The position numbers were made by a program, and so were the translations under genes. Below are positions 1 to 64,000 of a stretch of 64,000 bases of DNA, piece by piece (position 1 is the stretch's first letter; every line of letters begins with the position of its first letter). The stretch is from contig CASEFP010000157.1 in NCBI GenBank assembly GCA_949287225.1, positions 175-64,174 on the forward strand, in the 5' to 3' direction. The notes under the pieces were generated by a model. That model did not search any database. It worked only from the letters and a program-made list of their open reading frames with translations, and had not been told where the DNA came from. Origin of the DNA: an uncultured Lentisphaeria bacterium. Its GTDB lineage: Bacteria > Verrucomicrobiota > Lentisphaeria > Victivallales > UBA1829.

Positions 1-54
1 CAGGCAGAAACAAGGAATCCGACGTCGAAGACTCCATGAAATCCGCCCCTCTTT

Positions 55-2247
55 TCAAAATTCCTTTCCGGTCCAGCACGGGCGCTGATTGAAAGCAAAT
101 TGCATTCCGTAGAATTTCCGCGGTAGTTCCACCTGCAGCAGATGTTCTGTATGGCGCAGTTTGAAGCGGCACATGGCTTCGCTGATTCCGTAATGATAGG
201 TATAGGAAAAAGCCAGGGATTTGTCCGAATGGAGCAGCTGCAAGGCAAGAGTGGTGTTTTCCTGTTCGGCCTGTGCAATTCTGCGCATGGATGAGAACGT
301 TTCCCTCACACTCTCCGGCGTATAGGGCTCCAGATGCAGTGACTCACGCAGCGCATAAAATTCCGTCATATGCCGGGCGGTCCGGATGTAACAGAGAAAG
401 AGACGGCAAAGAGAAAGATGGGAATGAATCTTCGCCTTGCGGTAAGCGTCTTCCGGAGGCAGGATGCCGTCCAGTGCCGACAAGCCATCGGCCCAGTGTT
501 TTTCCATTTTCTTCAGAGCTTTCAGAAATGCTTTGACTCCAAATGGTTCCACAAAGGTCAAATCGGTCATGACCATGCTGTTTCCTCCGTTTTTGAACAA
601 TGGAGGCAGCTTGTCCGGCGGAGTCAGGAAAAGCGGCTGTGCCGGACCGATGAAAAAAGGCCCTTTGAAATAGCCGGCACTCGGATTGGAAAACGGATGA
701 TGTTCCATGGCACGGTCGAATTCCCGCCATGCGCAAAGCACATTCCGGAGATTTTCACGTCCGAAATCACGGATTGCCAGACGTTCGAGAATCCGTTCCG
801 TTTCCCCGGATGCCGTCAGACCCGCCAGCTCCTGCGCCAGTTCTCCGTTGCAGCCGAGGAATTTCCAGTTGAACAACGCTCCTGACGCCGTTTGCCGGAT
901 GCGCCTGTATTTCCGCATCCAGCGGGAAAGAGCCGGAATGCAGTTGAGCGAACAGAACTCCAGAGAAGCGCCGCTTTCGGTTTTCACCATGAATTCCAGT
1001 CCGCGTTTTTCCGCGGCTTCCTTCTGGCGCAGACAGGGCTGCGAAGGTCCGACACAGCGGAGGGAGTAGTCGAAGGCGACTCCTCTGGCTCCTTCCAGAC
1101 GGTAGGAATCGCCGGTGTCGAAATTAGCCATTACGGAACAGTTTTCCGGAAGATGCGCAATCAGTTTTTCCGCCCCGATGTCCGTCCAGGAGAAGATCCC
1201 GTAGTTCCAGACGATGAAACGGGCGCCCGGGGCACTTTGCGCGACCGCGTCCGCCATGGCGGCGAACATTGCCGCGACACTCTGTTCCGGTTCGATTTTC
1301 CGGCAGCGCGGACAGTCGCATGAGCCATCGGGATTCTGTGCGCATGCCGTATGACAGTGAAGCCATCCCTCGCATCCGGAAATCGCGATAACACCCGCCA
1401 GATTCGGCACCTGCCGGAAGAGTGCGCGCATCTCCTGCGCGTAAAACCGGAGAGTCAGCGGATGGGAGGAACACAGGACATACCGGTCCTTCGTTCCGAT
1501 AAGACGGCTGCCGCGCAGTTCCGGATGACGCGAAAACAGCGCATGATTCCCCGGCAACGGCACGAGATACAGGGAAAGGAAAACGTCCAGCCCGAAACGG
1601 TCCGCCGCGTTGATAATGTTCCTGAGCTGCTCTCTGTTTTTTTCCGCATTGCGGCAGGCGAGTTCAGGAAGGATCTCAGAATCGCTGAAGAGATCCATCC
1701 GCAGGTTCAGATGAAACCCCGTATAACCGTTTCTTGCGATTCCGAGCAGATATCCATCGGGATAAGCAAAGGGCCAGTCGATCGTTCCGGTGGAAGCGGA
1801 TTTGAAGGCCGGGTGAGTCAGTGCCGGATCCAGCGCATTCCGGCTGTCGAACACTCCTTTCCTGAGGAACGGCGCCCGGCGGAGGCGCAGCTGGTTCTGC
1901 AAACGGAACAATGCACAGACCGCACCGTAGGCGGTCGCAGCGTGAATGGTGATTTCCTCCTTCCCGATTTCCATGCGGTAATCACGGTTTCGGCCTTTTT
2001 CCCCGCGAATCGACAGATGCAGGGGAAATCCTCTGCCGTCTTCCGGATTCAGGCGCAGGGCTTCGCGGCAGAATGCAAGAAGATCTTCCGCCGCATTGTG
2101 CAGACATTCCGGACTGTCACTGCCGCGGATGAGAAAGGAGGAAATCCGGATCTCATTTTTCCGGGGCACGGCTTTTTCATCAAGCAGGAACGGATGCTTT
2201 TTTTCTGTGAGCCTGCGGTAATTCCACTGGAGATTCGGAATGTTCAT
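55..2247 (-). CDS. Hypothetical cytoplasmic glycoside-hydrolase-like protein
   Basis: 730-aa ORF whose start abuts the stop of the upstream ORF (2248). No signal peptide. The N-terminal segment (IHAATAYGAVCALFRLQNQL) resembles the GH20b-type N-terminal domain. It is followed by a TIM-barrel-like region and a Cys cluster (DGSCDCPRCRK). Function is by resemblance only. Confidence 0.5.
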   Translation of the reverse strand: MNIPNLQWNYRRLTEKKHPFLLDEKAVPRKNEIRISSFLIRGSDSPECLHNAAEDLLAFCREALRLNPEDGRGFPLHLSIRGEKGRNRDYRMEIGKEEITIHAATAYGAVCALFRLQNQLRLRRAPFLRKGVFDSRNALDPALTHPAFKSASTGTIDWPFAYPDGYLLGIARNGYTGFHLNLRMDLFSDSEILPELACRNAEKNREQLRNIINAADRFGLDVFLSLYLVPLPGNHALFSRHPELRGSRLIGTKDRYVLCSSHPLTLRFYAQEMRALFRQVPNLAGVIAISGCEGWLHCHTACAQNPDGSCDCPRCRKIEPEQSVAAMFAAMADAVAQSAPGARFIVWNYGIFSWTDIGAEKLIAHLPENCSVMANFDTGDSYRLEGARGVAFDYSLRCVGPSQPCLRQKEAAEKRGLEFMVKTESGASLEFCSLNCIPALSRWMRKYRRIRQTASGALFNWKFLGCNGELAQELAGLTASGETERILERLAIRDFGRENLRNVLCAWREFDRAMEHHPFSNPSAGYFKGPFFIGPAQPLFLTPPDKLPPLFKNGGNSMVMTDLTFVEPFGVKAFLKALKKMEKHWADGLSALDGILPPEDAYRKAKIHSHLSLCRLFLCYIRTARHMTEFYALRESLHLEPYTPESVRETFSSMRRIAQAEQENTTLALQLLHSDKSLAFSYTYHYGISEAMCRFKLRHTEHLLQVELPRKFYGMQFAFNQRPCWTGKEF

Positions 2248-3069
2248 TCAACGGCATCCCCTTTCCGTTGCAGTGGCAAAAAACCAGTCGAGCGTCTCTT
2301 TCAGCCAGACTGCGTGATCGCGGAATTCCGGATGCCCGACCCAGGCGTTCTGCAGCAGGACACAGCCGTCGAGAAACCCGCAAGGACTGCGCAGTTCGGA
2401 CAGTATCCGCATCCATTGCAGCTTCCAGAGTTCAAAATCGACAGGATGCGCGCTTGAGGAATGTTCTCCATAATTCTGAAGATAAACGCCGTGAAACAGC
2501 TTTTTCCCGTAATTGACTTTGAACCGATGCAGAAGCGGACCGAATTCCGCACGCCAGAACTGTTCCGTCGAGACCCAGCGCCAGAGAAGGATGCCGTCTA
2601 TCAAATCCAGGTAGGGGGTGATGTCGAGGTGATTCTGATCCGAATACATGACGACATAAAGTTCCAGTTCCGGATTGGCGGAGCGGAGGTTCTCCCGGAT
2701 GCGTTTCACCAGTTCCGGTGTGGTGGGATGACCGGAAAGCTGGAGGAAATCGTCCAGGACGATCCCGCGGATGTTCGGAAATTTTCCGGAGAGTCCGCTG
2801 ATCCGCGCCGCACCTGCGGGCGCATTCTCTTCCCCGTGCGGCAGTCCGCAGAGAATCCGGGCGGATTTTTCAAGCAGAGCGAGATTTTCCTCCACACGGT
2901 CGAAACTGTGCATGCTGTTCATAAAGACGGTATTGGGCATTCCGAAATAATCCGCCGCGGACTCCAGACTGCACCAGCTTTTTGATGTGCCCGAAAACGG
3001 GACCGGAGCACCCGGGGTTTCCTGCGTGTATCCCCACATCCAGAATTTATCTTTCAGACTCATTTCCAA
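2248..3069 (-). CDS. Hypothetical conserved cytoplasmic protein
   Basis: 273-aa ORF in the same operon. It overlaps the upstream stop by about 20 nt and its stop is adjacent to the next start. Composition is normal and I recognise no motif. The start could be M3 (3063). Confidence 0.55.
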   Translation of the reverse strand: MEMSLKDKFWMWGYTQETPGAPVPFSGTSKSWCSLESAADYFGMPNTVFMNSMHSFDRVEENLALLEKSARILCGLPHGEENAPAGAARISGLSGKFPNIRGIVLDDFLQLSGHPTTPELVKRIRENLRSANPELELYVVMYSDQNHLDITPYLDLIDGILLWRWVSTEQFWRAEFGPLLHRFKVNYGKKLFHGVYLQNYGEHSSSAHPVDFELWKLQWMRILSELRSPCGFLDGCVLLQNAWVGHPEFRDHAVWLKETLDWFFATATERGCR

Positions 3070-6000
3070 CTCTCCTGTTTATTTTGATGTTTCCTTCTTC
3101 CGCAACGATTTCATCCGTCGCGGATTTCCAATGCAGAATCCCGTCCTTGACCCGGACTTTCTCCGTCCCGTCCGAAAACGGACAGAGCAAGGTCAGGAAT
3201 TGAACCGATTTTCCCCGTTTCAGCAGACGGAACTGCGGCAGAACCACCAGAAGCTGCCCGTGAAATCTTGTTGTGAAACGTTTGTCATACTGCTTCACTT
3301 CAGGATGCCCCAGCAGAGAGATGATATGCAGTTCCGCTTGAGCGGGGGAAATTTTTTTCCATCCTGTTCCCGTGCGTTGTGCATCGGCGTTTTTCAGGAG
3401 GACAACAGCCTCGGGCGTATCCGGCGCTTCTCCCGTCAGAGACGATCTTTGCGACAGGGCAAGCGAATGAAAACAGGCGGAGGTGCGCAGGGCAATGCGG
3501 TGTTTTCCCGCCGGCAGCCGCAGCTGGAACGGCTTTGTTCCGGCGGAGAGGCTGCGCCATTGCCAGGTATCCGGGCGGGACGGCGGCTGCGGATAGGTCA
3601 GAAGGCGCCTCTGCCCGTCGGCCTCCAGTTCCACTCCGGCCCGGGAACGTGCGTAGATATGCAGGAAAAAAGAGCCTTCTTCCGGAATTTCAAAGTCCCA
3701 TGCCGCACGGTCTTCCCCCTTCGTGCTCTGAAAGAGAGTATCGCGGACACTTTCCCCGATCCGGACCGTGCCGTCGGAATCAATGTCAATGCGCATTCCC
3801 TGATCCGCGGTAAAAACCTGTTCCACGATTGTCTCGTCGGAGTCCGTCCGGATGGAATCATGAATCAGAAAATACGGCGGAACTCCGTCGGAAGCCTTGA
3901 CCATCGCCACCGTGCGGATTCCCCGGCGCAGCCCCGCCCGCCCGCAGGGAATGCCGGAATAATCCGGAACCCCGAAACAGGAGACGCTGAACGCATCGCT
4001 GAAATCCACCGTGACGGATTCGACATTGCCGGCTCGCCGGAGTGCCCCGAGAAGCGGCGTTGAAAAGGAGCTTCTCCACCGCCCCTGGCCGTTTAACAGA
4101 ATCTGGCTGTGGTAATCGGATGCGGGAACGGACTGCCCGGCATCGGCAAGAAAACGCAGGCCATTGGCGCTGAGCGTCACAGCGCCGTATTCCAGATGCG
4201 CATGCCCCGCCTGTCTCGGCGCCGAGACGGTCAGAACCGAATCCTTTTTCCCGCTGCCGGTGCGTAGGACGGCATAGCCGGAATGCGGGAAGACAGAGGA
4301 AGAGGGCAGTTCGGAAAAATCCTGTTCCGACGCCTCGGAGGGTTCCCACCAGAGAAGTCCCGTGACCGTATTCAGTTCCGAGGCGGAACGCGGCACCCGG
4401 TTCCAGAGTTTCCGCAGAAGCGGATTTTTCCCGTAAAGCGCAAGGAGTCCGGTCGGCAGACGAAGCGGCAGATAATCGCTGTCCCCGATCGCGGGAGTTT
4501 CCGAGACCGCTTTTCCCGCAGAAACCGCCATCCAGAAAAACACCTTTTTCAGGTTGGAATCCACCAGTTCCGCGCCGCGGCCGTTCTTCTGAAGGGATAC
4601 CAGAAAGGGAAGCAGTTCCCCTACGGGATGGGCGAAATAGGAGAATCCCTCCTGCGCGTCCCCTTCCGGCGCGATCCAGCGGTTCAATGTGAGAAAGGCC
4701 AGACGCTCCGCCGCATTCAGCGACTCATCGGCAAGTGCGGAAGTGCCCGCCATTGCCAGCGCGATCGGGCCGAGGGATGCTGCAAAATAGATCGCGTAAT
4801 TCCCGCCCCCGGGACTGGCTCCGTAAATTCCGTGAACATGATGCAGGCATGTGGAAAGTTTCTGCTCCATGGAAATGAGCAGAAGACGATCCAGCTGTTT
4901 TTTCTCCGCTTCCGGTATGAATTTCCACAGCCAGTCGTAGGCGCAGGCCACGCGGTAGTCGCAGTGCATGACACCGTATGCCGTGCGGTAACGTTCGGCG
5001 GCTTCCAGGAGAATGGCAAGCGCTTTGTTCCGGAATTTCTCCTCACCGGTTACGCGGGCGGCAAAGGAAAGGGAAAAAAGCGCATCCAGCCACGGGGCAC
5101 GGTAATACAGTTCCGCAAACGCAGGGATCGCATATCGTTTCCGCAGGGGATCATCCGGAATTTTTTTCAGGGATTCGGCTATCCGCCGGTCCTCCAGATA
5201 GGAGTCGCATTGACGGAGAAAACGTTTCCAGGCCGCGCGCAGCGGAGGGGATTCCAGGCGGGCGCGGATCGCCGGAAGATCGGCAGTCAGGAAAAGCATC
5301 CGCGGCCTCGGCAGAGGCGGAGCCGGGACGGATGCGGGATATGCGCGGAGCGGCATGACGCCGGTCCGATCCGTTTCATCCAGCCCCGCCGCTTTCAGTG
5401 CCGCGCGGTCGGGGGAAATCGCAGGCGGGGAATCCGGCAGCTGTTTCGGAACCCAGCGCGGGAAATAATCGCTGGTCTCCGGGGAGCGGGTCACATTGAA
5501 ATGGCTGTTCGCGGCGGGATCGAAGATCCAGATGTCCGCGTTTCCGGAACGCACCGAAGAGTAGGCGATGCGCGAGCCGTCCGGATGCCAGGCGGGATGT
5601 CCGCTCCAGAACGGGGTGCTGAAATGAATCTTTTTGTCGGAGCCGTCCGGTTTCACGCTGATGATGGAATGCCTTCCCTTCCCGGAAACGGAAAAGACGA
5701 TGCGGTTGCCGCTTCCCCAGTCCGGTTCCCGGATGTCGCCGTCGAGCGAGAAAATCCGTTCCTGTGTAAAACCGTTGAGGTCGGAGACAAAGAGCTCGAA
5801 CCGTCCGTTGCGGTTGCTGATGAAGGCGATTCTGTCACCGGAGGGCGACCAGGAGGGCGAGAGATTGGCCGATTTGTTCCAGGAGATATTCCGCAATCCG
5901 GAAGCGTCCGCATTCATGATGTAGATTTCGCAGTTGTTTCCCAGATCGGAAACAAAGGCAATCCGACGCCCGTCCGGCGACCAGCGCGGCTGGTATTTTT

Positions 6001-6340
6001 CCCGCGTGAACCGTGTGAGGGAGAATGCCGGTCCCCCGGACCACTCGATGGAATACAGATTGTAAGTATTGGTGAACAAGACTCTGCGTCCCAGCGGTGA
6101 GACATCCGGTTCATCGAAAAACGCCGGTCCGCTTCCCCGGTATCCTGGCCAGAAATTTTCCCCGATGAAATCGCCGGAAAGCAGACGACGACGCCCGCTC
6201 CCGTCCGAACGGATGGTTTCAATGATTCTCACGGCACGTCCGAGAGAATCCTTCGCATCCGTTCCATACACAAGTTCATCCGATGCTTCGGCACTTGTCA
6301 TCATGACGGCCAGGAAAAGACTTTGAACATGGAATTTCAT
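3047..6340 (-). CDS. Secreted TolB-like PD40 beta-propeller fused to a heparinase II/III-like (polysaccharide lyase-like) module
   Basis: 1097 aa with a signal peptide (MKFHVQSLFLAVMMTSAEA). PD40-type repeats are present (RWSPDGRRIAFVSD, SWSPSGDRIAFISNRNG, AWHPDGSRIAYSS). The central and C-terminal part is heparinase II/III-like (GHAHLEYGAVTLSANG). The ATGA start overlaps the upstream stop. Confidence 0.7.
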   Translation of the reverse strand: MKFHVQSLFLAVMMTSAEASDELVYGTDAKDSLGRAVRIIETIRSDGSGRRRLLSGDFIGENFWPGYRGSGPAFFDEPDVSPLGRRVLFTNTYNLYSIEWSGGPAFSLTRFTREKYQPRWSPDGRRIAFVSDLGNNCEIYIMNADASGLRNISWNKSANLSPSWSPSGDRIAFISNRNGRFELFVSDLNGFTQERIFSLDGDIREPDWGSGNRIVFSVSGKGRHSIISVKPDGSDKKIHFSTPFWSGHPAWHPDGSRIAYSSVRSGNADIWIFDPAANSHFNVTRSPETSDYFPRWVPKQLPDSPPAISPDRAALKAAGLDETDRTGVMPLRAYPASVPAPPLPRPRMLFLTADLPAIRARLESPPLRAAWKRFLRQCDSYLEDRRIAESLKKIPDDPLRKRYAIPAFAELYYRAPWLDALFSLSFAARVTGEEKFRNKALAILLEAAERYRTAYGVMHCDYRVACAYDWLWKFIPEAEKKQLDRLLLISMEQKLSTCLHHVHGIYGASPGGGNYAIYFAASLGPIALAMAGTSALADESLNAAERLAFLTLNRWIAPEGDAQEGFSYFAHPVGELLPFLVSLQKNGRGAELVDSNLKKVFFWMAVSAGKAVSETPAIGDSDYLPLRLPTGLLALYGKNPLLRKLWNRVPRSASELNTVTGLLWWEPSEASEQDFSELPSSSVFPHSGYAVLRTGSGKKDSVLTVSAPRQAGHAHLEYGAVTLSANGLRFLADAGQSVPASDYHSQILLNGQGRWRSSFSTPLLGALRRAGNVESVTVDFSDAFSVSCFGVPDYSGIPCGRAGLRRGIRTVAMVKASDGVPPYFLIHDSIRTDSDETIVEQVFTADQGMRIDIDSDGTVRIGESVRDTLFQSTKGEDRAAWDFEIPEEGSFFLHIYARSRAGVELEADGQRRLLTYPQPPSRPDTWQWRSLSAGTKPFQLRLPAGKHRIALRTSACFHSLALSQRSSLTGEAPDTPEAVVLLKNADAQRTGTGWKKISPAQAELHIISLLGHPEVKQYDKRFTTRFHGQLLVVLPQFRLLKRGKSVQFLTLLCPFSDGTEKVRVKDGILHWKSATDEIVAEEGNIKINRRVGNESER

Positions 6341-8952
6341 TCCCCCTCTCCAGATGAAAAAGTTTCCGCAAACCTGGAATACGCCCGCATTCTCTCTTCC
6401 TCCGGCAGACGCGGTTTTTCCGGCATGGCGGTAAAGAAAATATACTTCCCCTTCCGCTCAAACGCAACCTTTTTTTCATTGCAGTAAACGGCAAGCGCCC
6501 GCGGGGCGAACGCCCGCAGGGCAATCGGACGCGGGAAGGCTCCGGAACGCCGCTCACAGCGCAGTTCAACGCGCAGCGCTGCGCCGTCACAGACCGCCCA
6601 GCCCTGAATCGCCACTCTCGGATAGGTGATCATCTGCTGGTCCCCTCCGGCCTCTTTCGCCTCAAAAATCACATGGGAACCGATTTTCAGGCTGCCGCCG
6701 CACGCCGCAAGCCACTGGAGCGATTCCGGAATGACCTTCGGAAAGGTGCGGAGAGCACTGCGCGGAACACGAACCATCTTCAGACGGGGCGAAAGAGGCC
6801 CTGACGGAGCGGCCGGTTCGCTTCCCGATACGGCGAAAAAGTCGCTTGCCTGTTCCCATTCAAGCACATGGGTGAAACCATACCAGTTTCCGAGAGTTCT
6901 GCGTTTCGGAAGGCGCGTTTCCGGCGTTTCCGGCAGAATCACGGCCGCAAAATTTCCCTTCCGGCTTTCCGCAAGCAGAGTCCGGTGGCTCTGAAAGACT
7001 TTCGGAGCCGGAACATCCAGAATCTTCATTTTCAGATCCGCCGGAACGGGAATCCATACCTGTGTGGCGGCGCTTTTCCCATGAAGCGATGCGTACGGCG
7101 GCGGAGGTTCAAACGGAGAACCGAAGAGTTTCTCTTCCAGTTTCGAGGCGCAGATCCAGATACCTTTAAGTTCCTCATCGGCATGCAGCGCAATCTTATG
7201 TTTTCCTGCGCCGAGAGGAATTTTTCCGGCAATTTTTCTCCATGCGAAACGATAGGGGAGAGCGCTGGAAAACCAGGTGCGGGAGACCTTTTTCCCATTG
7301 ATGGAAACCTGCAGATTGCTTTTCCCCGCCGCAAGCAGATAGAGGTTGTATTTTTCCGCTGCGGGAATCTCCAGTTCCCCTTCCCAGCGCCCGAGAACGG
7401 CCGGGCTTGACGTATGGTGTTCGATCCTCGCAGCATCCTTTTCAAGCCGGAAGGAGGTGAAGGCCTCCTGCTGGAGCCGGAACTCATAGGTGCCGGATTC
7501 CTTCAGTCCCCGGATGGAATCCGTGATCAGCAGATATGGGGGGATCCGGTTGGCACGGTCGGGCTGCAGGATTGCCATTGTCCGGTTGGCGTACAGGACT
7601 CGCGGCGTCGCCTGAGTGCGCAGTGCGTAAAGGACTTTGCTGTTCCATGCGTCAAATGCGTCGATCGTGACGGCGACAGCGAAATCGCCCGTCAGCTGAG
7701 CGTCGACATGACCGGGGCCGCCGTGAGCGTCCGGTGCAGTGCCGTCAATGGTGACGATATTGTGCGAAGTGCCGCTCTGAATTCCGTAGCCGGGATCCGT
7801 CACGCGGTTCACACCGCCGGCATAAAGGACGAATGAACCGACATCCGAATGGGAATGACCGCGCCCGACAATCGCTTCCGCGGCAAATTGAAACGCGTTT
7901 TCCGTCCGGTCTGAACGGTAAAGCAGAAGATTCATTTCCGGATAGAAGCAGGTGGCCGGACCCGTTTTCCTGTCTGACGGAGATGCCGGAAGCGGCATGT
8001 GATAAATGATTCCGGATATGGGGTCGGGACTTCGTTCCGATTCTCCGCCGCAGCGCCGGAGCATCTCGCAAAGCACTCCGGAATCCGGATACAGTCTCCG
8101 CAGCAGCCGAAGCATGAAGAGGGAAGGCTCCTGCTGGTTGCAGTCGCCAAGCGGGAAATAACGGGGCGGATCCGCCGCAGTGGTTTCCATTGCAATCCAG
8201 TTCCCGATATTCCGCAGATGCGTCGTCCCGGACAGCCGGAACCCTTTGCGCTCCAGAATGAAAACCGCGCTGCCGTTGATGTCGAACGGATAATTGGTGT
8301 ATGCACCGTGTTCCGTGACGGCACCATCTGCTGTAATTGCGTGATTCAGCGTGATTTTCAGCGCTTCCGCCGCCCGTTCCAGCGCTTTCCGGTCAAATTC
8401 CGGATGGCCGGAAAGTACCGCGAGAAAACGGATGGCATACGGCTGATACATGAAATATCCCCAGTTGCCGTAGATCGCATGGAACGGATAACGGGACATT
8501 TTCGGATTCTGCTTCAGTTCGGAAAGAATCAGCTCCTTGAGATATTTTCTGGATGGTTCGCTCAGCACATCGTATCCCCAGTCGAAGATCAGGGGAACCT
8601 GGCAGCCGCACTGCGCCAGATTCACCTTTTTCTCCCTTGCGCCGGCGACAAGACGTTCCAAGGCTTCCGCGAACGAACGGTCGCCGCTTAGAAGCCATGC
8701 CAGGGCCAGTTCGCTCAGAGCATCCGGCTGTTTATCAGACAGCTGTCCTTTCCGGATCGCGGTGGACACGCTCACCAGCTTCTTGTGCGCCTCGCAGCGT
8801 TTCAGCAGAAGCTTGTATGCGCGCTCCGGGACGCCTCCGTTTCTGATTTTCTGCTTCAGGCCCGGAATTTCCGACCTGGAAAACAGGAGATGCGGATGTT
8901 CCGCCGCATGCAGGGAACCCAGAAGCAGAAGAATGGAAATCAGAAATCTCAT
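6337..8952 (-). CDS. Secreted heparinase II/III family protein (polysaccharide lyase-like)
   Basis: 871 aa with a signal peptide (MRFLISILLLLGSLHAAEHPHLLF). An alginate-lyase-like helical N-terminal region precedes a heparinase II/III motif (GRGHSHSDVGSFVLYAGG). The C-terminal beta-domain (PLGAGKHKIALHA) is shared with the neighbouring paralog. Confidence 0.7.
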   Translation of the reverse strand: MRFLISILLLLGSLHAAEHPHLLFSRSEIPGLKQKIRNGGVPERAYKLLLKRCEAHKKLVSVSTAIRKGQLSDKQPDALSELALAWLLSGDRSFAEALERLVAGAREKKVNLAQCGCQVPLIFDWGYDVLSEPSRKYLKELILSELKQNPKMSRYPFHAIYGNWGYFMYQPYAIRFLAVLSGHPEFDRKALERAAEALKITLNHAITADGAVTEHGAYTNYPFDINGSAVFILERKGFRLSGTTHLRNIGNWIAMETTAADPPRYFPLGDCNQQEPSLFMLRLLRRLYPDSGVLCEMLRRCGGESERSPDPISGIIYHMPLPASPSDRKTGPATCFYPEMNLLLYRSDRTENAFQFAAEAIVGRGHSHSDVGSFVLYAGGVNRVTDPGYGIQSGTSHNIVTIDGTAPDAHGGPGHVDAQLTGDFAVAVTIDAFDAWNSKVLYALRTQATPRVLYANRTMAILQPDRANRIPPYLLITDSIRGLKESGTYEFRLQQEAFTSFRLEKDAARIEHHTSSPAVLGRWEGELEIPAAEKYNLYLLAAGKSNLQVSINGKKVSRTWFSSALPYRFAWRKIAGKIPLGAGKHKIALHADEELKGIWICASKLEEKLFGSPFEPPPPYASLHGKSAATQVWIPVPADLKMKILDVPAPKVFQSHRTLLAESRKGNFAAVILPETPETRLPKRRTLGNWYGFTHVLEWEQASDFFAVSGSEPAAPSGPLSPRLKMVRVPRSALRTFPKVIPESLQWLAACGGSLKIGSHVIFEAKEAGGDQQMITYPRVAIQGWAVCDGAALRVELRCERRSGAFPRPIALRAFAPRALAVYCNEKKVAFERKGKYIFFTAMPEKPRLPEEERMRAYSRFAETFSSGEGE

Positions 8953-8969
8953 CTCCGCCGCTCCGTTAT

Positions 8970-10766
8970 TCAGATCTGATTGAAACGGTTTTTGAATTCA
9001 AACAGAATCTGCGAATCGCGCCAGTGCCGCAGCATGATTTTCTGTTTCATGCGCAGCTGATCCACCAGATCCGGTCCGAACAGAAATGTCGTTTCCTCCT
9101 CAGGCGAAGAGGCGGTCGGCAGCAGGGGCGCAGGGGCGCTCTCCTCCAGCAGACGGATCAGTTCCTGCGCGTTGTCGATCTCATCGCGCATCACATTTTC
9201 CAGACGGTCGGAATTGGCCAGATTGCTGAATCCCGTGTTTTTTGCCCGGTCCAGCATAGCCTGGAATCTGCAGCAGTTGCGCAGATTTCCGGCAAAACAC
9301 AGAAGTGCCCCGACTCTCCGGATGGAGTCCTCCAGATACGGTTTCCCCGCATTGGACGATTCTTTCAGCGCAAGTTTCAGGGAACTGCGCGCCATGGAAA
9401 GACTGGAAAGTATGGAATTCCAGCAGATGACGCCGCGCTCGGCTTCTTCGAGCGTCCGCCCCATGAATTCATTGCGCAGTCCGTGAATGTTCAGCAGATC
9501 GAGCTCAAAATCCGGACGGTCCAGCGAATCGAACACATATTTTTTATAGTAGGATTTTTCCTCCTCCGTCAGAAGTTCCGGCATCGGCACAAAAGGCCGG
9601 ACCAGAAAGCGGGCGCTCATGCAGCCGTAAAGGAACACACTGTAATAGAAAAGCCGCCGCAGGGAAGTATCATCCACACCGCGGTAAAGAAATTGCCAGG
9701 CGTCCAGAAGGTGATTCCCCCGATCCAGGTTCATTTCCGCAATCAGCTCTTTCAGAAACAGAATCCGTTCCGTCGGTCCGTGCGTCGGCGTGTCGCGGAA
9801 TTTCCGGAAGAGACGGCAGTAGACACCATCTTCCTTCATCATCAGCTGTGTCTGTTCGACATTGACGACAATCACATCCGCGTTTCCTGAAACCGCGTTC
9901 TCCAGTTCTTCAAGCATGGAGAGCGGATTTTCAAACGCAACAGGTTTGTCCTGCGGCGGACGGACAAAATAGATTTTTTCCCTGCGCATGTTTCCCGCGT
10001 GCGGCGAGAGCTTTCCGCTGAAACACCAGAATCCCTGTGTGGCATTGTAGGCAAGCGGATCTTTCGTGGCAAGACCGCTTTCCAGCACATTCAGGAAACC
10101 GGTCACCCGTTCCGTCATCGGACGCTCCCGGCAGAACTCCGGCCCGTTCTTTCCGGGATAGGAATCCTCATTCCAGCACATTCCTGTGCCGGAATCATTC
10201 GTCATGAAGATCAATGTGTCAAGGCAGGGGGCAAGATGTCCGAGCGCCCGGCTTGCCTCCCGGAAGAGATCAAGCACTTCCTTCCGGTCCACGCACGGAG
10301 CGAAATAAGCGCGCCGGCTCCGGAACGGCATGTCGCATCGCGGCCCCCGCCATTCGGGATGTTCCTCGTAGACCGATTCGGGCAGCCATTGCGGGAAAGC
10401 GCCGATCAGCGATCCCTTCAGACCGATTTTCGCCAGATAAGCCGCACGGCGTTTCAATTCACGTCCGTTCCGGGCAATCCGGTCCGCGGGAAGATGTTTT
10501 TTCAATGGATCCGGACAATGAAATTTGAATGGATCTGCGAAGACCGCCGTGTATTCCGGATAAAAATCATATCCTTCCCGGTATCTGCCGTTGTTGTCGA
10601 GCTGCCAGGTTGCGCGCTCGACCATTGCGCTCCCGAGATCCATGTGGGTGAATCCCGCTTTTTTCGCGGCATCCGCGACTTTTTTGAACGCCTCGAAAGT
10701 CAGGGCTCCTCCCATCGCGGGATATCCTGTGAACAGGATTGTTCTCTTTTCTTTTCCAAAACTCAT
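8970..10766 (-). CDS. Hypothetical cytoplasmic protein (598 aa), operon member
   Basis: Long ORF with normal composition and no signal peptide. It lies 24 nt downstream of the DUF1559 gene and 17 nt upstream of the next gene. I recognise no motif. Confidence 0.55.
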   Translation of the reverse strand: MSFGKEKRTILFTGYPAMGGALTFEAFKKVADAAKKAGFTHMDLGSAMVERATWQLDNNGRYREGYDFYPEYTAVFADPFKFHCPDPLKKHLPADRIARNGRELKRRAAYLAKIGLKGSLIGAFPQWLPESVYEEHPEWRGPRCDMPFRSRRAYFAPCVDRKEVLDLFREASRALGHLAPCLDTLIFMTNDSGTGMCWNEDSYPGKNGPEFCRERPMTERVTGFLNVLESGLATKDPLAYNATQGFWCFSGKLSPHAGNMRREKIYFVRPPQDKPVAFENPLSMLEELENAVSGNADVIVVNVEQTQLMMKEDGVYCRLFRKFRDTPTHGPTERILFLKELIAEMNLDRGNHLLDAWQFLYRGVDDTSLRRLFYYSVFLYGCMSARFLVRPFVPMPELLTEEEKSYYKKYVFDSLDRPDFELDLLNIHGLRNEFMGRTLEEAERGVICWNSILSSLSMARSSLKLALKESSNAGKPYLEDSIRRVGALLCFAGNLRNCCRFQAMLDRAKNTGFSNLANSDRLENVMRDEIDNAQELIRLLEESAPAPLLPTASSPEEETTFLFGPDLVDQLRMKQKIMLRHWRDSQILFEFKNRFNQI

Positions 10767-10790
10767 GTTTACTACTCCTGTTGAGTTTGA

Positions 10791-11537
10791 TTATTCTGTT
10801 TTAAACCAGGGCGCCAGCTTGATGTCGCTGTTCTGGAAGATTTTCTTGCGCGGGCTGAGGGCGACTTTGCTCCCGTCCGGCAGGGACGCGGGTGCCGCAT
10901 CCGCATGTCCGTCAAGCCAGGAGATGTTGATGATGCCGCCGTGCCGGACCATGAAAGCCTGGGTATTGGCCAGAATCGGCCGCTGATAGGCGTCCGCCAT
11001 CAGCAATACACGCGAGGCTTCCCGGAAAGAACCTATCTTCCGCATCGGCACGTTCTCGCCGTAGGAGCTCCCGTCATGCCGCGTTCCCGCCGGACAGGCA
11101 AGAGCATTGGTTCCGTAGCTGAAAGTAATGCTGACCGTTCCGGAGGAATAATACCAGGGTTTATACGGAGAAGCTGCGGAAATATAACCGTAGTCCGTAA
11201 AGGAGGTTGTTTCGCCGCGCTCGCAGTACAGGGTGTATCTCCGTTTTTTCACCGCGCTTTCCGGGATTTTCATATAATTGATGATCTGAATATAATTAAA
11301 TAGGATCGGTCCGCTGTCGCCCTCATCCTTCGGACCAATCGGCATGAGCCATTCCTGATAATCCGAGGCATACATTTGAAAAACAAGTCCGCTCTGACGC
11401 AGATTGCCCTTGCAGGAAATCCCATGGCCCTTTTTCCGCGCACTCTGGAGAGCGGGAAGAAACATTGACGCCAGAATTGCGATGATCGCTATAACAACCA
11501 GGAGTTCTATCAATGTAAATGAATTCCTGCGGGACAT
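10791..11537 (-). CDS. Prepilin-type N-terminal cleavage/methylation protein, DUF1559 (H-X9-DG) family
   Basis: Start refined to the ATG at 11537 ([37 protein letters not shown]). This is a classic type IV pilin-like N-terminus. The C-terminal motif [15 protein letters not shown] fits H-X9-DG. The longer ORF-track start (11738) would overlap the LacI gene. Confidence 0.8.
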
Positions 11538-11688
11538 CCGTGTCCGCGATGCATCCGTGCAGGGACACGCGCCGCGGCATTCCGGAAACGGGAAAAACAT
11601 ATGGACATGCTTTCGGAAACAAAGCACCCGCATTGTGCCGGAACAGGCGGATCGGAAGGTGTCCGGTTCTCCTGTCCCGAGATTTCGA

Positions 11689-12795
11689 TCATGAAACGGC
11701 ATATTGAAAACCTCCCTGTTTTCTGGTGGATTGTTCATGAAAACTGTCCAGTTCCCGGTAGTTCTGCCGAATGTGAAAAATTTTCCGTTCGCCTGGATTC
11801 AGGCACATTTCAACAGCCTTCCGTCCGATTTCCGCAGCCTCCAGCGGATAACAGGACAACCGGGGAAAAATCAGCGATGGCAGGATATAATCGTCACTGC
11901 AGGAAAGAATCGCAATATCCTCCGGGATCCGTTTTCCATGATCGCGGCAGTAGAGCCCCACGCCATAGGCAAGGGAATTGGAACTTGCCAGAAGCGCATC
12001 TGGCCAGTCATATGATTTCAGGATCCCCTCCGCCTGTGCATAAGAGGTCTCCAGTGCGGACGCCTTGTAGGAAGATGTGTTCCCGTTTCCCATGATTCCG
12101 AGATGGATGGCGATAACCCGTTCCTTAAGTCCGGCATTGCGCATGACACCGGCATAGCTGAGATATTCCGCATGGGAAGAGGGTCCTGCCAGCGGATCGT
12201 CATAGTTTTCATACGTCAGGAAGAAGATTTTCCGACGTCCTGCTTTCAGCAGCTGTTCTGTCGCCATTCTGCCGATTTCCCCGCAGTCGCGTGTTACACC
12301 GGGAAGACCGGAGCAGATGGTTCCGAGCAGAACAACGGGCATTCCATCTCCGGCGATTTTCTCATACTCAGCAGCGTTGGTGACATTGCCGTTCATGAAC
12401 GGGGTTGCAATGATTCCGTCGACCTGGCGATCAAGAGCGGCCCGGAGATTGATCCGTTCCTCCTCCAGCGATTCGCAAGGATACACTACCAGAGAGTAAT
12501 CGGCTTTTCTGCACGCGTTTTGTATGCTGCGCAGCATTCGGGTGGACAATCCCCAGCTTCCGCCGCCCGTGCACAGATAGGCAAGGAGAAAAGATTTGTG
12601 TTCATGCAGACTGCGCGCAATCAGATTCGGTTTATAATGGATCGCCTGCGCAACAGATAAAACATGACGGCGCGTTTTTTCCGAAACACGCGTTGTTCCT
12701 GTGCGGCCGGACAATACAATACTTACCACACTCTTGGACACCTGAGCGCGTTCTGCCACATCATTGATGGTAATTTTCCTGGTTCCCATAGGCAT
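11689..12795 (-). CDS. LacI family transcriptional regulator
   Basis: N-terminal HTH ([23 protein letters not shown]...KPNLIARSL) followed by a periplasmic-binding-protein-like sugar-binding fold. Confidence 0.85.
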
Positions 12796-12814
12796 GCATC
12801 ACAGCCAGTCTTTA

Positions 12815-12832
12815 TGATTAACCGTTTCATCA
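12815..12832 (-). promoter_or_regulatory. Candidate LacI-family operator (imperfect palindrome with central CG)
   Basis: TGATTAACCGTTTCATCA has 7 of 9 symmetric pairs and a central CG, as in LacI-family operators. It lies just downstream of the predicted -10 and about 20 nt upstream of the LacI start. Confidence 0.4.
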
Positions 12833-12835
12833 TTA

Positions 12836-12863
12836 ATTATAAACAAATTTCTGTTTTTGTCAA
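12836..12863 (-). promoter_or_regulatory. Sigma70-type promoter for the LacI gene
   Basis: The minus strand reads TTGACA-16 nt-TATAAT (TTGACA = 12863..12858, TATAAT = 12841..12836). Confidence 0.55.
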
Positions 12864-13374
12864 GATGAGAAAAGAAAAATCAGAATTTTTTTTAGGTTCA
12901 GTATGATGCGTCTCCGGAATAACGGCAGCAGCAGTAGCTGTTGCGGCAGATTCAGAAAGAAGGCCCGGGGCATTCTGGTCCAAATCCTCTGCGTGAAATC
13001 CTGTGCCCCACCTTCAAACGCCTTGCGATCTTCAGGTGTGAACTCACAGCTTTTCGCGGCGGCAGTCTCCGGACTTTTCTGCCCGACGGCTTTCCCCAGT
13101 TTCTGCAGTTCCTCAACCATTGCCTTGCCGCTCTTCAGTGCCTCATAGAAATTTCTGACGTTTTCTTTGCTCCCCCTGCACCTTCTGTTGGTTTTCTGTT
13201 CCTCAAAAAGCGGACGATATCCGGGGACAGCGTTTCTCCGGCTGCGTGGAACTGATTGAAAGTTTCCCGGTCTAGCTCCTTTATTTCCATTTCCGATTCT
13301 CCCGCCAGACATGGCATTTCTGGCAGTTCCTCATGAAAGGCCTCTGCCACTTTTTCATTGAAGACGTCCATCAT
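12860..13374 (-). pseudogene. Possible frameshifted small acidic protein gene (two overlapping ORFs in different frames)
   Basis: The 79-aa ORF (13374..13135, MMDVFNEKVAEAFHEELPEM...) and the 150-aa ORF (13312..12860) each look protein-like over only part of their length. They could be joined by a 1-nt indel at a T5 run (minus-strand cgc ttt ttg, plus coordinates ~13210). The tail of the second ORF runs through the LacI promoter. The gene may be decayed, or this may be an assembly indel. Confidence 0.3.
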
Positions 13375-13832
13375 TTCATTTTTACCATTTTCATATTGTG
13401 ACCTCTCCCTGAAAGCATTTCAGAAGCAAAACAGTTGTATTGGAAATGAAAAATTTGTGACGATATGAGTTGTCTGACAAAGAACCATCGGACTTCCGCT
13501 TCAAGTTTATGCAAAATCCAACACATAAGAAAGAATGATACAGAACGAAACCAGTATGATCTTGTCGTTTTGTCAAAGGGAGGAGAGATTTTCCCCGATG
13601 AAGTGATTCTCTGACTGGCGGACACGCGTGAATGCAAGGTAATTTCCGAAATGGTGAAGCGCGCTCATTGAAGAGCGTCCTCTCCTGTATAGCAGATTAT
13701 CTTCCGCTGCATCCATGAAAAATTTTTCCAGGAAAAACCATGATTCGGTTTTCCCCTTGCTGGAATTGTAGAAAGCAGGATGTAATTTACCGTCATGCGC
13801 GATAACGGCAACCTAAGTCAGGGAGAAAAAAA

Positions 13833-15059
13833 ATGGCTCGTTCACAGGAAGAAATCTTGAAGGACATCAATTATGATGAATCGAAAGTTCCCGTCTATAC
13901 TCTTCCCTCGCCGCTGGACCGCCCCGGCGGCGGACGCGTCACAAGCGCGTATGAATGGGTAAACCGCCGTCGCGGAGAGGTGCTCGATTTCTACAAAAAG
14001 GAGGTCTACGGGCAGCTTCCCCCGCGGCCGGATAAAATGTGGTTTGAAACGCTTTCGGTCCGCAGGGATGCGCTCGACAACACGGCAGTCCGCAAGGAAA
14101 TCCGGATTCATCTTGAAATGAACAACGGCAGATCGCACTCTTTTGTCATGCTTCTCTACATTCCCCGGAATCTCCGGGAGCCCGCCCCGGTGTTTCTCGG
14201 ACTCAATTTCAAAGGCAATCATGCGACAACTGATGAAACGGACGTCATGATGACCGGGAGAAATATCGCGGGCGAACTTGTGGAGCCCGATGGGCACGCC
14301 GTTCAGGTCCACCGCTGGCAGTTCCGCGAAACCATACGGCGCGGATATGCCTCCGCAACGGTCTGCTATCATGACATTTATCCGGACTGCTACAGCGCGG
14401 ATGGATGGCATCACAGTGTCTATGATCTTTTCTATCCGGACGAAAATGCGGAGGAAATTCATGCACACGGATCCTCGATCAGCGCCTGGGCATGGGGACT
14501 TTCCCGAATGCTGGATGCGCTGGAAAACGAACCGGCTGTCAACCCGGCAAAAGCAGCTGTCCATGGACACTCCCGCCTCGGCAAGACATCCCTCTGGGCC
14601 GGAGCCACGGATACGCGTTTCCGCCTTGTCATCTCGAATGATTCCGGCTGCGGCGGCGCGGCACTTTTCAAACGCTGTTTCGGCGAAAATCTGGAAGCCA
14701 TTCTCAGACCGGTACCCTACTGGTTCGTCAAAAACCTGCAGCAGTACATCAACAATGAAGCGGCGCTGCCGTTCGACCAGCACTGGCTGATCTCACTGGT
14801 TGCCCCGCGCCCGGTCTGCATCGCAAGCGCAACAGAGGATCTTTGGGCGGATCCGAAAGGGGAGTTCCTTTCCGGCGTCCATGCTTCGGAGGTCTATCGC
14901 CTTTTCGGAGCGGAAGGGCTCGGCACGGAGACAATGCCGCCTCCGGATCAGCCGATCACCGGCGAAATCAGCTACCATCTGCGGACCGGGAAACATGACC
15001 AGACACTGGAGGACTGGCTCCATTACTGGACGCTCGCCGACAGATTGTTCCGTCCATAA
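13833..15059 (+). CDS. CE15-like glucuronoyl esterase (alpha/beta hydrolase)
   Basis: 408 aa. The nucleophile motif GHSRLGKTSLWAG matches the CE15 G-x-S-R-x-G-K signature as I remember it. There is a C-terminal His region (HLRTGKHDQT). The RBS is GGGAGA. No signal peptide is visible. Confidence 0.65.
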   Translation: MARSQEEILKDINYDESKVPVYTLPSPLDRPGGGRVTSAYEWVNRRRGEVLDFYKKEVYGQLPPRPDKMWFETLSVRRDALDNTAVRKEIRIHLEMNNGRSHSFVMLLYIPRNLREPAPVFLGLNFKGNHATTDETDVMMTGRNIAGELVEPDGHAVQVHRWQFRETIRRGYASATVCYHDIYPDCYSADGWHHSVYDLFYPDENAEEIHAHGSSISAWAWGLSRMLDALENEPAVNPAKAAVHGHSRLGKTSLWAGATDTRFRLVISNDSGCGGAALFKRCFGENLEAILRPVPYWFVKNLQQYINNEAALPFDQHWLISLVAPRPVCIASATEDLWADPKGEFLSGVHASEVYRLFGAEGLGTETMPPPDQPITGEISYHLRTGKHDQTLEDWLHYWTLADRLFRP

Positions 15060-15253
15060 ACCCCGGATAAGATCAGGAGAAAAAGCATCTCCCGTCCGCT
15101 CCATTTCTCCTCACAGGCGAATCTCCGGAAGGAAATCCGCCGGATTCCACAGGAAACTTCCGCCCGTTTTTCCATCCGGGGGAAACATGCCGCCGGAATC
15201 TCAAGGTGCATGTGCCGATTATCAGGATCCGGAACATTTCCGTCCCGGCAGTA

Positions 15254-15290
15254 CAAAAAAACTCCGCGGCAGGATGCGGCGGAGTTTTTT
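15254..15290. terminator. Bidirectional intrinsic terminator between the convergent CE15 and rpsT genes
   Basis: AAAAAAACTCCGC-loop-GCGGAGTTTTTT: a 7-bp GC-rich stem (15261-15267 / 15279-15285) flanked by an A-tract and a T-tract. Confidence 0.7.
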
Positions 15291-15314
15291 ACAGAACAGA
15301 TTGCCTGTTCCCGC

Positions 15315-15620
15315 TCATGACGCGGGAGCTTCGGCCTTCTTCGCAATGCTGTTGACCAGGGAAGCAAGACGGGATTTCTTTCTGTCCGCCTTGTTTTTAT
15401 GGAATGTGCCGGATTTGACAGCCTTGTCGAGAGCGGCATACTGGGTTTTGAGAAGCGCGGCGGCTCCGTCCTTGTCACCGGCGGCAACTGCGGCACGAAG
15501 TTTCTTTTCCTGCGTGCTGATCGCGTTTCTGCGGGATTTATGTCTGACACGCGCTCTTTCGCTCTGCTTGTGGGTCTTGACAGCGGACTTTCTCACAAGT
15601 ACTTTTTTCTTTTCAGCCAT
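15315..15620 (-). CDS. rpsT: 30S ribosomal protein S20
   Basis: Basic 101-aa protein: MAEKKKVLVRKSAVKTHKQSERARVRHKSRRNAISTQEKKLR...KSGTFHKNKADRKKSRL. This is typical of S20. Confidence 0.9.
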   Translation of the reverse strand: MAEKKKVLVRKSAVKTHKQSERARVRHKSRRNAISTQEKKLRAAVAAGDKDGAAALLKTQYAALDKAVKSGTFHKNKADRKKSRLASLVNSIAKKAEAPAS

Positions 15621-15769
15621 TTCAAAAATCCTTTCCGTTTATGATAAGACTGCATTATTGCTATTTCAAAATATATAATATAGCCCGCAGTGGCACTGCT
15701 TTTCAAGTCTGAATGGCTAAAATTTACGGAAAAAAAGTTTCCTATTTCATAAAATCACTCCAAAAGTGC

Positions 15770-15798
15770 TTGAAGATCACGGGGAAAGGATGTAGATT
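15770..15798 (+). promoter_or_regulatory. Candidate sigma70-type promoter of the nusA leader
   Basis: TTGAAG (15770-15775), 17-nt spacer, TAGATT (15793-15798). Confidence 0.4.
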
Positions 15799-15852
15799 AC
15801 CGTTGAAATTATACTGGTTGCCTGTCCCCGGCTTGTCGAATACGGGGAAATC

Positions 15853-15887
15853 AGGCGGGTTTCACCAAAAGACCCGCCTTATTTTTT
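15853..15887 (+). terminator. Intrinsic terminator / attenuator inside the nusA 5' leader
   Basis: AGGCGGGT (15853-15860), 11-nt loop, ACCCGCCT (15872-15879), then TATTTTTT. It lies 46 nt upstream of the nusA ATG and is preceded by a second hairpin, TCCCCG...CGGGGA (15825-15848). Confidence 0.6.
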
Positions 15888-15932
15888 GGCAACGTTGGAT
15901 GGAAAAATTTTAACAGCCAGGAGGCGGCGGTT

Positions 15933-17210
15933 ATGAACAGTGAACTTCTTGCAACTCTTGAGTATATTGAACAGGAACGCGGAATCAGCAAGGAACAGCT
16001 CGTGGATGCCGTCGAAAAGGCGATTCTGACGGCATCGCGCAAAAGCATTCACCCCGCATCCAATCTGGCGGTGAAGCTGGATCGCCACTCCGGCGAAATC
16101 AAGGCGTGGGCGAAACTGGAAGTCGTCGACACCTTTCCGAACAACGACCAGATCACGATCGAAAAGGCAAAGGAAAAATATCCGGATGCCAAACTCGGCG
16201 ACGTAATCGACTGGGAAGTTACGCCCAAGAACTTCGGGCGCATCGCGGCTCAGACCGCGCGCCAGGCGATTCTTCAGCAGCTGCGCAAAGCGGAAAAGGC
16301 GATCGTCAAAGAGGAGTATGACGAGAAGGTGGGCGAGATCGTCAACGGCGTCGTGAAGCGGATCGAATCCGGCGCGATCATCGTCGATCTTCAGAAGTCC
16401 GAAGGGATCATCGCGGCAAAGGACAAGGTCCCGGGCGAGCAGTACATGGTCGGAGAGCGCATCAACGCATTGCTGGTCAAAGTGGATACCCTGGTATCCG
16501 GGCCGAGCCTGATTCTCTCCCGTTCCAATCCGGGTTTTGTCCGGAAACTTTTCGAACGCGAGGTTTCCGAAATCCATGACGGCGTTGTGGAAATCGCCGG
16601 AATCGCCCGCGAAGCCGGAATGCGCACGAAAATCGCGGTCCGCAGCAACGATCCGCGCATCGACCCTGTCGGAGCGTGTGTCGGCATGCGCGGCATGCGC
16701 GTCCGCAACATCACAAGCGAACTGGGCAATGAGCGTGTTGACATCATCCGCTACGAGGATGACATCAAGACCTATGCGGCAAACGCGCTGCATCCGGCGA
16801 AACTTGAGTCGATCAGCGTCGATGAGGACCGCAGAATGCTGACGATCCGCGTCAATGCGGAGAACTCCCGCCTGGCATTCGGCAAAAAAGCCCAGAATGT
16901 GCGCCTTGCACAGAAATTGATCGGCTGGAACATCAATTTCGTAACCGATGACGATGTCAGGGAAGATTCCTTCGAGGAAAAAAAGACCCAGTGCATTTCC
17001 CAGCTCTCCGCTGAACTCGCAATCGCGCCTGAAAAGGCGGAAATCCTTGTCAACAACGGATATCTGACTCTTGAAGGACTGAAAACGGCGGGGATTGCCG
17101 ACATTGCCGCGATCAAGGGAATCGACGAAGCGACTGTGAATGCGATTTCAGAAAGGCTGGCGAAGATCAATCAGACATCGGACGGAGCTTCCGACGGGAA
17201 ACAGCAGTAA
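15933..17210 (+). CDS. nusA: Transcription termination/antitermination factor NusA
   Basis: 425 aa. N-terminus is MNSELLATLEYIEQERGISKEQLVDAVEKAI. The layout is S1/KH-like and the RBS is AGGAGG. Confidence 0.95.
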   Translation: MNSELLATLEYIEQERGISKEQLVDAVEKAILTASRKSIHPASNLAVKLDRHSGEIKAWAKLEVVDTFPNNDQITIEKAKEKYPDAKLGDVIDWEVTPKNFGRIAAQTARQAILQQLRKAEKAIVKEEYDEKVGEIVNGVVKRIESGAIIVDLQKSEGIIAAKDKVPGEQYMVGERINALLVKVDTLVSGPSLILSRSNPGFVRKLFEREVSEIHDGVVEIAGIAREAGMRTKIAVRSNDPRIDPVGACVGMRGMRVRNITSELGNERVDIIRYEDDIKTYAANALHPAKLESISVDEDRRMLTIRVNAENSRLAFGKKAQNVRLAQKLIGWNINFVTDDDVREDSFEEKKTQCISQLSAELAIAPEKAEILVNNGYLTLEGLKTAGIADIAAIKGIDEATVNAISERLAKINQTSDGASDGKQQ

Positions 17211-17284
17211 TCGTCTGCCGGACAGATTGTTGCATATTTCAGATTCAGTTACCGGCAAAACGCCAACGCTTGTAAGGGATTTTC

Positions 17285-19321
17285 ATGGGAACAAAAAGTA
17301 TCAAAGTCAAAACGCTTGCGGATAAATATGGCGTCTCTGTCAAAGAGATCCTGAAAAAACTTGAGTCGCAGGGATTCGGCGACGATGTAAAAAACGCCAA
17401 CTCTGAAATTCCGCCGGATGCCGTGGAACTCGTGAAATCCTATTTCGATGAGCTGATGGCGAAAAAAGGCCGCACCTCCAGGGACTCGGGAAAAACGAAG
17501 AATACAGCTTCCACTCCGGCGGGGGGAAAACAGGAGGTCCACATCAAGGGCCCGATCATCGTAAAGACGCTGGCGGAAGCTCTTGGCAAACGTCCGAACG
17601 AAGTCATCACCAATCTGATGATGATGAACGTGCTGGCCAGCATCAACCAGATGCTCGATCCCGCCGTTGCCGTCGAACTTGCCTCGAAAATGGGATTCAG
17701 CCTGATCATCGACAAGCGTGAAAAAGAGGAACATGTTCAGAAGGAGTCCGACGCCCAGGTTCCGGAGTCGCCAGAAGAGATCGAATTCAAGGATAATCCG
17801 AAGGATATCGTGACGCGCCAGCCGATCGTAACCTTTATGGGGCACGTCGACCACGGCAAGACCTCGCTGCAGGACGCAATCCGCAAGACACGCGTCGCCG
17901 CCGGAGAAGCCGGCGGAATCACACAGCACATCGGCGCGTCGATCGCGCACTGCGGCAATAAATCCGTGACGTTCGTCGATACTCCGGGACACGAAGCATT
18001 TACGGCAATGCGTGCCCGCGGTGCAAATGTGACCGACATTGTCGTGCTGGTCGTCGCCGCGGACGACGGGTTCATGCCGCAGACGATCGAGGCGATGAAC
18101 CACGCAAAGGCGGCGAATGTGCCGATTATCGTGGCAATGAACAAGATTGATCTGCCGAACGCGAATCCGGACAAGGTGCTTCTGCATATGCAGCAGCACG
18201 GACTCATGCCCGAGGACTGGGGCGGAACAGTCGGCGTCGTCAAGGTTTCCGCCAAGACCGGCCAGGGCATTGACGATCTCCTCGAACGCATCCTTCTCGA
18301 AGCGGAAATGCTGGAACTCAAGGGCAATCCGAAACGGCCCGCAGAAGCGTTTGTGCTGGAATCCCAGCTGGAACAGGGCTACGGCCCCACCGCGAGCATT
18401 GTCGTCAAAAACGGCACACTCCATGTCGGGGATCCGATCCTCTGCGGAGAATATTACGGAAAAGTCAAGGGGCTGATTGATCACCGCGGCCAGCGCATCA
18501 AATCCGCGGGTCCCAGCACACCGGTGAAAATCGTCGGGCTGAGCGGCGTGCCGGACGCGGGAACGAAACTTGTGGTCTGCAAAAGTGAAAAAGAAGCCAA
18601 GGAGATCGGCGAAGCCAGAAGCGCAAGCAAGCGAGTGGAGGCGCTCTCCGGAAAAGGTGGCGGCATGACGCTTGACGATCTCTTCTCCAAGATGGAGAGC
18701 GGCAAGCGCAATACGCTCAAAGTCGTGGTAAAGACTGACGTCTGCGGCTCCTCCGAGGCAATCGTGGAATCCTTGAAAAAACTGCCTTCGGAAAAAATCA
18801 GCGTGGAGGTGCTTCACGCCGGAGTCGGCGCAATCACCGAAAACGACGTTCTGCTTGCGGCCTCCTCCGACGCAATTGTCATCGGTTTCCATGTGCGGGT
18901 CAACCCCGGCGTCAATGATCTGGCGAAAAAAGAGAATGTCGAGATCCGTCTTTACAGCATCATCTATGAACTGCTGGAGGACATCAAGGACGCGATGGCC
19001 GGCCGTCTGGAGCCGGACAAGCGGGAAAAGGAACTGGGCGTGGCGCATATTCTGAAAATCTTCGAACTTTCCAGAGGGCCGAAAATCTGCGGCTGCATGG
19101 TGGACAAGGGAGTCGTCAAGGTCGGCAGCAAGTCGCGTGTCTTCCGGAAGGGGGAACTGATCTTCAACGGCGAGGTCCGCTCGCTCCGGCGCTTCCAGGA
19201 TGATGTCAAGGAGGTGCGGCAGGGTATGGAATGCGGAATCAAACTGGACAATTTCCTTGATTTCGACGTCGGCGATGTGATCCAGTTCTATGAAATCGAA
19301 CTGAGAAAAGCGACACTCTGA
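17285..19321 (+). CDS. infB: Translation initiation factor IF-2
   Basis: 678 aa with G-domain motifs [20 protein letters not shown] and NKID. It lies immediately downstream of nusA. Confidence 0.95.
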
Positions 19322-19428
19322 TTTTCCCCCGAACCATTGTCCGCCGCCGGATGTCTGAGAAACGGGCGGCGAACGCTCTTCCCGTTCCGGAGGGGTTTCC
19401 GGGAAACGCATGAAATGGAGGTGTGTGA

Positions 19429-19788
19429 ATGGCTCAGCAGCATGACAGAATTGCGCGCGTCAACGAAATTCTGAAGCGCGAAATCGCTGATATTATGGAA
19501 AAAAACGGAATCGGCGGCGGCGACACCCTGGTATCCGTAACAAAAGTACATGCGTCCGAATCGCTTCGCAACGCCGCGGTGTACATCAGTATTTTCGGGG
19601 CCGGAAAGGAGCGGATTGCGGAAATTTTCCGGACCCTCAACAAATTGCGGCCGGAAATTCAGCACAATGTCTCCCGCCGCGTGATCCTCAAATACACCCC
19701 GGTGCTGCATTTCATCCATGACACCAACCTTGAGGAGGGTGACAAGGTCCTCTCCCTGATCCGGGAGCTGGAAGAAAATGAGCAATGA
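19429..19788 (+). CDS. rbfA: Ribosome-binding factor A
   Basis: 119 aa (RIARVNEILKREIADIM...), in the conserved position after infB. The RBS is GGAGG. Confidence 0.9.
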   Translation: MAQQHDRIARVNEILKREIADIMEKNGIGGGDTLVSVTKVHASESLRNAAVYISIFGAGKERIAEIFRTLNKLRPEIQHNVSRRVILKYTPVLHFIHDTNLEEGDKVLSLIRELEENEQ

Positions 19789-20776
19789 CATTACACTTTC
19801 CGAACTGAAAAAACGTCTGGAGGCACTGCGCGGAAAAGGGAGGATTCTTCTGATGACCCACGAGCGCCCCGACGGCGACGCGGTCGGTTCTCTCTGCGGC
19901 ATGTATTTCATCCTGCGGGAAAACGGCTTTTTCGTGGACGCCCTGCTCCCAGAAGCCGTACCGGACATGTATCAGGACTTTGTCCCGAGCGGCCTTGTCA
20001 CCTCCATCACGACGCTGGGCGTGGAGTGTTATTCACTTCTTATCACGCTGGACGCCTCGACCCGGATGCGGGTCTCCGCGCCGTGCATCCGGGAGGAGGG
20101 AATTCCGATCCCCTGCCTGAACATCGACCATCATCCGGACAACGAACATTACGGCGACGCCAGTTACGTAGTGCCGACTGCGTGCTCGACAGCGGAGATC
20201 GTGCTTTCGATTGCCAAAGCGGCAAACCTGATGATCAGTCCCGTTTCCGCGACGCTGCTTCTGCTCGGCATCACGACGGACTCCGGATGTTTCCGCTTCG
20301 ACAACACCACGCCCGAGGCACTGCGCGCGGCGGCGCGGCTTCTGGAACTCGGCGCGGACCGCGCGCACATCATCCGGAACTGTTATCTTTCCAAGCAGGA
20401 AAACATGGCGCGCTTCGAGGCCGATCTTCTCTGCAACCATCTGAAAAAAGCGTTTGACGGCAGATTCGCATGGTTCTATCTGGACCCGGCGCTGCTGGAT
20501 AAATACGGCGTGGACCTGCGCAATACCGAACAGGTGGTCGAAGCGCTGCGTGCGATCGACGGCCTTGTCGTCGCCGCCGTGATCCGGAAGGAGAAGGAGG
20601 GCTTCAAAGTGTCGCTCCGCTCGAAGTCAAAGCGTGTATCCGTCGGAAAAATCGCACGCCGTCTGAACGGCGGCGGTCACGAAATGGCGGCAGGATGCTC
20701 CATTGACGCACCGACGATCGGGGAAGCCGAACAGATTTTAGCAAATAATGTGGAGATGGAACTCAATGAGAAATAA
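19778..20776 (+). CDS. DHH/DHHA1 family phosphoesterase (NrnA-like oligoribonuclease/pAp phosphatase)
   Basis: Motifs seen: HERPDGDAVGS, NIDHHPDNEH and the DHHA1 motif GGGHEMAAG. It overlaps the rbfA stop by 11 nt. Confidence 0.8.
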   Translation: MSNDITLSELKKRLEALRGKGRILLMTHERPDGDAVGSLCGMYFILRENGFFVDALLPEAVPDMYQDFVPSGLVTSITTLGVECYSLLITLDASTRMRVSAPCIREEGIPIPCLNIDHHPDNEHYGDASYVVPTACSTAEIVLSIAKAANLMISPVSATLLLLGITTDSGCFRFDNTTPEALRAAARLLELGADRAHIIRNCYLSKQENMARFEADLLCNHLKKAFDGRFAWFYLDPALLDKYGVDLRNTEQVVEALRAIDGLVVAAVIRKEKEGFKVSLRSKSKRVSVGKIARRLNGGGHEMAAGCSIDAPTIGEAEQILANNVEMELNEK

Positions 20777-21527
20777 TCCGGCCCGGCACCGCCTTCCGGT
20801 CTTCGACCGCAGCGGCGTGCTTCTTATCAACAAACCCGCGGAATGGACGAGTCACGACGTCGTGGCGTTTGTGCGTTCCCGATTCAACGTGCCGAAAGTG
20901 GGGCACTGCGGCACGCTTGATCCGGCCGCAACCGGCCTGCTGGTCGTGGTTCTTGGAAAATTCACGAAACTCAGCCAGAAATTCAGCGGCGAGGACAAGG
21001 TTTACGAGGGCACGATCCTCCTAGGAAGGGAGACCGATTCCCAGGACATGGACGGTGCCGTGATCCGCGAAAGCGATCCCTCTTCCGTGACGGAACAGAT
21101 GCTCCGCGACACATTCAACACCTTCGTCGGCGACATCGAGCAGATTCCGCCGATGGTCTCCGCGGTCAAGAAGGGCGGCGAGCGCCTCTATGAACTGGCA
21201 CGGAAAGGTCAGGAGATCGAACGCGAGGCGAAACCGATCACGATCCACTTGATCACGCTGGACAAAATCGCGCTGCCGTACGCCGATTTCACCGTCTCGT
21301 GCTCGAAGGGGACCTATGTCCGGACTCTCTGCGCGGATGTCGGCGCAAAACTCGGATGCGGCGCCTGTCTCTACCGCCTGAACCGCCTCAAAAGCGGCGA
21401 ATTCGATCTTGCGAATGCAATAACGATTGAAACGCTGAAAACCTGGACGCAGGACGATCTGAGCAGGCATATTTCCGATTTCCTGCATAAAAAACTGGCG
21501 CAGATGAATCATTTCTCAACGTTTTGA
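20766..21527 (+). CDS. truB: tRNA pseudouridine(55) synthase
   Basis: Catalytic motif GHCGTLDPAATGLLVV. I chose the start at ATG 20766; the ORF-track alternative is 20748. Confidence 0.9.
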   Translation: MRNNPARHRLPVFDRSGVLLINKPAEWTSHDVVAFVRSRFNVPKVGHCGTLDPAATGLLVVVLGKFTKLSQKFSGEDKVYEGTILLGRETDSQDMDGAVIRESDPSSVTEQMLRDTFNTFVGDIEQIPPMVSAVKKGGERLYELARKGQEIEREAKPITIHLITLDKIALPYADFTVSCSKGTYVRTLCADVGAKLGCGACLYRLNRLKSGEFDLANAITIETLKTWTQDDLSRHISDFLHKKLAQMNHFSTF

Positions 21528-21548
21528 TACGGGAAAGGACGGTGACAC

Positions 21549-23168
21549 ATGTCGGAACAAACCAGTGTAAGCGTGATTGAAAAGGCGGTCAATCAGTTCC
21601 TGAAATCCGTGGAACACGCGGAATCCTTTTCCGCAGATGATGCCGTTGCTTTCGTGACAAAAAATACGGCACTGGCGAAAACCGAACGGAAAGAACGGAT
21701 CGTCCGCGATGTCGAACTGATTCTGGAAAGCCGCCAGGATCTCTTTTTCAAGGCGCATACGCACAATGCCGTCTGCTGGAACCGCGCGCCATTCTTCAAA
21801 GGTGCACAGATCAAGATTCTGCCCTCGAAACTGGAAATCAAGGACGGGATCCTGCTTTACGGCGCCCGTTTCGCGCCCTTCTGCTCCGATGAGCTTTTTG
21901 CCGATGAATACCGCCTTTCCGTGAAAGGCACGGGGAAAACGCTGCCAGTCGTCACCTATACGGCGCAGCTCGGGCAGATTGCGCGGACCTTCATGCTGCT
22001 CGGACGCGCGGTGATGCTCGACTGCATTGTGGCGGAGTCCTCCGAAAACTACGAGGCGCTCAAACGCGCCTCCAGCCCGGAAAAGGCGATGGTTTCGGTA
22101 TCCGCCTTTGATCTCGGCGCTTTTTACAAAGAGAACAACTTTACAGAAGGGGATGCGATCATCGCCACTGTCGAGGACTGGCGCAACGGCGTTTTCTCCC
22201 TGGAATACCGTGCAAAAGACGAACTTCCCGACAGGGCGGCGCTCGACGCGTTTCTGACGCAGTTCGAGGAGGCGGTCATCCAGACCTGCGAAGATTACGG
22301 CGAATATCTGGAAATTCCCGATCAGATCGCGCACGCCTATCTCTGCGCTTTCACCGCGGGACATGATCTGCGGAAAAAACCCTGTCTCTCCCTTGATGAA
22401 TATCCGTCGATGATGCGCGACGTGGCGATCCGCCGCGACGATGCGGACTGGGTGCTCGTCCCGCTGGATGAGCTCGCGACCGCCGGCGAATCCGGAAACA
22501 GCGAGGAAGAGGAGCACCGCCGCGAACACGGGGAATGCTCTTGTCACGGGGAACACGCACACTCCTCCGGAACGGAAAAAACGGGCGGACTGCGGATCGA
22601 GGATTTCTCCGCTTCCGCGGGAAAGCTTGATTCAGTTGACGGGATTCTGGAGGAAGTGAACGCGCCGCTGAGCCATTCCGAAATCTATGCCATGATCGTG
22701 GACGACATCGCCAACGGGCAGGACTCCTTCGACTCCTTCTATGAAAAACTCGGGGATATCATGGGCGTGAAATTCATTGACGATGCCCAGGAAGTCACGT
22801 TCCGGAATTTCGTGGAGGACAACTGGGAGGAGGCGCTTGAACACTTCAATCCGGTGGTCGAGGAAGCCAAAACCCCGTTGAGAAGCCGTCTTCTTGAACT
22901 CAACGAACAGCGCATGGAATGTTCCCGCACGCTTCTGGAACGGTATCAGGGAAAAGAGATTCCGCCGCATATCGTCCACCGGATGAAGTCTTTCCATGCG
23001 AAAATCCTGAACACGCTCCGGCTCCTGAATGCCGATTCCGCATTGCCGGAAGGCGAAGAGTATGACATGCTCGAACTGCGGGTCGGTGACATTGAGGAAG
23101 AGTGGGAAACCTTCCAGGAAGAACTGGAAAAAACAGGAATGAACAGCGGAGACGTGTCCCATGGCTGA
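21549..23168 (+). CDS. Hypothetical acidic cytoplasmic protein with a His/Cys-rich patch
   Basis: 539 aa, starting 22 nt after truB on the same strand. Composition is normal and acidic. A central motif reads HRREHGECSCHGEHAHS. The antisense 348-aa ORF has the R/F/G-rich look of a shadow ORF. Confidence 0.6.
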   Translation: MSEQTSVSVIEKAVNQFLKSVEHAESFSADDAVAFVTKNTALAKTERKERIVRDVELILESRQDLFFKAHTHNAVCWNRAPFFKGAQIKILPSKLEIKDGILLYGARFAPFCSDELFADEYRLSVKGTGKTLPVVTYTAQLGQIARTFMLLGRAVMLDCIVAESSENYEALKRASSPEKAMVSVSAFDLGAFYKENNFTEGDAIIATVEDWRNGVFSLEYRAKDELPDRAALDAFLTQFEEAVIQTCEDYGEYLEIPDQIAHAYLCAFTAGHDLRKKPCLSLDEYPSMMRDVAIRRDDADWVLVPLDELATAGESGNSEEEEHRREHGECSCHGEHAHSSGTEKTGGLRIEDFSASAGKLDSVDGILEEVNAPLSHSEIYAMIVDDIANGQDSFDSFYEKLGDIMGVKFIDDAQEVTFRNFVEDNWEEALEHFNPVVEEAKTPLRSRLLELNEQRMECSRTLLERYQGKEIPPHIVHRMKSFHAKILNTLRLLNADSALPEGEEYDMLELRVGDIEEEWETFQEELEKTGMNSGDVSHG

Positions 23169-23484
23169 ATTGCAGGAAATCCTCTCTTTCTGTGTGCAGG
23201 TGCTGTTCACGGCGGGCGTGCTCTGGTCCGCGTTGAAAATCACAAAGACGCAGGGGGATTTTTCAGGAATGCTTCTGATCGCCTTCATCTGCGGGCTGCT
23301 CGGACTTCATCCCGAACCCTGGGGAATGCTCGCCTCCCTGCTGGTGATGTTTCTTCTGATCGCCAAATTCACCTCGGCGAAACTCTTTCCTGAGACCGTC
23401 ATCATCGTGCTGCTCTCATGGATTCTCGGTTTTCTTTCAAAATTCGCTCTCGAATTCGCTGCCAGGATTCTCGTGAAGCAGTAA
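23161..23484 (+). CDS. Small multi-pass membrane protein, hypothetical
   Basis: 107 aa with 3-4 hydrophobic helices. Its start overlaps the upstream stop by 8 nt. Confidence 0.5.
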   Translation: MAELQEILSFCVQVLFTAGVLWSALKITKTQGDFSGMLLIAFICGLLGLHPEPWGMLASLLVMFLLIAKFTSAKLFPETVIIVLLSWILGFLSKFALEFAARILVKQ

Positions 23485-23661
23485 GCGCCTGCTCCTGTTC
23501 AGGTAAAATGCTTTCTTTGTATTCGTGCACTATTACGGCGGAGAAAAACATCCCGCCCCGGCATCTGAGCCGCTTCGTCCGGTGTCCGCGCGCGTATTCC
23601 CTGCATTTTTCTTTCACAGGGCCCCCTCTGCCGAAATAACATTTTTTTAACAATTTCCCCC

Positions 23662-23690
23662 TTGACAAAGACAGGGAAATGGCTTATAAT
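23662..23690 (+). promoter_or_regulatory. Consensus sigma70 promoter of the GntR/DUF1559/LamG operon
   Basis: TTGACA (23662-23667), 17-nt spacer, TATAAT (23685-23690). Confidence 0.65.
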
Positions 23691-23695
23691 ATATG

Positions 23696-23713
23696 TAATT
23701 CATAAATGAATTA
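23696..23713 (+). promoter_or_regulatory. Perfect 8-2-8 palindrome, candidate operator
   Basis: TAATTCAT-AA-ATGAATTA begins 6 nt after the -10 hexamer, overlapping the expected transcription start. It is 19 nt upstream of the regulator's ATG. Confidence 0.45.
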
Positions 23714-23731
23714 GATATTGGACACGCCATT

Positions 23732-24859
23732 ATGTATGACCGCCTCAACAGTGAAAACGGAACGAAAACGGGAAAAGCGCGGAACGCCCTGATCAGCCTG
23801 ATCCGGGACCGGAAACTGGAGCCCGGAGACAAGCTTCCGAATCAGAAGGAACTTGTCTCCATGCTTGGCCTGTCCGCGACCACCGTCATGCGGGCGATCA
23901 ATTCGCTGAAAGACTACGGCTATCTGGATGTGCGCAACAAAGTCGGCGTGTTTCTCAGAAAAGCCGAATGGGACAGTCTGGCGGGACGGACAATCGGGCT
24001 GGCATCCCTCTATCTGGAAGGCAACAGCCCGTTCTACTGCTATCTGATCCTTGCCATTCAAAGCCGTCTGTTGAGGGCTGGATGCAAAACCGTCAGTTTC
24101 TTCCGGCGGGAAAAGGTCGATGAGAGGGATTTCCTCCTCAATGACTGTCTCGGGCTTCCGGACGCCTTGAAGACAAAATCCCTGGACGGGATCATTGACA
24201 TCGGCGGATTCTGCAATGCGTCGCAGAATATTCTGCGCAACAACGGAATCAGTTATACTTACATCGGTTTTTCGGAAAATCCCCCGCCGGGTGTCATCAT
24301 TGACATGGAATTCCAGCTGAAACGCTCCTATGAAGTGCTGCAGGAGAAAGGATGCCGCCGGATCGGGGTGATTCTGCCGGACAATCCGGTCTGCGCGGTG
24401 TTGTTTTCCCTTCTCCCGGAACACCGGAAGAAGAAATCCTCTTCCGCAACAGCGCCGGAGGTCTCTTATTTTGCATCTCCTGCGATTACCGACGGCAGAA
24501 GGCATGCCGCGGCCATTCTGGATATGCCCGTGCGGAAGCGTCCGGACGGATTCATTTTTCTGGATGAATATATCGGCATGGATTTCTGGACGGCAATGAA
24601 GCATGTGCTTCCGGATTACCGGCCGTGGATCGTTTCGGCGAGAAGTCCCCAGGTGCCGATTCCGTGCATAGATGAAAACATCCTCTTCTTCCAGAAGGAT
24701 ATTGACCTGCTTGCGGCGATGGCGGTGGAACACCTCCTGCGCCAGATTCGCGGCGATCATACGGAACACCGCGAAAAATATGCCTGCGGAAATGAATTTG
24801 CGCCCCCCTATCTGGATCAGAAACTGTTTTCCAAATACGCAACAAGCACGAAAGGATGA
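23732..24859 (+). CDS. GntR-type winged-helix regulator fused to a LacI-like sugar-binding domain
   Basis: The N-terminus (LISLIRDRKLEPGDKLPNQKELVSMLGLSATTVMRAINSLKDYGYLDVRNKVGVFL) is a GntR HTH. The remaining ~300 aa look like a periplasmic-binding-protein fold. Confidence 0.8.
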   Translation: MYDRLNSENGTKTGKARNALISLIRDRKLEPGDKLPNQKELVSMLGLSATTVMRAINSLKDYGYLDVRNKVGVFLRKAEWDSLAGRTIGLASLYLEGNSPFYCYLILAIQSRLLRAGCKTVSFFRREKVDERDFLLNDCLGLPDALKTKSLDGIIDIGGFCNASQNILRNNGISYTYIGFSENPPPGVIIDMEFQLKRSYEVLQEKGCRRIGVILPDNPVCAVLFSLLPEHRKKKSSSATAPEVSYFASPAITDGRRHAAAILDMPVRKRPDGFIFLDEYIGMDFWTAMKHVLPDYRPWIVSARSPQVPIPCIDENILFFQKDIDLLAAMAVEHLLRQIRGDHTEHREKYACGNEFAPPYLDQKLFSKYATSTKG

Positions 24860-24862
24860 ATT

Positions 24863-25693
24863 ATGCGGAGAATCTCTTTTACATTGATCGAGCTTCTGGT
24901 CGTTATCGCAATCATAGCGATTCTTGCCGGCATGCTGCTGCCAGCCCTGAACACGGCAAGAGAAAAAGCCCGGAGCATCAGTTGCATCGGGAACATGCGC
25001 CAGGTGAGTTCGGGGCATATTCTCTATCAGAACGATTTTAACGGCTGGTATGTGCCGATGTCGAAGGCGGCTTATACAAAAAACTGGGGCGATGACACCG
25101 ATCAGGTATGGGCGTATCAGTTCTACACTCTCTCCTACCTGAAGAGTCCGAAGCCCTACTACTGCCCGACCTTGTGGAATTACTACACACTGCCTTCGAT
25201 CAAGGGCTCCTCCACTTCGATATTCAATACCTATCAGACAAGTGCAAGCGCCTGGAGAATGGTCGGTTATTCCTACAACGGCTTCTTCGGCGGATGGCAG
25301 AATGCAAATACGGATTATACCGGAATCAGCCGCCTTGCCAAAAACTCCAAAGTCAAACATCCTATGAGAAAACCCGTCCTGATGGAATCGCTGGCGGATT
25401 CCACAGGACTGATATCCACAAGCGACCATTATGCGCTGCATATCTTCAATGGCGGCTGGACAGGCTCTTATAACACCAGTGCGGTCTGGCTCAATTTCGC
25501 TTCTCCGCATGGCAGGAAAAATGTTCTCGCTGACACCCTCCCCGGCGGAAACGGCAACATCGCCTGGGCGGACGGTCACGTCTCCTCGATGAGATGGGCA
25601 AACTATCAGCCGGGCCAGTGGATGAACTGGCATTATTTCCTGCCGGAACCGTATCCGGGGGCCGAGAATGATTACCTTCAGAAAACCTATTAA
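24863..25693 (+). CDS. Prepilin-type N-terminal cleavage/methylation protein, DUF1559-like
   Basis: N-terminus is [47 protein letters not shown]. The C-terminus is [11 protein letters not shown]. It starts 3 nt after the regulator's stop. Confidence 0.8.
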
Positions 25694-25716
25694 TGGAAAG
25701 ATAAGGAAAACATCAG

Positions 25717-28700
25717 ATGAAGAAATTGAGTATTCCAGCGCTATTGTCCTGTTTGATCCTGAGTGCGGCGGAACCGGAAATCTATTTTTCGTTCGACCGC
25801 TCCAGCCGCGCCGATTTCGGGGGAAGCGCGAACTCCCGTCAGGAAATCGCAGGCGCGGAACAGGAACAGGGTGTCTCGGGGAAGCTGATCCGCGGAACGG
25901 ATCAGACGCCCGATAAGATTCTGACGGACGGAATTGCCGGAAAGGCATTGCGGATCGGCAACAGCAGTGACGGGAAAGCGAAACAGACCTGGGAATACCA
26001 GCTGTTTACACCGATTTCCGCGGAGGAGGGCGCCATCTCCTTCTGGGTCCGGCCGGATGACTGGGTTCCCGCGGAAAAGAACTTTCATCATTTCTTCGGA
26101 GCCTCCAGCAGGACGGAACGGATTCTGATCTACAACTATCTGGACAATCAGAATCTGATCTTCCGGTTCGGCAGTCTGGCTTCGGGAAAACCCGCCACCA
26201 CGATTCAGGCGGACATTTCCGGCTGGGAAAAGAAAACCTGGCATCATGTCTGCGCGCTCTGGGACGCAAAAGTCATGGAGCTTTATGTCGACGGGAAGAA
26301 GGCGGCGGAGGCTCCGCGCCGGAATCCGCCCGCGACGACTTTCACGCGCTTTCAGCTGGGAGAATACTGGAGCGGCAATCCCGGGCGCAGTTCACTGGAT
26401 GAGCTGAAAATTTATAAAAAACGCCTTTCCGCCGAGGAGGTCCGCGCCGAATACCTGCGGCATGCGAATCAGGCAACAGGCGGTTCCGCGCCCGTTCAGC
26501 TGGGCGTGGGCTCCGCAAGTGCGGAAATTGACGGCGTGATCGCGCCCGGGGAATACGCGCTTGCCGTCTCCGGAATGAACAACTCCATGAATGCCCCCGT
26601 TCAGTATTCCGCACGGCAGTCCCGCTGTTTCCTCGCCTGGGATTCGGAAAATCTGTATGCAGCGATGGAATCGCCCGCGGAAGAGGGGACCCGATGCACC
26701 CATGAGAAACGCGATGCGAATCTCTGGGAGGATGACGCAGTGGAATTTTTTTTTTCTGAATTCGGCGGAAAGAAAGATTGCTGGCAGTTCATCTTCAACA
26801 GCGGAAAAGGGTTCTATGACGCGAAAAACAGAAACGCGGACTGGCAGAGCAGCGGCGTCCGGTTCGCATCCAGTGTAAAAAAGGGGATCTGGACATTTGA
26901 GTGCGCAATTCCGTGGAGGAATTTCTCCTTCACGCCGGGAGCAGGGAAGACCTTCCGCATCAACTTCTGCCGAGACTTTGCCAGAACAAACAACTGGACC
27001 TGTCTGGCTCCCGGGGATTATTTCGCCGTGCCCTCCTACGCACAGGTCACATTGCTGCCGGACGCTCCATTCCTGGATCTGACGCAGTTCGGGGAACTTT
27101 ACAGCGGTGCGCTCAAAAGCCGGATGACGCTCCGGGGCAGGCAGGACGATACCGTCAAAGCCGGCTTCTCCGTCAAGGCGCCGGTCTTCCCTTTCCGGTT
27201 TGAAGAGAGCTTTCCGCTGACGAAAGGCGCTGTCACGGGGGCTGATATTGCAGGCAAAGTTCCGGACAGCGGCAATCTGGAAATCCTGATCCGGTCCGAT
27301 AAACACGGGATTCTTTACAGGAATCTGATTACCTACAAGAGTCTGCTTCCGGCCCGCCTCTCCTGCATCTATACGGATATTCCCCGGCAGACGCTGGTCA
27401 TGGAGGTGGAGAACACCCGTCTGCAAGGAGGAAAGAATCAGCTCCGCGTCACCATGGAGGATGTCAAAAGCCGCAGGAATGTCTTTGAGCAGACCGTTCC
27501 CGTTCCGGATGATGTCCTGAAAGCGGAACTCAAATATCCCGTTGCCTCCCTGCCGGACGGCGAATATATCCTGCGTTACACCTTCCTCTCCCCGGACGGG
27601 CGGGAAATCTCCCGTGGCGAGGAAGGATATGCGAAATATCCCTCTGTCCGCCCGTGGACAAACTGCCGGGACGGGCTGGACGACATTGTTCCGCCCCCGT
27701 GGACCGCACCGGAAGCCACGGACAACACCTACGTCTGCTGGGGCCGCAGATTCCGCTTCGGAGGAAAGGGCGTGATTGCCTCCATGTCGTCCCTCGGCAG
27801 GGAGCTGCTGGAAGCCCCCGTTCAGCTGCTGTGGAACGGCGAACCTGTAACATTCCACTCCTCAATCAGAAAGCGCGGCAAAGGATATGCCGATTATGTT
27901 CTCGTGCCGGAGAATGAAAAAATCCATGCGGAACTCCTTGTCCGCGCCGAATTCGACGGACTGCTCTGGTTCACGCTGAATCTCCGCCCCGGCGGGGAAG
28001 CGCTCCGCTCCCTGGCGCTGGACATTCCGATGAAACGGGAGAACATCACCGGATTTGACGACTGCTCTTCCATCATGGAGAAGAAAGATCTGCGCAAGGC
28101 CGGAAACGGCGTATTTCACATCAATCCCGCGGAACGGCCTTATTTCTGGTGCGGCGGCGACGATGCGGGACTGATGGGCGGATCCGATACGCGCCGTGGC
28201 TGGCATCTGCGCGACAAAGCGAAAGGCCTGCAGGTCAGCCATCAGGAGAAAACGGTTTCGCTCAGGCTGAACCTGATCGACACGCCGCTGGTTCTGAAAT
28301 CGCCGCGTTCGCTGGAATTTTATCTTCAGCCGACGCCGGTCAAGCCGAAAAACATGCAGATGCGCGGTCTCCGCGCCGGCGAAAACATGATCTGCTGGGG
28401 AGATTACGTCACGCTCTACTTTGCCCACAAGCGCCCGGGGAAATACAGCGAACGCCATCTGAAGTATTTCCGGGAACAGCAGGAAAAACACGGGAAGCGC
28501 GTCTTTTACTACAATGCCCCCAAAGGAGCCTCCCCGGTGTCGCCGGAATGGAATTATTTCGGCCTGGAATGGCACTGTTCCCCGCCGCGCCTGGGGGAAT
28601 ATATGCGCGATGCGCAGACGCCGAACCGTGCGGCTCGCAACAAATATCTCGCCACATTCGCCTGTCTCAACAGCCGGGATTTCTTCGATTTCAAGCTGGA

Positions 28701-29589
28701 TTCGATCAGCGGATTCCTGCGGAATCCCGAATACAAGGTGAGGGACCTTTACTTCGACCTGACCTGGCCGCGTCCCTGCGCCAACCCCGCTCACGGCTGT
28801 CTATGGACGGATGAATTCGGATACCGGCACCGCGACGGGGATCTGAAACAGCTCCGTCTCCTGCTCAAGCGCCTTTACATTCAGATGAAACAGAAGGACC
28901 CGGCCGCCTTGTTCTGCGGGCATACGATCTCCACAAGACTCCCCTCCGATGTCTTTTTCGACACTCTGCTCCTCGGCGAGCTGTATGACCGCCACATCCT
29001 GAACGGGCCCGCCTATTACAATGTGCTCACACCGGATCTGATGCGGATCGCCTACGCCTCGAGAAACAAGGAGATGCAGGTCTGCCTGATCCCGCAGTTT
29101 GAACGTGCACAGAAGCTGTTTGCTCCCGACCGGTATGCGAAATGGAATCCGGAAGCCCCGGAAGCGGACCGCGCCATCTGTCATTATCTCGGCTATCTGC
29201 TGGTGCATGACCTCGGAAGCTGGCCGACGACAAGAAACAATGCCCGGATGAAGGAGTTTTATGCTGCGCGCGACCGTATCGCGGGGCGTTCCGGCACTTA
29301 CACGTTCCATCCCTACTGGAAGGAAGATTCCTCTCCGGTGAAGCCCTCCTTTTTCGGAAAACACTGCATGGTCAGCAGCTTCTCCAATCCGGGCAGGGCG
29401 ACGATCGCCGCACTCAATGATTCCGATCAGAACCAGATGTTCGATTTAACGGTTGACACCGCCCGGCTCGGCATCAGAAACGAGTGCACGGGAACGGAGC
29501 TGATCACGGGACAGAAGGTAGCGCTGCAAAACGGAAAACTTGTTTCGGTGATCGGTCCGCGGGGACTCCGGATCTTTGTATTTGACTGA
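25717..29589 (+). CDS. Large secreted LamG-like + CBM9-like + putative glycoside-hydrolase-like protein
   Basis: 1290 aa with a signal peptide (MKKLSIPALLSCLILSAAEP). A LamG/concanavalin-like segment is present (WHHVCALWDAKVMELYVDGKK...SLDELKIYKKRLSAEEV). A CBM9-like segment follows (NLWEDDAVEFFFSEFGG...WTFECAIPWRNF). The ~800-aa C-terminal region is unassigned. Confidence 0.6.
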   Translation: MKKLSIPALLSCLILSAAEPEIYFSFDRSSRADFGGSANSRQEIAGAEQEQGVSGKLIRGTDQTPDKILTDGIAGKALRIGNSSDGKAKQTWEYQLFTPISAEEGAISFWVRPDDWVPAEKNFHHFFGASSRTERILIYNYLDNQNLIFRFGSLASGKPATTIQADISGWEKKTWHHVCALWDAKVMELYVDGKKAAEAPRRNPPATTFTRFQLGEYWSGNPGRSSLDELKIYKKRLSAEEVRAEYLRHANQATGGSAPVQLGVGSASAEIDGVIAPGEYALAVSGMNNSMNAPVQYSARQSRCFLAWDSENLYAAMESPAEEGTRCTHEKRDANLWEDDAVEFFFSEFGGKKDCWQFIFNSGKGFYDAKNRNADWQSSGVRFASSVKKGIWTFECAIPWRNFSFTPGAGKTFRINFCRDFARTNNWTCLAPGDYFAVPSYAQVTLLPDAPFLDLTQFGELYSGALKSRMTLRGRQDDTVKAGFSVKAPVFPFRFEESFPLTKGAVTGADIAGKVPDSGNLEILIRSDKHGILYRNLITYKSLLPARLSCIYTDIPRQTLVMEVENTRLQGGKNQLRVTMEDVKSRRNVFEQTVPVPDDVLKAELKYPVASLPDGEYILRYTFLSPDGREISRGEEGYAKYPSVRPWTNCRDGLDDIVPPPWTAPEATDNTYVCWGRRFRFGGKGVIASMSSLGRELLEAPVQLLWNGEPVTFHSSIRKRGKGYADYVLVPENEKIHAELLVRAEFDGLLWFTLNLRPGGEALRSLALDIPMKRENITGFDDCSSIMEKKDLRKAGNGVFHINPAERPYFWCGGDDAGLMGGSDTRRGWHLRDKAKGLQVSHQEKTVSLRLNLIDTPLVLKSPRSLEFYLQPTPVKPKNMQMRGLRAGENMICWGDYVTLYFAHKRPGKYSERHLKYFREQQEKHGKRVFYYNAPKGASPVSPEWNYFGLEWHCSPPRLGEYMRDAQTPNRAARNKYLATFACLNSRDFFDFKLDSISGFLRNPEYKVRDLYFDLTWPRPCANPAHGCLWTDEFGYRHRDGDLKQLRLLLKRLYIQMKQKDPAALFCGHTISTRLPSDVFFDTLLLGELYDRHILNGPAYYNVLTPDLMRIAYASRNKEMQVCLIPQFERAQKLFAPDRYAKWNPEAPEADRAICHYLGYLLVHDLGSWPTTRNNARMKEFYAARDRIAGRSGTYTFHPYWKEDSSPVKPSFFGKHCMVSSFSNPGRATIAALNDSDQNQMFDLTVDTARLGIRNECTGTELITGQKVALQNGKLVSVIGPRGLRIFVFD

Positions 29590-29824
29590 TGTGCGCCGCC
29601 TTTGTCTGCCGGAAATACGACGCTGATGCAGAGTGCCGAAGCAAACCCTTCCGGAAAATGCCAAGCACTTCCGGCGACTCCCCCTTTTCAAAATGAATGT
29701 GTCCCTTCCGGATGGGAATGGATGAAATTCCATCCATCCCCAGATCCGGAACTTTTCTTTCCCCTTTCTGTCCGGACCGGGAGAGTGACAGCGGCATTTG
29801 AAGGCGCTTTTCCCGGAAACGAAT

Positions 29825-29853
29825 TTGCAAAGCGGAGAAACAAAAGTTATATT
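29825..29853 (+). promoter_or_regulatory. Candidate sigma70-type promoter
   Basis: TTGCAA (29825-29830), 17-nt spacer, TATATT (29848-29853), upstream of the small membrane protein gene. Confidence 0.4.
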
Positions 29854-29896
29854 ATCTGCTTTTTCAGAAGACTGCAACAAAAACCGGGAGTTGATT

Positions 29897-30202
29897 ATGC
29901 CGCCGCTGTCCAGTTTGTTCGAGGCGATTATGCTGATCTGTTTCGGATTCAGCTGGCCGTTTGCCATCATGAAAACGGTAAAGGTCAAGAATCCTGCAGG
30001 GAAGAGCTACATTTTTCTGTCGCTGATCATCATCGGGTATATCGCCGGATGTCTTTATAAAATCGCAGGGAAATTCGATTTTGTTTTCTGGCTCTACCTT
30101 CTGAACGGACTTCTCGTCGCAACGGATACGGTGCTCTGCCTGTATTACCAGCACCGGAACAAAAAGGCGGCGGAACTTGTCAAACCGGACGAAAAAGGAT
30201 GA
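29897..30202 (+). CDS. Small 3-TM membrane protein (PQ-loop/SemiSWEET-like by size and topology, tentative)
   Basis: Start refined to ATG 29897 with a GGGAG RBS. The 101-aa product has three hydrophobic helices (MPPLSSLFEAIMLICFGFSWPFAIMKTVKVKNPAGKSYIFLSLIIIGYIAG...). Confidence 0.5.
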   Translation: MPPLSSLFEAIMLICFGFSWPFAIMKTVKVKNPAGKSYIFLSLIIIGYIAGCLYKIAGKFDFVFWLYLLNGLLVATDTVLCLYYQHRNKKAAELVKPDEKG

Positions 30203-30212
30203 TGGATTACCG

Positions 30213-30255
30213 ATAACGCGGGAAGTGCATTCTCACTCGATGACTCCCGCGTTAT
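30213..30255 (+). terminator. Possible intrinsic terminator (long hairpin, weak T-tract)
   Basis: ATAACGCGGGA (30213-30223) pairs with TCCCGCGTTAT (30245-30255). The hairpin is followed by TCTTATCT, starting 11 nt after the stop at 30202. Confidence 0.35.
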
Positions 30256-30410
30256 TCTTATCTGACGAAACGCGGATCTGGATTCAGGCCGGATAAAAAA
30301 CAGGGATATTTCCGTATCTTTTTTGCTTTTTTTCCGTTTTGGAGTACATTGGCAAGAGAAAACGAAACCAGGACGGCGGAAGCGTGAAATATCAGAAAAA
30401 CAAAACAGGA

Positions 30411-31061
30411 ATGATCGACAAGGTCAAACGCAGTTTTCTGCGTATGACTTCCCCGTTTGAATTCGGCACCTCCCGGCGCTCCGGCTCGCTGGCATCCATC
30501 AATTTTCCTCCTGAAATGGCACAGCGGGATGCCGCCTATACCTGTGCGCTGAAGCTTCTGCGCGTCAACATCTTTTCCCGCACCGACGAGGAACGGCGGA
30601 ATATTTACTCTCTTGCGGAAATGCTGATCGGGATTTCACTGGAAAAAGCAAACTGTATTCACCGGGCCGCGCGAAATGAACGGCGCAATCTGGAATATCC
30701 GGAGATGATCAAGTTCATCTCGCTGGTGCGGAATCTGCTCGGAACACTGGGCGATCTTGCGGACTATCAGCATTACATTGATCAGTCCGAGGATGATATG
30801 GCCGCTTTCTTCGGCAGCAAGGTGGTCAGCAATTTCAAAATCTCCGATGGAACGTTCTCCAACAGTGAAATCGGAATTTACAATCTGCTGATCGGCATGC
30901 TTGACGATGCCGAGTCCACCGTGCTGTCCAGTCAGGCGCAGACAAGAAAGCTCCTGACGAAAACCGAATTGGAACGCTATGAGAAGGCCTATGCGGCCTA
31001 TCTTGCGATTTTTGAGAAACTGGATCCGGACAATCCCCGTTTTGCTCCCGAAACCTGTTGA
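30411..31061 (+). CDS. Hypothetical protein
   Basis: The ORF-track start (30339) is a TTG. ATG 30411 has an AGGA RBS. The 216-aa product is helical-looking with no recognisable motif. Confidence 0.45.
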   Translation: MIDKVKRSFLRMTSPFEFGTSRRSGSLASINFPPEMAQRDAAYTCALKLLRVNIFSRTDEERRNIYSLAEMLIGISLEKANCIHRAARNERRNLEYPEMIKFISLVRNLLGTLGDLADYQHYIDQSEDDMAAFFGSKVVSNFKISDGTFSNSEIGIYNLLIGMLDDAESTVLSSQAQTRKLLTKTELERYEKAYAAYLAIFEKLDPDNPRFAPETC

Positions 31062-31130
31062 TTCCAGCGTGAAAAAACAGCTATACTGCATTTTTTTTCA
31101 TTTTTCACTTTCACGGAACGCTTTACAAGC

Positions 31131-31158
31131 TTGCAAAATATCGGCAGCGCGTTATTAT
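31131..31158 (+). promoter_or_regulatory. Candidate sigma70-type promoter of the ABC importer operon
   Basis: TTGCAA (31131-31136), 16-nt spacer, TATTAT (31153-31158). This leaves a ~150-nt leader before ATG 31318. Confidence 0.4.
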
Positions 31159-31317
31159 ACACCTTCAGGTTGTGTGTTTCTGCACGGCCGATGGGTGAGG
31201 AGTTGGCTGCTCCTGTCGTAAGAAAATCATAAAACCTGCCTTCCGGAAAAGTTGCAGCGGGCAACAGTACGGAGGCGAGTGTCCTTGTGCCTGCATAAGG
31301 ACAAAACCGTAGAAAAA

Positions 31318-33897
31318 ATGAAACGCGGACTGATTGTCACCACACTGCTGTCGGCGGGGCTTTCCTTTTTTGCACCCCCGCTGTTCGTTCCCGGTCTGAG
31401 TGCCGCGGAGGCAAAGTCGCCTCCCGCGGATTCCCGGACTGCTCCAGAAAAGAAAATGCTGAAAATTCCTCTCCGTGTGATGAAGCTGCCGGATCCGAAA
31501 TCGACGGATCCGAATACACAGGTTCAGCTGGAAATTCACAGGGCTTTCCGGAAACAGTATCCGGAAATCGAACTGTCCCCGTTCAGCGGCATTGAAATTC
31601 AGAACATCGGCATGGAGTCGCGCCTGATGCTGGCAATCGCCGGCGGAGCGGCACCTGATGTGATCAATGTCAACTTCCGCATGTCGGACACCTACATTCA
31701 GCAGAATTTTCTCTGGCCGCTGGACAAATACATAGAAAACGATCCGGAGTTCAAGAGCATCAAAGACTTTCTGGATTCCATTCCGGCGGCGATCCGGCCG
31801 ATTGTTTTCCGCGAAGGGCCCGCGGTCGGCGGTTTCCCTGCGGGAAAGCATGTCTGGGCGATGGGCAATAAAATTCTGGTCCGCGCGCTGTTCTGGCGGA
31901 AGGATATCTTCCAGGACGCCGGCCTCGATCCTGAAAAACCGCCTAGGACATGGAACGAGCTTCTGGAATTTGCGCGGAAAATCTCCGACCCTGCCCGCGA
32001 CAGATACGGAATCAGCATGGCCAGCGGCGCATCTTCCTCCTGGGATTTCATGTCCTATCTCTGGAGCGCCGGCGGGGATGCGGTGATACAGGATCCCAAA
32101 ACCGGCGAATGGAAGGCCGCTTTCGGCTCGCGGGAGGGTGCGACCGCGCTGGATTTCTACATGCGTCTGGCCACGGAACGCTGGCAGGATTCCGACGGAA
32201 CGGTTCAGCACGGCTACTCCACGCTCAATTCCGATGAGCGTTCCGTCCGACTTGCCAAACAGGCCGGCAAACTCGGCATGTATACCGAATATCTCGGTGA
32301 TGACAGAATGGGTGCGGGAGTCGATCCCGCCCTGATCGGCATTGCCCCGTTCCCCGCCGGGCCTTCCGGCAAGAGTGCGACGGAGATCAACGCCTCGCTC
32401 AACGGCATTTTCGCAGGAATCGTGGGCAGAAACAATTCCGAGGGAGAATTCGTTCCGGCGGAAAAAATCCGTGATGCGGCATGGAAATACATCAGTTTCA
32501 TGAACTCCAAAGAGGCGCGCAGGATTTATGCGGAAACCATGGTCAATCTCGGGCAGGGCCGCTCCCTGAGCCCGATCTACCTGCGGGAGTTCGGCTACAC
32601 GGAATACCTGAAATACTTTCCCCCGTCCTGGGAGGAGGCGTTTAACAAGGCTCTCAAGGATGGGAAACCGGAACCCTACGGACGCAACTGCCAGATGGTC
32701 TACATCTACCTGACTCAGCCGCTGGATGAGGCGATGCAGCTGTTCCGCGATGGAAAACTTCCCGAAGGCAACACGCCGGAAATCCGGGAACAGCGCCTCA
32801 ATATTCTTCAGGACATTCTGAAGAAGGCAGAGGACCGGACCAATGCCAGAATGATCGGTTATATTACGCCGCAGGAACAGCAGAAACGCACGACCGTGGC
32901 GGTGATCGTCGCCATTCTGATCGCCTGCGTCTTCTGTTTCGTGATCTACAACATCTGGAAGGTGTTCTCGCCGAAGGACTCCTATTCGGGGAAGAAACGC
33001 GGATGGGATTTCAAACGGAACTGGCTCGGGTATCTGATCATGATCCCCGCTCTAGTGAGCATCCTGATCTGGACCTATTATCCCATGATCACCGGTTCCC
33101 AGCTCTTCTTCCAGGACTACCGCGTGGTCGGGGACAGCCGATGGGTCGGCTTTGACAATCTGGCGGGCGTGCTGTTCAGCGACGAATGGTGGGCGGCGAT
33201 CTGGAACACGTTCCGCTACATGATGTTCATCCTGACCATCGGTTTTCTCGCTCCGATCATTCTGGCAATTCTGCTGCAGGAGGTCTCCCACGGCAAAATT
33301 GTCTACCGGACGCTCTATTATCTGCCCGCTGTCATGAGCGGACTGGTGGTGATCTTCATGTGGAAACTGTTTTATCAGGCAGGATCTTCAGGTATTCTCA
33401 ACCAGACGCTGAACAGCCTTGCCAATCTGATCGGACTGGAATTCACGCCGCAGGACTGGTTGAACGACGCAAAATGGGCGATGCTCGCCTGCGTTCTGCC
33501 GACAATCTGGGCGGGCGCCGGACCGGGCTGCCTGATTTATCTCGCCGCGCTGAAGGGGGTTCCCGATGAAACGTATGAAGCGGCGGAAATCGACGGAGCC
33601 AACTTCTTCCAGAAAATCTGGCACGTGACGCTCCCGACGCTGAAAGCGCTGATCATCATCAACTTTGTCGGAGCCTTCATCGCGTCGGCGCAGTCCGGAG
33701 GTATGATCCTCATCATGACCTTCGGGCGCGCAAACACCGAGGTTGCCGAACTGCACATCTTCAAGGAGGCCTATACAAACCTTCAGTTCGGAAGCGCCAT
33801 TTCGATGGCGTGGGTGCTCGGCATGATGACGCTGATGTTCACCATCTACAATCTCAAGCGACTTTCCAGAATGGAATTCAAGACTACGGGGAAATAA
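31318..33897 (+). CDS. Fusion protein: extracellular solute-binding protein (sugar/CUT1-like) + linker TM + MalF/UgpA-like ABC permease
   Basis: One uninterrupted ORF. Signal/anchor: MKRGLIVTTLLSAGLSFFAPPLF. SBP-like region: GGAAPDVINVNF...RTWNELLEFARKISD...SWDFMSYLWSAGGD. An extra TM helix (TTVAVIVAILIACVFCFVIYNIW, nt ~32890-32958) follows. The permease then begins (NWLGYLIMIPALVSILIWTYYP) and contains the EAA-type loop AAEIDGANFFQKIWHVTLPTLK. Confidence 0.8.
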   Translation: MKRGLIVTTLLSAGLSFFAPPLFVPGLSAAEAKSPPADSRTAPEKKMLKIPLRVMKLPDPKSTDPNTQVQLEIHRAFRKQYPEIELSPFSGIEIQNIGMESRLMLAIAGGAAPDVINVNFRMSDTYIQQNFLWPLDKYIENDPEFKSIKDFLDSIPAAIRPIVFREGPAVGGFPAGKHVWAMGNKILVRALFWRKDIFQDAGLDPEKPPRTWNELLEFARKISDPARDRYGISMASGASSSWDFMSYLWSAGGDAVIQDPKTGEWKAAFGSREGATALDFYMRLATERWQDSDGTVQHGYSTLNSDERSVRLAKQAGKLGMYTEYLGDDRMGAGVDPALIGIAPFPAGPSGKSATEINASLNGIFAGIVGRNNSEGEFVPAEKIRDAAWKYISFMNSKEARRIYAETMVNLGQGRSLSPIYLREFGYTEYLKYFPPSWEEAFNKALKDGKPEPYGRNCQMVYIYLTQPLDEAMQLFRDGKLPEGNTPEIREQRLNILQDILKKAEDRTNARMIGYITPQEQQKRTTVAVIVAILIACVFCFVIYNIWKVFSPKDSYSGKKRGWDFKRNWLGYLIMIPALVSILIWTYYPMITGSQLFFQDYRVVGDSRWVGFDNLAGVLFSDEWWAAIWNTFRYMMFILTIGFLAPIILAILLQEVSHGKIVYRTLYYLPAVMSGLVVIFMWKLFYQAGSSGILNQTLNSLANLIGLEFTPQDWLNDAKWAMLACVLPTIWAGAGPGCLIYLAALKGVPDETYEAAEIDGANFFQKIWHVTLPTLKALIIINFVGAFIASAQSGGMILIMTFGRANTEVAELHIFKEAYTNLQFGSAISMAWVLGMMTLMFTIYNLKRLSRMEFKTTGK

Positions 33898-33900
33898 GTT

Positions 33901-36225
33901 ATGGCTATTATCGGCAAGGTGGAAAAAAGGAGTCTGAAGGTAAGGATTCTGAATCTTTCGATTCACGTGCTGCTCCTTCTGGGCGCGGTCACGATGGTTT
34001 ATCCGCTCCTTCTGATGATTTCGGGTTCTTTCAAGAGTGATGTGGACTTCTCGGAGTTCTCGCTGCTGCCTGAATATATTTACAATGACGAGCTGCTGTT
34101 CCAGAAACATCTGGCGACAAAATTCAATGCGCAGAACATCCTGTTCTTCAATGCGTTCCGGGAACCGATCGGTTCTGTGAACAATGTTCCAAAACCGGAA
34201 AATCCCATCCGCGCGCGCTTTGACGACTACAAAGCGTTTCTCGGCGAAATGAAAGAACAGAAACCCCATTACTGGCGCGGAATCGGCATGGCAAATGAAG
34301 TCGGTGTTTATCCGATGGTGCTGCGCGAATACCGCGAATGGCTCAGAAAGAAATACGGAAAAGGCGAGGAAGGACTCGAAAAACTCAACGCGGCCTGCGG
34401 CACTGATTACGACTCCTGGGAGGCCGTGACGCTTCCGGTCGAACTGTTCCACACCCGTAAGATTTCGACGGATTACGACAAGGGAATTCTGAAGGAGATC
34501 CTCGAATTCAAGAATACACAGATCAGCGGGCTGCATACCTACTGGGTGGATCTGGATGGTTTTTTTGTTGAGAGCCTGCGGAAAAATGTTGCTCGGGAAC
34601 TGCCCGAGCTGAACAGGAAGCTGGGCACTCATTACAATTCCTGGCTGGACATTCCGCTTCCGCGCTCTTATCCGAAGGAAAATGAAAAATTCAGAAAACT
34701 CTGGGCGAAATTCGTCCGTGAGGATGTGAATTACTCCTTCCTCTCCCTGGATCCCGCCGCAACGCCGCTCTGGATCAAGTTCGTGAAGGGGAAATACAAG
34801 GATATCAAGGAGGTCAACGCCCTCTATGAAACCAGTGCAAAGGTGTTCGACTCCTTGAAGATGCCGTTGCGCGAACCAGCCTCCGGACAGATCCGGACCG
34901 ACTGGGATGAGTTTGTTTCGCTTGTTGTTCCCGCGCAATACATCCGGATCGACACCCTCGCCGGCGAATACCGCGACTGGCTGAAAAAGAAATACGGCAC
35001 CGTCGCGCGCCTGAACGATGTCTACGAAATGGGCTATAAGTCGATGGATGCCATCCCGCTTCCCGCCGAATTCCCGCAGGAGAACATCGCTCTTGCGGCG
35101 GATTGGACGGAATTTGTCAATTCCATGGGACCCGAGGAAATCGGACTGGTCCGCACCGCCATTTCCAATTACCGTGATTTCATCGAGGACAAATACCGGA
35201 AACCGGACAAGACCGTTGATTATCAAAAGATGTCCTTTGATTACAAAGGCACGATCCGGAACAAACAGGAAATTCCGTTTTATTCCAGATATCCGGCATC
35301 TCCGGCCATCAGCATGAGCGTGAAGGATCATTACCGGGAATTTGTGAGAAATCCGGCCAACGGAAACTCGCGCTTCATCTCCGATACAGCCAAAATGCTC
35401 CCGCTGTGGCGGAAATTCCTCCAGAACAAATATGGAAGCGTCGATGCGCTCAACAAAGCATGGGGCACGGTTTATACGACCTGGGACAGAATCACCCCCC
35501 CGATGAAGGAGTATGAATGGTTTTCCGTACTCGACCATAAATGGGATCTGGTGAAGGAATATCTGAAACGCAATTACGTCATGGTGGTCGATACGATCAT
35601 CACCAACGGAAGCGCCGCGAAAAATACGCTCATCTACTGTGCGCTCGCGGTGCTGGCGGCATTGATCGTCAATCCGCTTTGCGCCTACGCGCTCTCCCGC
35701 TACAAGATGGCGCCCGCATACAAGATTCTGCTGTTCCTGATGCTGCCGATGGCGTTCCCGCCGATGGTGCTGGGAATCCCGCAGTTCCTGCTGATCAAGA
35801 ACCTGAATCTCCTGAACACCTTCTGGGCGCTGATCCTGCCGACGATGGCGAACGGATACATGATCTTCCTGCTGAAGGGATTCTTCGACAGTCTGCCCAA
35901 GGAGCTGTTCGAGTCCGCGGCAATCGACGGCGCTAGCGAATGGACCGTGTTCTGGCATATCGCCATGGGGCTTTCGACGCCGATCCTCTCCGTGCTGGCG
36001 CTGAACACCTTCACCGTGGCGTACGGCAACTTCATGATGGCGTTCCTGCTCTGTCAGGACAAGTCGATGTGGACAATGATGGTGCATCTGTATCAATTGC
36101 AGATCCGTTCCAGCCAGGCGGTGGGATTCGCAGCGCTGATCATCGCTGCCGTCCCGACGCTTCTGGTGTTCATTTTCTGCCAGAACATCATCATCAAGGG
36201 CATTGTCGTTCCGACGGAGAAATAA
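33901..36225 (+). CDS. MalG-like ABC permease with a ~530-aa periplasmic insertion between TM1 and TM2
   Basis: TM1 is ILNLSIHVLLLLGAVTMVYPLLLMISGSF. A soluble region spans aa ~46-575. The canonical permease core follows, with the EAA loop ESAAIDGASEWTVFWHIAMGLSTP. The gene starts 3 nt after the upstream stop. Confidence 0.8.
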   Translation: MAIIGKVEKRSLKVRILNLSIHVLLLLGAVTMVYPLLLMISGSFKSDVDFSEFSLLPEYIYNDELLFQKHLATKFNAQNILFFNAFREPIGSVNNVPKPENPIRARFDDYKAFLGEMKEQKPHYWRGIGMANEVGVYPMVLREYREWLRKKYGKGEEGLEKLNAACGTDYDSWEAVTLPVELFHTRKISTDYDKGILKEILEFKNTQISGLHTYWVDLDGFFVESLRKNVARELPELNRKLGTHYNSWLDIPLPRSYPKENEKFRKLWAKFVREDVNYSFLSLDPAATPLWIKFVKGKYKDIKEVNALYETSAKVFDSLKMPLREPASGQIRTDWDEFVSLVVPAQYIRIDTLAGEYRDWLKKKYGTVARLNDVYEMGYKSMDAIPLPAEFPQENIALAADWTEFVNSMGPEEIGLVRTAISNYRDFIEDKYRKPDKTVDYQKMSFDYKGTIRNKQEIPFYSRYPASPAISMSVKDHYREFVRNPANGNSRFISDTAKMLPLWRKFLQNKYGSVDALNKAWGTVYTTWDRITPPMKEYEWFSVLDHKWDLVKEYLKRNYVMVVDTIITNGSAAKNTLIYCALAVLAALIVNPLCAYALSRYKMAPAYKILLFLMLPMAFPPMVLGIPQFLLIKNLNLLNTFWALILPTMANGYMIFLLKGFFDSLPKELFESAAIDGASEWTVFWHIAMGLSTPILSVLALNTFTVAYGNFMMAFLLCQDKSMWTMMVHLYQLQIRSSQAVGFAALIIAAVPTLLVFIFCQNIIIKGIVVPTEK

Positions 36226-36242
36226 CAGTGCCATTCAAAAAA

Positions 36243-36276
36243 GCGGTTTCTTCCTCTGCGGAGAAACCGCTTTTTT
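36243..36276 (+). terminator. Intrinsic terminator of the ABC importer operon
   Basis: GCGGTTTCT (36243-36251) pairs with AGAAACCGC (36262-36270), followed by TTTTTT (36271-36276). An A-tract lies upstream. Confidence 0.75.
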
Positions 36277-36288
36277 CATTTCGGGAGC

Positions 36289-36317
36289 TTGACAAAGCGC
36301 ATTCCAAATAGTATTGT
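36289..36317 (+). promoter_or_regulatory. Sigma70-type promoter upstream of the pseudopilin gene
   Basis: TTGACA (36289-36294), 17-nt spacer, TATTGT (36312-36317). Confidence 0.55.
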
Positions 36318-36376
36318 GTCGGAAAAGTCTGAACGGGAAGCGGTCCGTTTTCCGGCAACCGACTGAGAGGTGATTT

Positions 36377-37198
36377 ATGAGAAGGATTCATCACTACACC
36401 ATTCTGGAGCTCCTGGTCGTCGTGGCGATTGCCGCTGTGATTCTCGGGATTGCGACGCCCGCGTTTTCCGTGATGATGAAGGGCGGCGCCATGACAAGCA
36501 CAACCCGGGAGCTCGCTGCGAAAATCAAGGCCGCGCGATCCTATGCCGCGGCGAACAACGCTCATGTGGCGCTGCTGTTCCCGACCGGCAAGGACTGTCC
36601 CCTGAAACCCGCATTCCATTCCAGTGTCTACCGTCCATGCCTTGTCTACAAGGACGGTGACGGAAACTGGATGTTCGATTCCTGGATCGAAGGAGAGCCG
36701 TGGCGTTCAATGCAGAAGGGGATCATCATGGTGCCTTATCCGGGCAACGAGCCCAGTGCAAGTTCCAGTTCCGTACCGAAACCGGATGACAAGGATTTTG
36801 CAAAGGAGGAATATGACAAGCTGTGGGATGGTCTGAACAGTTCCGAAAAAGAACTGTATCTGGTGAAGGATGTCCCGCTCGGAGCGCTCCTGAAAGGGCC
36901 GGACAAGGACAATGACGACGAGTATCCGGTTCACCGTGCAATCATCTTCAAACCGAACGGACAGCTGGCGGATGTGGAGGTTGACAAGCGTCTGCGTTTC
37001 CGTCTGATCGAGGGAACCGTCCTCAGCGGTTCGGATGCTAAAGCCACTGCGACCAATGTGTTTACCGAAGGGACGGCAACTTATCTGATTGCAAAAACCT
37101 TCACGATCCATCCCCTGACCTGCAAAATGGCGATCGAGGACCTCAAATTCAAATGGACTCCAGGTTCTTCATCATTGGACGACACAAAGGTGAACTGA
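36377..37198 (+). CDS. Type II secretion/type IV pilus pseudopilin-like protein (GspH/FimT-like)
   Basis: N-terminus is MRRIHHYTILELLVVVAIAAVILGIATPAFSVMMKGG (prepilin methylation-type). A later segment reads IIFKPNGQL. The DGH C-terminal motif of DUF1559 is absent. The RBS is GAGAGGTG. Confidence 0.7.
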   Translation: MRRIHHYTILELLVVVAIAAVILGIATPAFSVMMKGGAMTSTTRELAAKIKAARSYAAANNAHVALLFPTGKDCPLKPAFHSSVYRPCLVYKDGDGNWMFDSWIEGEPWRSMQKGIIMVPYPGNEPSASSSSVPKPDDKDFAKEEYDKLWDGLNSSEKELYLVKDVPLGALLKGPDKDNDDEYPVHRAIIFKPNGQLADVEVDKRLRFRLIEGTVLSGSDAKATATNVFTEGTATYLIAKTFTIHPLTCKMAIEDLKFKWTPGSSSLDDTKVN

Positions 37199-37297
37199 CG
37201 GCTCGGGTTCCTTGTCTCTGAAGATTGTTTTTTCCGGAAAACGGTATATAGTACCGTCATGCAGATTTCATTCATTTCAGAAAGGGGGGAATACGGA

Positions 37298-37804
37298 ATG
37301 AGGAGAAGTTTTTCTTTTCTGGCTCCGCTCTGGGCAGTTCCCGTGCTTTTATTGTGTTCCTGTCAGGAGGATCCGCTTCGTGATCTGCCGCTTGGGGTCA
37401 TCGGCATTGAAGAGCCTGTATTCGTGATGCCGTTCGAGGCTCCGTTTCATGCCAAGATCGACACGGGGGCTGATACCTCGTCCATTGACGCGGAGGAGAT
37501 CCGGCTGACCGAGCGCGACGGAAAAAAGTTTGTCTCATTCACGATCCGCCAGCGCGGCACGGAAAAAGTCCACTCCTATACTCTGCCGCTGAAACGGAAG
37601 GTATCCATCGTGCGGCACGGAGGAAAATCGCAGTCGCGGTATATTGTCATGCTGACTCTGCGGATCGGGAAGCTTGAGATGGAGCGTGAATTCTCACTTG
37701 CGAACCGGAACAACTTCCGTTGCCAGGTGTTGATCGGCAGAAATATCATTTCCGGCACGGCGGCGGTCGATCCGTCCCGGCGGAATCTGACGGGTGCATT
37801 ATGA
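37298..37804 (+). CDS. Lipoprotein with a retropepsin-like 'putative ATP-dependent zinc protease' (RimB-like) domain
   Basis: Start refined to ATG 37298. Lipobox: MRRSFSFLAPLWAVPVLLLCSCQ. Core: FHAKIDTGADTSSIDAEEIRLTERDGKKFVSFTI...CQVLIGRN, with a D-T-G-A aspartic-protease-like motif. Confidence 0.65.
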   Translation: MRRSFSFLAPLWAVPVLLLCSCQEDPLRDLPLGVIGIEEPVFVMPFEAPFHAKIDTGADTSSIDAEEIRLTERDGKKFVSFTIRQRGTEKVHSYTLPLKRKVSIVRHGGKSQSRYIVMLTLRIGKLEMEREFSLANRNNFRCQVLIGRNIISGTAAVDPSRRNLTGAL

Positions 37805-39351
37805 AGATGTCGCATCCGAAACGGAACATCTGCATCATCGCGGGCATTCTGGTTCTGCTTGCGGCGGCGATCGCGGCATTCAAAATCGGCGTCCTGCGCT
37901 ACTCCTTTTCGCGCAGTGTCAATGCCGAACTCTGGGTAATGGAGTGCCGCGCCCGTTTCACTGCAAACGGAGGGCCGGTGACGGCGAAACTTTCGCTGCC
38001 CTATGAAATTCCGGGTTATTATCTTGTCGTGACGAGCCAGCCTCCCGGTTATGCATTTTCTGTTCAGGAACGCGACGGAAGGACGCTTTCCGTCTGGCAC
38101 GCGGAAGAGCGGACCGGAGGGCAGTCGCTCTCCTGCCAGATTTCATTTATTCCGGACGCCAGTGCGCGTCCTCCCGCGGAAGAGGCCCCGGAGGAGCCGG
38201 AGCGTCCCCGCTGGCCCGCCGGGCAGAAAACGCTTGCCGGGCAGCTGGTCCGCAGTCTGGATCCGGAGGGGAAACGTTCCGTTCCGCAGTTCGCCGATGC
38301 CCTTTTCCGGCAGATTCGCAAAGGAGACAATCCGGCAGTGTCCGTGCTGTTTGCCGACAAGCGGCAGGGGGCGCCTTTTCTTCAGGTCGTCCGGAATCTT
38401 CTGGCGATGAAAAAAATCGCTTCGCGCGAGGTGGAAGGCGTGTTTCTGACGGACAAACGGCGCCGTCAGTCGCCCGTCACAATGCTTGAGATTTATTACG
38501 ACGGAGCCTTTCACCGGTATGATCCGGCGACGGGGACACTCAGCACGCAGAAGGATTTCGTCCCGCTGCGGCGCGGCGGCGAACCGCTGTTCGAGCTCTC
38601 CGGCGGACGGCAGGCGAAACTGCGCTTTTCCGCATTGAAGACCAACATCAGCGCCGCCGGCCTGAACCGCCTGCGCGGAAGTTTTATCGAACACTCCTTT
38701 CTGATGGACATCATCGGCTATGAGCTGCCGATTTCGGAACAGAATGTGTTCAAACGTCTGGCGCTGCTTCCGCTGGCAGTGCTTCTGATCGTGATTGTCC
38801 GCAACATCGTAGGGTTGCAATCGATGGGAACGTTCATGCCGGTGCTGATCGCGCTGGCGTTTCTGGAGACGGGGCTGCTCACGGGGTTGATCGCCTTTCT
38901 TCTGATTCTGAGTGTCGGACTGGGGGCACGGGCGCTCCTGACGAACATGAATCTTCTGATGGTGCCGCGCATCTCGGCGGTCGTGGTGATTGTGATTCTG
39001 CTGATGAAGGTGATCAGTGTATTGTCGTATGCGTTCGGATTCACGCAGGGGCAGTCGATCACATTCTTCCCGCTGATTATTCTGGCGTGGACGATTGAAC
39101 GGGCGTCGATGGTGTGGGAGGAGGACGGCGCAGCTACCATGTTCCGGCAGCTTGCGGTGAGCCTTGCGGCCTGCATTCCCTGCTACTTCATTCTGAACAA
39201 CGACTATCTCCAGTATCTCTTTTTCACGTTCCAGGAGTTCAATCTGGTGATTCTCGCCCTGATTCTCCTGCTCGGCACCTACACGGGATACCGCCTGACG
39301 GAACTCAAACGCTTCCAGCCGCTGGTGAATTCATGTTCGGACCGCTCCTGA
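37801..39351 (+). CDS. Membrane protein: extracytoplasmic 'inactive transglutaminase-like' N-domain fused to a ~7-TM C-terminal domain
   Basis: Start refined to ATG 37801, in an ATGA overlap with the protease stop. There is one N-terminal TM, a ~300-aa soluble region, and then a dense block of hydrophobic helices (aa ~330-510). The family assignment is from remembered architecture, not a search. Confidence 0.55.
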   Translation: MKMSHPKRNICIIAGILVLLAAAIAAFKIGVLRYSFSRSVNAELWVMECRARFTANGGPVTAKLSLPYEIPGYYLVVTSQPPGYAFSVQERDGRTLSVWHAEERTGGQSLSCQISFIPDASARPPAEEAPEEPERPRWPAGQKTLAGQLVRSLDPEGKRSVPQFADALFRQIRKGDNPAVSVLFADKRQGAPFLQVVRNLLAMKKIASREVEGVFLTDKRRRQSPVTMLEIYYDGAFHRYDPATGTLSTQKDFVPLRRGGEPLFELSGGRQAKLRFSALKTNISAAGLNRLRGSFIEHSFLMDIIGYELPISEQNVFKRLALLPLAVLLIVIVRNIVGLQSMGTFMPVLIALAFLETGLLTGLIAFLLILSVGLGARALLTNMNLLMVPRISAVVVIVILLMKVISVLSYAFGFTQGQSITFFPLIILAWTIERASMVWEEDGAATMFRQLAVSLAACIPCYFILNNDYLQYLFFTFQEFNLVILALILLLGTYTGYRLTELKRFQPLVNSCSDRS

Positions 39352-40295
39352 AATGCTTTGCCTCGCCCGCGGCATTGAGAAAGGCGGGCGTTCTCGGCAT
39401 GAACCGCCGCAACCACGACTACATCGCGGCATACAACAGGCGTCACGATTATCCGATGGTCGACGACAAACTCCTGACCAAGGAGCTTGCGGCGAAGGCG
39501 GGCGTTCCGGTCGCGGCGCTGATCGGTGTGATCCGTTATCAGCATGAGGCGAAGGATTTTCCGCGCCTGACGGAAAAGTATCCGAGTTTCGTCATCAAGC
39601 CGGGTCACGGCAGCGGCGGGCGCGGCATTCTCGTCATCAAAAGCCATGACGGGGAACAGTTCCGGAAAGCGGACGGTTCCGTCATCGGCTGGCAGCAGGT
39701 TTACTCACACATCACGAACATTCTGAGCGGACTTTACAGTCTGGGCGGGCAGACCGACTATGCCCTGTTCGAGGAGTGCATCTCCTTTTCGAAAATCTTT
39801 TCAGACTTCAGTTTCCAGGGGGTGCCGGACATCCGGATCATTGTGTTCAAAGGGTATCCCGTCATGGCGATGATGCGTCTTGCGACGAAACGTTCGGACG
39901 GGCGCGCCAATCTCCATCAGGGAGCGGTCGGGGTCGGGCTGAGCATCCGCGGCGGCAGGCCGCTGCGGGCGGTCATGCTGGACCGGATGATCACGCACCA
40001 TCCGGACACGGGACGGGCACTCTCGGAGCTGGCGGTGCCGGACTGGGGAAGGCATCTGGAGCTGGCCGCACGCTGTGCGGAGATGATCAAACTCGGCTAC
40101 TTCGGCGCGGACATCGTCAACGACCGGGAAAAAGGGCCGCTTCTTCTGGAGCTCAACGCCCGGCCCGGGCTCGGAATCCAGATTGCCAATCATGCGGGTC
40201 TGCGTTCGCGCCTGGAGCTTATTGAGCGCCTGCCTTCCACTGAAACACGTTCCGTAATGGAGAAAATCGCATTTTCACAGGAGCATTTCTCCTGA
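39333..40295 (+). CDS. Alpha-L-glutamate ligase-like (RimK-related) ATP-grasp protein
   Basis: Start refined to ATG 39333, overlapping the upstream gene by 19 nt. N-terminus: SPAALRKAGVLGMNRRNHDYIAAYNRRHDYPMVDDKLLTKELA. ATP-grasp core: FVIKPGHGSGGRGILVI...ANLHQGAVGVGL...ELNARPGL. Confidence 0.8.
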   Translation: MFGPLLKCFASPAALRKAGVLGMNRRNHDYIAAYNRRHDYPMVDDKLLTKELAAKAGVPVAALIGVIRYQHEAKDFPRLTEKYPSFVIKPGHGSGGRGILVIKSHDGEQFRKADGSVIGWQQVYSHITNILSGLYSLGGQTDYALFEECISFSKIFSDFSFQGVPDIRIIVFKGYPVMAMMRLATKRSDGRANLHQGAVGVGLSIRGGRPLRAVMLDRMITHHPDTGRALSELAVPDWGRHLELAARCAEMIKLGYFGADIVNDREKGPLLLELNARPGLGIQIANHAGLRSRLELIERLPSTETRSVMEKIAFSQEHFS

Positions 40296-40469
40296 GATCC
40301 TTTGTTCCGTCCCGGAAACTGATTTTTTGAAAAAACGGAAGTATAATTTCTGTAACTATCTGAAAATAATAATATTAATAGTTTTTCAAATCTTTTCTGC
40401 TCTCCGTTTTTGTCCTTTCCTTCCATCATAAAAAAACAAGATTTTCTCGAAAAGATGCTGTTTCAGGGC

Positions 40470-40497
40470 TTGCATTGACGATTCAAGCGGGTATGTT
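40470..40497 (+). promoter_or_regulatory. Weak candidate promoter upstream of the 35-aa ORF
   Basis: TTGCAT (40470-40475), 16-nt spacer, TATGTT (40492-40497), at the edge of an AT-rich spacer. Confidence 0.3.
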
Positions 40498-40535
40498 TAC
40501 TGACAGTTTCCAATTCAAGAAAAGGAGTAGGTGTC

Positions 40536-40643
40536 ATGGAAAACGACAAAAAAGAACCGTTCAAGCATGCAAAACTGCAACAGTGGCTTTTCGTCATCAT
40601 CTGCGCAATCCTCCTCATTTTCATTGGAGCAATCACCGCCTGA
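40536..40643 (+). CDS. Candidate 35-aa single-pass membrane peptide (below the ORF-track size cut-off)
   Basis: ATG at 40536 lies 8 nt after a strong RBS (AAAGGAG). Product: MENDKKEPFKHAKLQQWLFVIICAILLIFIGAITA, stop TGA at 40641-40643. The N-terminus is charged and a 19-residue hydrophobic helix follows. Confidence 0.4.
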   Translation: MENDKKEPFKHAKLQQWLFVIICAILLIFIGAITA

Positions 40644-40836
40644 TTGGAACCGCAGACAGTCCGCCTGAAAACAAGGAAATGGATGATTCCCGTCTTCTGT
40701 CATCTGGCTTATCGCCGCGAATCACAGAGAGCGGGAATTCTTTTTAAGGCCGTGATAAGAAGATGAATGTTTTTCACGGGCTGTGCAGCAGGGTGTGAGC
40801 CGCAGAAAGTACGAAACGGAAGAAAGTCCTGGGGTC

Positions 40837-42612
40837 ATGAAAGGTCTGACACGATTATTCGGTTTCATCCGTCCGTATTGGGGGCTGTGCGTAGTATCCG
40901 CGATCAGTCTTTTGATCTTCACTGCGCTCGGAATGCCGCTGCCCTGGTTTCTCAAACTGATCATCGACCGTGCGCTCGGCAGTTCCAATCTGGGCATGCT
41001 GTGCCTGCTTCTCGGGGGAATTGTCGTCATTTACATCCTCCGCGAAATTTTCTTCTACATCAGCCATTATCTCTTTTACTACACCGGCAACCGGATTCTG
41101 TTCGGCGTGCGCGTGAAACTCTTCAAGCATCTGCAGAGCCTTTCACTGCGCTTTTATCAGGAGTACCGCACAGGAAAGCTGATCTCGAACATCCTGACGG
41201 ATGTGTCCATGCTCAACGGGATGATCAGCACGGTGCTGGTGAATCTGGTGATCCACCTCTTCACGATTACCTGTATTCTCATCGCGCTGATCGTGATGAG
41301 TCCGAAACTTTCGTTGATCTGCCTGATTCTTGTGCCGCTCCAGATTGCGAACTTCACCTATTTCCGGCGTTCGATGAAGAAGGTTGCCATGAATCTCCGG
41401 GAACGGATGTCGGAGGTTTCCGCGAGTCTTGCGGAGACGATCAACGGGATCAAGGTGGTCAAATCCTTCGGCAAGGAGCGCACGGAAAGCCGTGAATTCG
41501 CCGAGATGCTGCGCCCGACATTCGATGCCTCGCTCAACCTCAATATGAAAGGCGTCTACACGTGGATGATTGCGGAAGGGATCAACATCACCTGCATTAT
41601 TCTTGCGCTCGGCTGGGGCGGGCTCATGACGGTCAAGGGGGAGATGAGCATCGGCGATCTGGTCGCGTATTACACCTATCTGACGATGCTGACCGCTCCC
41701 TTGAACCAGCTGAGCGGGCTTTCTTCCGCAATTTCCGACGGAATGACCAGCATCGACCGCATCGGCGTTCTGTTCGATTCGATCCCCGAAATCAAGGAAT
41801 CGGCTTCTCCGCGCGAACTGGAATACGCGAAGGGGAAACTCAAATTCACGAATGTCAGTTTTGCCTATACGAAAAACAAGCCTGTTCTGCGGGATTTCAC
41901 GCTTGAGGTGGAACCCGGTCTGAAAGTAGCGCTTGTCGGGCCGTCCGGTTCGGGGAAATCGACGATCGCCAGTCTGCTGATGCGCTTCTTCGACGTGACC
42001 TCGGGAAGCATTGAAATCGACGGGGTGGACCTCCGCGACATGAGCATGGAATCGCTCCGTCAGAATGTGGGCATCGTGCTCCAGGAGTCCTTCCTGTTCA
42101 GCGGAACGGTCGAGGACAACATCAAATACGGGTGCGAACATGCGATGCATGCGCAGGTTGTCGAGGCGGCGAAGATGGCGAATGCGCATGATTTCATCAT
42201 GGAGCTTCCGCGCGGCTATAACTCCGAGGTCGGGGAAAACGGCGTCAGTCTCTCCGGCGGACAGAAGCAGCGCATTGCCATTGCCCGGGCGATTCTCAAA
42301 AATCCGCGCGTTCTGGTGCTCGACGAAGCGACCTCGGCACTCGACACCGTTTCGGAAGCCTCCGTGCAGGAGGCGCTGGATACGCTGATGAAGAAGCGGA
42401 CGACGATCATCATAGCCCACCGTCTTTCGACCGTGCGCAATTCCGATATGATCGTCGTTCTTCAGGACGGCGTCATCGCGCAGAAAGGCAAACATGCGGA
42501 TCTCCTTCTGGAGAAGGGCGTCTACCGCGATCTCTACGCGATGCAGCTCAAGGAATCGACCAAAGGCAGCGAACTTTTCGCCGTCGGCGACAATACAGGC
42601 AAAAACCTCTGA
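40837..42612 (+). CDS. ABC exporter, fused TMD-NBD (MsbA/half-transporter type)
   Basis: Start refined to MKGLTRLFGFIRPYWG (ATG 40837). It has six TM helices, Walker A (GPSGSGKST), signature (LSGGQKQR) and Walker B (VLVLDEATSALD). There is no N-terminal C39 peptidase domain. Confidence 0.9.
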   Translation: MKGLTRLFGFIRPYWGLCVVSAISLLIFTALGMPLPWFLKLIIDRALGSSNLGMLCLLLGGIVVIYILREIFFYISHYLFYYTGNRILFGVRVKLFKHLQSLSLRFYQEYRTGKLISNILTDVSMLNGMISTVLVNLVIHLFTITCILIALIVMSPKLSLICLILVPLQIANFTYFRRSMKKVAMNLRERMSEVSASLAETINGIKVVKSFGKERTESREFAEMLRPTFDASLNLNMKGVYTWMIAEGINITCIILALGWGGLMTVKGEMSIGDLVAYYTYLTMLTAPLNQLSGLSSAISDGMTSIDRIGVLFDSIPEIKESASPRELEYAKGKLKFTNVSFAYTKNKPVLRDFTLEVEPGLKVALVGPSGSGKSTIASLLMRFFDVTSGSIEIDGVDLRDMSMESLRQNVGIVLQESFLFSGTVEDNIKYGCEHAMHAQVVEAAKMANAHDFIMELPRGYNSEVGENGVSLSGGQKQRIAIARAILKNPRVLVLDEATSALDTVSEASVQEALDTLMKKRTTIIIAHRLSTVRNSDMIVVLQDGVIAQKGKHADLLLEKGVYRDLYAMQLKESTKGSELFAVGDNTGKNL

Positions 42613-42638
42613 TTTATACCAAACAGGAGATTCTTCTC

Positions 42639-43820
42639 ATGTCCAAAAGCGGAAACCGGAATTCCAATCTGCGTGCGAAAATCCGAGTATTCATCGCATT
42701 GACGATCATCGGCGCCGTGGCGATCCTTGCCGCGCTGATTTCGCTGTTCCTGTTCGAGATCGAGGACACCATTTACGCGGATGGCGTCATCATTCCCGAG
42801 CACACCTTTGAACTGGTCGGGCATGTGGATGCGCATGTGAAGAAATTCAATTTCCGGACCGGTGACGACGTCAGGGAGGGGGAAGTCATCGCCGAACTGG
42901 ACTCCCGCGCCTACGAGGCCGCCGCGATTGCCGCGGATGCCGCCGTAAAGGAGCTTGCCGCTGAGCTGGAGGTCAAAAAAGCCGAGCTTGCCATTCTGGA
43001 AAAAGAGCCGCTGCCCAAGGAGCTCTGGTATTCCAAAACCAATCTGAGGGAGTGTCAGGAAAAAGTCGAGCGCACGCGGGACCGTCTGGAACGCTCCAAG
43101 AAACTCCAGCTTGTCAGCGCCATTTCCAAGATTGAATTTGAAAAAGCCGAACTGGAAGCCATTGCAAGTGAAGCCGAACTTGCCCGTGCGAAGGAAAACG
43201 CCCGGCGGGTGGATGAAGGTCTCGGACAGCAGTATATCGAAAAAGCGAAGCGGGACGTCGGACTGGTCGCCGCAAAGCTTGAAGGCAAAAAGGCGGAACT
43301 GGCGTTCCTTCAGAAACAGATCGACGAATGCAAGCTGGTGGCGCCGGCGACGGGACGTCTGGTTGAACTGGACTGCAAAAATACCTGGTATGTCGCACGC
43401 GGCAAGGTGGCGGCGAAAATCGCCTCCGGCAACCGGAGCCGTGCCATCGCCAGGGTGGATGCCCGTGTCGTGCGCAAAGTCAAGCCCGGCCAGCGTGTCC
43501 GTGTGACCAGCGACGTTTACAACAAACTGCAGTATGGGAATTTTACGGGTGTGGTCAAATGGATCGGCGACATTCCGCTGACAGGTATGCCGAATGATTC
43601 CGTCACGCGCTATCCGGTCGAGGTCGAACTGGATCCCGAGGGATATGTGCTGAAATACGGTTCCGGCGTGGAGCTTGCCATTGTCACCGGCAAACAGCCT
43701 GCGATGTTTGCATTGCTGAACATGAGCGACGAGGATTTTGACGCGGGAAAAAAACGCGAGGCGATGAGGCGGCGTTATGAGGCGGAACATCTTACTCCGG
43801 CGGGTGCGGAACGGAAATGA
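42639..43820 (+). CDS. HlyD-family membrane fusion/adaptor protein
   Basis: 393 aa with an N-terminal TM, a long coiled-coil (AELEVKKAELAILEK...EAELARAKENARR) and lipoyl/beta-barrel-like flanks. It starts 26 nt after the ABC gene. Confidence 0.85.
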   Translation: MSKSGNRNSNLRAKIRVFIALTIIGAVAILAALISLFLFEIEDTIYADGVIIPEHTFELVGHVDAHVKKFNFRTGDDVREGEVIAELDSRAYEAAAIAADAAVKELAAELEVKKAELAILEKEPLPKELWYSKTNLRECQEKVERTRDRLERSKKLQLVSAISKIEFEKAELEAIASEAELARAKENARRVDEGLGQQYIEKAKRDVGLVAAKLEGKKAELAFLQKQIDECKLVAPATGRLVELDCKNTWYVARGKVAAKIASGNRSRAIARVDARVVRKVKPGQRVRVTSDVYNKLQYGNFTGVVKWIGDIPLTGMPNDSVTRYPVEVELDPEGYVLKYGSGVELAIVTGKQPAMFALLNMSDEDFDAGKKREAMRRRYEAEHLTPAGAERK

Positions 43821-44097
43821 ACGCCCCCGGTGCGGAGCACGCGCTCGTATCGGGGATTCCGCCTGCGCGGACAGCTTGCGCAGCCGGACCGCACCAGGAC
43901 TGAGAGCACAGCACTGTTAACCCAATTTCTGATAAACGCCATGAGTCCCCTGCCCGCTCAGAATCCGCTCCGGAAACCGGCCGCTTCCGCATCTTGTCTT
44001 CCATCTGAAACGGGGCAGGTTTAAAAACAGTCTGCGGAGGATATTTCCGCTCAGCCGGGATCAGCAGGACAAGCGAAAAGGCTCTTTCCGTGGGAGA

Positions 44098-44907
44098 TCA
44101 TTGAATCCAGAGCAGACGCTCGGCCGGCTGCGGGAGGCGCGAAATCCGGTAGAAACGCAATGCATTGATCAGCGTATTCCGGTAACTGTCGTAAGGTTCC
44201 CCCTGCGGGAATCCGGCGGCATGACGGATTGCGTTTTCCTGCGTGCGGACGGCATCCTGCCATTTCGCATTCACGGCCTGTGCATAGGCAAGGGTTTCCA
44301 ATGTCACAGCGGAAGGGAAGAACTCCGCCGCGCTTTCCGCCATGACGAGAGCCTTGTCCGTATCCTTTCCGGCATGGGCGAGCAGCCAGGAGTAGGTATC
44401 AAGCACGCGCACATCGCGGGTATTGAGTTTATACTGATCGTCCAGCAGACTCAGGGCAGGCTGCTTCTGATTTTTCTTGTAATAGAGCAGCCTTGCCAGT
44501 GCGCAGATGGTACGCGTCCGTGCCAGATCCGGATTCTTCATTTCAAGTTTGAGTTTCAATGCGCTTTGATAATCTGCGATGGCTCCGTCATAATCGCCGA
44601 TCTGTTCGCGGAGCATACCGCGGATCAGCCTTGCCGCTGCGAGTTCCGGCTCTTTATCCACCGCAGTATCTGCATCAGCCAGCGCATCCTTATGTTTCCC
44701 CTGTGCATAATACGCCTGGGCGCGCTGCAGATAAAGCCAGGGGTCGGTCTCCCCTTTCTGCAGGCCTTCTGTTGCTGCACGGGCGGCAGCGTCATAATTT
44801 CCTTCGGCATTGTATCGCGATGCTAAATCTTTTCCGGACGGACTGGCACAGGCACCGAGAAGAATCAGGACTGGGACGAGAAATGAGGCGGCAACTTCTT
44901 TTTTCAT
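44098..44907 (-). CDS. TPR-repeat lipoprotein
   Basis: Lipobox: MKKEVAASFLVPVLILLGACASP. TPR-like repeats are present (AQAYYAQGKHKDALADADTAV, IGDYDGAIADYQSALKL). Confidence 0.75.
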   Translation of the reverse strand: MKKEVAASFLVPVLILLGACASPSGKDLASRYNAEGNYDAAARAATEGLQKGETDPWLYLQRAQAYYAQGKHKDALADADTAVDKEPELAAARLIRGMLREQIGDYDGAIADYQSALKLKLEMKNPDLARTRTICALARLLYYKKNQKQPALSLLDDQYKLNTRDVRVLDTYSWLLAHAGKDTDKALVMAESAAEFFPSAVTLETLAYAQAVNAKWQDAVRTQENAIRHAAGFPQGEPYDSYRNTLINALRFYRISRLPQPAERLLWIQ

Positions 44908-44985
44908 AATGGCAATCTCCTTACGGGGATCAATATAGGCGCGTTTTCCCGAAAAATCAAATCCGGAAACGCCGGTATGAGTAAT

Positions 44986-45561
44986 TCATGGCGTGTAGGT
45001 AACGGACACCATTCCAAGCATGTTTCCGTGATTGTCCGATTTCGCGGAATACTGCGGCAGCGCGCGGACTGTGAGCGGTTTTTCCCCGCCGAGCATAAGA
45101 TTCGCCGTATAGAGCACACGACTTTTCCAGCGCAGGGTTCCCTCGACGAAAATCCGGTATTTTCCAGCAGGAACGGCTTTCCCATCCGCGCCGGTGCAGT
45201 TCCAGGTATAAGTCACGGTGCCGGTTGCGGGCGTCGCCCCCGAAACCGCGTCCAGATCCGCCTTCGCCGCGTCTGCCGCGCCGGAACGCCGGACCCAGGT
45301 CGGAACGCAGTCCTTCCGGATCCGGAATCCGCCCTGACCGGTATAGTTCGTCACATAAAGCGTCTTAATGAATTTTCCTTTCGCGTCTTCGACCCAGACG
45401 GCGAACTGATTGCTTGCCCGTCCCGTCTGGCGGACATAGGGAAATGAAACCCTGACCGTCGGAGACGCCTTCTCAAGCAGAGCATCCGCCCCGGATAATC
45501 CCCCCGCCGCCGCAACACAGACCGCAACTGCAAAGAATTTCAGTTCTCGAAGCCACCGCAT
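44986..45561 (-). CDS. Secreted DUF2271-like protein
   Basis: Start refined to ATG 45561 (MRWLRELKFFAVAVCVAAAGGLSGA) with an AAGGAGG RBS. The core reads FAVWVEDAKGKFIKTLYVT...DAVSGATP...VPAGKYRIFVEG. Confidence 0.55.
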   Translation of the reverse strand: MRWLRELKFFAVAVCVAAAGGLSGADALLEKASPTVRVSFPYVRQTGRASNQFAVWVEDAKGKFIKTLYVTNYTGQGGFRIRKDCVPTWVRRSGAADAAKADLDAVSGATPATGTVTYTWNCTGADGKAVPAGKYRIFVEGTLRWKSRVLYTANLMLGGEKPLTVRALPQYSAKSDNHGNMLGMVSVTYTP

Positions 45562-45589
45562 GACGAACCTCCTTGTGTAAATCCGGAAT

Positions 45590-45618
45590 ACTTTACAATC
45601 TTCTTTCCGCCAAGTCAA
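45590..45618 (-). promoter_or_regulatory. Candidate sigma70-type promoter for the DUF2271-like gene
   Basis: The minus strand reads TTGACT (45618..45613), 17-nt spacer, TAAAGT (45595..45590). Confidence 0.4.
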
Positions 45619-45633
45619 CTTTTTTTCACAGAA

Positions 45634-46275
45634 TCACGTTCCTTTTTCCGGAGAACGGTATTTCATCAGCAGGTTCAGCATCTTTTCGCGGAGCAGCATA
45701 AGATGCTCGAAATGAAATTCCGTCCTGGCTGCGGAACGCGGAAACTGAAGACCGAAACGCCGGAATTCTCCGAGCAGAAGATTTCCGTCGGCAAGCAGGC
45801 GCTTGACAATCGCAATCCGGAGCGCGGGGTATTCATCCTCATCCATGTCGATGATGTCCGCGGAACGCGCCATCATCTTGCCGTACAACGCAAGAATGCG
45901 CATCCCCGCAACGGTCTCGTCGCGCCCGGAAAGCAGCGCAAAATACTGCGCCCAGAGTTTGGCGAGACGCCCGAGCACTATGTAAAACTCCGAACCGTCT
46001 CGTTTCTGCCAGTCCTCCCCGAAAGCGACATCCTCCTCATAATCGGTATTGCTGTCAAAGAGTCCCGCCAGTGAGGAGTCATGGTAGTCTCCGCCGAAAG
46101 GAACCAGTTCGGGACGCTCCTGGATGTGCTTCATGATAACGGCGTCCTCCGAAGGCAGGTCGATGTAGCGCGGCAGTTCACTCATGTAGGTGCTGATCCG
46201 CGCATCATCCTTTTTGAGTTCACGTTCCCAGTCGAACTCGTTCCAGTATTCCTTCAGCGGTCCTGGCATTGTCAT
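45634..46275 (-). CDS. Hypothetical cytoplasmic protein downstream of rsfS
   Basis: Start refined to ATG 46275, 1 nt after the rsfS stop. The 214-aa acidic product begins MTMPGPLKEYWNEFDWERELKKDD. Confidence 0.5.
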   Translation of the reverse strand: MTMPGPLKEYWNEFDWERELKKDDARISTYMSELPRYIDLPSEDAVIMKHIQERPELVPFGGDYHDSSLAGLFDSNTDYEEDVAFGEDWQKRDGSEFYIVLGRLAKLWAQYFALLSGRDETVAGMRILALYGKMMARSADIIDMDEDEYPALRIAIVKRLLADGNLLLGEFRRFGLQFPRSAARTEFHFEHLMLLREKMLNLLMKYRSPEKGT

Positions 46276-46276
46276 G

Positions 46277-46729
46277 TCACGCTTTTTCTGCTTTCTTCTT
46301 TTCCGAGGCGCTTCTGCGTTTGATTTTCGCCTCGATGCGTTTGATCGCATCGGTTTTCGGCGCGTCGCCCCAGAGACTTTCGAGCTGATACAGCGCACGG
46401 GTGTCCTCATCCATGATGTGGACCATCACCGTGCCGAAATCCACGATCATCCAATGGCTTTCCGGGGAACCGTCCACGTGAAGCGGCTTGACCTTGAGCT
46501 GTTCAAGCACGTCGCGCTGGATTCGTTCGGCAATGGCGCGGATATGCGGTTCGGAGGTCGCTGTGCAGAGCACGAAATAATCGCTGACCGCCGAATACTC
46601 CTTCAGGTCGAGCCGGACAATGTTCTCCGCTTTCCTGTCATATGCGATCTCCTCGCAGAGTTTTGCCAGCTTCTGTTCGGGAGTTTCCTTTTTCCCCGTC
46701 TTTTTTCCCGCCGCAGCAGTTTCCGTCAT
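46277..46729 (-). CDS. rsfS: Ribosomal silencing factor RsfS (iojap-like)
   Basis: Motifs: VSDYFVLCTATSEPHIRAIAERI...HWMIVDFGTVMVHIM...YQLESLW. The C-terminal tail is basic. Confidence 0.85.
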   Translation of the reverse strand: MTETAAAGKKTGKKETPEQKLAKLCEEIAYDRKAENIVRLDLKEYSAVSDYFVLCTATSEPHIRAIAERIQRDVLEQLKVKPLHVDGSPESHWMIVDFGTVMVHIMDEDTRALYQLESLWGDAPKTDAIKRIEAKIKRRSASEKKKAEKA

Positions 46730-46744
46730 TGTCGCCCTCCTGGG

Positions 46745-47359
46745 TTATCTTGAGTAGAGTTTGTTCTGCCTGATCACATCCATGACCGGGGGCGGAAGAA
46801 AACGTGCCGCCCCGTTCCAGTCGCCGCGCCGGATCATGCCCCGGATCTCCGTCGAGGAGACCGGAAAACACGGCACAGACGGAAGCACGGAAGCCAGAAG
46901 TTTTTCCGTTTCCTCCTCCGTCCAGTGGAGCCGCAGTCCGGCGCGGGAGATCTCCTCTCCCTCACGCGGATATGCGATGACGCCGAAACACCGGACGATC
47001 TCGCGCGCATCCTTCCACAGATGCAGCTGCCGGAGACTGTCTCCCCCGATCAGCAGTAATATAGCATCGTTTTTATGCAATTGCGAAAGCTGTTTTAAAG
47101 TATCAATCGTATAAGAGCGCCCTGTGCGGTGGTTTTCGATGTCGGAGAGCGCGAATCCGGTGCATCCCTCCAGCGCAAGAGCAAGCATCCGGAAACGGAG
47201 CGCGAACGGCGTGATGGCGCGGCCGGATTTGTGCGGCGGCTCGGGCGCGGGAACAAACAGCACCTGTTCCGCACGCTGATGCGCAAGCACCTCATGTGCC
47301 AGCGCAAGATGGCCGTTGTGAACGGGATCGAAAGTTCCGCCGAAAAATGCGATTTTCAT
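46745..47359 (-). CDS. nadD: Nicotinate-nucleotide adenylyltransferase
   Basis: MKIAFFGGTFDPVHNGHLALA contains the (H/T)xGH motif. The start is refined to ATG 47359 with a GAGGAA RBS. The conserved nadD-rsfS order is present. Confidence 0.9.
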   Translation of the reverse strand: MKIAFFGGTFDPVHNGHLALAHEVLAHQRAEQVLFVPAPEPPHKSGRAITPFALRFRMLALALEGCTGFALSDIENHRTGRSYTIDTLKQLSQLHKNDAILLLIGGDSLRQLHLWKDAREIVRCFGVIAYPREGEEISRAGLRLHWTEEETEKLLASVLPSVPCFPVSSTEIRGMIRRGDWNGAARFLPPPVMDVIRQNKLYSR

Positions 47360-47440
47360 GATTTCCTCTTGCAATTCCACTTTTTCCGTTCATATTTAAG
47401 CATGAAAAAAGAGAAACTCAAATGCCGGAAGTGATTTTTT

Positions 47441-48811
47441 ATGCAAATCCCTTTCAAAATTGATTCCTCGATCCGGAAACGCCGGATGTTTTCCGCCGCA
47501 TGCGGGATCATCGCACGACTGCGCGATGCCGGGTATTCGGCCTATCTGGTCGGCGGCGCGGTGCGTGATCTCTGCCTCGGGAAGGTTCCGAAGGACTGCG
47601 ACATCACCACCGACGCGCATCCCGCTGAAATCATGAAGCTATTTCCCGACTCCATCCCGATCGGCGCCTCGTTCGGGGTCGTCACGGTGGTCGCCGATTC
47701 GATGAATTTCGAGGTGGCGACCTTCCGCGAGGAGCGCGATTACGAGGACGGGCGCCGCCCGGAAAACATTCAATTCAGCCGGACGCCGGAAGAGGATGTC
47801 GCCCGGCGGGACTTCACGATCAACGCAATGCTGCTCGATCCTGATACGGAAACCCTGTTCGACTATACCGGCGGATACGAGGATCTGCGCCGCGGCATTC
47901 TCCGCACGATCGGAGACCCTGTCACACGGTTTTCGGAAGACTATCTGCGGATGCTCCGGGCGATCCGTTTCGCGGTTCGGCTCCAGCTGACGCCGGAAGC
48001 TCCCCTGCTGCACGCGATTGAACTTCTGGCGCCGAAACTGCGTTACCTTTCCGCAGAACGCGTGCGGGACGAGTTCACACGGATCCTCTGCGGTCCCGCG
48101 CCGGACCGTGCGTTCCGCATGGCGGCACAGCTCGGCATCCTGAAGGAACTTCTGCCCGAGATCGACGCGCTGCGCGGCGTCGAACAGCCGAAGGAATTTC
48201 ATCCCGAAGGTGATGTTTTTGAACACACGATGCGGATGCTTTCCCACATGGTGTATCCGTCGCCGGAACTCGGATGGTCCATTCTGCTTCACGACGCGGG
48301 CAAACCCGCCTGCCGCGGCATCCTCGAGGACGGCAGAGTTCATTTTTATACGCATGAAGAGAAAGGCGCAGTGATTGCAGAAGAGGTCATGCGCCGCCTG
48401 AAAATGCCGGGAAAAATGAGCGAACGCATTGTTTCCGCCGTCCGGAATCATATGCGCTTCGCCCAGATCGACAAAATGCGGACAGCGAAATGGCGGCGCC
48501 TGGCGGCGGAGGAGAATTTTCCGCTTGAGCTGGAACTTCACAGGATCGACTGCATCTCCTGCCACGGAAAACTGAACAACTATCTCCTGATGCTCGACCG
48601 TCTCCATGCGCTCGAAACCGCCCATGCGGAGGCAGTACCCCAACCGTTTCTGCGAGGCGGCGATATTCTTGCGCTCGGCGTTCCTCCGGGCCCGAAGGTC
48701 GGTTTCCTTCTGAAGTACGCAGCCGACCTCCAGCTCGACGGAATCGTCACGACCCGGGAGGATGCGCTGAACGCGGTGAAGAACCGCCTCATTCATCCCG
48801 CGGACCTGTAA
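47441..48811 (+). CDS. cca: CCA-adding tRNA nucleotidyltransferase with HD domain
   Basis: Motifs: YLVGGAVRDLCLGKVPKDCDITT, DFTINAM, and an HD region (ILLHDAGKP). Confidence 0.85.
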   Translation: MQIPFKIDSSIRKRRMFSAACGIIARLRDAGYSAYLVGGAVRDLCLGKVPKDCDITTDAHPAEIMKLFPDSIPIGASFGVVTVVADSMNFEVATFREERDYEDGRRPENIQFSRTPEEDVARRDFTINAMLLDPDTETLFDYTGGYEDLRRGILRTIGDPVTRFSEDYLRMLRAIRFAVRLQLTPEAPLLHAIELLAPKLRYLSAERVRDEFTRILCGPAPDRAFRMAAQLGILKELLPEIDALRGVEQPKEFHPEGDVFEHTMRMLSHMVYPSPELGWSILLHDAGKPACRGILEDGRVHFYTHEEKGAVIAEEVMRRLKMPGKMSERIVSAVRNHMRFAQIDKMRTAKWRRLAAEENFPLELELHRIDCISCHGKLNNYLLMLDRLHALETAHAEAVPQPFLRGGDILALGVPPGPKVGFLLKYAADLQLDGIVTTREDALNAVKNRLIHPADL

Positions 48812-48901
48812 ACGGCACAACCGGACCGGAACGCAGCATCCTTGCAGGCGGAGGAAACAGCCGTCCGCATCCGGCCGGCGGAACGCCGGAAGTGGAATTG
48901 C

Positions 48902-50329
48902 TCAGACGCCTTTCTTGTCCGGATTGAACGCCTGTGTCAGCGAGCAGGGTCCACCGGTGCATCCGCCGCAGCAGGCCATTACTTCGAGGAAATTCCCCGG
49001 CAGCTTGCCCTTGCCGTAGAGCTGAAGCATCTTCACCGTCTTGGGCGTGAGTCCGTTGATGAACTTGACATCCGCCTTGAAGTCGCGTTTCGCCAGCTCC
49101 GGATGCGCTTCAAGCTCCTTGAGAATCGCATCCGTGACGCCGCAGCTCTTCGCAAAGTTCCTCGCCGTTGCGGCGGCGGGACGCGGAATCGGCCACTCTT
49201 CCTGCGCGAGAACATCAATATTCATCGCGGCAAAAACGGTTCCGAGTTCTTCGAAGGTCATCACCCAGTCCACCTTTTCAGGGTGAAGGGTCACTTCGTA
49301 GCGTTTCGCGATGCACGGGCCGATGAAGACGATCTGCGCGTTCGGGTGTGCTTCACGGGCGATGTCCGCGGCATAAAGCATCGGGCTTGGCGTGGTGGAA
49401 ACCATCGGAAGAAGCTCCGGCGCGTGCTTCTTCGCCGCCTCGACATAGGCCGTGCAGCACGAGGAAGTCACAAGACGCTCTCCCGCAATCATTTTCTCCT
49501 GAAACTCCTGCGCCTCATGCTCCGTGGTCTTTTCCGCACCGAGCGCGACCTCGATCACATCCCTGAAGCCGATCTTCGCCACGGCGGAGAAGAGCTGCCC
49601 GACCGTGCCGGGGAACTGATCCTGCGCGGACGGCGCAATGATTGCGACAACCTCTTCCCCCTTGCGGATCTCGTTGAGAATGTTCAACAATTCGGAACGC
49701 TCCATGATCGCCGAGAACGGGCAGTTGGAGAAGCATTTTCCGCAGAAGATGCATTTGTCGTAGTCGATTTCGGCGATGCCTTCGGCATTCTTCTTGACCG
49801 CGCCGACCGGACAGGCGTCTTCGCAGGGAACCGCCGTTTTCGTAATCGCATGGAACGGGCAGAGCGTCATGCACTTGCCGCAGCTGATGCATTTGGACTG
49901 GTCGATGACGGCGTGCTGGTTCTCCACGCGAATCGCGCCGACCGGGCAGTTGTAGAAGCACGGGCGCGCGAAACATCCGCGGCAGTTGTCCGTGACGAAA
50001 TATTTCCGGTCGGGACATCCCGAGCATCCCGCGCCGCACGCGGTGATCGGCTTGTCCGGGCGCTTCTTTTCCGCAAGCGCGTCGTCCAGATATTCCCTGA
50101 GCGTCTTGCTTTCGTCCGTTTCCGCCTCGTAGGAGGCACCGAGCAGTGCCATGAGACGGTATTTGATGATCGCGCGGTCCTTGTAAATGCAGCAGCGGAC
50201 GGAATCCGATCCCTTCGGACGGATTTCATAAGGAATCTTGTCAATATCCTTTTCAATCGTTCCCGCTAGGAAGCTTTTGATCAGCCGGATCATCAGCTCC
50301 CGGCGCATTCTGACGACGCCGTTGTTCAT
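48902..50329 (-). CDS. [FeFe]-hydrogenase-like protein, group-B-like (ferredoxin-type 4Fe-4S domains + H-cluster domain)
   Basis: 475 aa. Two CxxCxxCxxxCP ferredoxin motifs are present (CISCGKCMTLCP, CIFCGKCFSNCP). H-cluster-like motifs: TSSCCTAYV, FIGPCIAKRYE, EVMACCGGCTGGPCS. ATGA overlap with the upstream gene. Confidence 0.7.
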   Translation of the reverse strand: MNNGVVRMRRELMIRLIKSFLAGTIEKDIDKIPYEIRPKGSDSVRCCIYKDRAIIKYRLMALLGASYEAETDESKTLREYLDDALAEKKRPDKPITACGAGCSGCPDRKYFVTDNCRGCFARPCFYNCPVGAIRVENQHAVIDQSKCISCGKCMTLCPFHAITKTAVPCEDACPVGAVKKNAEGIAEIDYDKCIFCGKCFSNCPFSAIMERSELLNILNEIRKGEEVVAIIAPSAQDQFPGTVGQLFSAVAKIGFRDVIEVALGAEKTTEHEAQEFQEKMIAGERLVTSSCCTAYVEAAKKHAPELLPMVSTTPSPMLYAADIAREAHPNAQIVFIGPCIAKRYEVTLHPEKVDWVMTFEELGTVFAAMNIDVLAQEEWPIPRPAAATARNFAKSCGVTDAILKELEAHPELAKRDFKADVKFINGLTPKTVKMLQLYGKGKLPGNFLEVMACCGGCTGGPCSLTQAFNPDKKGV

Positions 50330-50598
50330 TGAACGTGCCTTTCGAGTAAGTCGTTGACTTTCTTGGAGATCAGGTCAACAGTCGCCTCTCCGACGATCTC
50401 GCCGTTGATCCGCACGAAGGGAGCGTGGCTGTAGTTGTCGTTCGTGCATACCTCCAGACAGGGCATCGCGACAATTTCCACTTTCCCGACCCACGGCGCG
50501 GGCATGGACTTTTCCAGTGCCAGCAGGCTCTGGGCCCCCAGAAGATAGCAGGTCGTTCCGCAGCAGACTTCAACTTTGATCATCCCTTGTTCGCTCAT
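50326..50598 (-). CDS. Thioredoxin-like [2Fe-2S] ferredoxin (NuoE/HndA-like small protein)
   Basis: 90 aa with the Cys pattern VCCGTTC...MPCLEVC. Confidence 0.6.
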   Translation of the reverse strand: MSEQGMIKVEVCCGTTCYLLGAQSLLALEKSMPAPWVGKVEIVAMPCLEVCTNDNYSHAPFVRINGEIVGEATVDLISKKVNDLLERHVQ

Positions 50599-50625
50599 TG
50601 TTTCCTCTCCGTTCTTGCTCTTAGG

Positions 50626-51819
50626 TTAAAAATAACGTATTGTGACATTTTTCCGATACTTGTTCTCCAGCGACGCCTGAAGACGCTTGATGACATTCCG
50701 CCGCATCTCCAGATCCACAGGCAGCGTCGGATCCTGATGCGCCTCGTTGATCTTGGTTCCGACGATGAATTCGACGATGTCGCTGTCCATCATCAAGTTG
50801 ACGATCTCCTTCGCCGCCGCGGCGGAGTTCTGCCAGTCGCCGGATTCCAGATCGGCGGCCACCTGCGTCAGCGTCAGGATTCCCTCGGTCACCAGTCCCA
50901 CGCCGCGCATGTAGCCCGGCGGCGGCAGGTTCCCGCTCCGGCTCACCATCTTGATGTCGATGTCAACCCGCGTGCGGAGTTCGCGCGAAACGATGTTCGC
51001 CGTGGTTCCGCCGCAGAGCACCACCTTGCCTTCCGGGAACACGGCGAGATTCGCATATTCCCGGTCGGTCTCCTTGCGGAACGGCGGACCTGTAATGACG
51101 CGCAGCACGCGCGGATGGCGCAGATAGAGCACCATGCAGGTGATATCGTCCATGCACTTGCGCTCGGGGTGGATCGACATCGCCTCGGCGGCGATCATCG
51201 AAGCCAGGTCGCGCGCTGAAATCTCGGGATTCTTCTCCACGGTGCGCCTGATGAAGTTGAGCGCGCCGTCGCGCCGCCAGCCGAACTTCCAGCCGGGACA
51301 GCCGAGCCCCGCCTGCGTGACGCCGTCGGAAAACGCGATCAGGCGGTCGCCGGGCGCCATGGAAACCTCCGTAATCTTCATTTTGCGGTCCGGCCAGCGT
51401 TCGGACACCAGCTCCTTCACATTGTTTTTCGGCAAATCGATCAGGTTCCGCAGATGAATGAAGGGCGGATTGTCCATTTCCACGACGCGGGTTTTCCCGC
51501 CGAGCTGCATGTCGAACACCGTGAACGTGGCATAGCTGATCTTGCGGATTTCGCAGACCGGAAGCGAATCCATGATGATTTCGGCGGACTGGAGGATGTC
51601 CATGTTGGAACGGACGAACTCCAGCGCCATCGTGGAGGTCATGCTCGCCATCAGATTGGCCTTGATTCCGCTTCCGAGCCCGTCGGAAAGAACGGCGATC
51701 GTGCGTTTCTCGTTCGGAATCCTCACGCAGCGGAAATCGTCCCCGCAGGCGGCCTGCCCGGTCTTGATCCACTGGCTGGCCTCCAGCTCGACGAAAAGCT
51801 TGTCATTTTCCATCGCCAT
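50626..51819 (-). CDS. PP2C/SpoIIE-family serine phosphatase with an extra C-terminal domain
   Basis: Start refined to MAMENDKLF (ATG 51819; alternative 51813). Motifs: CGDDF...AVLSDGLGSGIKA...GDRLIAFSDGVTQAG...DDITCMVLY. It overlaps the end of the upstream hydrogenase-like gene. Confidence 0.8.
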   Translation of the reverse strand: MAMENDKLFVELEASQWIKTGQAACGDDFRCVRIPNEKRTIAVLSDGLGSGIKANLMASMTSTMALEFVRSNMDILQSAEIIMDSLPVCEIRKISYATFTVFDMQLGGKTRVVEMDNPPFIHLRNLIDLPKNNVKELVSERWPDRKMKITEVSMAPGDRLIAFSDGVTQAGLGCPGWKFGWRRDGALNFIRRTVEKNPEISARDLASMIAAEAMSIHPERKCMDDITCMVLYLRHPRVLRVITGPPFRKETDREYANLAVFPEGKVVLCGGTTANIVSRELRTRVDIDIKMVSRSGNLPPPGYMRGVGLVTEGILTLTQVAADLESGDWQNSAAAAKEIVNLMMDSDIVEFIVGTKINEAHQDPTLPVDLEMRRNVIKRLQASLENKYRKNVTIRYF

Positions 51820-53527
51820 CTTTCTTGTCCTTGATTTCAGAATAACTTCCGGCGACCTCGCGGAGGATGATTTCGGTCTCCGCCATGTGTTCGCCGAGAT
51901 ACTGCGCAATCTTCTGCACCGTCGTCACGTTCTTCCGGATGACCTCGCGCGCCTTCTCCGCGACCTTCTCGCGGTGGAGTTCGCTCTGCGTCACATCCTG
52001 AATGACCGCTCCGACCGTGCGCCCCGCCGTGATGGAAAAGACGCTGATGTTGAAGATGCGGTCGCCGTAAATCTGGTTGAAGCGTTCCAGATCGCCCGAA
52101 CCGCCCGCGAAGGCGCTTTCAAAGAGATCGGAGAACTCGATCAGGCTGCGGAGATCCGCGCCGGTCAGGTTGCCGCAGGAGTCGTAGGCCGCAAGCGCGT
52201 CCTCGCCGCACATCTTCGCGAAATGGCGGTTGCATTCGATGATCTGGAGATTGTTGTCCACGATCACCACCGAGGCGGGGATGTATTTGATCAGCGCGTT
52301 GCTGGTCTTCTGCGAGATCGTGCGCAGATACGAGAGACACATCGAGGTTTCGGCTTTGCCGTCGATCATCGCGGCGGCGAACTCGCGGCAGCTGTTGTAG
52401 CCGCATCCGCCGCAGTTCAGCTCGTCTGCGGGCGAGTGCTTGCCGACGGTCTCGAGCGCGGCGACGATTTCCGCCTCCGTGGGAGTCTTCCGCGCGGGCA
52501 CATCCCGGTCGGGCTTCTCCTCCATCTCGACCTCCTTTGCGCGGCCGAGGCTCGAGGCGGACGCGGAGAGGTCCATCGTATTCATCAGCGTTTCAAGATC
52601 GGAACCGTCCTCCGGCATCACCGGGCCGTTCACACAGCCGCCATGGCAGGCAAGGCACTCAATGAAAATCTTCTTTCCGCCGTGCGCGTTCAGCGGCGCG
52701 GAACCAGAAAGCAGCCGCCCGATGTTCGCAAGCCCCGAAACCGCCACATAGCGGATGTCCGGATCGTTGCCCCGGAGCGTATCGTTCATGCCGCCCTCGA
52801 GCGAATAGGCGCGTCCCTCCTCGGCGGCTTTCGGCGCGAGAACCGCGTCCTCCACCTCGTCAAGGCGGATCTCCTTTTCCTCCAGCAGACTGCGGAGCGA
52901 CTCGAACGTCACGGCGAGCGAAAGGACATCCGGCGAACGGTCCGCCTCGTTCTTCTTCGCCGCGCAGGGGCCGAAAAAGACCACCTTGATATGATCTCCG
53001 TAGGTCCGTTTCAGGAGTTTGGCGTGCGCCATCACGGGCGAAACAACCGGAACGATGCAATCTGTGTATTCGGGAGCGTATTTCCGGATGTAGTCGACGG
53101 AGGCGGGACAGGCGCTCGAAATGAAGAGTTTGCGGTCGCTCTCCCTTACGATCCGCCCGGTCTCGGCGCTGACAAGCTCGGCTCCCAGCGCGGTTTCGGA
53201 GACGCCGGCGAATCCGAGCTTCCGGAGCGCTCCCGCGAGACGGTTGATCGAAACCCCCTTGAAATATCCGACAAAACTCGGTGCGACGGACGCGTAGAGC
53301 ACTTCCTTGTTTTCGAGCAGGAAACGGAGACGGCTCAGGTCGGAACGGATTTTCTTCGCGTGCGCGGGACAGACCTTCACGCAGGTGCCGCAGCAGACGC
53401 AGAGCTCCGGAATGACCGCCGCGCGCGCATTGACGATCCGGATCGCCTTGCAGTGGCAGTGCCGGACGCATTTGTAGCAGTCCTGACATTCGTTGTCCGT
53501 CGTGAATACGGGAAAATTATGATTCAT
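51803..53527 (-). CDS. Sensory-type [FeFe]-hydrogenase-like protein with C-terminal PAS domain (HydS/HfsB-like)
   Basis: Start refined to MNHNFPVF (ATG 53527, RBS GGAGAGG). N-terminal Cys motifs: CQDCYKCVRHC, CVCCGTCVKVCP. H-cluster motifs: ISSACPASV, FFGPCAAKKNE, ECLACHGGCVNGP. A C-terminal PAS-like region follows (VVIVDNNLQIIECNRHFAKMCG...). Confidence 0.8.
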   Translation of the reverse strand: MNHNFPVFTTDNECQDCYKCVRHCHCKAIRIVNARAAVIPELCVCCGTCVKVCPAHAKKIRSDLSRLRFLLENKEVLYASVAPSFVGYFKGVSINRLAGALRKLGFAGVSETALGAELVSAETGRIVRESDRKLFISSACPASVDYIRKYAPEYTDCIVPVVSPVMAHAKLLKRTYGDHIKVVFFGPCAAKKNEADRSPDVLSLAVTFESLRSLLEEKEIRLDEVEDAVLAPKAAEEGRAYSLEGGMNDTLRGNDPDIRYVAVSGLANIGRLLSGSAPLNAHGGKKIFIECLACHGGCVNGPVMPEDGSDLETLMNTMDLSASASSLGRAKEVEMEEKPDRDVPARKTPTEAEIVAALETVGKHSPADELNCGGCGYNSCREFAAAMIDGKAETSMCLSYLRTISQKTSNALIKYIPASVVIVDNNLQIIECNRHFAKMCGEDALAAYDSCGNLTGADLRSLIEFSDLFESAFAGGSGDLERFNQIYGDRIFNISVFSITAGRTVGAVIQDVTQSELHREKVAEKAREVIRKNVTTVQKIAQYLGEHMAETEIILREVAGSYSEIKDKKDGDGK

Positions 53528-53618
53528 GATCCTCTCCATTTCGTTGCCGCCGGCGTTCCGGAAACGCCGCGATCCCATCCCTGCGGCGGCATCCCCGCGC
53601 GAACGCTGCGGCGTGCTG

Positions 53619-53882
53619 TTATTTGAGTTTCTTCGGCGGAAGCGCCTGCCGGAGCAGGTCCAGCATCAGGCCGGTATCGACCTTCGTATAGACGCGGTCG
53701 TCGATCACGACGATCGGCCCGTCGGCGCAGCGGCCCTGGCAGAGCGAGCCGGAGAGATCCACATCGACCTCGTCCTTGTAGCCGTTCTCCTCCAGGTATT
53801 TCTCCGCGGTCTCGACATTCTTCGTGTTCCCGCGCGAAAAGCATGAGCTTCCGATGCAAATCACAATTCTCGGTTTCGCCAT
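53619..53882 (-). CDS. Thioredoxin-like [2Fe-2S] ferredoxin (HfsA/NuoE-like small protein)
   Basis: 87 aa with the Cys pattern ICIGSSC...SLCQGRC. The RBS is GGAGATGAAGG. Confidence 0.65.
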   Translation of the reverse strand: MAKPRIVICIGSSCFSRGNTKNVETAEKYLEENGYKDEVDVDLSGSLCQGRCADGPIVVIDDRVYTKVDTGLMLDLLRQALPPKKLK

Positions 53883-53914
53883 AAAATCCCTTCATCTCCT
53901 ATCGGCAAAAAGAC

Positions 53915-53960
53915 AAAAAAAAGCATTGCAGCATCCTTTTCTGATAAGATACTGCAATAC
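53915..53960 (-). terminator. Strong intrinsic terminator immediately after adhE
   Basis: On the minus strand, GTATTGCAGTATC (53960..53948) pairs with GATGCTGCAATGC (53935..53923). The stem is 13 bp including 2 G-U pairs, with a 12-nt loop, followed by T8. Confidence 0.7.
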
Positions 53961-53987
53961 TTTCAACTTTCAAACTCAAATCAGAGT

Positions 53988-56639
53988 TTATTTTCCATAA
54001 TATGCGTCGAGATACATCTGCTTGATCTCGGTGATCAGCGGATAGCGCGGGTTCGCCGTGGTGCACTGATCGTCGAACGCCTTTTCGCTGAGGGTGTCGA
54101 TCACGGCGAGGAACTCCTTCTCGGGCACGCCGGCCTCCTTGATGGACTTCGGAATGCCGACCTTCGCCTTCAGATCCTCAATCGCGGCGATCAGCTTCTC
54201 GACCTTCTCATCCGCGGTGGTTCCGCCGAGCTTGAGGTAGTCGGCGATCTGCGCATATCTCTCCTTCGCGTGCGGATGGTCATACTGCGGGAAGGTGCCC
54301 TGCTTGACCGGTTTCTCCGTCGCGTTGTAGCGGATCACGTAGCTGATGAGCAGCGCGTTCGCCAGTCCGTGCGGCACATGGAACTCGCCGCCGAGTTTGT
54401 GCGCCATGGAATGGCAGACGCCGAGGAAGGCATTTGCAAACGCCATGCCGGCCATCGCGGAGGCGTGGTGCATCTGCTCTCTTGCGCGGAGGTCGCGCGG
54501 TCCGTTGGAGTAGGCGATCGGCAGGTATTTGAAGACGAGGCGCGCGGCCTCGAGCGCGATACCGTCGGTGAACTCCGTGGCAAGCACCGAGACACGGGCC
54601 TCGAGCGCATGAACCAGCGCGTCGATGCCGGAATACGCGGTGAGGCGCGGCGGCATGTTCATCACGAGGCGCGTGTCGATGACCGCCATGCTCGGGGTCA
54701 GCTCATAATCCGCCAGCGGGTATTTGTTTCCGGTGGTCTCGTCGGTGATCACGGCGAACGGGGTCACTTCCGAACCGGTTCCGGAGGTGGTCGGAATGCA
54801 GACGAGTTCCGCCTTGGAGCCGAGTTTCGGGAATTTGAAGATACGCTTGCGGATATCCATGAAGCGCATCGCCATGTCCTCGAACTTGATTTCGGGATGC
54901 TCATACATCAGCCACATGATCTTCGCCGCGTCCATCGGGGAGCCGCCGCCGACGGCGATGATCAGGTCGGGCTTGAAGGTGTTCATGCGGTCCACGCCTT
55001 TTTTCGCGGTTCCGAGGGTCGGGTCGGGCAGGACTTCGGCAAAGATGTCCGCCTGAATGCCCAGCTCTTCCAGATACTGGAGCGGTTCCTTGAGGACGCC
55101 GCTGTTGAAGAGGAAGCCGTCGGTCACGATGAACGCGCGCTTCTTGCCCTCGAGTTCCGTGAAGGCTTCCTTCATGCAGCCGTATTTGAAGAAGATTTTC
55201 GGGGGCACTCTGAACCAAAGCATGTTTTCTCTCCGCTGTGCAATAGATTTGATGTTGAGCAGGTGTTTCGGGCCGACGTTTCCGCTGACGGAGTTTTCGC
55301 CCCAGGAGCCGCAGCCGAGCGTCAGGGAGGGCTCGAGCTTGAAGTTGAAAATGTCGCCGATCGCGCCCTGGCTGGAGGGCATGTTGACCAATGTGCGGCA
55401 GCTCTTCATCAGATGTCCGAACTTCTGAATGCGTTCGATGTTGGTTTTCTTGGTGTAAAGCACGCTGGTATGGCCGAGTCCGCCGAAGTTCAGCAGAGCG
55501 CGCGCATTTTCGAGCGCGGAATCAAAATCCTTCGCCTTGTAGAGCGCCAGAACCGGAGAGAGTTTTTCGCGGGAGAACGGATAATCCGGTCCGACTCCTT
55601 CGGTCTCGGCGATCAGCACCTTGGTGCGTTCGGGCACCTTGACGCCGGCCATTGCGGCGATCTTGCTTGCGGCCTGTCCGACAATCGCGGCATTGAGTCT
55701 GCCGTTGACAAAGATCGTCCTGCCGACCTTCTCGCATTCGTCGGGCTTGAGAACGTAGGCGCCGCGCTTGACGAATTCGGCCTTGACCTCCTCATAAACC
55801 TCTTCAACCACGGTGACGGACTGTTCCGAAGCGCAGATCATGCCGTTGTCGAAGGTCTTGCTCTGGAGGACCGAGCTGACCGCCAGCTCGATGTTGCAGG
55901 TTTCGTCCATGATGACCGGCGTATTGCCCGGTCCGACGCCCAGTGCGGGAATGCCGCTCGAGTAGGCCGCCTTCACCATGCCGGGGCCGCCGGTGGCGAG
56001 GATCACGTTGACGTCGGGGTGGCTCATCAGGCGCTGGCTGAGCGCCACGGTCGGCTCCTCGATCCAGCCGATGATGCCCTCGGGAGCGCCCGCCTTGACC
56101 GCCGCGTCCAGCACGAGCTTCGCCGCCGCGATCGTGCACTTCTTGGCGCGCGGATGCGGGCTGAAGATGATGCCGTTTCTTGTTTTAAGGGCGATCAGGG
56201 ATTTGAAAATCGCCGTCGAGGTCGGATTGGTGGTCGGAACGATGCCGGCGATCAGGCCGAGCGGTTCGGCGACCGTGTCCACGCCGAGCGCCTGGTCGTG
56301 CTCCAGGATGCCGCAGGTCTTCATGTCACGGTATTTGTGATAAATGTACTCGGAAGCGAAATGGTTCTTGATGACCTTGTCCTCAACCACGCCCATGCCG
56401 GTCTCCTCGACCGCCATCTTTGCAAGCTCGATCCGGGCGTTGTTCGCCGCGAGAGCGCCGGCGCGGAAAATCGCATCGACCTGTTCCTGCGTGAATTCCG
56501 CGAATTTACGCTGGGCTTCCTTCACGGTCTCGATGGTCTTGTCGAGCTCCGCAAGCTGCTGCGCTTCGAGTTCTTCCTTGGTCGGGGCCGGGGCCGGAAC
56601 CGGTTTTTCCGCTTTCACTGCTGCCTTGACTTTTCTCAT
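53988..56639 (-). CDS. adhE: Bifunctional acetaldehyde-CoA/alcohol dehydrogenase
   Basis: 883 aa: an N-terminal ALDH domain followed by a C-terminal iron-type ADH domain (GGGSPMDAAK, HSMAHKLGGEFHVPHG). The RBS is GAAGGGAG. Confidence 0.95.
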   Translation of the reverse strand: MRKVKAAVKAEKPVPAPAPTKEELEAQQLAELDKTIETVKEAQRKFAEFTQEQVDAIFRAGALAANNARIELAKMAVEETGMGVVEDKVIKNHFASEYIYHKYRDMKTCGILEHDQALGVDTVAEPLGLIAGIVPTTNPTSTAIFKSLIALKTRNGIIFSPHPRAKKCTIAAAKLVLDAAVKAGAPEGIIGWIEEPTVALSQRLMSHPDVNVILATGGPGMVKAAYSSGIPALGVGPGNTPVIMDETCNIELAVSSVLQSKTFDNGMICASEQSVTVVEEVYEEVKAEFVKRGAYVLKPDECEKVGRTIFVNGRLNAAIVGQAASKIAAMAGVKVPERTKVLIAETEGVGPDYPFSREKLSPVLALYKAKDFDSALENARALLNFGGLGHTSVLYTKKTNIERIQKFGHLMKSCRTLVNMPSSQGAIGDIFNFKLEPSLTLGCGSWGENSVSGNVGPKHLLNIKSIAQRRENMLWFRVPPKIFFKYGCMKEAFTELEGKKRAFIVTDGFLFNSGVLKEPLQYLEELGIQADIFAEVLPDPTLGTAKKGVDRMNTFKPDLIIAVGGGSPMDAAKIMWLMYEHPEIKFEDMAMRFMDIRKRIFKFPKLGSKAELVCIPTTSGTGSEVTPFAVITDETTGNKYPLADYELTPSMAVIDTRLVMNMPPRLTAYSGIDALVHALEARVSVLATEFTDGIALEAARLVFKYLPIAYSNGPRDLRAREQMHHASAMAGMAFANAFLGVCHSMAHKLGGEFHVPHGLANALLISYVIRYNATEKPVKQGTFPQYDHPHAKERYAQIADYLKLGGTTADEKVEKLIAAIEDLKAKVGIPKSIKEAGVPEKEFLAVIDTLSEKAFDDQCTTANPRYPLITEIKQMYLDAYYGK

Positions 56640-56761
56640 AAGTAAGCACTCCCTTCAATGTTTGAACCCTCTCTTTTCCGGACCTTCCGGAAGGGAAAGA
56701 GCTGTTTTTCTTTTTTTGTTCCGTTTAAAATACAGCCTTTCTGGATTTTTTCAAGACAGCA

Positions 56762-56779
56762 TTGTGATTTTTTTAACAA
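56762..56779 (-). promoter_or_regulatory. Rex-like operator candidate upstream of adhE
   Basis: The minus strand reads TTGTTAAAAAAATCACAA, compared with the Rex consensus TTGTGAA-N4-TTCACAA (2 mismatches in the arms). It lies ~125-140 nt upstream of the adhE ATG, just downstream of an AT-rich promoter-like stretch (TTGTTT-16-TAATAT, 56822..56795). Confidence 0.4.
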
Positions 56780-56926
56780 AAAACTGTTTTTATAATATTA
56801 TTATCTGTGAAATATTAAACAATACACTCAAATCATACCACCTTATACCAATACTGCCGCGGAAAGATACAGCGCAGGAAAGCGTTTCCGGAAAAATGCT
56901 TCATACAGAAAGAGTTGAAAAGAGCG

Positions 56927-57826
56927 TCACCCGAGAGAAACCAGAAGCAGTCCGGCGACAATCAGGATGATTCCCGTAATTTTCGGCGCGCTGTGCGGTT
57001 CCTTCAAAATCAGCACCCCGGCCAGAAAACCGATCGGCAGACTCATCTGGCGGAAGGCCTGAATATAACTGACGTTCGTCACGTATGCCATCGCAAGGAG
57101 AATCAGTCCGTAGGCGCAGGAGCTGCATACTCCCGCGAGCATCGGCTGGAACGAACGCAGAAACAATCCCTGGAATGCCTCGCGTTCCTCCCGGATCGAA
57201 ACGACAAAAAAGAGCTGCCCGACGGTCAGGCCGGATTCAATCATGAACAGGTAGGTCAGGAGATCAAAGACGCTGCTGCGCTGCACCGTCTGACGGATCA
57301 CGGCCAGCGCCTCGCTGTCCAGAATCGTGTAGCCGGTCGTCCCGATCGCGCCGAGAAGAATGAAGACGATCACCTTGCTCCGGTAGTTGGACAGGCGGAA
57401 GTCGCCGAACGCCTTCAGCGGCATCAGAATGCATCCGGCGGTAATGACCACCATCCCGAGAAGCGCAGCAGGCCCCGGCGTTTTCCCTAGCCCGAACAGA
57501 ATCGTAACGGCGGCAACCAGCAGAACCGGAATCGCCCGCACCAGCGGATACACCAGCGAAATGTCACTCTTTCTGTAGGCATACGCGAGTCCCGCGACAT
57601 ACAGGACTTCGGCGGCGACGCTCCCCAGGAAAAAAACAAAAAAATACGGCGGCAGTTCGGCAATCCGCAAATCCGATGTCAGAAAAAAAGGCAGCCAGAT
57701 CAGCGCGGCGGTTCCGGACATCAGCATGTAGAACGCCAGGAACGGCTTGGAACGCTTGGAAATGAAATTCCATGCCACGTGCAGAAACACCGAAGCAAAC
57801 ACCAGAACAAATGCAAAAAAAGTCAT
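56927..57826 (-). CDS. EamA/DMT-family transporter
   Basis: 299 aa with ~10 hydrophobic helices in two repeats, which is typical of DMT proteins. Confidence 0.75.
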   Translation of the reverse strand: MTFFAFVLVFASVFLHVAWNFISKRSKPFLAFYMLMSGTAALIWLPFFLTSDLRIAELPPYFFVFFLGSVAAEVLYVAGLAYAYRKSDISLVYPLVRAIPVLLVAAVTILFGLGKTPGPAALLGMVVITAGCILMPLKAFGDFRLSNYRSKVIVFILLGAIGTTGYTILDSEALAVIRQTVQRSSVFDLLTYLFMIESGLTVGQLFFVVSIREEREAFQGLFLRSFQPMLAGVCSSCAYGLILLAMAYVTNVSYIQAFRQMSLPIGFLAGVLILKEPHSAPKITGIILIVAGLLLVSLG

Positions 57827-57982
57827 GAAGCAGCCCCGTTTTCAGAAATTCCGTCCCCGCCCGGCAATGGAGTGCGGGAGAGAATTTTCCTCTTTTTCCT
57901 TATTTATGTCGATGAAAAATTACAAAACAGGGTTATTATAGAGGAAAAGAGAGGAAAATCAACCGATGAAAGAAAAATAAAA

Positions 57983-58004
57983 AATGTCGCTTTTTTACGA
58001 CATT
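57983..58004 (+). promoter_or_regulatory. Inverted repeat upstream of the TrmB-family gene (possible operator)
   Basis: AATGTCG-N8-CGACATT ends 22 nt upstream of ATG 58026. Confidence 0.3.
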
Positions 58005-58025
58005 ATTCTCTCAAAGGAGGCATGA

Positions 58026-58781
58026 ATGAATTTCATCGAACAGCTTGCGGAACTCGGCATGAACGGCAGACAGGCAAAAGTCTATCTTTCGCTGCTCCAG
58101 CTCGGTTCAGCGTCGGCGATCGAACTGGCGAAGCACACAGGATTCAAGCATCCGACAGTCTACGACGTGCTCGATGTGCTGAAAGCAAGGCATCTGGTCT
58201 CGGAGAGTTTTTCGGGCGGACGCAAACGGTTCTGCGCGGAAGACCCCGCCAACCTTCTCGAAATCGAAAAGCGCCGCAGAACGGCGCTCGACGCCGCCCT
58301 CCCCGGACTGCGGGAGCTCTTTCTCGGCGGCACGCGGCGGCCCCGCATCCATTTTTACAGCGGACCGGAGGCACAGTATGAGGTCGACGAGGGACTGCTC
58401 AACGTCAAGTCCGGCGAATATTTCTATTTCGGTTCGGTGAAGGAGATGTTTGAACGGAACACGGAGCAGTATCTGGCGGAATTCTACCGCCGGAGGATCG
58501 CGCGCGGCATCTGGTCCAACGCGATCCGGAACCCGTCCAAAGAGATCCCGCTGGACTATATGCAGCCAGGCGAGGCAAATCTGCGGCGTGTCCGCTACCT
58601 GCCCGACCCGATCAGTGAAGACATCGCCGGCCTTTACATCTACGACGAAAAAATCGCCGTCATTTCAGCGGTCAAGGAAAACTACGCGGTCATCATCGAG
58701 AGTCACGATCTCTTCGTGCTCGTCAAAACGATCTGGCACTATCTCTGGAACATCGCCGTCGAACCGGAAAACATGAAATAG
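58026..58781 (+). CDS. TrmB-family transcriptional regulator
   Basis: N-terminal winged helix: LGMNGRQAKVYLSLLQLGSASAIELAKHTGFKHPTVYDVLDVLKARHLV. The RBS is AAAGGAGG. Confidence 0.8.
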   Translation: MNFIEQLAELGMNGRQAKVYLSLLQLGSASAIELAKHTGFKHPTVYDVLDVLKARHLVSESFSGGRKRFCAEDPANLLEIEKRRRTALDAALPGLRELFLGGTRRPRIHFYSGPEAQYEVDEGLLNVKSGEYFYFGSVKEMFERNTEQYLAEFYRRRIARGIWSNAIRNPSKEIPLDYMQPGEANLRRVRYLPDPISEDIAGLYIYDEKIAVISAVKENYAVIIESHDLFVLVKTIWHYLWNIAVEPENMK

Positions 58782-58937
58782 AGTTCCGGATGTCATGTTC
58801 GAACAGCACACCCTGCCGGGAAAGCATCGCATCTGCGGCTTTGAAACCGCGTTTCAGAATGAATTTCCCACCGTTCCCCTGTGGCGAAGCGGAGGGGAAA
58901 CGGGGAAAATTGGCAGGATGGGGTGGAATGTCAGAAC

Positions 58938-59522
58938 CTATTTTTCGACTGCAATCACTTCATTGAGCCAGTTTTTCAGAGCGGAGCCTGCACTCCGGAC
59001 ACTCTTCCCGGCAAATGCGCCGCCCTTTCCGAACTTCGCCTTCGGGCAGACTTTGCGGATATCCTTTTCACAGTTCGCCATGCCGCCGCTGCCGTGCGTC
59101 ACGAACGGGATCACGGTTTTTCCGCTGAAATCATAAGAGGCAAGAAAACTCCTGACGGGCGGCGCCATCGTGCTGCACCAGTTCGGCGTGCCGACGAAAA
59201 CGACCTCATATTTCGTCATGTCGCTGACTTTGGAAGCAAGCGCGGGCTTGAAACCGGCGGGACACTCCTTCCGCGCCAGATCGACACATGCCTTGTAATC
59301 CTTCGGATACGCCTTTACGGGTTTGATCTCAAAGAGCGTCCCTCCGGTAGCCTTCTGAATCTGTTCCGCAGCAAAGCGGGTGTTTCCGCTCCACGAATAA
59401 TACGCGATCAGGATTTTTCCCGGCCGGGCCGAAACACGCGGCACCGTCGGTTCCGCCGCGAAAGTTCCGAACAGGGAAACCGCCGCACAGGCCATCATGC
59501 ATACAATTTTCTTTCCGCTCAT
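58938..59522 (-). CDS. Flavodoxin-family protein with N-terminal signal/anchor
   Basis: Start refined to ATG 59522 (RBS GGGAGGAA). Motifs: ILIAYYSWSGNTRFAAEQI...VFVGTPNWCSTMAPPV...PFVTHGSGG. Confidence 0.75.
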   Translation of the reverse strand: MSGKKIVCMMACAAVSLFGTFAAEPTVPRVSARPGKILIAYYSWSGNTRFAAEQIQKATGGTLFEIKPVKAYPKDYKACVDLARKECPAGFKPALASKVSDMTKYEVVFVGTPNWCSTMAPPVRSFLASYDFSGKTVIPFVTHGSGGMANCEKDIRKVCPKAKFGKGGAFAGKSVRSAGSALKNWLNEVIAVEK

Positions 59523-59671
59523 TTTTTCCTCCCGTTGAAGGTGTTTGTATTCTGCCCGGTTCGCAATGCACGACACCCGGAACTCCTATCGGGAAACAAT
59601 GTAATGCGTTTTTTCAAAATAGCAAACGGGCATTTGCCGTCCCGCCGAATCCGGAACGGCAAAAGACACCC

Positions 59672-60766
59672 TCACTTCTTCAGATGCTGCCGGAAGAACT
59701 GTTCGATTTTATCAAAGGGAATCGCATTTTTTCCACCGCCGTCGTAGAGATCGGTATGGGAAGCGCCGGGAACGATCATCAGCTCCTTGTTGGCGCGGTA
59801 ACCGGTATAGGAGGTCATATCGCGGTAAGCATCCTCGCTGAAATAGCGCGAATGGGCTTTTTCCCCATGGATCAGCAAAACGGCGGAGCGGATTTCCTTC
59901 GTATAGGCGAGAATCGGCTGATTCAGGAACGACATGGTTCCGGTGACGGTCCAGCCGTCGTTGGAGTTCCCGGAGCGTTTGTGATAGCCACGCTGCGTTT
60001 TGTAGTAGTCGTAATAGTCTTTGACAAATTGCGGCGCATCGGCGGGAAGCGGCTCGATCACGCCGCCGGCCTGTTCATAAAAGCCCTGCGCGTATTCCTT
60101 CGTACGCTGTGCGTTGAGCTTTTGCCGCATTTCGTGACGGGCCTTTTCGCTGTTGTCCGCGTCGAAGTAGCCGTTCGCGGTGACGCGGCTCATGTTGTAC
60201 ATCGTAATGCCGACGGTGGCCTTGATCCGGGTGTCGAGCGCGGCGGCGTTCAGGGCGAATCCGCCCCAGCCGCAGATGCCGAGAATGCCGATCCGCTCCG
60301 GATCGACGTTTTTCTGTGTGGAAAGGAAATCGACCGCCGCCTGAAAATCCTCGGTGCTGATGTCGGGCGAGGCGATCCTGCGGGGCGTTCCGCCGCTTTC
60401 GCCGGTGAACGAAGGATCAAACGCGATCGTGAGAAATCCGCGTTCGGCGAGCGTCTGCGCGTAGAGGCCGCTGCACTGCTCCTTGACCGCGCCGAACGGG
60501 CCGCTCACGGCGACTGCCGCGAATCTGCCGTCTGCTTTCAGGGGCTCGTAAAGATCCGCGGCAAGCGTAATGCCGTAACGGTTCACGAACGTCACCTTCC
60601 GGTGTTTCACCTGATCGCTTTTCGGAAATGTCTTGTCCCACGCCTGTTCGAGTTTCAGGTCCTGTCCGATGATTTTGTTGTCCATGACTTTTGTCCTTTG
60701 CTTTTGTGCGTGAAGAGGGAGGGCGGACAAAGCCGCCGCAACAATCAACCATAACACGTGCCGCAT
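59672..60766 (-). CDS. Secreted alpha/beta hydrolase (dienelactone-hydrolase-like, Cys in the nucleophile elbow)
   Basis: Start refined to ATG 60766 (MRHVLWLIVAAALSALPLHAQ, RBS GGAGGAA). The nucleophile elbow reads GILGICGWGG, i.e. G-x-C-x-G. Confidence 0.65.
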   Translation of the reverse strand: MRHVLWLIVAAALSALPLHAQKQRTKVMDNKIIGQDLKLEQAWDKTFPKSDQVKHRKVTFVNRYGITLAADLYEPLKADGRFAAVAVSGPFGAVKEQCSGLYAQTLAERGFLTIAFDPSFTGESGGTPRRIASPDISTEDFQAAVDFLSTQKNVDPERIGILGICGWGGFALNAAALDTRIKATVGITMYNMSRVTANGYFDADNSEKARHEMRQKLNAQRTKEYAQGFYEQAGGVIEPLPADAPQFVKDYYDYYKTQRGYHKRSGNSNDGWTVTGTMSFLNQPILAYTKEIRSAVLLIHGEKAHSRYFSEDAYRDMTSYTGYRANKELMIVPGASHTDLYDGGGKNAIPFDKIEQFFRQHLKK

Positions 60767-60909
60767 TTGTGGTTCCTCCGCCTGTTTCGTTTCCGTTTTC
60801 CGGGAAATTTCCCGACGACGCAAAACAATTTAACTGCGGAAAGGAAAAAGGCAAATACTTCTTTTCTATACTTTCCCATGCCTGCCGGGCATGAATAAGC
60901 GTGCACGGA

Positions 60910-62154
60910 TCATGAGGCAGGTGTTTCCCCGTGTTCCCGAAGCCACTGCACGGGATCCGCAAGGGTTGCGTCATAGTTCCGGAGCGCCTGAAACACCTGT
61001 TCGCAGGAGATGTTCATCCATTCCGGCCGGGAGCAGGTCAGGCGGACTTTGTTCATGCAGTATTTCGTGTCATCCGAGTAGCAGGGACATGAGGAATGCA
61101 GTATGGTGACATTGCGCCCGAGCGGAGCGGAAAAGCGCGGACCGGTTTGACAGAAAAGCACGACGCAGGGGGTTCCGAACGCCGCCGCCGGATGAAGCGG
61201 GCCGGAATCGTTCCCGACGCAGAAAGCGCAATGCTGCATCAGAGAAACAGTCTCATCAAAATTGTCAGTCAGGATGGAGACATTCGGCATGTGGTCCGCA
61301 ACCAGTTCGCAGAGCCCCTTTTCTTCCAGGCTTCCGGCAACGAAAACACGGAAGGCGTTGTCGGCAAGATAGCGTGCCAGTGTGCGGTAACGTTCCGGTT
61401 TCCAGCACTTTGCCTTCCATCCCGCGCCAGGGAAGATCAGGGCAGTTTTTGCATCGGAAGGAATACCGAGGCGATTGAAAATCTCTTCTCTGGAAAATTT
61501 CGGAACAACCGGGAGAATATCCGCGGGCGGAACATCGGAAATTCCCTCTCCCGTGACATAAGGGCGGATAATTGCCCTTGGACGACAGATCAGATGAGCC
61601 CGGGACAGTGGTTTCAAATCAACAAGAAAAGAAAAAAGCACGGTAAAATGTCCCGCGATGGACGCGCCGACGCTGTATGCGCCGATCCTGCGGCAGAAAA
61701 GAGCCGTATAGCGATTGCTCATCAGATCAAAAACAAGATCGGGATTCACCGTGCGCCGGATGTTGTCCGCCTCAGCGAGAATCGCGCGGATGGACACCTT
61801 TTCCCTTTGCCTGTCGCTGACCAGAACGCTTGTGATATGAAGGAACTCATCAGGAACCAGAGAATGAAAAAGAGTCCTGGAGAATGATCGTCCCATCAGA
61901 TGAAGTTCCGCATCCGGAAACATGGTCCGCAGCCATGGAATCATCTGGAGCATCCAGAAGGTGTCGCCGAGATATGCAGCGGCGACAAGGAGAATTCGCT
62001 TCGGTCTGGACGGCTCTTTTCCGCGACGGGGAAATCCCAGCAGATACAAGGGCAGATCACAAAAAAATCTGAGACAGCGCGAGGAAAAGGAATCCAGAGG
62101 ATTCACATGGTTTCTGCGCAACGCGAGATCGGCTTTTCCGGAAGTCTGAAACAT
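60910..62154 (-). CDS. Glycosyltransferase family 9 (heptosyltransferase-like)
   Basis: Start refined to ATG 62154 (RBS AAGGAAG, 16 nt after the upstream stop). Motifs: RILLVAAAYLGDTFWMLQMIPWL and GNDSGPLHPAAAFGTPCVVLF. Confidence 0.8.
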   Translation of the reverse strand: MFQTSGKADLALRRNHVNPLDSFSSRCLRFFCDLPLYLLGFPRRGKEPSRPKRILLVAAAYLGDTFWMLQMIPWLRTMFPDAELHLMGRSFSRTLFHSLVPDEFLHITSVLVSDRQREKVSIRAILAEADNIRRTVNPDLVFDLMSNRYTALFCRRIGAYSVGASIAGHFTVLFSFLVDLKPLSRAHLICRPRAIIRPYVTGEGISDVPPADILPVVPKFSREEIFNRLGIPSDAKTALIFPGAGWKAKCWKPERYRTLARYLADNAFRVFVAGSLEEKGLCELVADHMPNVSILTDNFDETVSLMQHCAFCVGNDSGPLHPAAAFGTPCVVLFCQTGPRFSAPLGRNVTILHSSCPCYSDDTKYCMNKVRLTCSRPEWMNISCEQVFQALRNYDATLADPVQWLREHGETPAS

Positions 62155-62170
62155 GGTTTTTTCTTCCTTG

Positions 62171-63982
62171 TCAGTCCCAGCGCACTTTTCTGCCGTCCGG
62201 AAATGTAACATATCCCCCGGGACCACCCTCCTCCTCGGGGATCCACCACGGACGCATATCATAAAACGGATCTTTCCGGATCGCCTCCAGCATCCGCGGA
62301 TTGATCTCACGCAGCTTCAGCCGTTCGTTCAGCGCCGCCTCCAGGGAAGGGAGAAGGTCATTACGTCCCATCAGTTTGGCAACGGTAATCATTCGGAGAT
62401 AAGGCCGGACGGTTAAGGGATAGTTTTCGCTGTCGATGCGATAGGACTCGTAGGCTTCCGGAAGACGGCCGAGCCGTGCGAAAGCCGTGCCCCGTAAGAA
62501 ATGGATGTGCCCGTAATTCGGAATATGGGAACCAAGCATGATATTGCTTACCTTCAAAACAACGTCCGGAGCATTCAGGTTTTCCGCCAGAACCATAAGC
62601 GCATAGTTCTGTTTATATTCATCCGGTGCAAACGCACTGATGCGCTGGATGAGCATCAGACGTTCCGCGCGGGACATCGAAGCGCTCATCAGGCGCCATG
62701 TCATCCAGGAGGAATAGATCGGCTTTGCGACAGAAAAACATGCGAAAAAAAGCACCAGAAGCCCTGAAAGGCGCAAGAGCATGGAAACCGGCTTCCGAGG
62801 CAGCGCAACGGAAACATTTCCCTTCCGGAACGCCTCATGCCAGAAAAGTCCCAGCATCATCAGCATGATCAGGTAGGTCGGGAAAAAATAAAAAATCATG
62901 TCCAGTTGGGAATGAAGCACGCAACAGAGAAATACAAACAGACAGATTTTTATTTCCAGATCGACCTTTTCCCCGCGCCAGATCCGGAGCAGCAGCAGAA
63001 TCACCGGGACATAAAGCAGGAAAATCCAGGCAAGATAGGCAAAAATCCCGAAAGAGGAAAGCATGAACAATTCCTGATTGTGCGGGTGGTTGATGCGGTC
63101 CGTTGCATAACGCGCGAAAAAATACTCCGGCGGCTTATACTTGACAAAGGCATTTTCAAAAGAGACGCCGCCGACACCGAGCAGCGGAAAATCACCAATC
63201 ATCCGCACCGTACCCATATAAAAATACGGCCGGTCCTCATTCGCCGCAAGAGAACTGAAGCGGTCAAGGCCGTAACGAAGAAAAAGCAGCGTTCCGCAAA
63301 TCAAACAGAAAAGACAGACATAAAACAGAATCCGGCGGCCGCGATTGGGAAGATGCAGAAAGAGGAAAAGCAGGGAAACACAGAACAATCCCAGAAACGC
63401 CCCGCGCGAACTGCAGTTGAGAAAGATCAGAATGCCGCATACAGCAACAGGAGAAAGCAGCAGCACGGATATTCGCCGGGAGAATTTCTTCCCCTCATGC
63501 AAAAAACGGTATCCGTAATAAAGCAGAAACGGCACACAGAGAAGCTGAAGCGCCGCAGTGAAGTTGATGTTTCCCGTAATTCCCCAGATCCCGCGGTCAC
63601 GGGAAAGAAGAACACAGAAGATCATCTGCCAGACACTGAACAGAGCCAGAAATGGAAAGAGCGTCTTTCGAAATACGGAATAAAATACAAAAACACAGAA
63701 GGGGACGGAAATCCACACCAGACATTCCGCAAGATGGATCAAACGATACTCAGGATGCTGAAAATACTGGATCAAAGCAATCAATGTAAAAAGACCAAGC
63801 GCCAGACAGGCACAAGGATTCATTCCCCGAACAGTGGGAATGAAAGAATCCGGCTTCAAAAAAACGAAAGCGATTGCCAGAAGACTGAATACTCCGGCGG
63901 GGAAAAAAGCCATATACGATGGCGTGGAAGGCATAAAAAACAAGGTGGGATTATAAAACAGAATACAAAAGAAAAAAAGCAA
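62171..63982 (-). CDS. O-antigen ligase/polymerase-like (Wzy_C-type) membrane protein with C-terminal TPR-like region
   Basis: 603 aa with ≥10 TM helices. An SRGAFLGLFCVSLL-type loop region is present, and the C-terminus is soluble and TPR-like (FLRGTAFARLGRLPEAYESY). The exact start is uncertain. Confidence 0.7.
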   Translation of the reverse strand: MLFFFCILFYNPTLFFMPSTPSYMAFFPAGVFSLLAIAFVFLKPDSFIPTVRGMNPCACLALGLFTLIALIQYFQHPEYRLIHLAECLVWISVPFCVFVFYSVFRKTLFPFLALFSVWQMIFCVLLSRDRGIWGITGNINFTAALQLLCVPFLLYYGYRFLHEGKKFSRRISVLLLSPVAVCGILIFLNCSSRGAFLGLFCVSLLFLFLHLPNRGRRILFYVCLFCLICGTLLFLRYGLDRFSSLAANEDRPYFYMGTVRMIGDFPLLGVGGVSFENAFVKYKPPEYFFARYATDRINHPHNQELFMLSSFGIFAYLAWIFLLYVPVILLLLRIWRGEKVDLEIKICLFVFLCCVLHSQLDMIFYFFPTYLIMLMMLGLFWHEAFRKGNVSVALPRKPVSMLLRLSGLLVLFFACFSVAKPIYSSWMTWRLMSASMSRAERLMLIQRISAFAPDEYKQNYALMVLAENLNAPDVVLKVSNIMLGSHIPNYGHIHFLRGTAFARLGRLPEAYESYRIDSENYPLTVRPYLRMITVAKLMGRNDLLPSLEAALNERLKLREINPRMLEAIRKDPFYDMRPWWIPEEEGGPGGYVTFPDGRKVRWD

Positions 63983-64000
63983 CGGTATAGAAATACCGCC

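Follow-up and report, generated by a model that had tools for sequence, protein, structure and literature searches.

Three co-oriented genes in a 64,000-nucleotide stretch of DNA (the window) from a Victivallales/Lentisphaeria gut genome (Lentisphaerota) code for a predicted lipoprotein protease, a multi-helix membrane protein, and an ATP-grasp ligase, and they raise the question of whether this is an uncharacterised system or a distant version of a known one. A sequence-only reading had put the trio forward as a candidate uncharacterised system with no defined substrate, product, or phenotype. We find instead that the three genes are, with near certainty, the Lentisphaerota orthologue of the rloABC operon, named in 2025 in Pseudomonas aeruginosa PA14, where rloB is PA14_41710 and rloC is PA14_41730 (Lormand et al., mBio; PMC12239564). 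This identity follows from the fit to the Pfam and NCBIfam families, the end-to-end alignment to the RloB model, the matches of the protease to structures 9G58 and 9G59, and the retention of gene order in 85 of 87 loci. The trio is an already named, though only partly understood, system and not itself a discovery; the statement that nothing about it was defined is outdated by the rloABC phenotypes, the two crystal structures, the in vitro specificity of the protease, and the NCBIfam RloA and RloB models.

The gene boundaries and the two overlaps that chain the genes agree exactly with those of the sequence-only reading (Table 1). For gene 1, we prefer the start at 37298 to the upstream ATG at 37259 chosen by the gene caller, because a Shine-Dalgarno-like run precedes it and because the orthologues begin at the equivalent methionine. 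The −4 overlap between genes 1 and 2 recurs in the close Lentisphaeria relatives L001 to L004 (L005 is not scorable), the −19 overlap between genes 2 and 3 is kept in the Lentisphaeria clade, and the gene 2/gene 3 junction is overlapping in 61% of 85 loci. The overlaps had been taken to argue for stoichiometric co-expression; they make translational coupling possible, but an overlap does not show stoichiometric expression. Terminator-like sites are no more numerous in this region than expected by chance, and only the position of the hairpin beyond gene 3 is suggestive.

Table 1. Features of the rloABC-like locus, in coordinates of the window.
Feature	Coordinates	Strand	Description
Gene 1, rloA-like	37298..37804	+	ATG at 37298, stop 37802-37804; 168-aa lipoprotein, retropepsin-like aspartic peptidase
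Gene 2, rloB-like	37801..39351	+	ATG at 37801, stop 39349-39351; 516-aa inner-membrane protein
Gene 3, rloC-like	39333..40295	+	ATG at 39333, stop 40293-40295; 320-aa predicted cytoplasmic RimK-related ATP-grasp ligase
Shine-Dalgarno-like run	37281..37289	+	AAAGGGGGG, read from sequence; 8 nt 5′ of the gene 1 ATG
Lipoprotein signal peptide, gene 1	37298..37363	+	MRRSFSFLAPLWAVPVLLLCSC; ends in lipobox L-C-S-C22
Catalytic motif D55-T-G-A58, gene 1	37460..37471	+	GAC ACG GGG GCT; retropepsin fold
ATGA stop/start overlap, gene 1/gene 2	37801..37804	+	Read from sequence
TM1, gene 2	37825..37881	+	Residues 9-27; hydropathy and charge count; model helix 6-30
Outward-facing domain, gene 2	37882..38757	+	Residues 28-319 (~290 aa); beta-sandwich plus papain/transglutaminase-like part
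Multi-helix membrane block, gene 2	38758..39300	+	Residues 320-500; hydropathy; followed by invariant tail GYRxxELxRF
19-nt overlap, gene 2/gene 3	39333..39351	+	Read from sequence
Terminator-like hairpin	40305..40327	+	TTCCGTCCCGGAA and T-run; 10 nt past the gene 3 stop

The lipobox and the D-T-G-A retropepsin-like core noticed earlier in gene 1 are both present, and a profile search places the protein in the retropepsin-like family PF05618 (1.1e-26; 93.8 bits, cutoff 27). The NCBIfam RloA3, RimB, RloA2, and RloA models give 50-78 bits, all below their equivalog cutoffs, and none of the RloA, RloA2, and RloA3 models (NF05226x) reaches its naming threshold (best 77.6 bits versus 210); the RloA and RloB models are narrow equivalog or exception models built around Pseudomonas. 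Relatives in the PDB are the RloA crystal structures 9G58 and 9G59, and 2PMA, with the flap of the gene 1 protein being about 8 aa shorter than that in 9G58. Its N-terminus has the basic n-region, hydrophobic core, and lipobox Cys22 of an export signal, both by rule and by eye, and presumably fits PROSITE rule PS51257; the lipobox-type cysteine is kept in orthologues from Lentisphaeria, Opitutales, Phycisphaerae, and gut alphaproteobacteria, whereas the RloA proteins in the defining paper are described simply as carrying a signal peptide.

Among 79 gene 1 orthologues, D55, G57, and A58 never vary, T56 is kept in 99%, and a basic residue occupies each of the positions K53, R100, R114, and R137 in 96-100%. 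Judging by their spacing and by the alignment to 9G58, and not by a direct alignment to RloA_Pa, these four probably correspond to RloA_Pa K46, R92, R114, and R137, which coordinate octa-glutamate; when R114 or R137 of RloA_Pa is mutated, cleavage in vitro falls strongly and the protein no longer complements in vivo (PMC12239564). The mature domain of the gene 1 protein has a single cysteine (C141) and hence no disulfide pair, in contrast to the cysteine pair reported for periplasmic Pseudomonas RloA orthologues, and 69 of the 79 operon-linked orthologues have no mature-domain cysteine at all; the disulfide may be a trait of the Pseudomonas clade and not a defining one.

The architecture proposed earlier for the gene 2 protein, with one N-terminal transmembrane segment, an outward-facing domain of ~300 aa, and a block of about seven helices, is upheld by hydropathy, and its N-terminus is predicted to lie inside because the basic MKMSHPKR precedes TM1 (positive-inside rule). 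Matches to PF14400 (residues 28-185, 1.9e-17) and PF14402 (residues 262-508, 3.1e-85) put it in the expected 7TM-transglutaminase family, and although it falls short of the 900-bit cutoff of the NCBIfam RloB model NF052267 (261.4 bits, E 1.5e-77), the alignment covers model positions 9-506 of 508. These domains, together with the topology from hydropathy and the positive-inside rule and the lack of conserved Cys or His, are those of the RloB membrane protein of rloABC. Neither the 17-sequence nor the 109-sequence alignment shows a Cys, His, or Asp that is invariant in the outward domain, and no match to PF01841 was obtained; the conserved Cys-His-Asp triad of active transglutaminases is absent. 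By eye, the LLAxKGIPAR...LEVY...YDPxTG region resembles a transglutaminase core motif in which Cys and His are replaced. In the AF2 model (pLDDT 82.4), this domain has weak Foldseek matches to TglA (9CRN) and MOA (6TSN), and our searches, Foldseek among them, found no solved structural relative of the membrane block. In the 109-sequence set, invariant residues include R334, G343-T-F-x-P347, R377, N384-L-L-x-V-x-R390, W430-x-I-E-R434, E441, G496-Y497, E501-L502, and R504-F505, with N335 and R498 nearly so (at least 90%); the many charged and polar residues among those in the 7TM block are as would be expected of a conduit or a catalytic membrane module, and a transport role is a guess.

Gene 3 is, as proposed, clearly a RimK-related ATP-grasp ligase: the motifs quoted for it are present, it scores 421.8 bits with TIGR02291 (cutoff 314.2), and it matches PF14397 at 2.8e-86, a family that Pfam names "sugar-transfer associated" ATP-grasp. 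The best PDB sequence matches are the RimK structures 5ZCT, 4IWX, and 7QYS. Loss of the ATP-grasp catalytic residues would have spoken against a ligase; the lysine, glycine loop, and Mg ligands are intact and RxNLHQG is kept, with K89, G93-S-G-G-x-G98, D166, R168, R182, N193-L-H-Q-G197, D260, E273, and N275 each at least 95% conserved in 82 orthologues. We detected no signal peptide or transmembrane segment in gene 3. It scores far below the RimK equivalog cutoffs (TIGR00768, 47.3 versus 143.4 bits; NF007764, 25.6 versus 331), and glutamate is for that reason a putative substrate.

To ask how far the arrangement extends, we examined 87 fetched loci carrying a gene 2 homologue, from PVC bacteria (Lentisphaeria, Opitutales, and Phycisphaerae) and from Alpha-, Beta-, and Gammaproteobacteria. 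The order and strand of the three genes are the same in 85 of these, which is far beyond chance, and at least 97% of the junctions are 60 nt or shorter. The flanking genes differ between relatives, and we therefore regard the trio as the unit. The Lentisphaeria copy falls in a PVC clade in a phylogeny that largely follows taxonomy, and the composition of the trio is that of the neighbouring genes.

The match to the PA14 operon thus extends to the order A-B-C, a PF05618 retropepsin with DTG, a PF14400 plus PF14402 membrane protein, a RimK-like ATP-grasp protein, the catalytic Asp and basic poly-Glu-binding positions, and the predicted topology; the differences are the Lentisphaerota gut anaerobe host, the short lipoprotein form of the protease, the 4-nt and 19-nt overlaps, and RloA and RloB scores under the NCBIfam cutoffs. 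The RimABK system, in which RimK and RimB act in S6 polyglutamylation (Pseudomonas, and RimK in Escherichia coli), shares the ATP-grasp ligase, of which RimK is the closest solved relative, and a protease of the same fold whose RimB model matches gene 1. Unlike gene 1, however, RimB is cytoplasmic and lacks a signal peptide, the Rim system has no 7TM partner whereas here a 7TM gene lies between the protease and ligase genes, and the scores of gene 3 lie under the RimK family cutoffs. Genetically, rimB and the rloA genes of P. aeruginosa do not interact (PMC12239564).

A more distant functional likeness is to the poly-gamma-glutamate system (PgsBCA/CapBCA with PgdS/CapD) and the cyanophycin system (CphA/CphB/CphE). 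In both, an ATP-dependent synthase joins amino acids into a polymer without the ribosome, and a hydrolase specific to that polymer accompanies it; synthesis of poly-gamma-glutamate takes place at the membrane, with release to the exterior. These are analogues only: PgsB is Mur-ligase-like and of an unrelated family, CphA has a different architecture, and the linkage expected here is alpha and not gamma. Our searches, Pfam and Foldseek among them, did not relate gene 2 to PgsC or PgsA. The association of ATP-grasp, inactive-transglutaminase-7TM, and "zinc protease" genes was reportedly predicted, by comparative genomics only, by Iyer, Abhiman, Burroughs, and Aravind (Mol Biosyst 2009). The domain trio here is the same and the Pfam descriptions match exactly, and the PF14397, PF14400, and PF14402 models presumably trace back to that work.

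What the system does is best approached from P. aeruginosa, the source of the cleavage, phenotype, and epistasis data; those from the Lentisphaeria locus are gene structure, families, conserved residues, topology, and synteny. The secreted RloA proteases cut runs of at least 8 Glu in vitro, on artificial substrates that include RpsF-8E; cells that lack all three RloA proteases do not survive in hypo-osmotic medium; and the defects and lethality of ΔrloA1-3 are suppressed when rloB or rloC is deleted (PMC12239564). We lean, by a little, towards the explanation that this rloABC orthologue makes a Glu-rich polymer with its ligase, moves it outward through its membrane protein, and trims it with its anchored protease. 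In the cytoplasm, the RloC-like ligase would use ATP to build an alpha-linked Glu-rich polymer or tail, much as its relative RimK makes poly-alpha-L-glutamate (PMC12239564). The RloB-like protein would receive this product at its conserved cytoplasmic face and C-terminal tail and pass or present it to the periplasmic side, where the catalytically dead transglutaminase-like domain would act as a binding module. There, the RloA-like protein, as a membrane-anchored homodimeric retropepsin with a basic substrate groove, would cut long Glu runs and so keep the envelope polyanion in check, in length or in amount. A cell that lacks the protease would build up too much of the product and be harmed by it, above all when external osmolarity is low; with no ligase or no membrane protein the build-up would not occur, which would explain the rescue of protease-less P. 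aeruginosa. The predicted topology places ligase and protease on opposite sides of the gene 2 protein. A flow from ligase through 7TM protein to outward protease was already part of the sequence-only reading, and it agrees with the published cleavage and suppression; its mechanistic core, namely the ligase product, transport by RloB, and the same working in Lentisphaeria, is what we infer.

Three other readings need to be weighed. Rather than make a free polymer, the ligase could polyglutamylate one particular protein, which might be exported, membrane-bound, or RloB itself; RloB would serve as a scaffold or a sensor, and the protease outside would take the tag off once the protein is exported. 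This is one of two options listed by the rloABC authors (PMC12239564), and it draws on the addition of Glu by RimK to the RpsF C-terminus, the trimming of RimK-modified S6 by RimB, and the in vitro cleavage of RpsF-8E; docking could take place at the invariant C-terminal tail of gene 2. We nonetheless consider it unlikely, as the ligase is cytoplasmic and the protease outside, such that a tagged protein would need to be exported with a long acidic tail, the C-terminus of the gene 2 protein does not end in Glu and varies beyond PLV, and the conserved unit encodes no candidate target. Somewhat more doubtful, taken as a whole, is an envelope-remodelling rather than polyglutamate pathway, with the ligase adding amino acids to a sugar-linked or peptidoglycan-related precursor, RloB flipping or positioning a lipid-linked intermediate, and the protease editing the peptide part in the periplasm. 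The requirement of RloA for at least 8 consecutive Glu, and the need in vivo for Glu-binding arginines that are conserved here, fit this poorly, and in the loci that we examined the trio is not accompanied by glycosyltransferase or lipid-carrier genes; the Pfam name of the gene 3 family speaks for it, as do the cell shape defects, beta-lactam sensitivity, and osmotic lysis of ΔrloA1-3, for which the authors discuss peptidoglycan homeostasis (PMC12239564), and the overproduction of membrane vesicles by a Shewanella RloB homologue mutant (PMC12096838).

The third idea, almost certainly wrong, is that chance alone put the genes side by side, or that they are a mobile cassette for defence or a toxin and have nothing to do with envelope physiology. 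Flanking genes that vary between relatives are seen with mobile cassettes too, but the order is held across several phyla, composition and phylogeny are unremarkable as described above, none of the three proteins has a PADLOC-DB match at E ≤ 0.01, and the three functions are linked genetically (PMC12239564); the synteny and epistasis data effectively refute this candidate.

Returning to the explanation of a Glu-rich polymer made inside and trimmed outside, a bolder form of it, which we offer tentatively and think rather improbable as it stands, is that the whole family is a periplasmic poly-alpha-glutamate system in which RloC polymerises Glu, RloB is a new kind of polymer exporter with a fold that has no solved relative, and a membrane-tethered retropepsin sets chain length. 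If so, the cell would tune a fixed envelope polyanion for osmotic (Donnan) balance, the PVC clade would show the system to be old and not a gammaproteobacterial invention, and anaerobic gut PVC bacteria would be using a form of the protease that is lipid-anchored and free of disulfides.

The value of the locus is comparative. In the defining paper, rloABC is presented as an essentially proteobacterial system, with 96% of RloB matches in Proteobacteria (PMC12239564), whereas here a complete and intact rloABC is found in Lentisphaerota, and Opitutales and Phycisphaerae carry relatives of it. Conservation of the catalytic and putative poly-Glu-binding residues across that distance supports poly-Glu cleavage as the probable ancestral activity, and singles out the disulfide of Pseudomonas and the N-terminal extensions of Gammaproteobacteria as lineage-specific traits. 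A small, overlap-coupled version with a single protease, like that in Lentisphaeria, could be a convenient minimal system for reconstitution.

The genes for the protease (gene 1), the membrane protein (gene 2) and the ATP-grasp ligase (gene 3) are chained by overlaps: the gene 1 stop codon overlaps the gene 2 start in an ATGA at 37801-37804, and gene 2, which ends with a TGA at 39349-39351, overlaps gene 3, whose ATG is at 39333, by 19 nt. This arrangement of three co-oriented genes, described in the sequence-only reading, is borne out by the ORF list as well as by the raw sequence. On the public contig, which is identical, automatic calling puts the gene 1 start at 37259 (181 aa), but a start at 37298 is better supported: AAAGGGGGG precedes it at 37281-37289, it yields a textbook lipoprotein signal (MRRSFSFLAPLWAVPVLLLCSC), and it is the equivalent of the Met at which orthologues begin, some of which have few open codons upstream.

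Features of the trio and its flanks (window coordinates)
Feature	Coordinates	Strand	Length	Basis or remark
774-aa protein	33901-36225	+	774 aa	
273-aa prepilin-type protein	36377-37198	+	273 aa	100 nt upstream of gene 1
Gene 1 (protease)	37298-37804	+	168 aa	ORF list and raw sequence
Gene 2 (membrane protein)	37801-39351	+	516 aa	ORF list and raw sequence
Gene 3 (ligase)	39333-40295	+	320 aa	ORF list and raw sequence
35-aa ORF	40536-40643	+	35 aa	gene call; MENDKKEPFKHAKLQQWLFVIICAILLIFIGAITA, C-terminal half hydrophobic
ABC exporter (ABC_membrane + ABC_tran)	40837-42612	+		directly 3' of the 35-aa ORF
HlyD-like adaptor	42639-43820	+		3' of the ABC exporter

Profile-HMM searches with Pfam and NCBIfam confirm all three of the families proposed for the trio. 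Gene 1 belongs to PF05618, a family of RimB-like retropepsins that Pfam calls 'putative ATP-dependent zinc protease' (1.1e-26), and scores 50-78 bits against the NCBIfam RloA3, RimB, RloA2 and RloA models, in each case below the cutoff. Gene 2 matches PF14400 (1.9e-17) and PF14402 (3.1e-85), and aligns with NF052267, 'osmotic stress tolerance membrane protein RloB', over positions 9-506 of 508 with 261 bits, against the 900-bit cutoff of this narrow model. Gene 3 matches PF14397 (2.8e-86), with weaker matches to RimK and other ATP-grasp families in Pfam, and exceeds the cutoff of the NCBIfam model TIGR02291 ('alpha-L-glutamate ligase-like protein'; 421.8 bits, cutoff 314.2).

The NCBIfam RloA and RloB model names led us to the rlo operon of Pseudomonas aeruginosa PA14, which consists of exactly the same trio (Lormand et al., mBio 2025, PMC12239564). 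There, rloA codes for a signal-peptide-bearing retropepsin-like protease, rloB (PA14_41710) for an inactive transglutaminase that is joined to seven membrane-spanning helices, and rloC (PA14_41730) for an ATP-grasp protein. RloA, for which structures 9G58 and 9G59 were solved, cuts runs of at least eight consecutive Glu, both internally and at C-termini, with the substrate coordinated by K46, R92, R114 and R137; when R114 or R137 is mutated, cleavage in vitro drops strongly and complementation in vivo is lost. Mutants lacking three redundant RloA paralogues fail to grow in salt-free medium and are defective in cell shape, biofilm formation and beta-lactam tolerance, and deletion of rloB and/or rloC suppresses these defects. 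The same source attributes poly-alpha-L-glutamate synthesis to RimK, and its authors leave open what the protease cuts in vivo, what RloC makes and what RloB does. Beyond this paper we found no later RloB or RloC biochemistry and otherwise only incidental mentions. In a Shewanella vesiculosa transposon screen, disruption of an RloB-type gene increased the production of membrane vesicles (PMC12096838).

The window trio is almost certainly an orthologue of rloABC, its closest known system, with which it shares families, gene order, topology and key residues. It differs in its host phylum (Lentisphaerota), in its protease, which is short and lipid-anchored, lacks the disulfide and has a shorter flap, in its overlapping genes, and in scoring below the narrow NCBIfam RloA and RloB cutoffs. 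The locus is also related to RimK/RimB, yet it is not a member of that system, since it has an exported protease and a 7TM partner and falls short of the RimK thresholds. The sequence-only reading described the cassette correctly and interpreted it in a way that is partly supported; its further claims, of an uncharacterised system with no defined substrate, product or phenotype, are outdated, as PMC12239564 already names and phenotypes the system as rloABC and reports RloA cleavage of Glu runs.

The D-T-G-A core of gene 1 (residues 55-58; 37460-37471) and its lipoprotein signal are both as first described. Among 79 non-identical orthologues D55, G57 and A58 never vary, T56 is 99% conserved, and positions K53, R73, R100, R114, R137 and R148 each carry a basic residue in at least 95%. 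Judged by spacing from the catalytic Asp, alignment to 9G58 and conservation, K53, R100, R114 and R137 probably correspond to the poly-Glu-binding K46, R92, R114 and R137 of RloA from P. aeruginosa, and the deep conservation of these putative binding positions supports poly-Glu cleavage as the likely ancestral rlo activity. The flap region is about eight residues shorter than in the aligned 9G58, and the Cys pair described in PMC12239564 as conserved among periplasmic RloA orthologues is absent from gene 1 and from 69 of the 79 operon-linked orthologues. Lipobox-type signals recur among PVC and gut alphaproteobacterial orthologues, whereas many gammaproteobacterial ones instead carry long N-terminal extensions that resemble coiled coils, in some cases behind a lipobox.

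These extensions, rich in Gln, Glu and Leu, precede the protease domain in Shewanella, Zobellella, Enterovibrio and other Gammaproteobacteria (fetched loci L033, L037, L038, L044, L051, L054, L064, L081 and others; gene 1 homologues at about 4440-4960 in locus coordinates), and in some (L071, L074) they come after a lipobox. They may tether the protease to the membrane or space it from the membrane; we found no mention of them in the accessible text of PMC12239564.

Gene 3 contains the motifs quoted in its initial description, and its alignment with 82 orthologues shows that the ATP-grasp catalytic residues are kept. At least 95% conserved are the ATP-binding K89, the G93-S-G-G-x-G98 loop, D166, R168, R182, N193-L-H-Q-G197 and the Mg-ligand set D260/E273/N275, and these positions align with the corresponding RimK motifs. 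A GVLGMNxRN sequence at the N-terminus of the ligase is conserved as well.

Hydropathy and charge predict that gene 2 has its N-terminus inside, a first transmembrane helix at residues 9-27, an outward-facing domain at 28-319, and a hydrophobic block at 320-500 followed by a basic C-terminal tail inside. Neither the 17- nor the 109-homologue alignment shows an invariant Cys, His or Asp in the outward domain, which fits the presumed inactivity of the transglutaminase, and a Pfam search of residues 134-300 at E <= 10, meant to catch a transglutaminase core, returned nothing. Invariant in the membrane block are R334, GTFxP (343-347), R377, NLLxVxR (384-390), WxIER (430-434) and E441, and toward the C-terminus G496-Y497, E501-L502 and R504-F505; N335 and R498 come close to invariance, at 90% or more of the 109-sequence set. 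The AlphaFold2 model, for which the 109-sequence alignment served as input, is confident (mean pLDDT 82.4, pTM 0.70) and comprises a beta-sandwich, a part with helices and beta-strands, and a helical membrane bundle. The sequence matched no PDB chain, and a Foldseek search of the PDB with the model returned nothing at E <= 0.001; weak matches of fair probability link the outward domain to papain/transglutaminase-like folds (TglA, 9CRN; MOA, 6TSN), and we distrust a weak match to the ALMT1 anion channel (probability 0.51). Having found no convincing relative of the membrane bundle among solved structures, we assign the 7TM block to no transporter class, and infer a transport role for gene 2 from its topology, the invariant polar residues of the membrane block, and the published epistasis.

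Joining the beta-sandwich to the helical part of the outward domain is a Pro/Glu-rich unstructured stretch, ARPPAEEAPEEPERPRWP (38164-38220; residues ~122-140). It is probably a mere linker, since it varies among homologues and is far from the eight or more consecutive Glu required by RloA.

A gene 2 identical to that in the window occurs on an ENA metagenome scaffold and in a Logan assembly, and its nearest genomic relatives, at 77-87% identity, are in Victivallales/Lentisphaeria MAGs (phylum Lentisphaerota, PVC group). Scanning one genome per species with a profile turned up at least 585 loci with a gene 2 relative; 80 were kept and, together with close relatives, gave 87 loci. Homologues of all three genes lie in the same order and on the same strand in 85 of these, across PVC bacteria and other phyla; one exception is at a contig edge and the other has no gene 1 match at the threshold used. 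This synteny, with the lack of any match of the trio proteins to PADLOC defence models, effectively excludes both chance adjacency and a defence cassette. The hosts, as titled in the sequence records and with MAG labels that may err, include Lentisphaeria, Victivallales, Opitutales, Phycisphaerae and many gut and rumen Alphaproteobacteria, as well as Shewanella, Endozoicomonas, Photobacterium, Zobellella, Nitrosomonas and Rhodocyclaceae. With start codons chosen heuristically, both junctions are 60 nt or shorter in at least 97%; genes overlap at the gene 2/gene 3 junction in 61% of loci and at the gene 1/gene 2 junction in 24%, and the exact -4 and -19 overlaps are common to the Lentisphaeria clade.

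A neighbor-joining tree of genes 2 and 3, which lacks support values and is indicative only, places the window inside a clade of Lentisphaeria and Opitutales, distinct from two other clades, one of gut Alphaproteobacteria and one of Gamma- and Betaproteobacteria. This placement argues against recent import from Gammaproteobacteria, which we reject also on the trio's GC3 of 0.66-0.74, the same as that of its neighbours. Elsewhere in the window we found no paralogues of gene 1 or gene 3, such as a RimK/RimB pair. What is new here is modest: an intact PVC clade is documented for a system whose RloB matches were described as 96% proteobacterial (PMC12239564). The cassette is only half understood but named and phenotyped, and the window brings breadth, not a new principle.

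Three other loci depart from these patterns. L027, from a Phycisphaerae MAG, has a gap of about 400 nt between its gene 2 and gene 3 homologues (~3385-3796), where nearly all others have 60 nt or less; an insertion, an additional small gene or an assembly problem may account for it. In the same tree L014, from a Victivallales MAG, is sister to the gut alphaproteobacterial clade and not to other Lentisphaeria, and L080, from a 'Bacteroidaceae' bin, is nested within that clade, suggesting either that the genes moved horizontally between gut bacteria or that contigs were mis-binned.

As to what the trio does, a RimK-like ligase, a protease for Glu runs on the outside, gene 2 between them both in gene order and in predicted cell position, and the suppressor genetics make a four-step polymer model the simplest reading. 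The cytoplasmic ligase would make a Glu-rich polymer, RloB would move or present it to the envelope, and the anchored protease would limit it, unrestrained polymer being toxic at low osmolarity. We advance this model tentatively, as one that may quite possibly be right; in essence it is the mechanism first proposed from the sequence, which the field still entertains as a hypothesis. Of two live rivals, a protein-tagging role, in which a specific protein is polyglutamylated, seems unlikely. That the ligase joins amino acids onto a cell-wall or glycopolymer precursor is consistent with the Pfam name of the gene 3 family and with the cell-shape and beta-lactam phenotypes of the P. aeruginosa RloA-paralogue mutants, and we regard it as rather improbable.

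The 35-aa ORF, the ABC exporter and the HlyD-like gene are absent beside the trio in relatives at 85-87% identity, and we therefore reject them as members and take the trio itself as the conserved unit. The 273-aa protein has no Pfam match, is found upstream of gene 1 in the nearest relatives only, and is probably not part of the operon; its prepilin-type N-terminus, HHYTILELLVVVAIAAVILG, is typical of numerous pseudopilin-like proteins in PVC bacteria. Further upstream, the 774-aa protein has a transmembrane helix at its N-terminus and an ABC permease domain (BPD_transp_1) at its C-terminus; the long region between them partially matches glycoside hydrolase families 42 and 14. For a sugar ABC permease this architecture is unusual, and the two closest Victivallales relatives keep the protein at 84-85%. 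The 35-aa ORF and the ABC exporter after it could represent a small peptide, exported or membrane-bound, together with its exporter.
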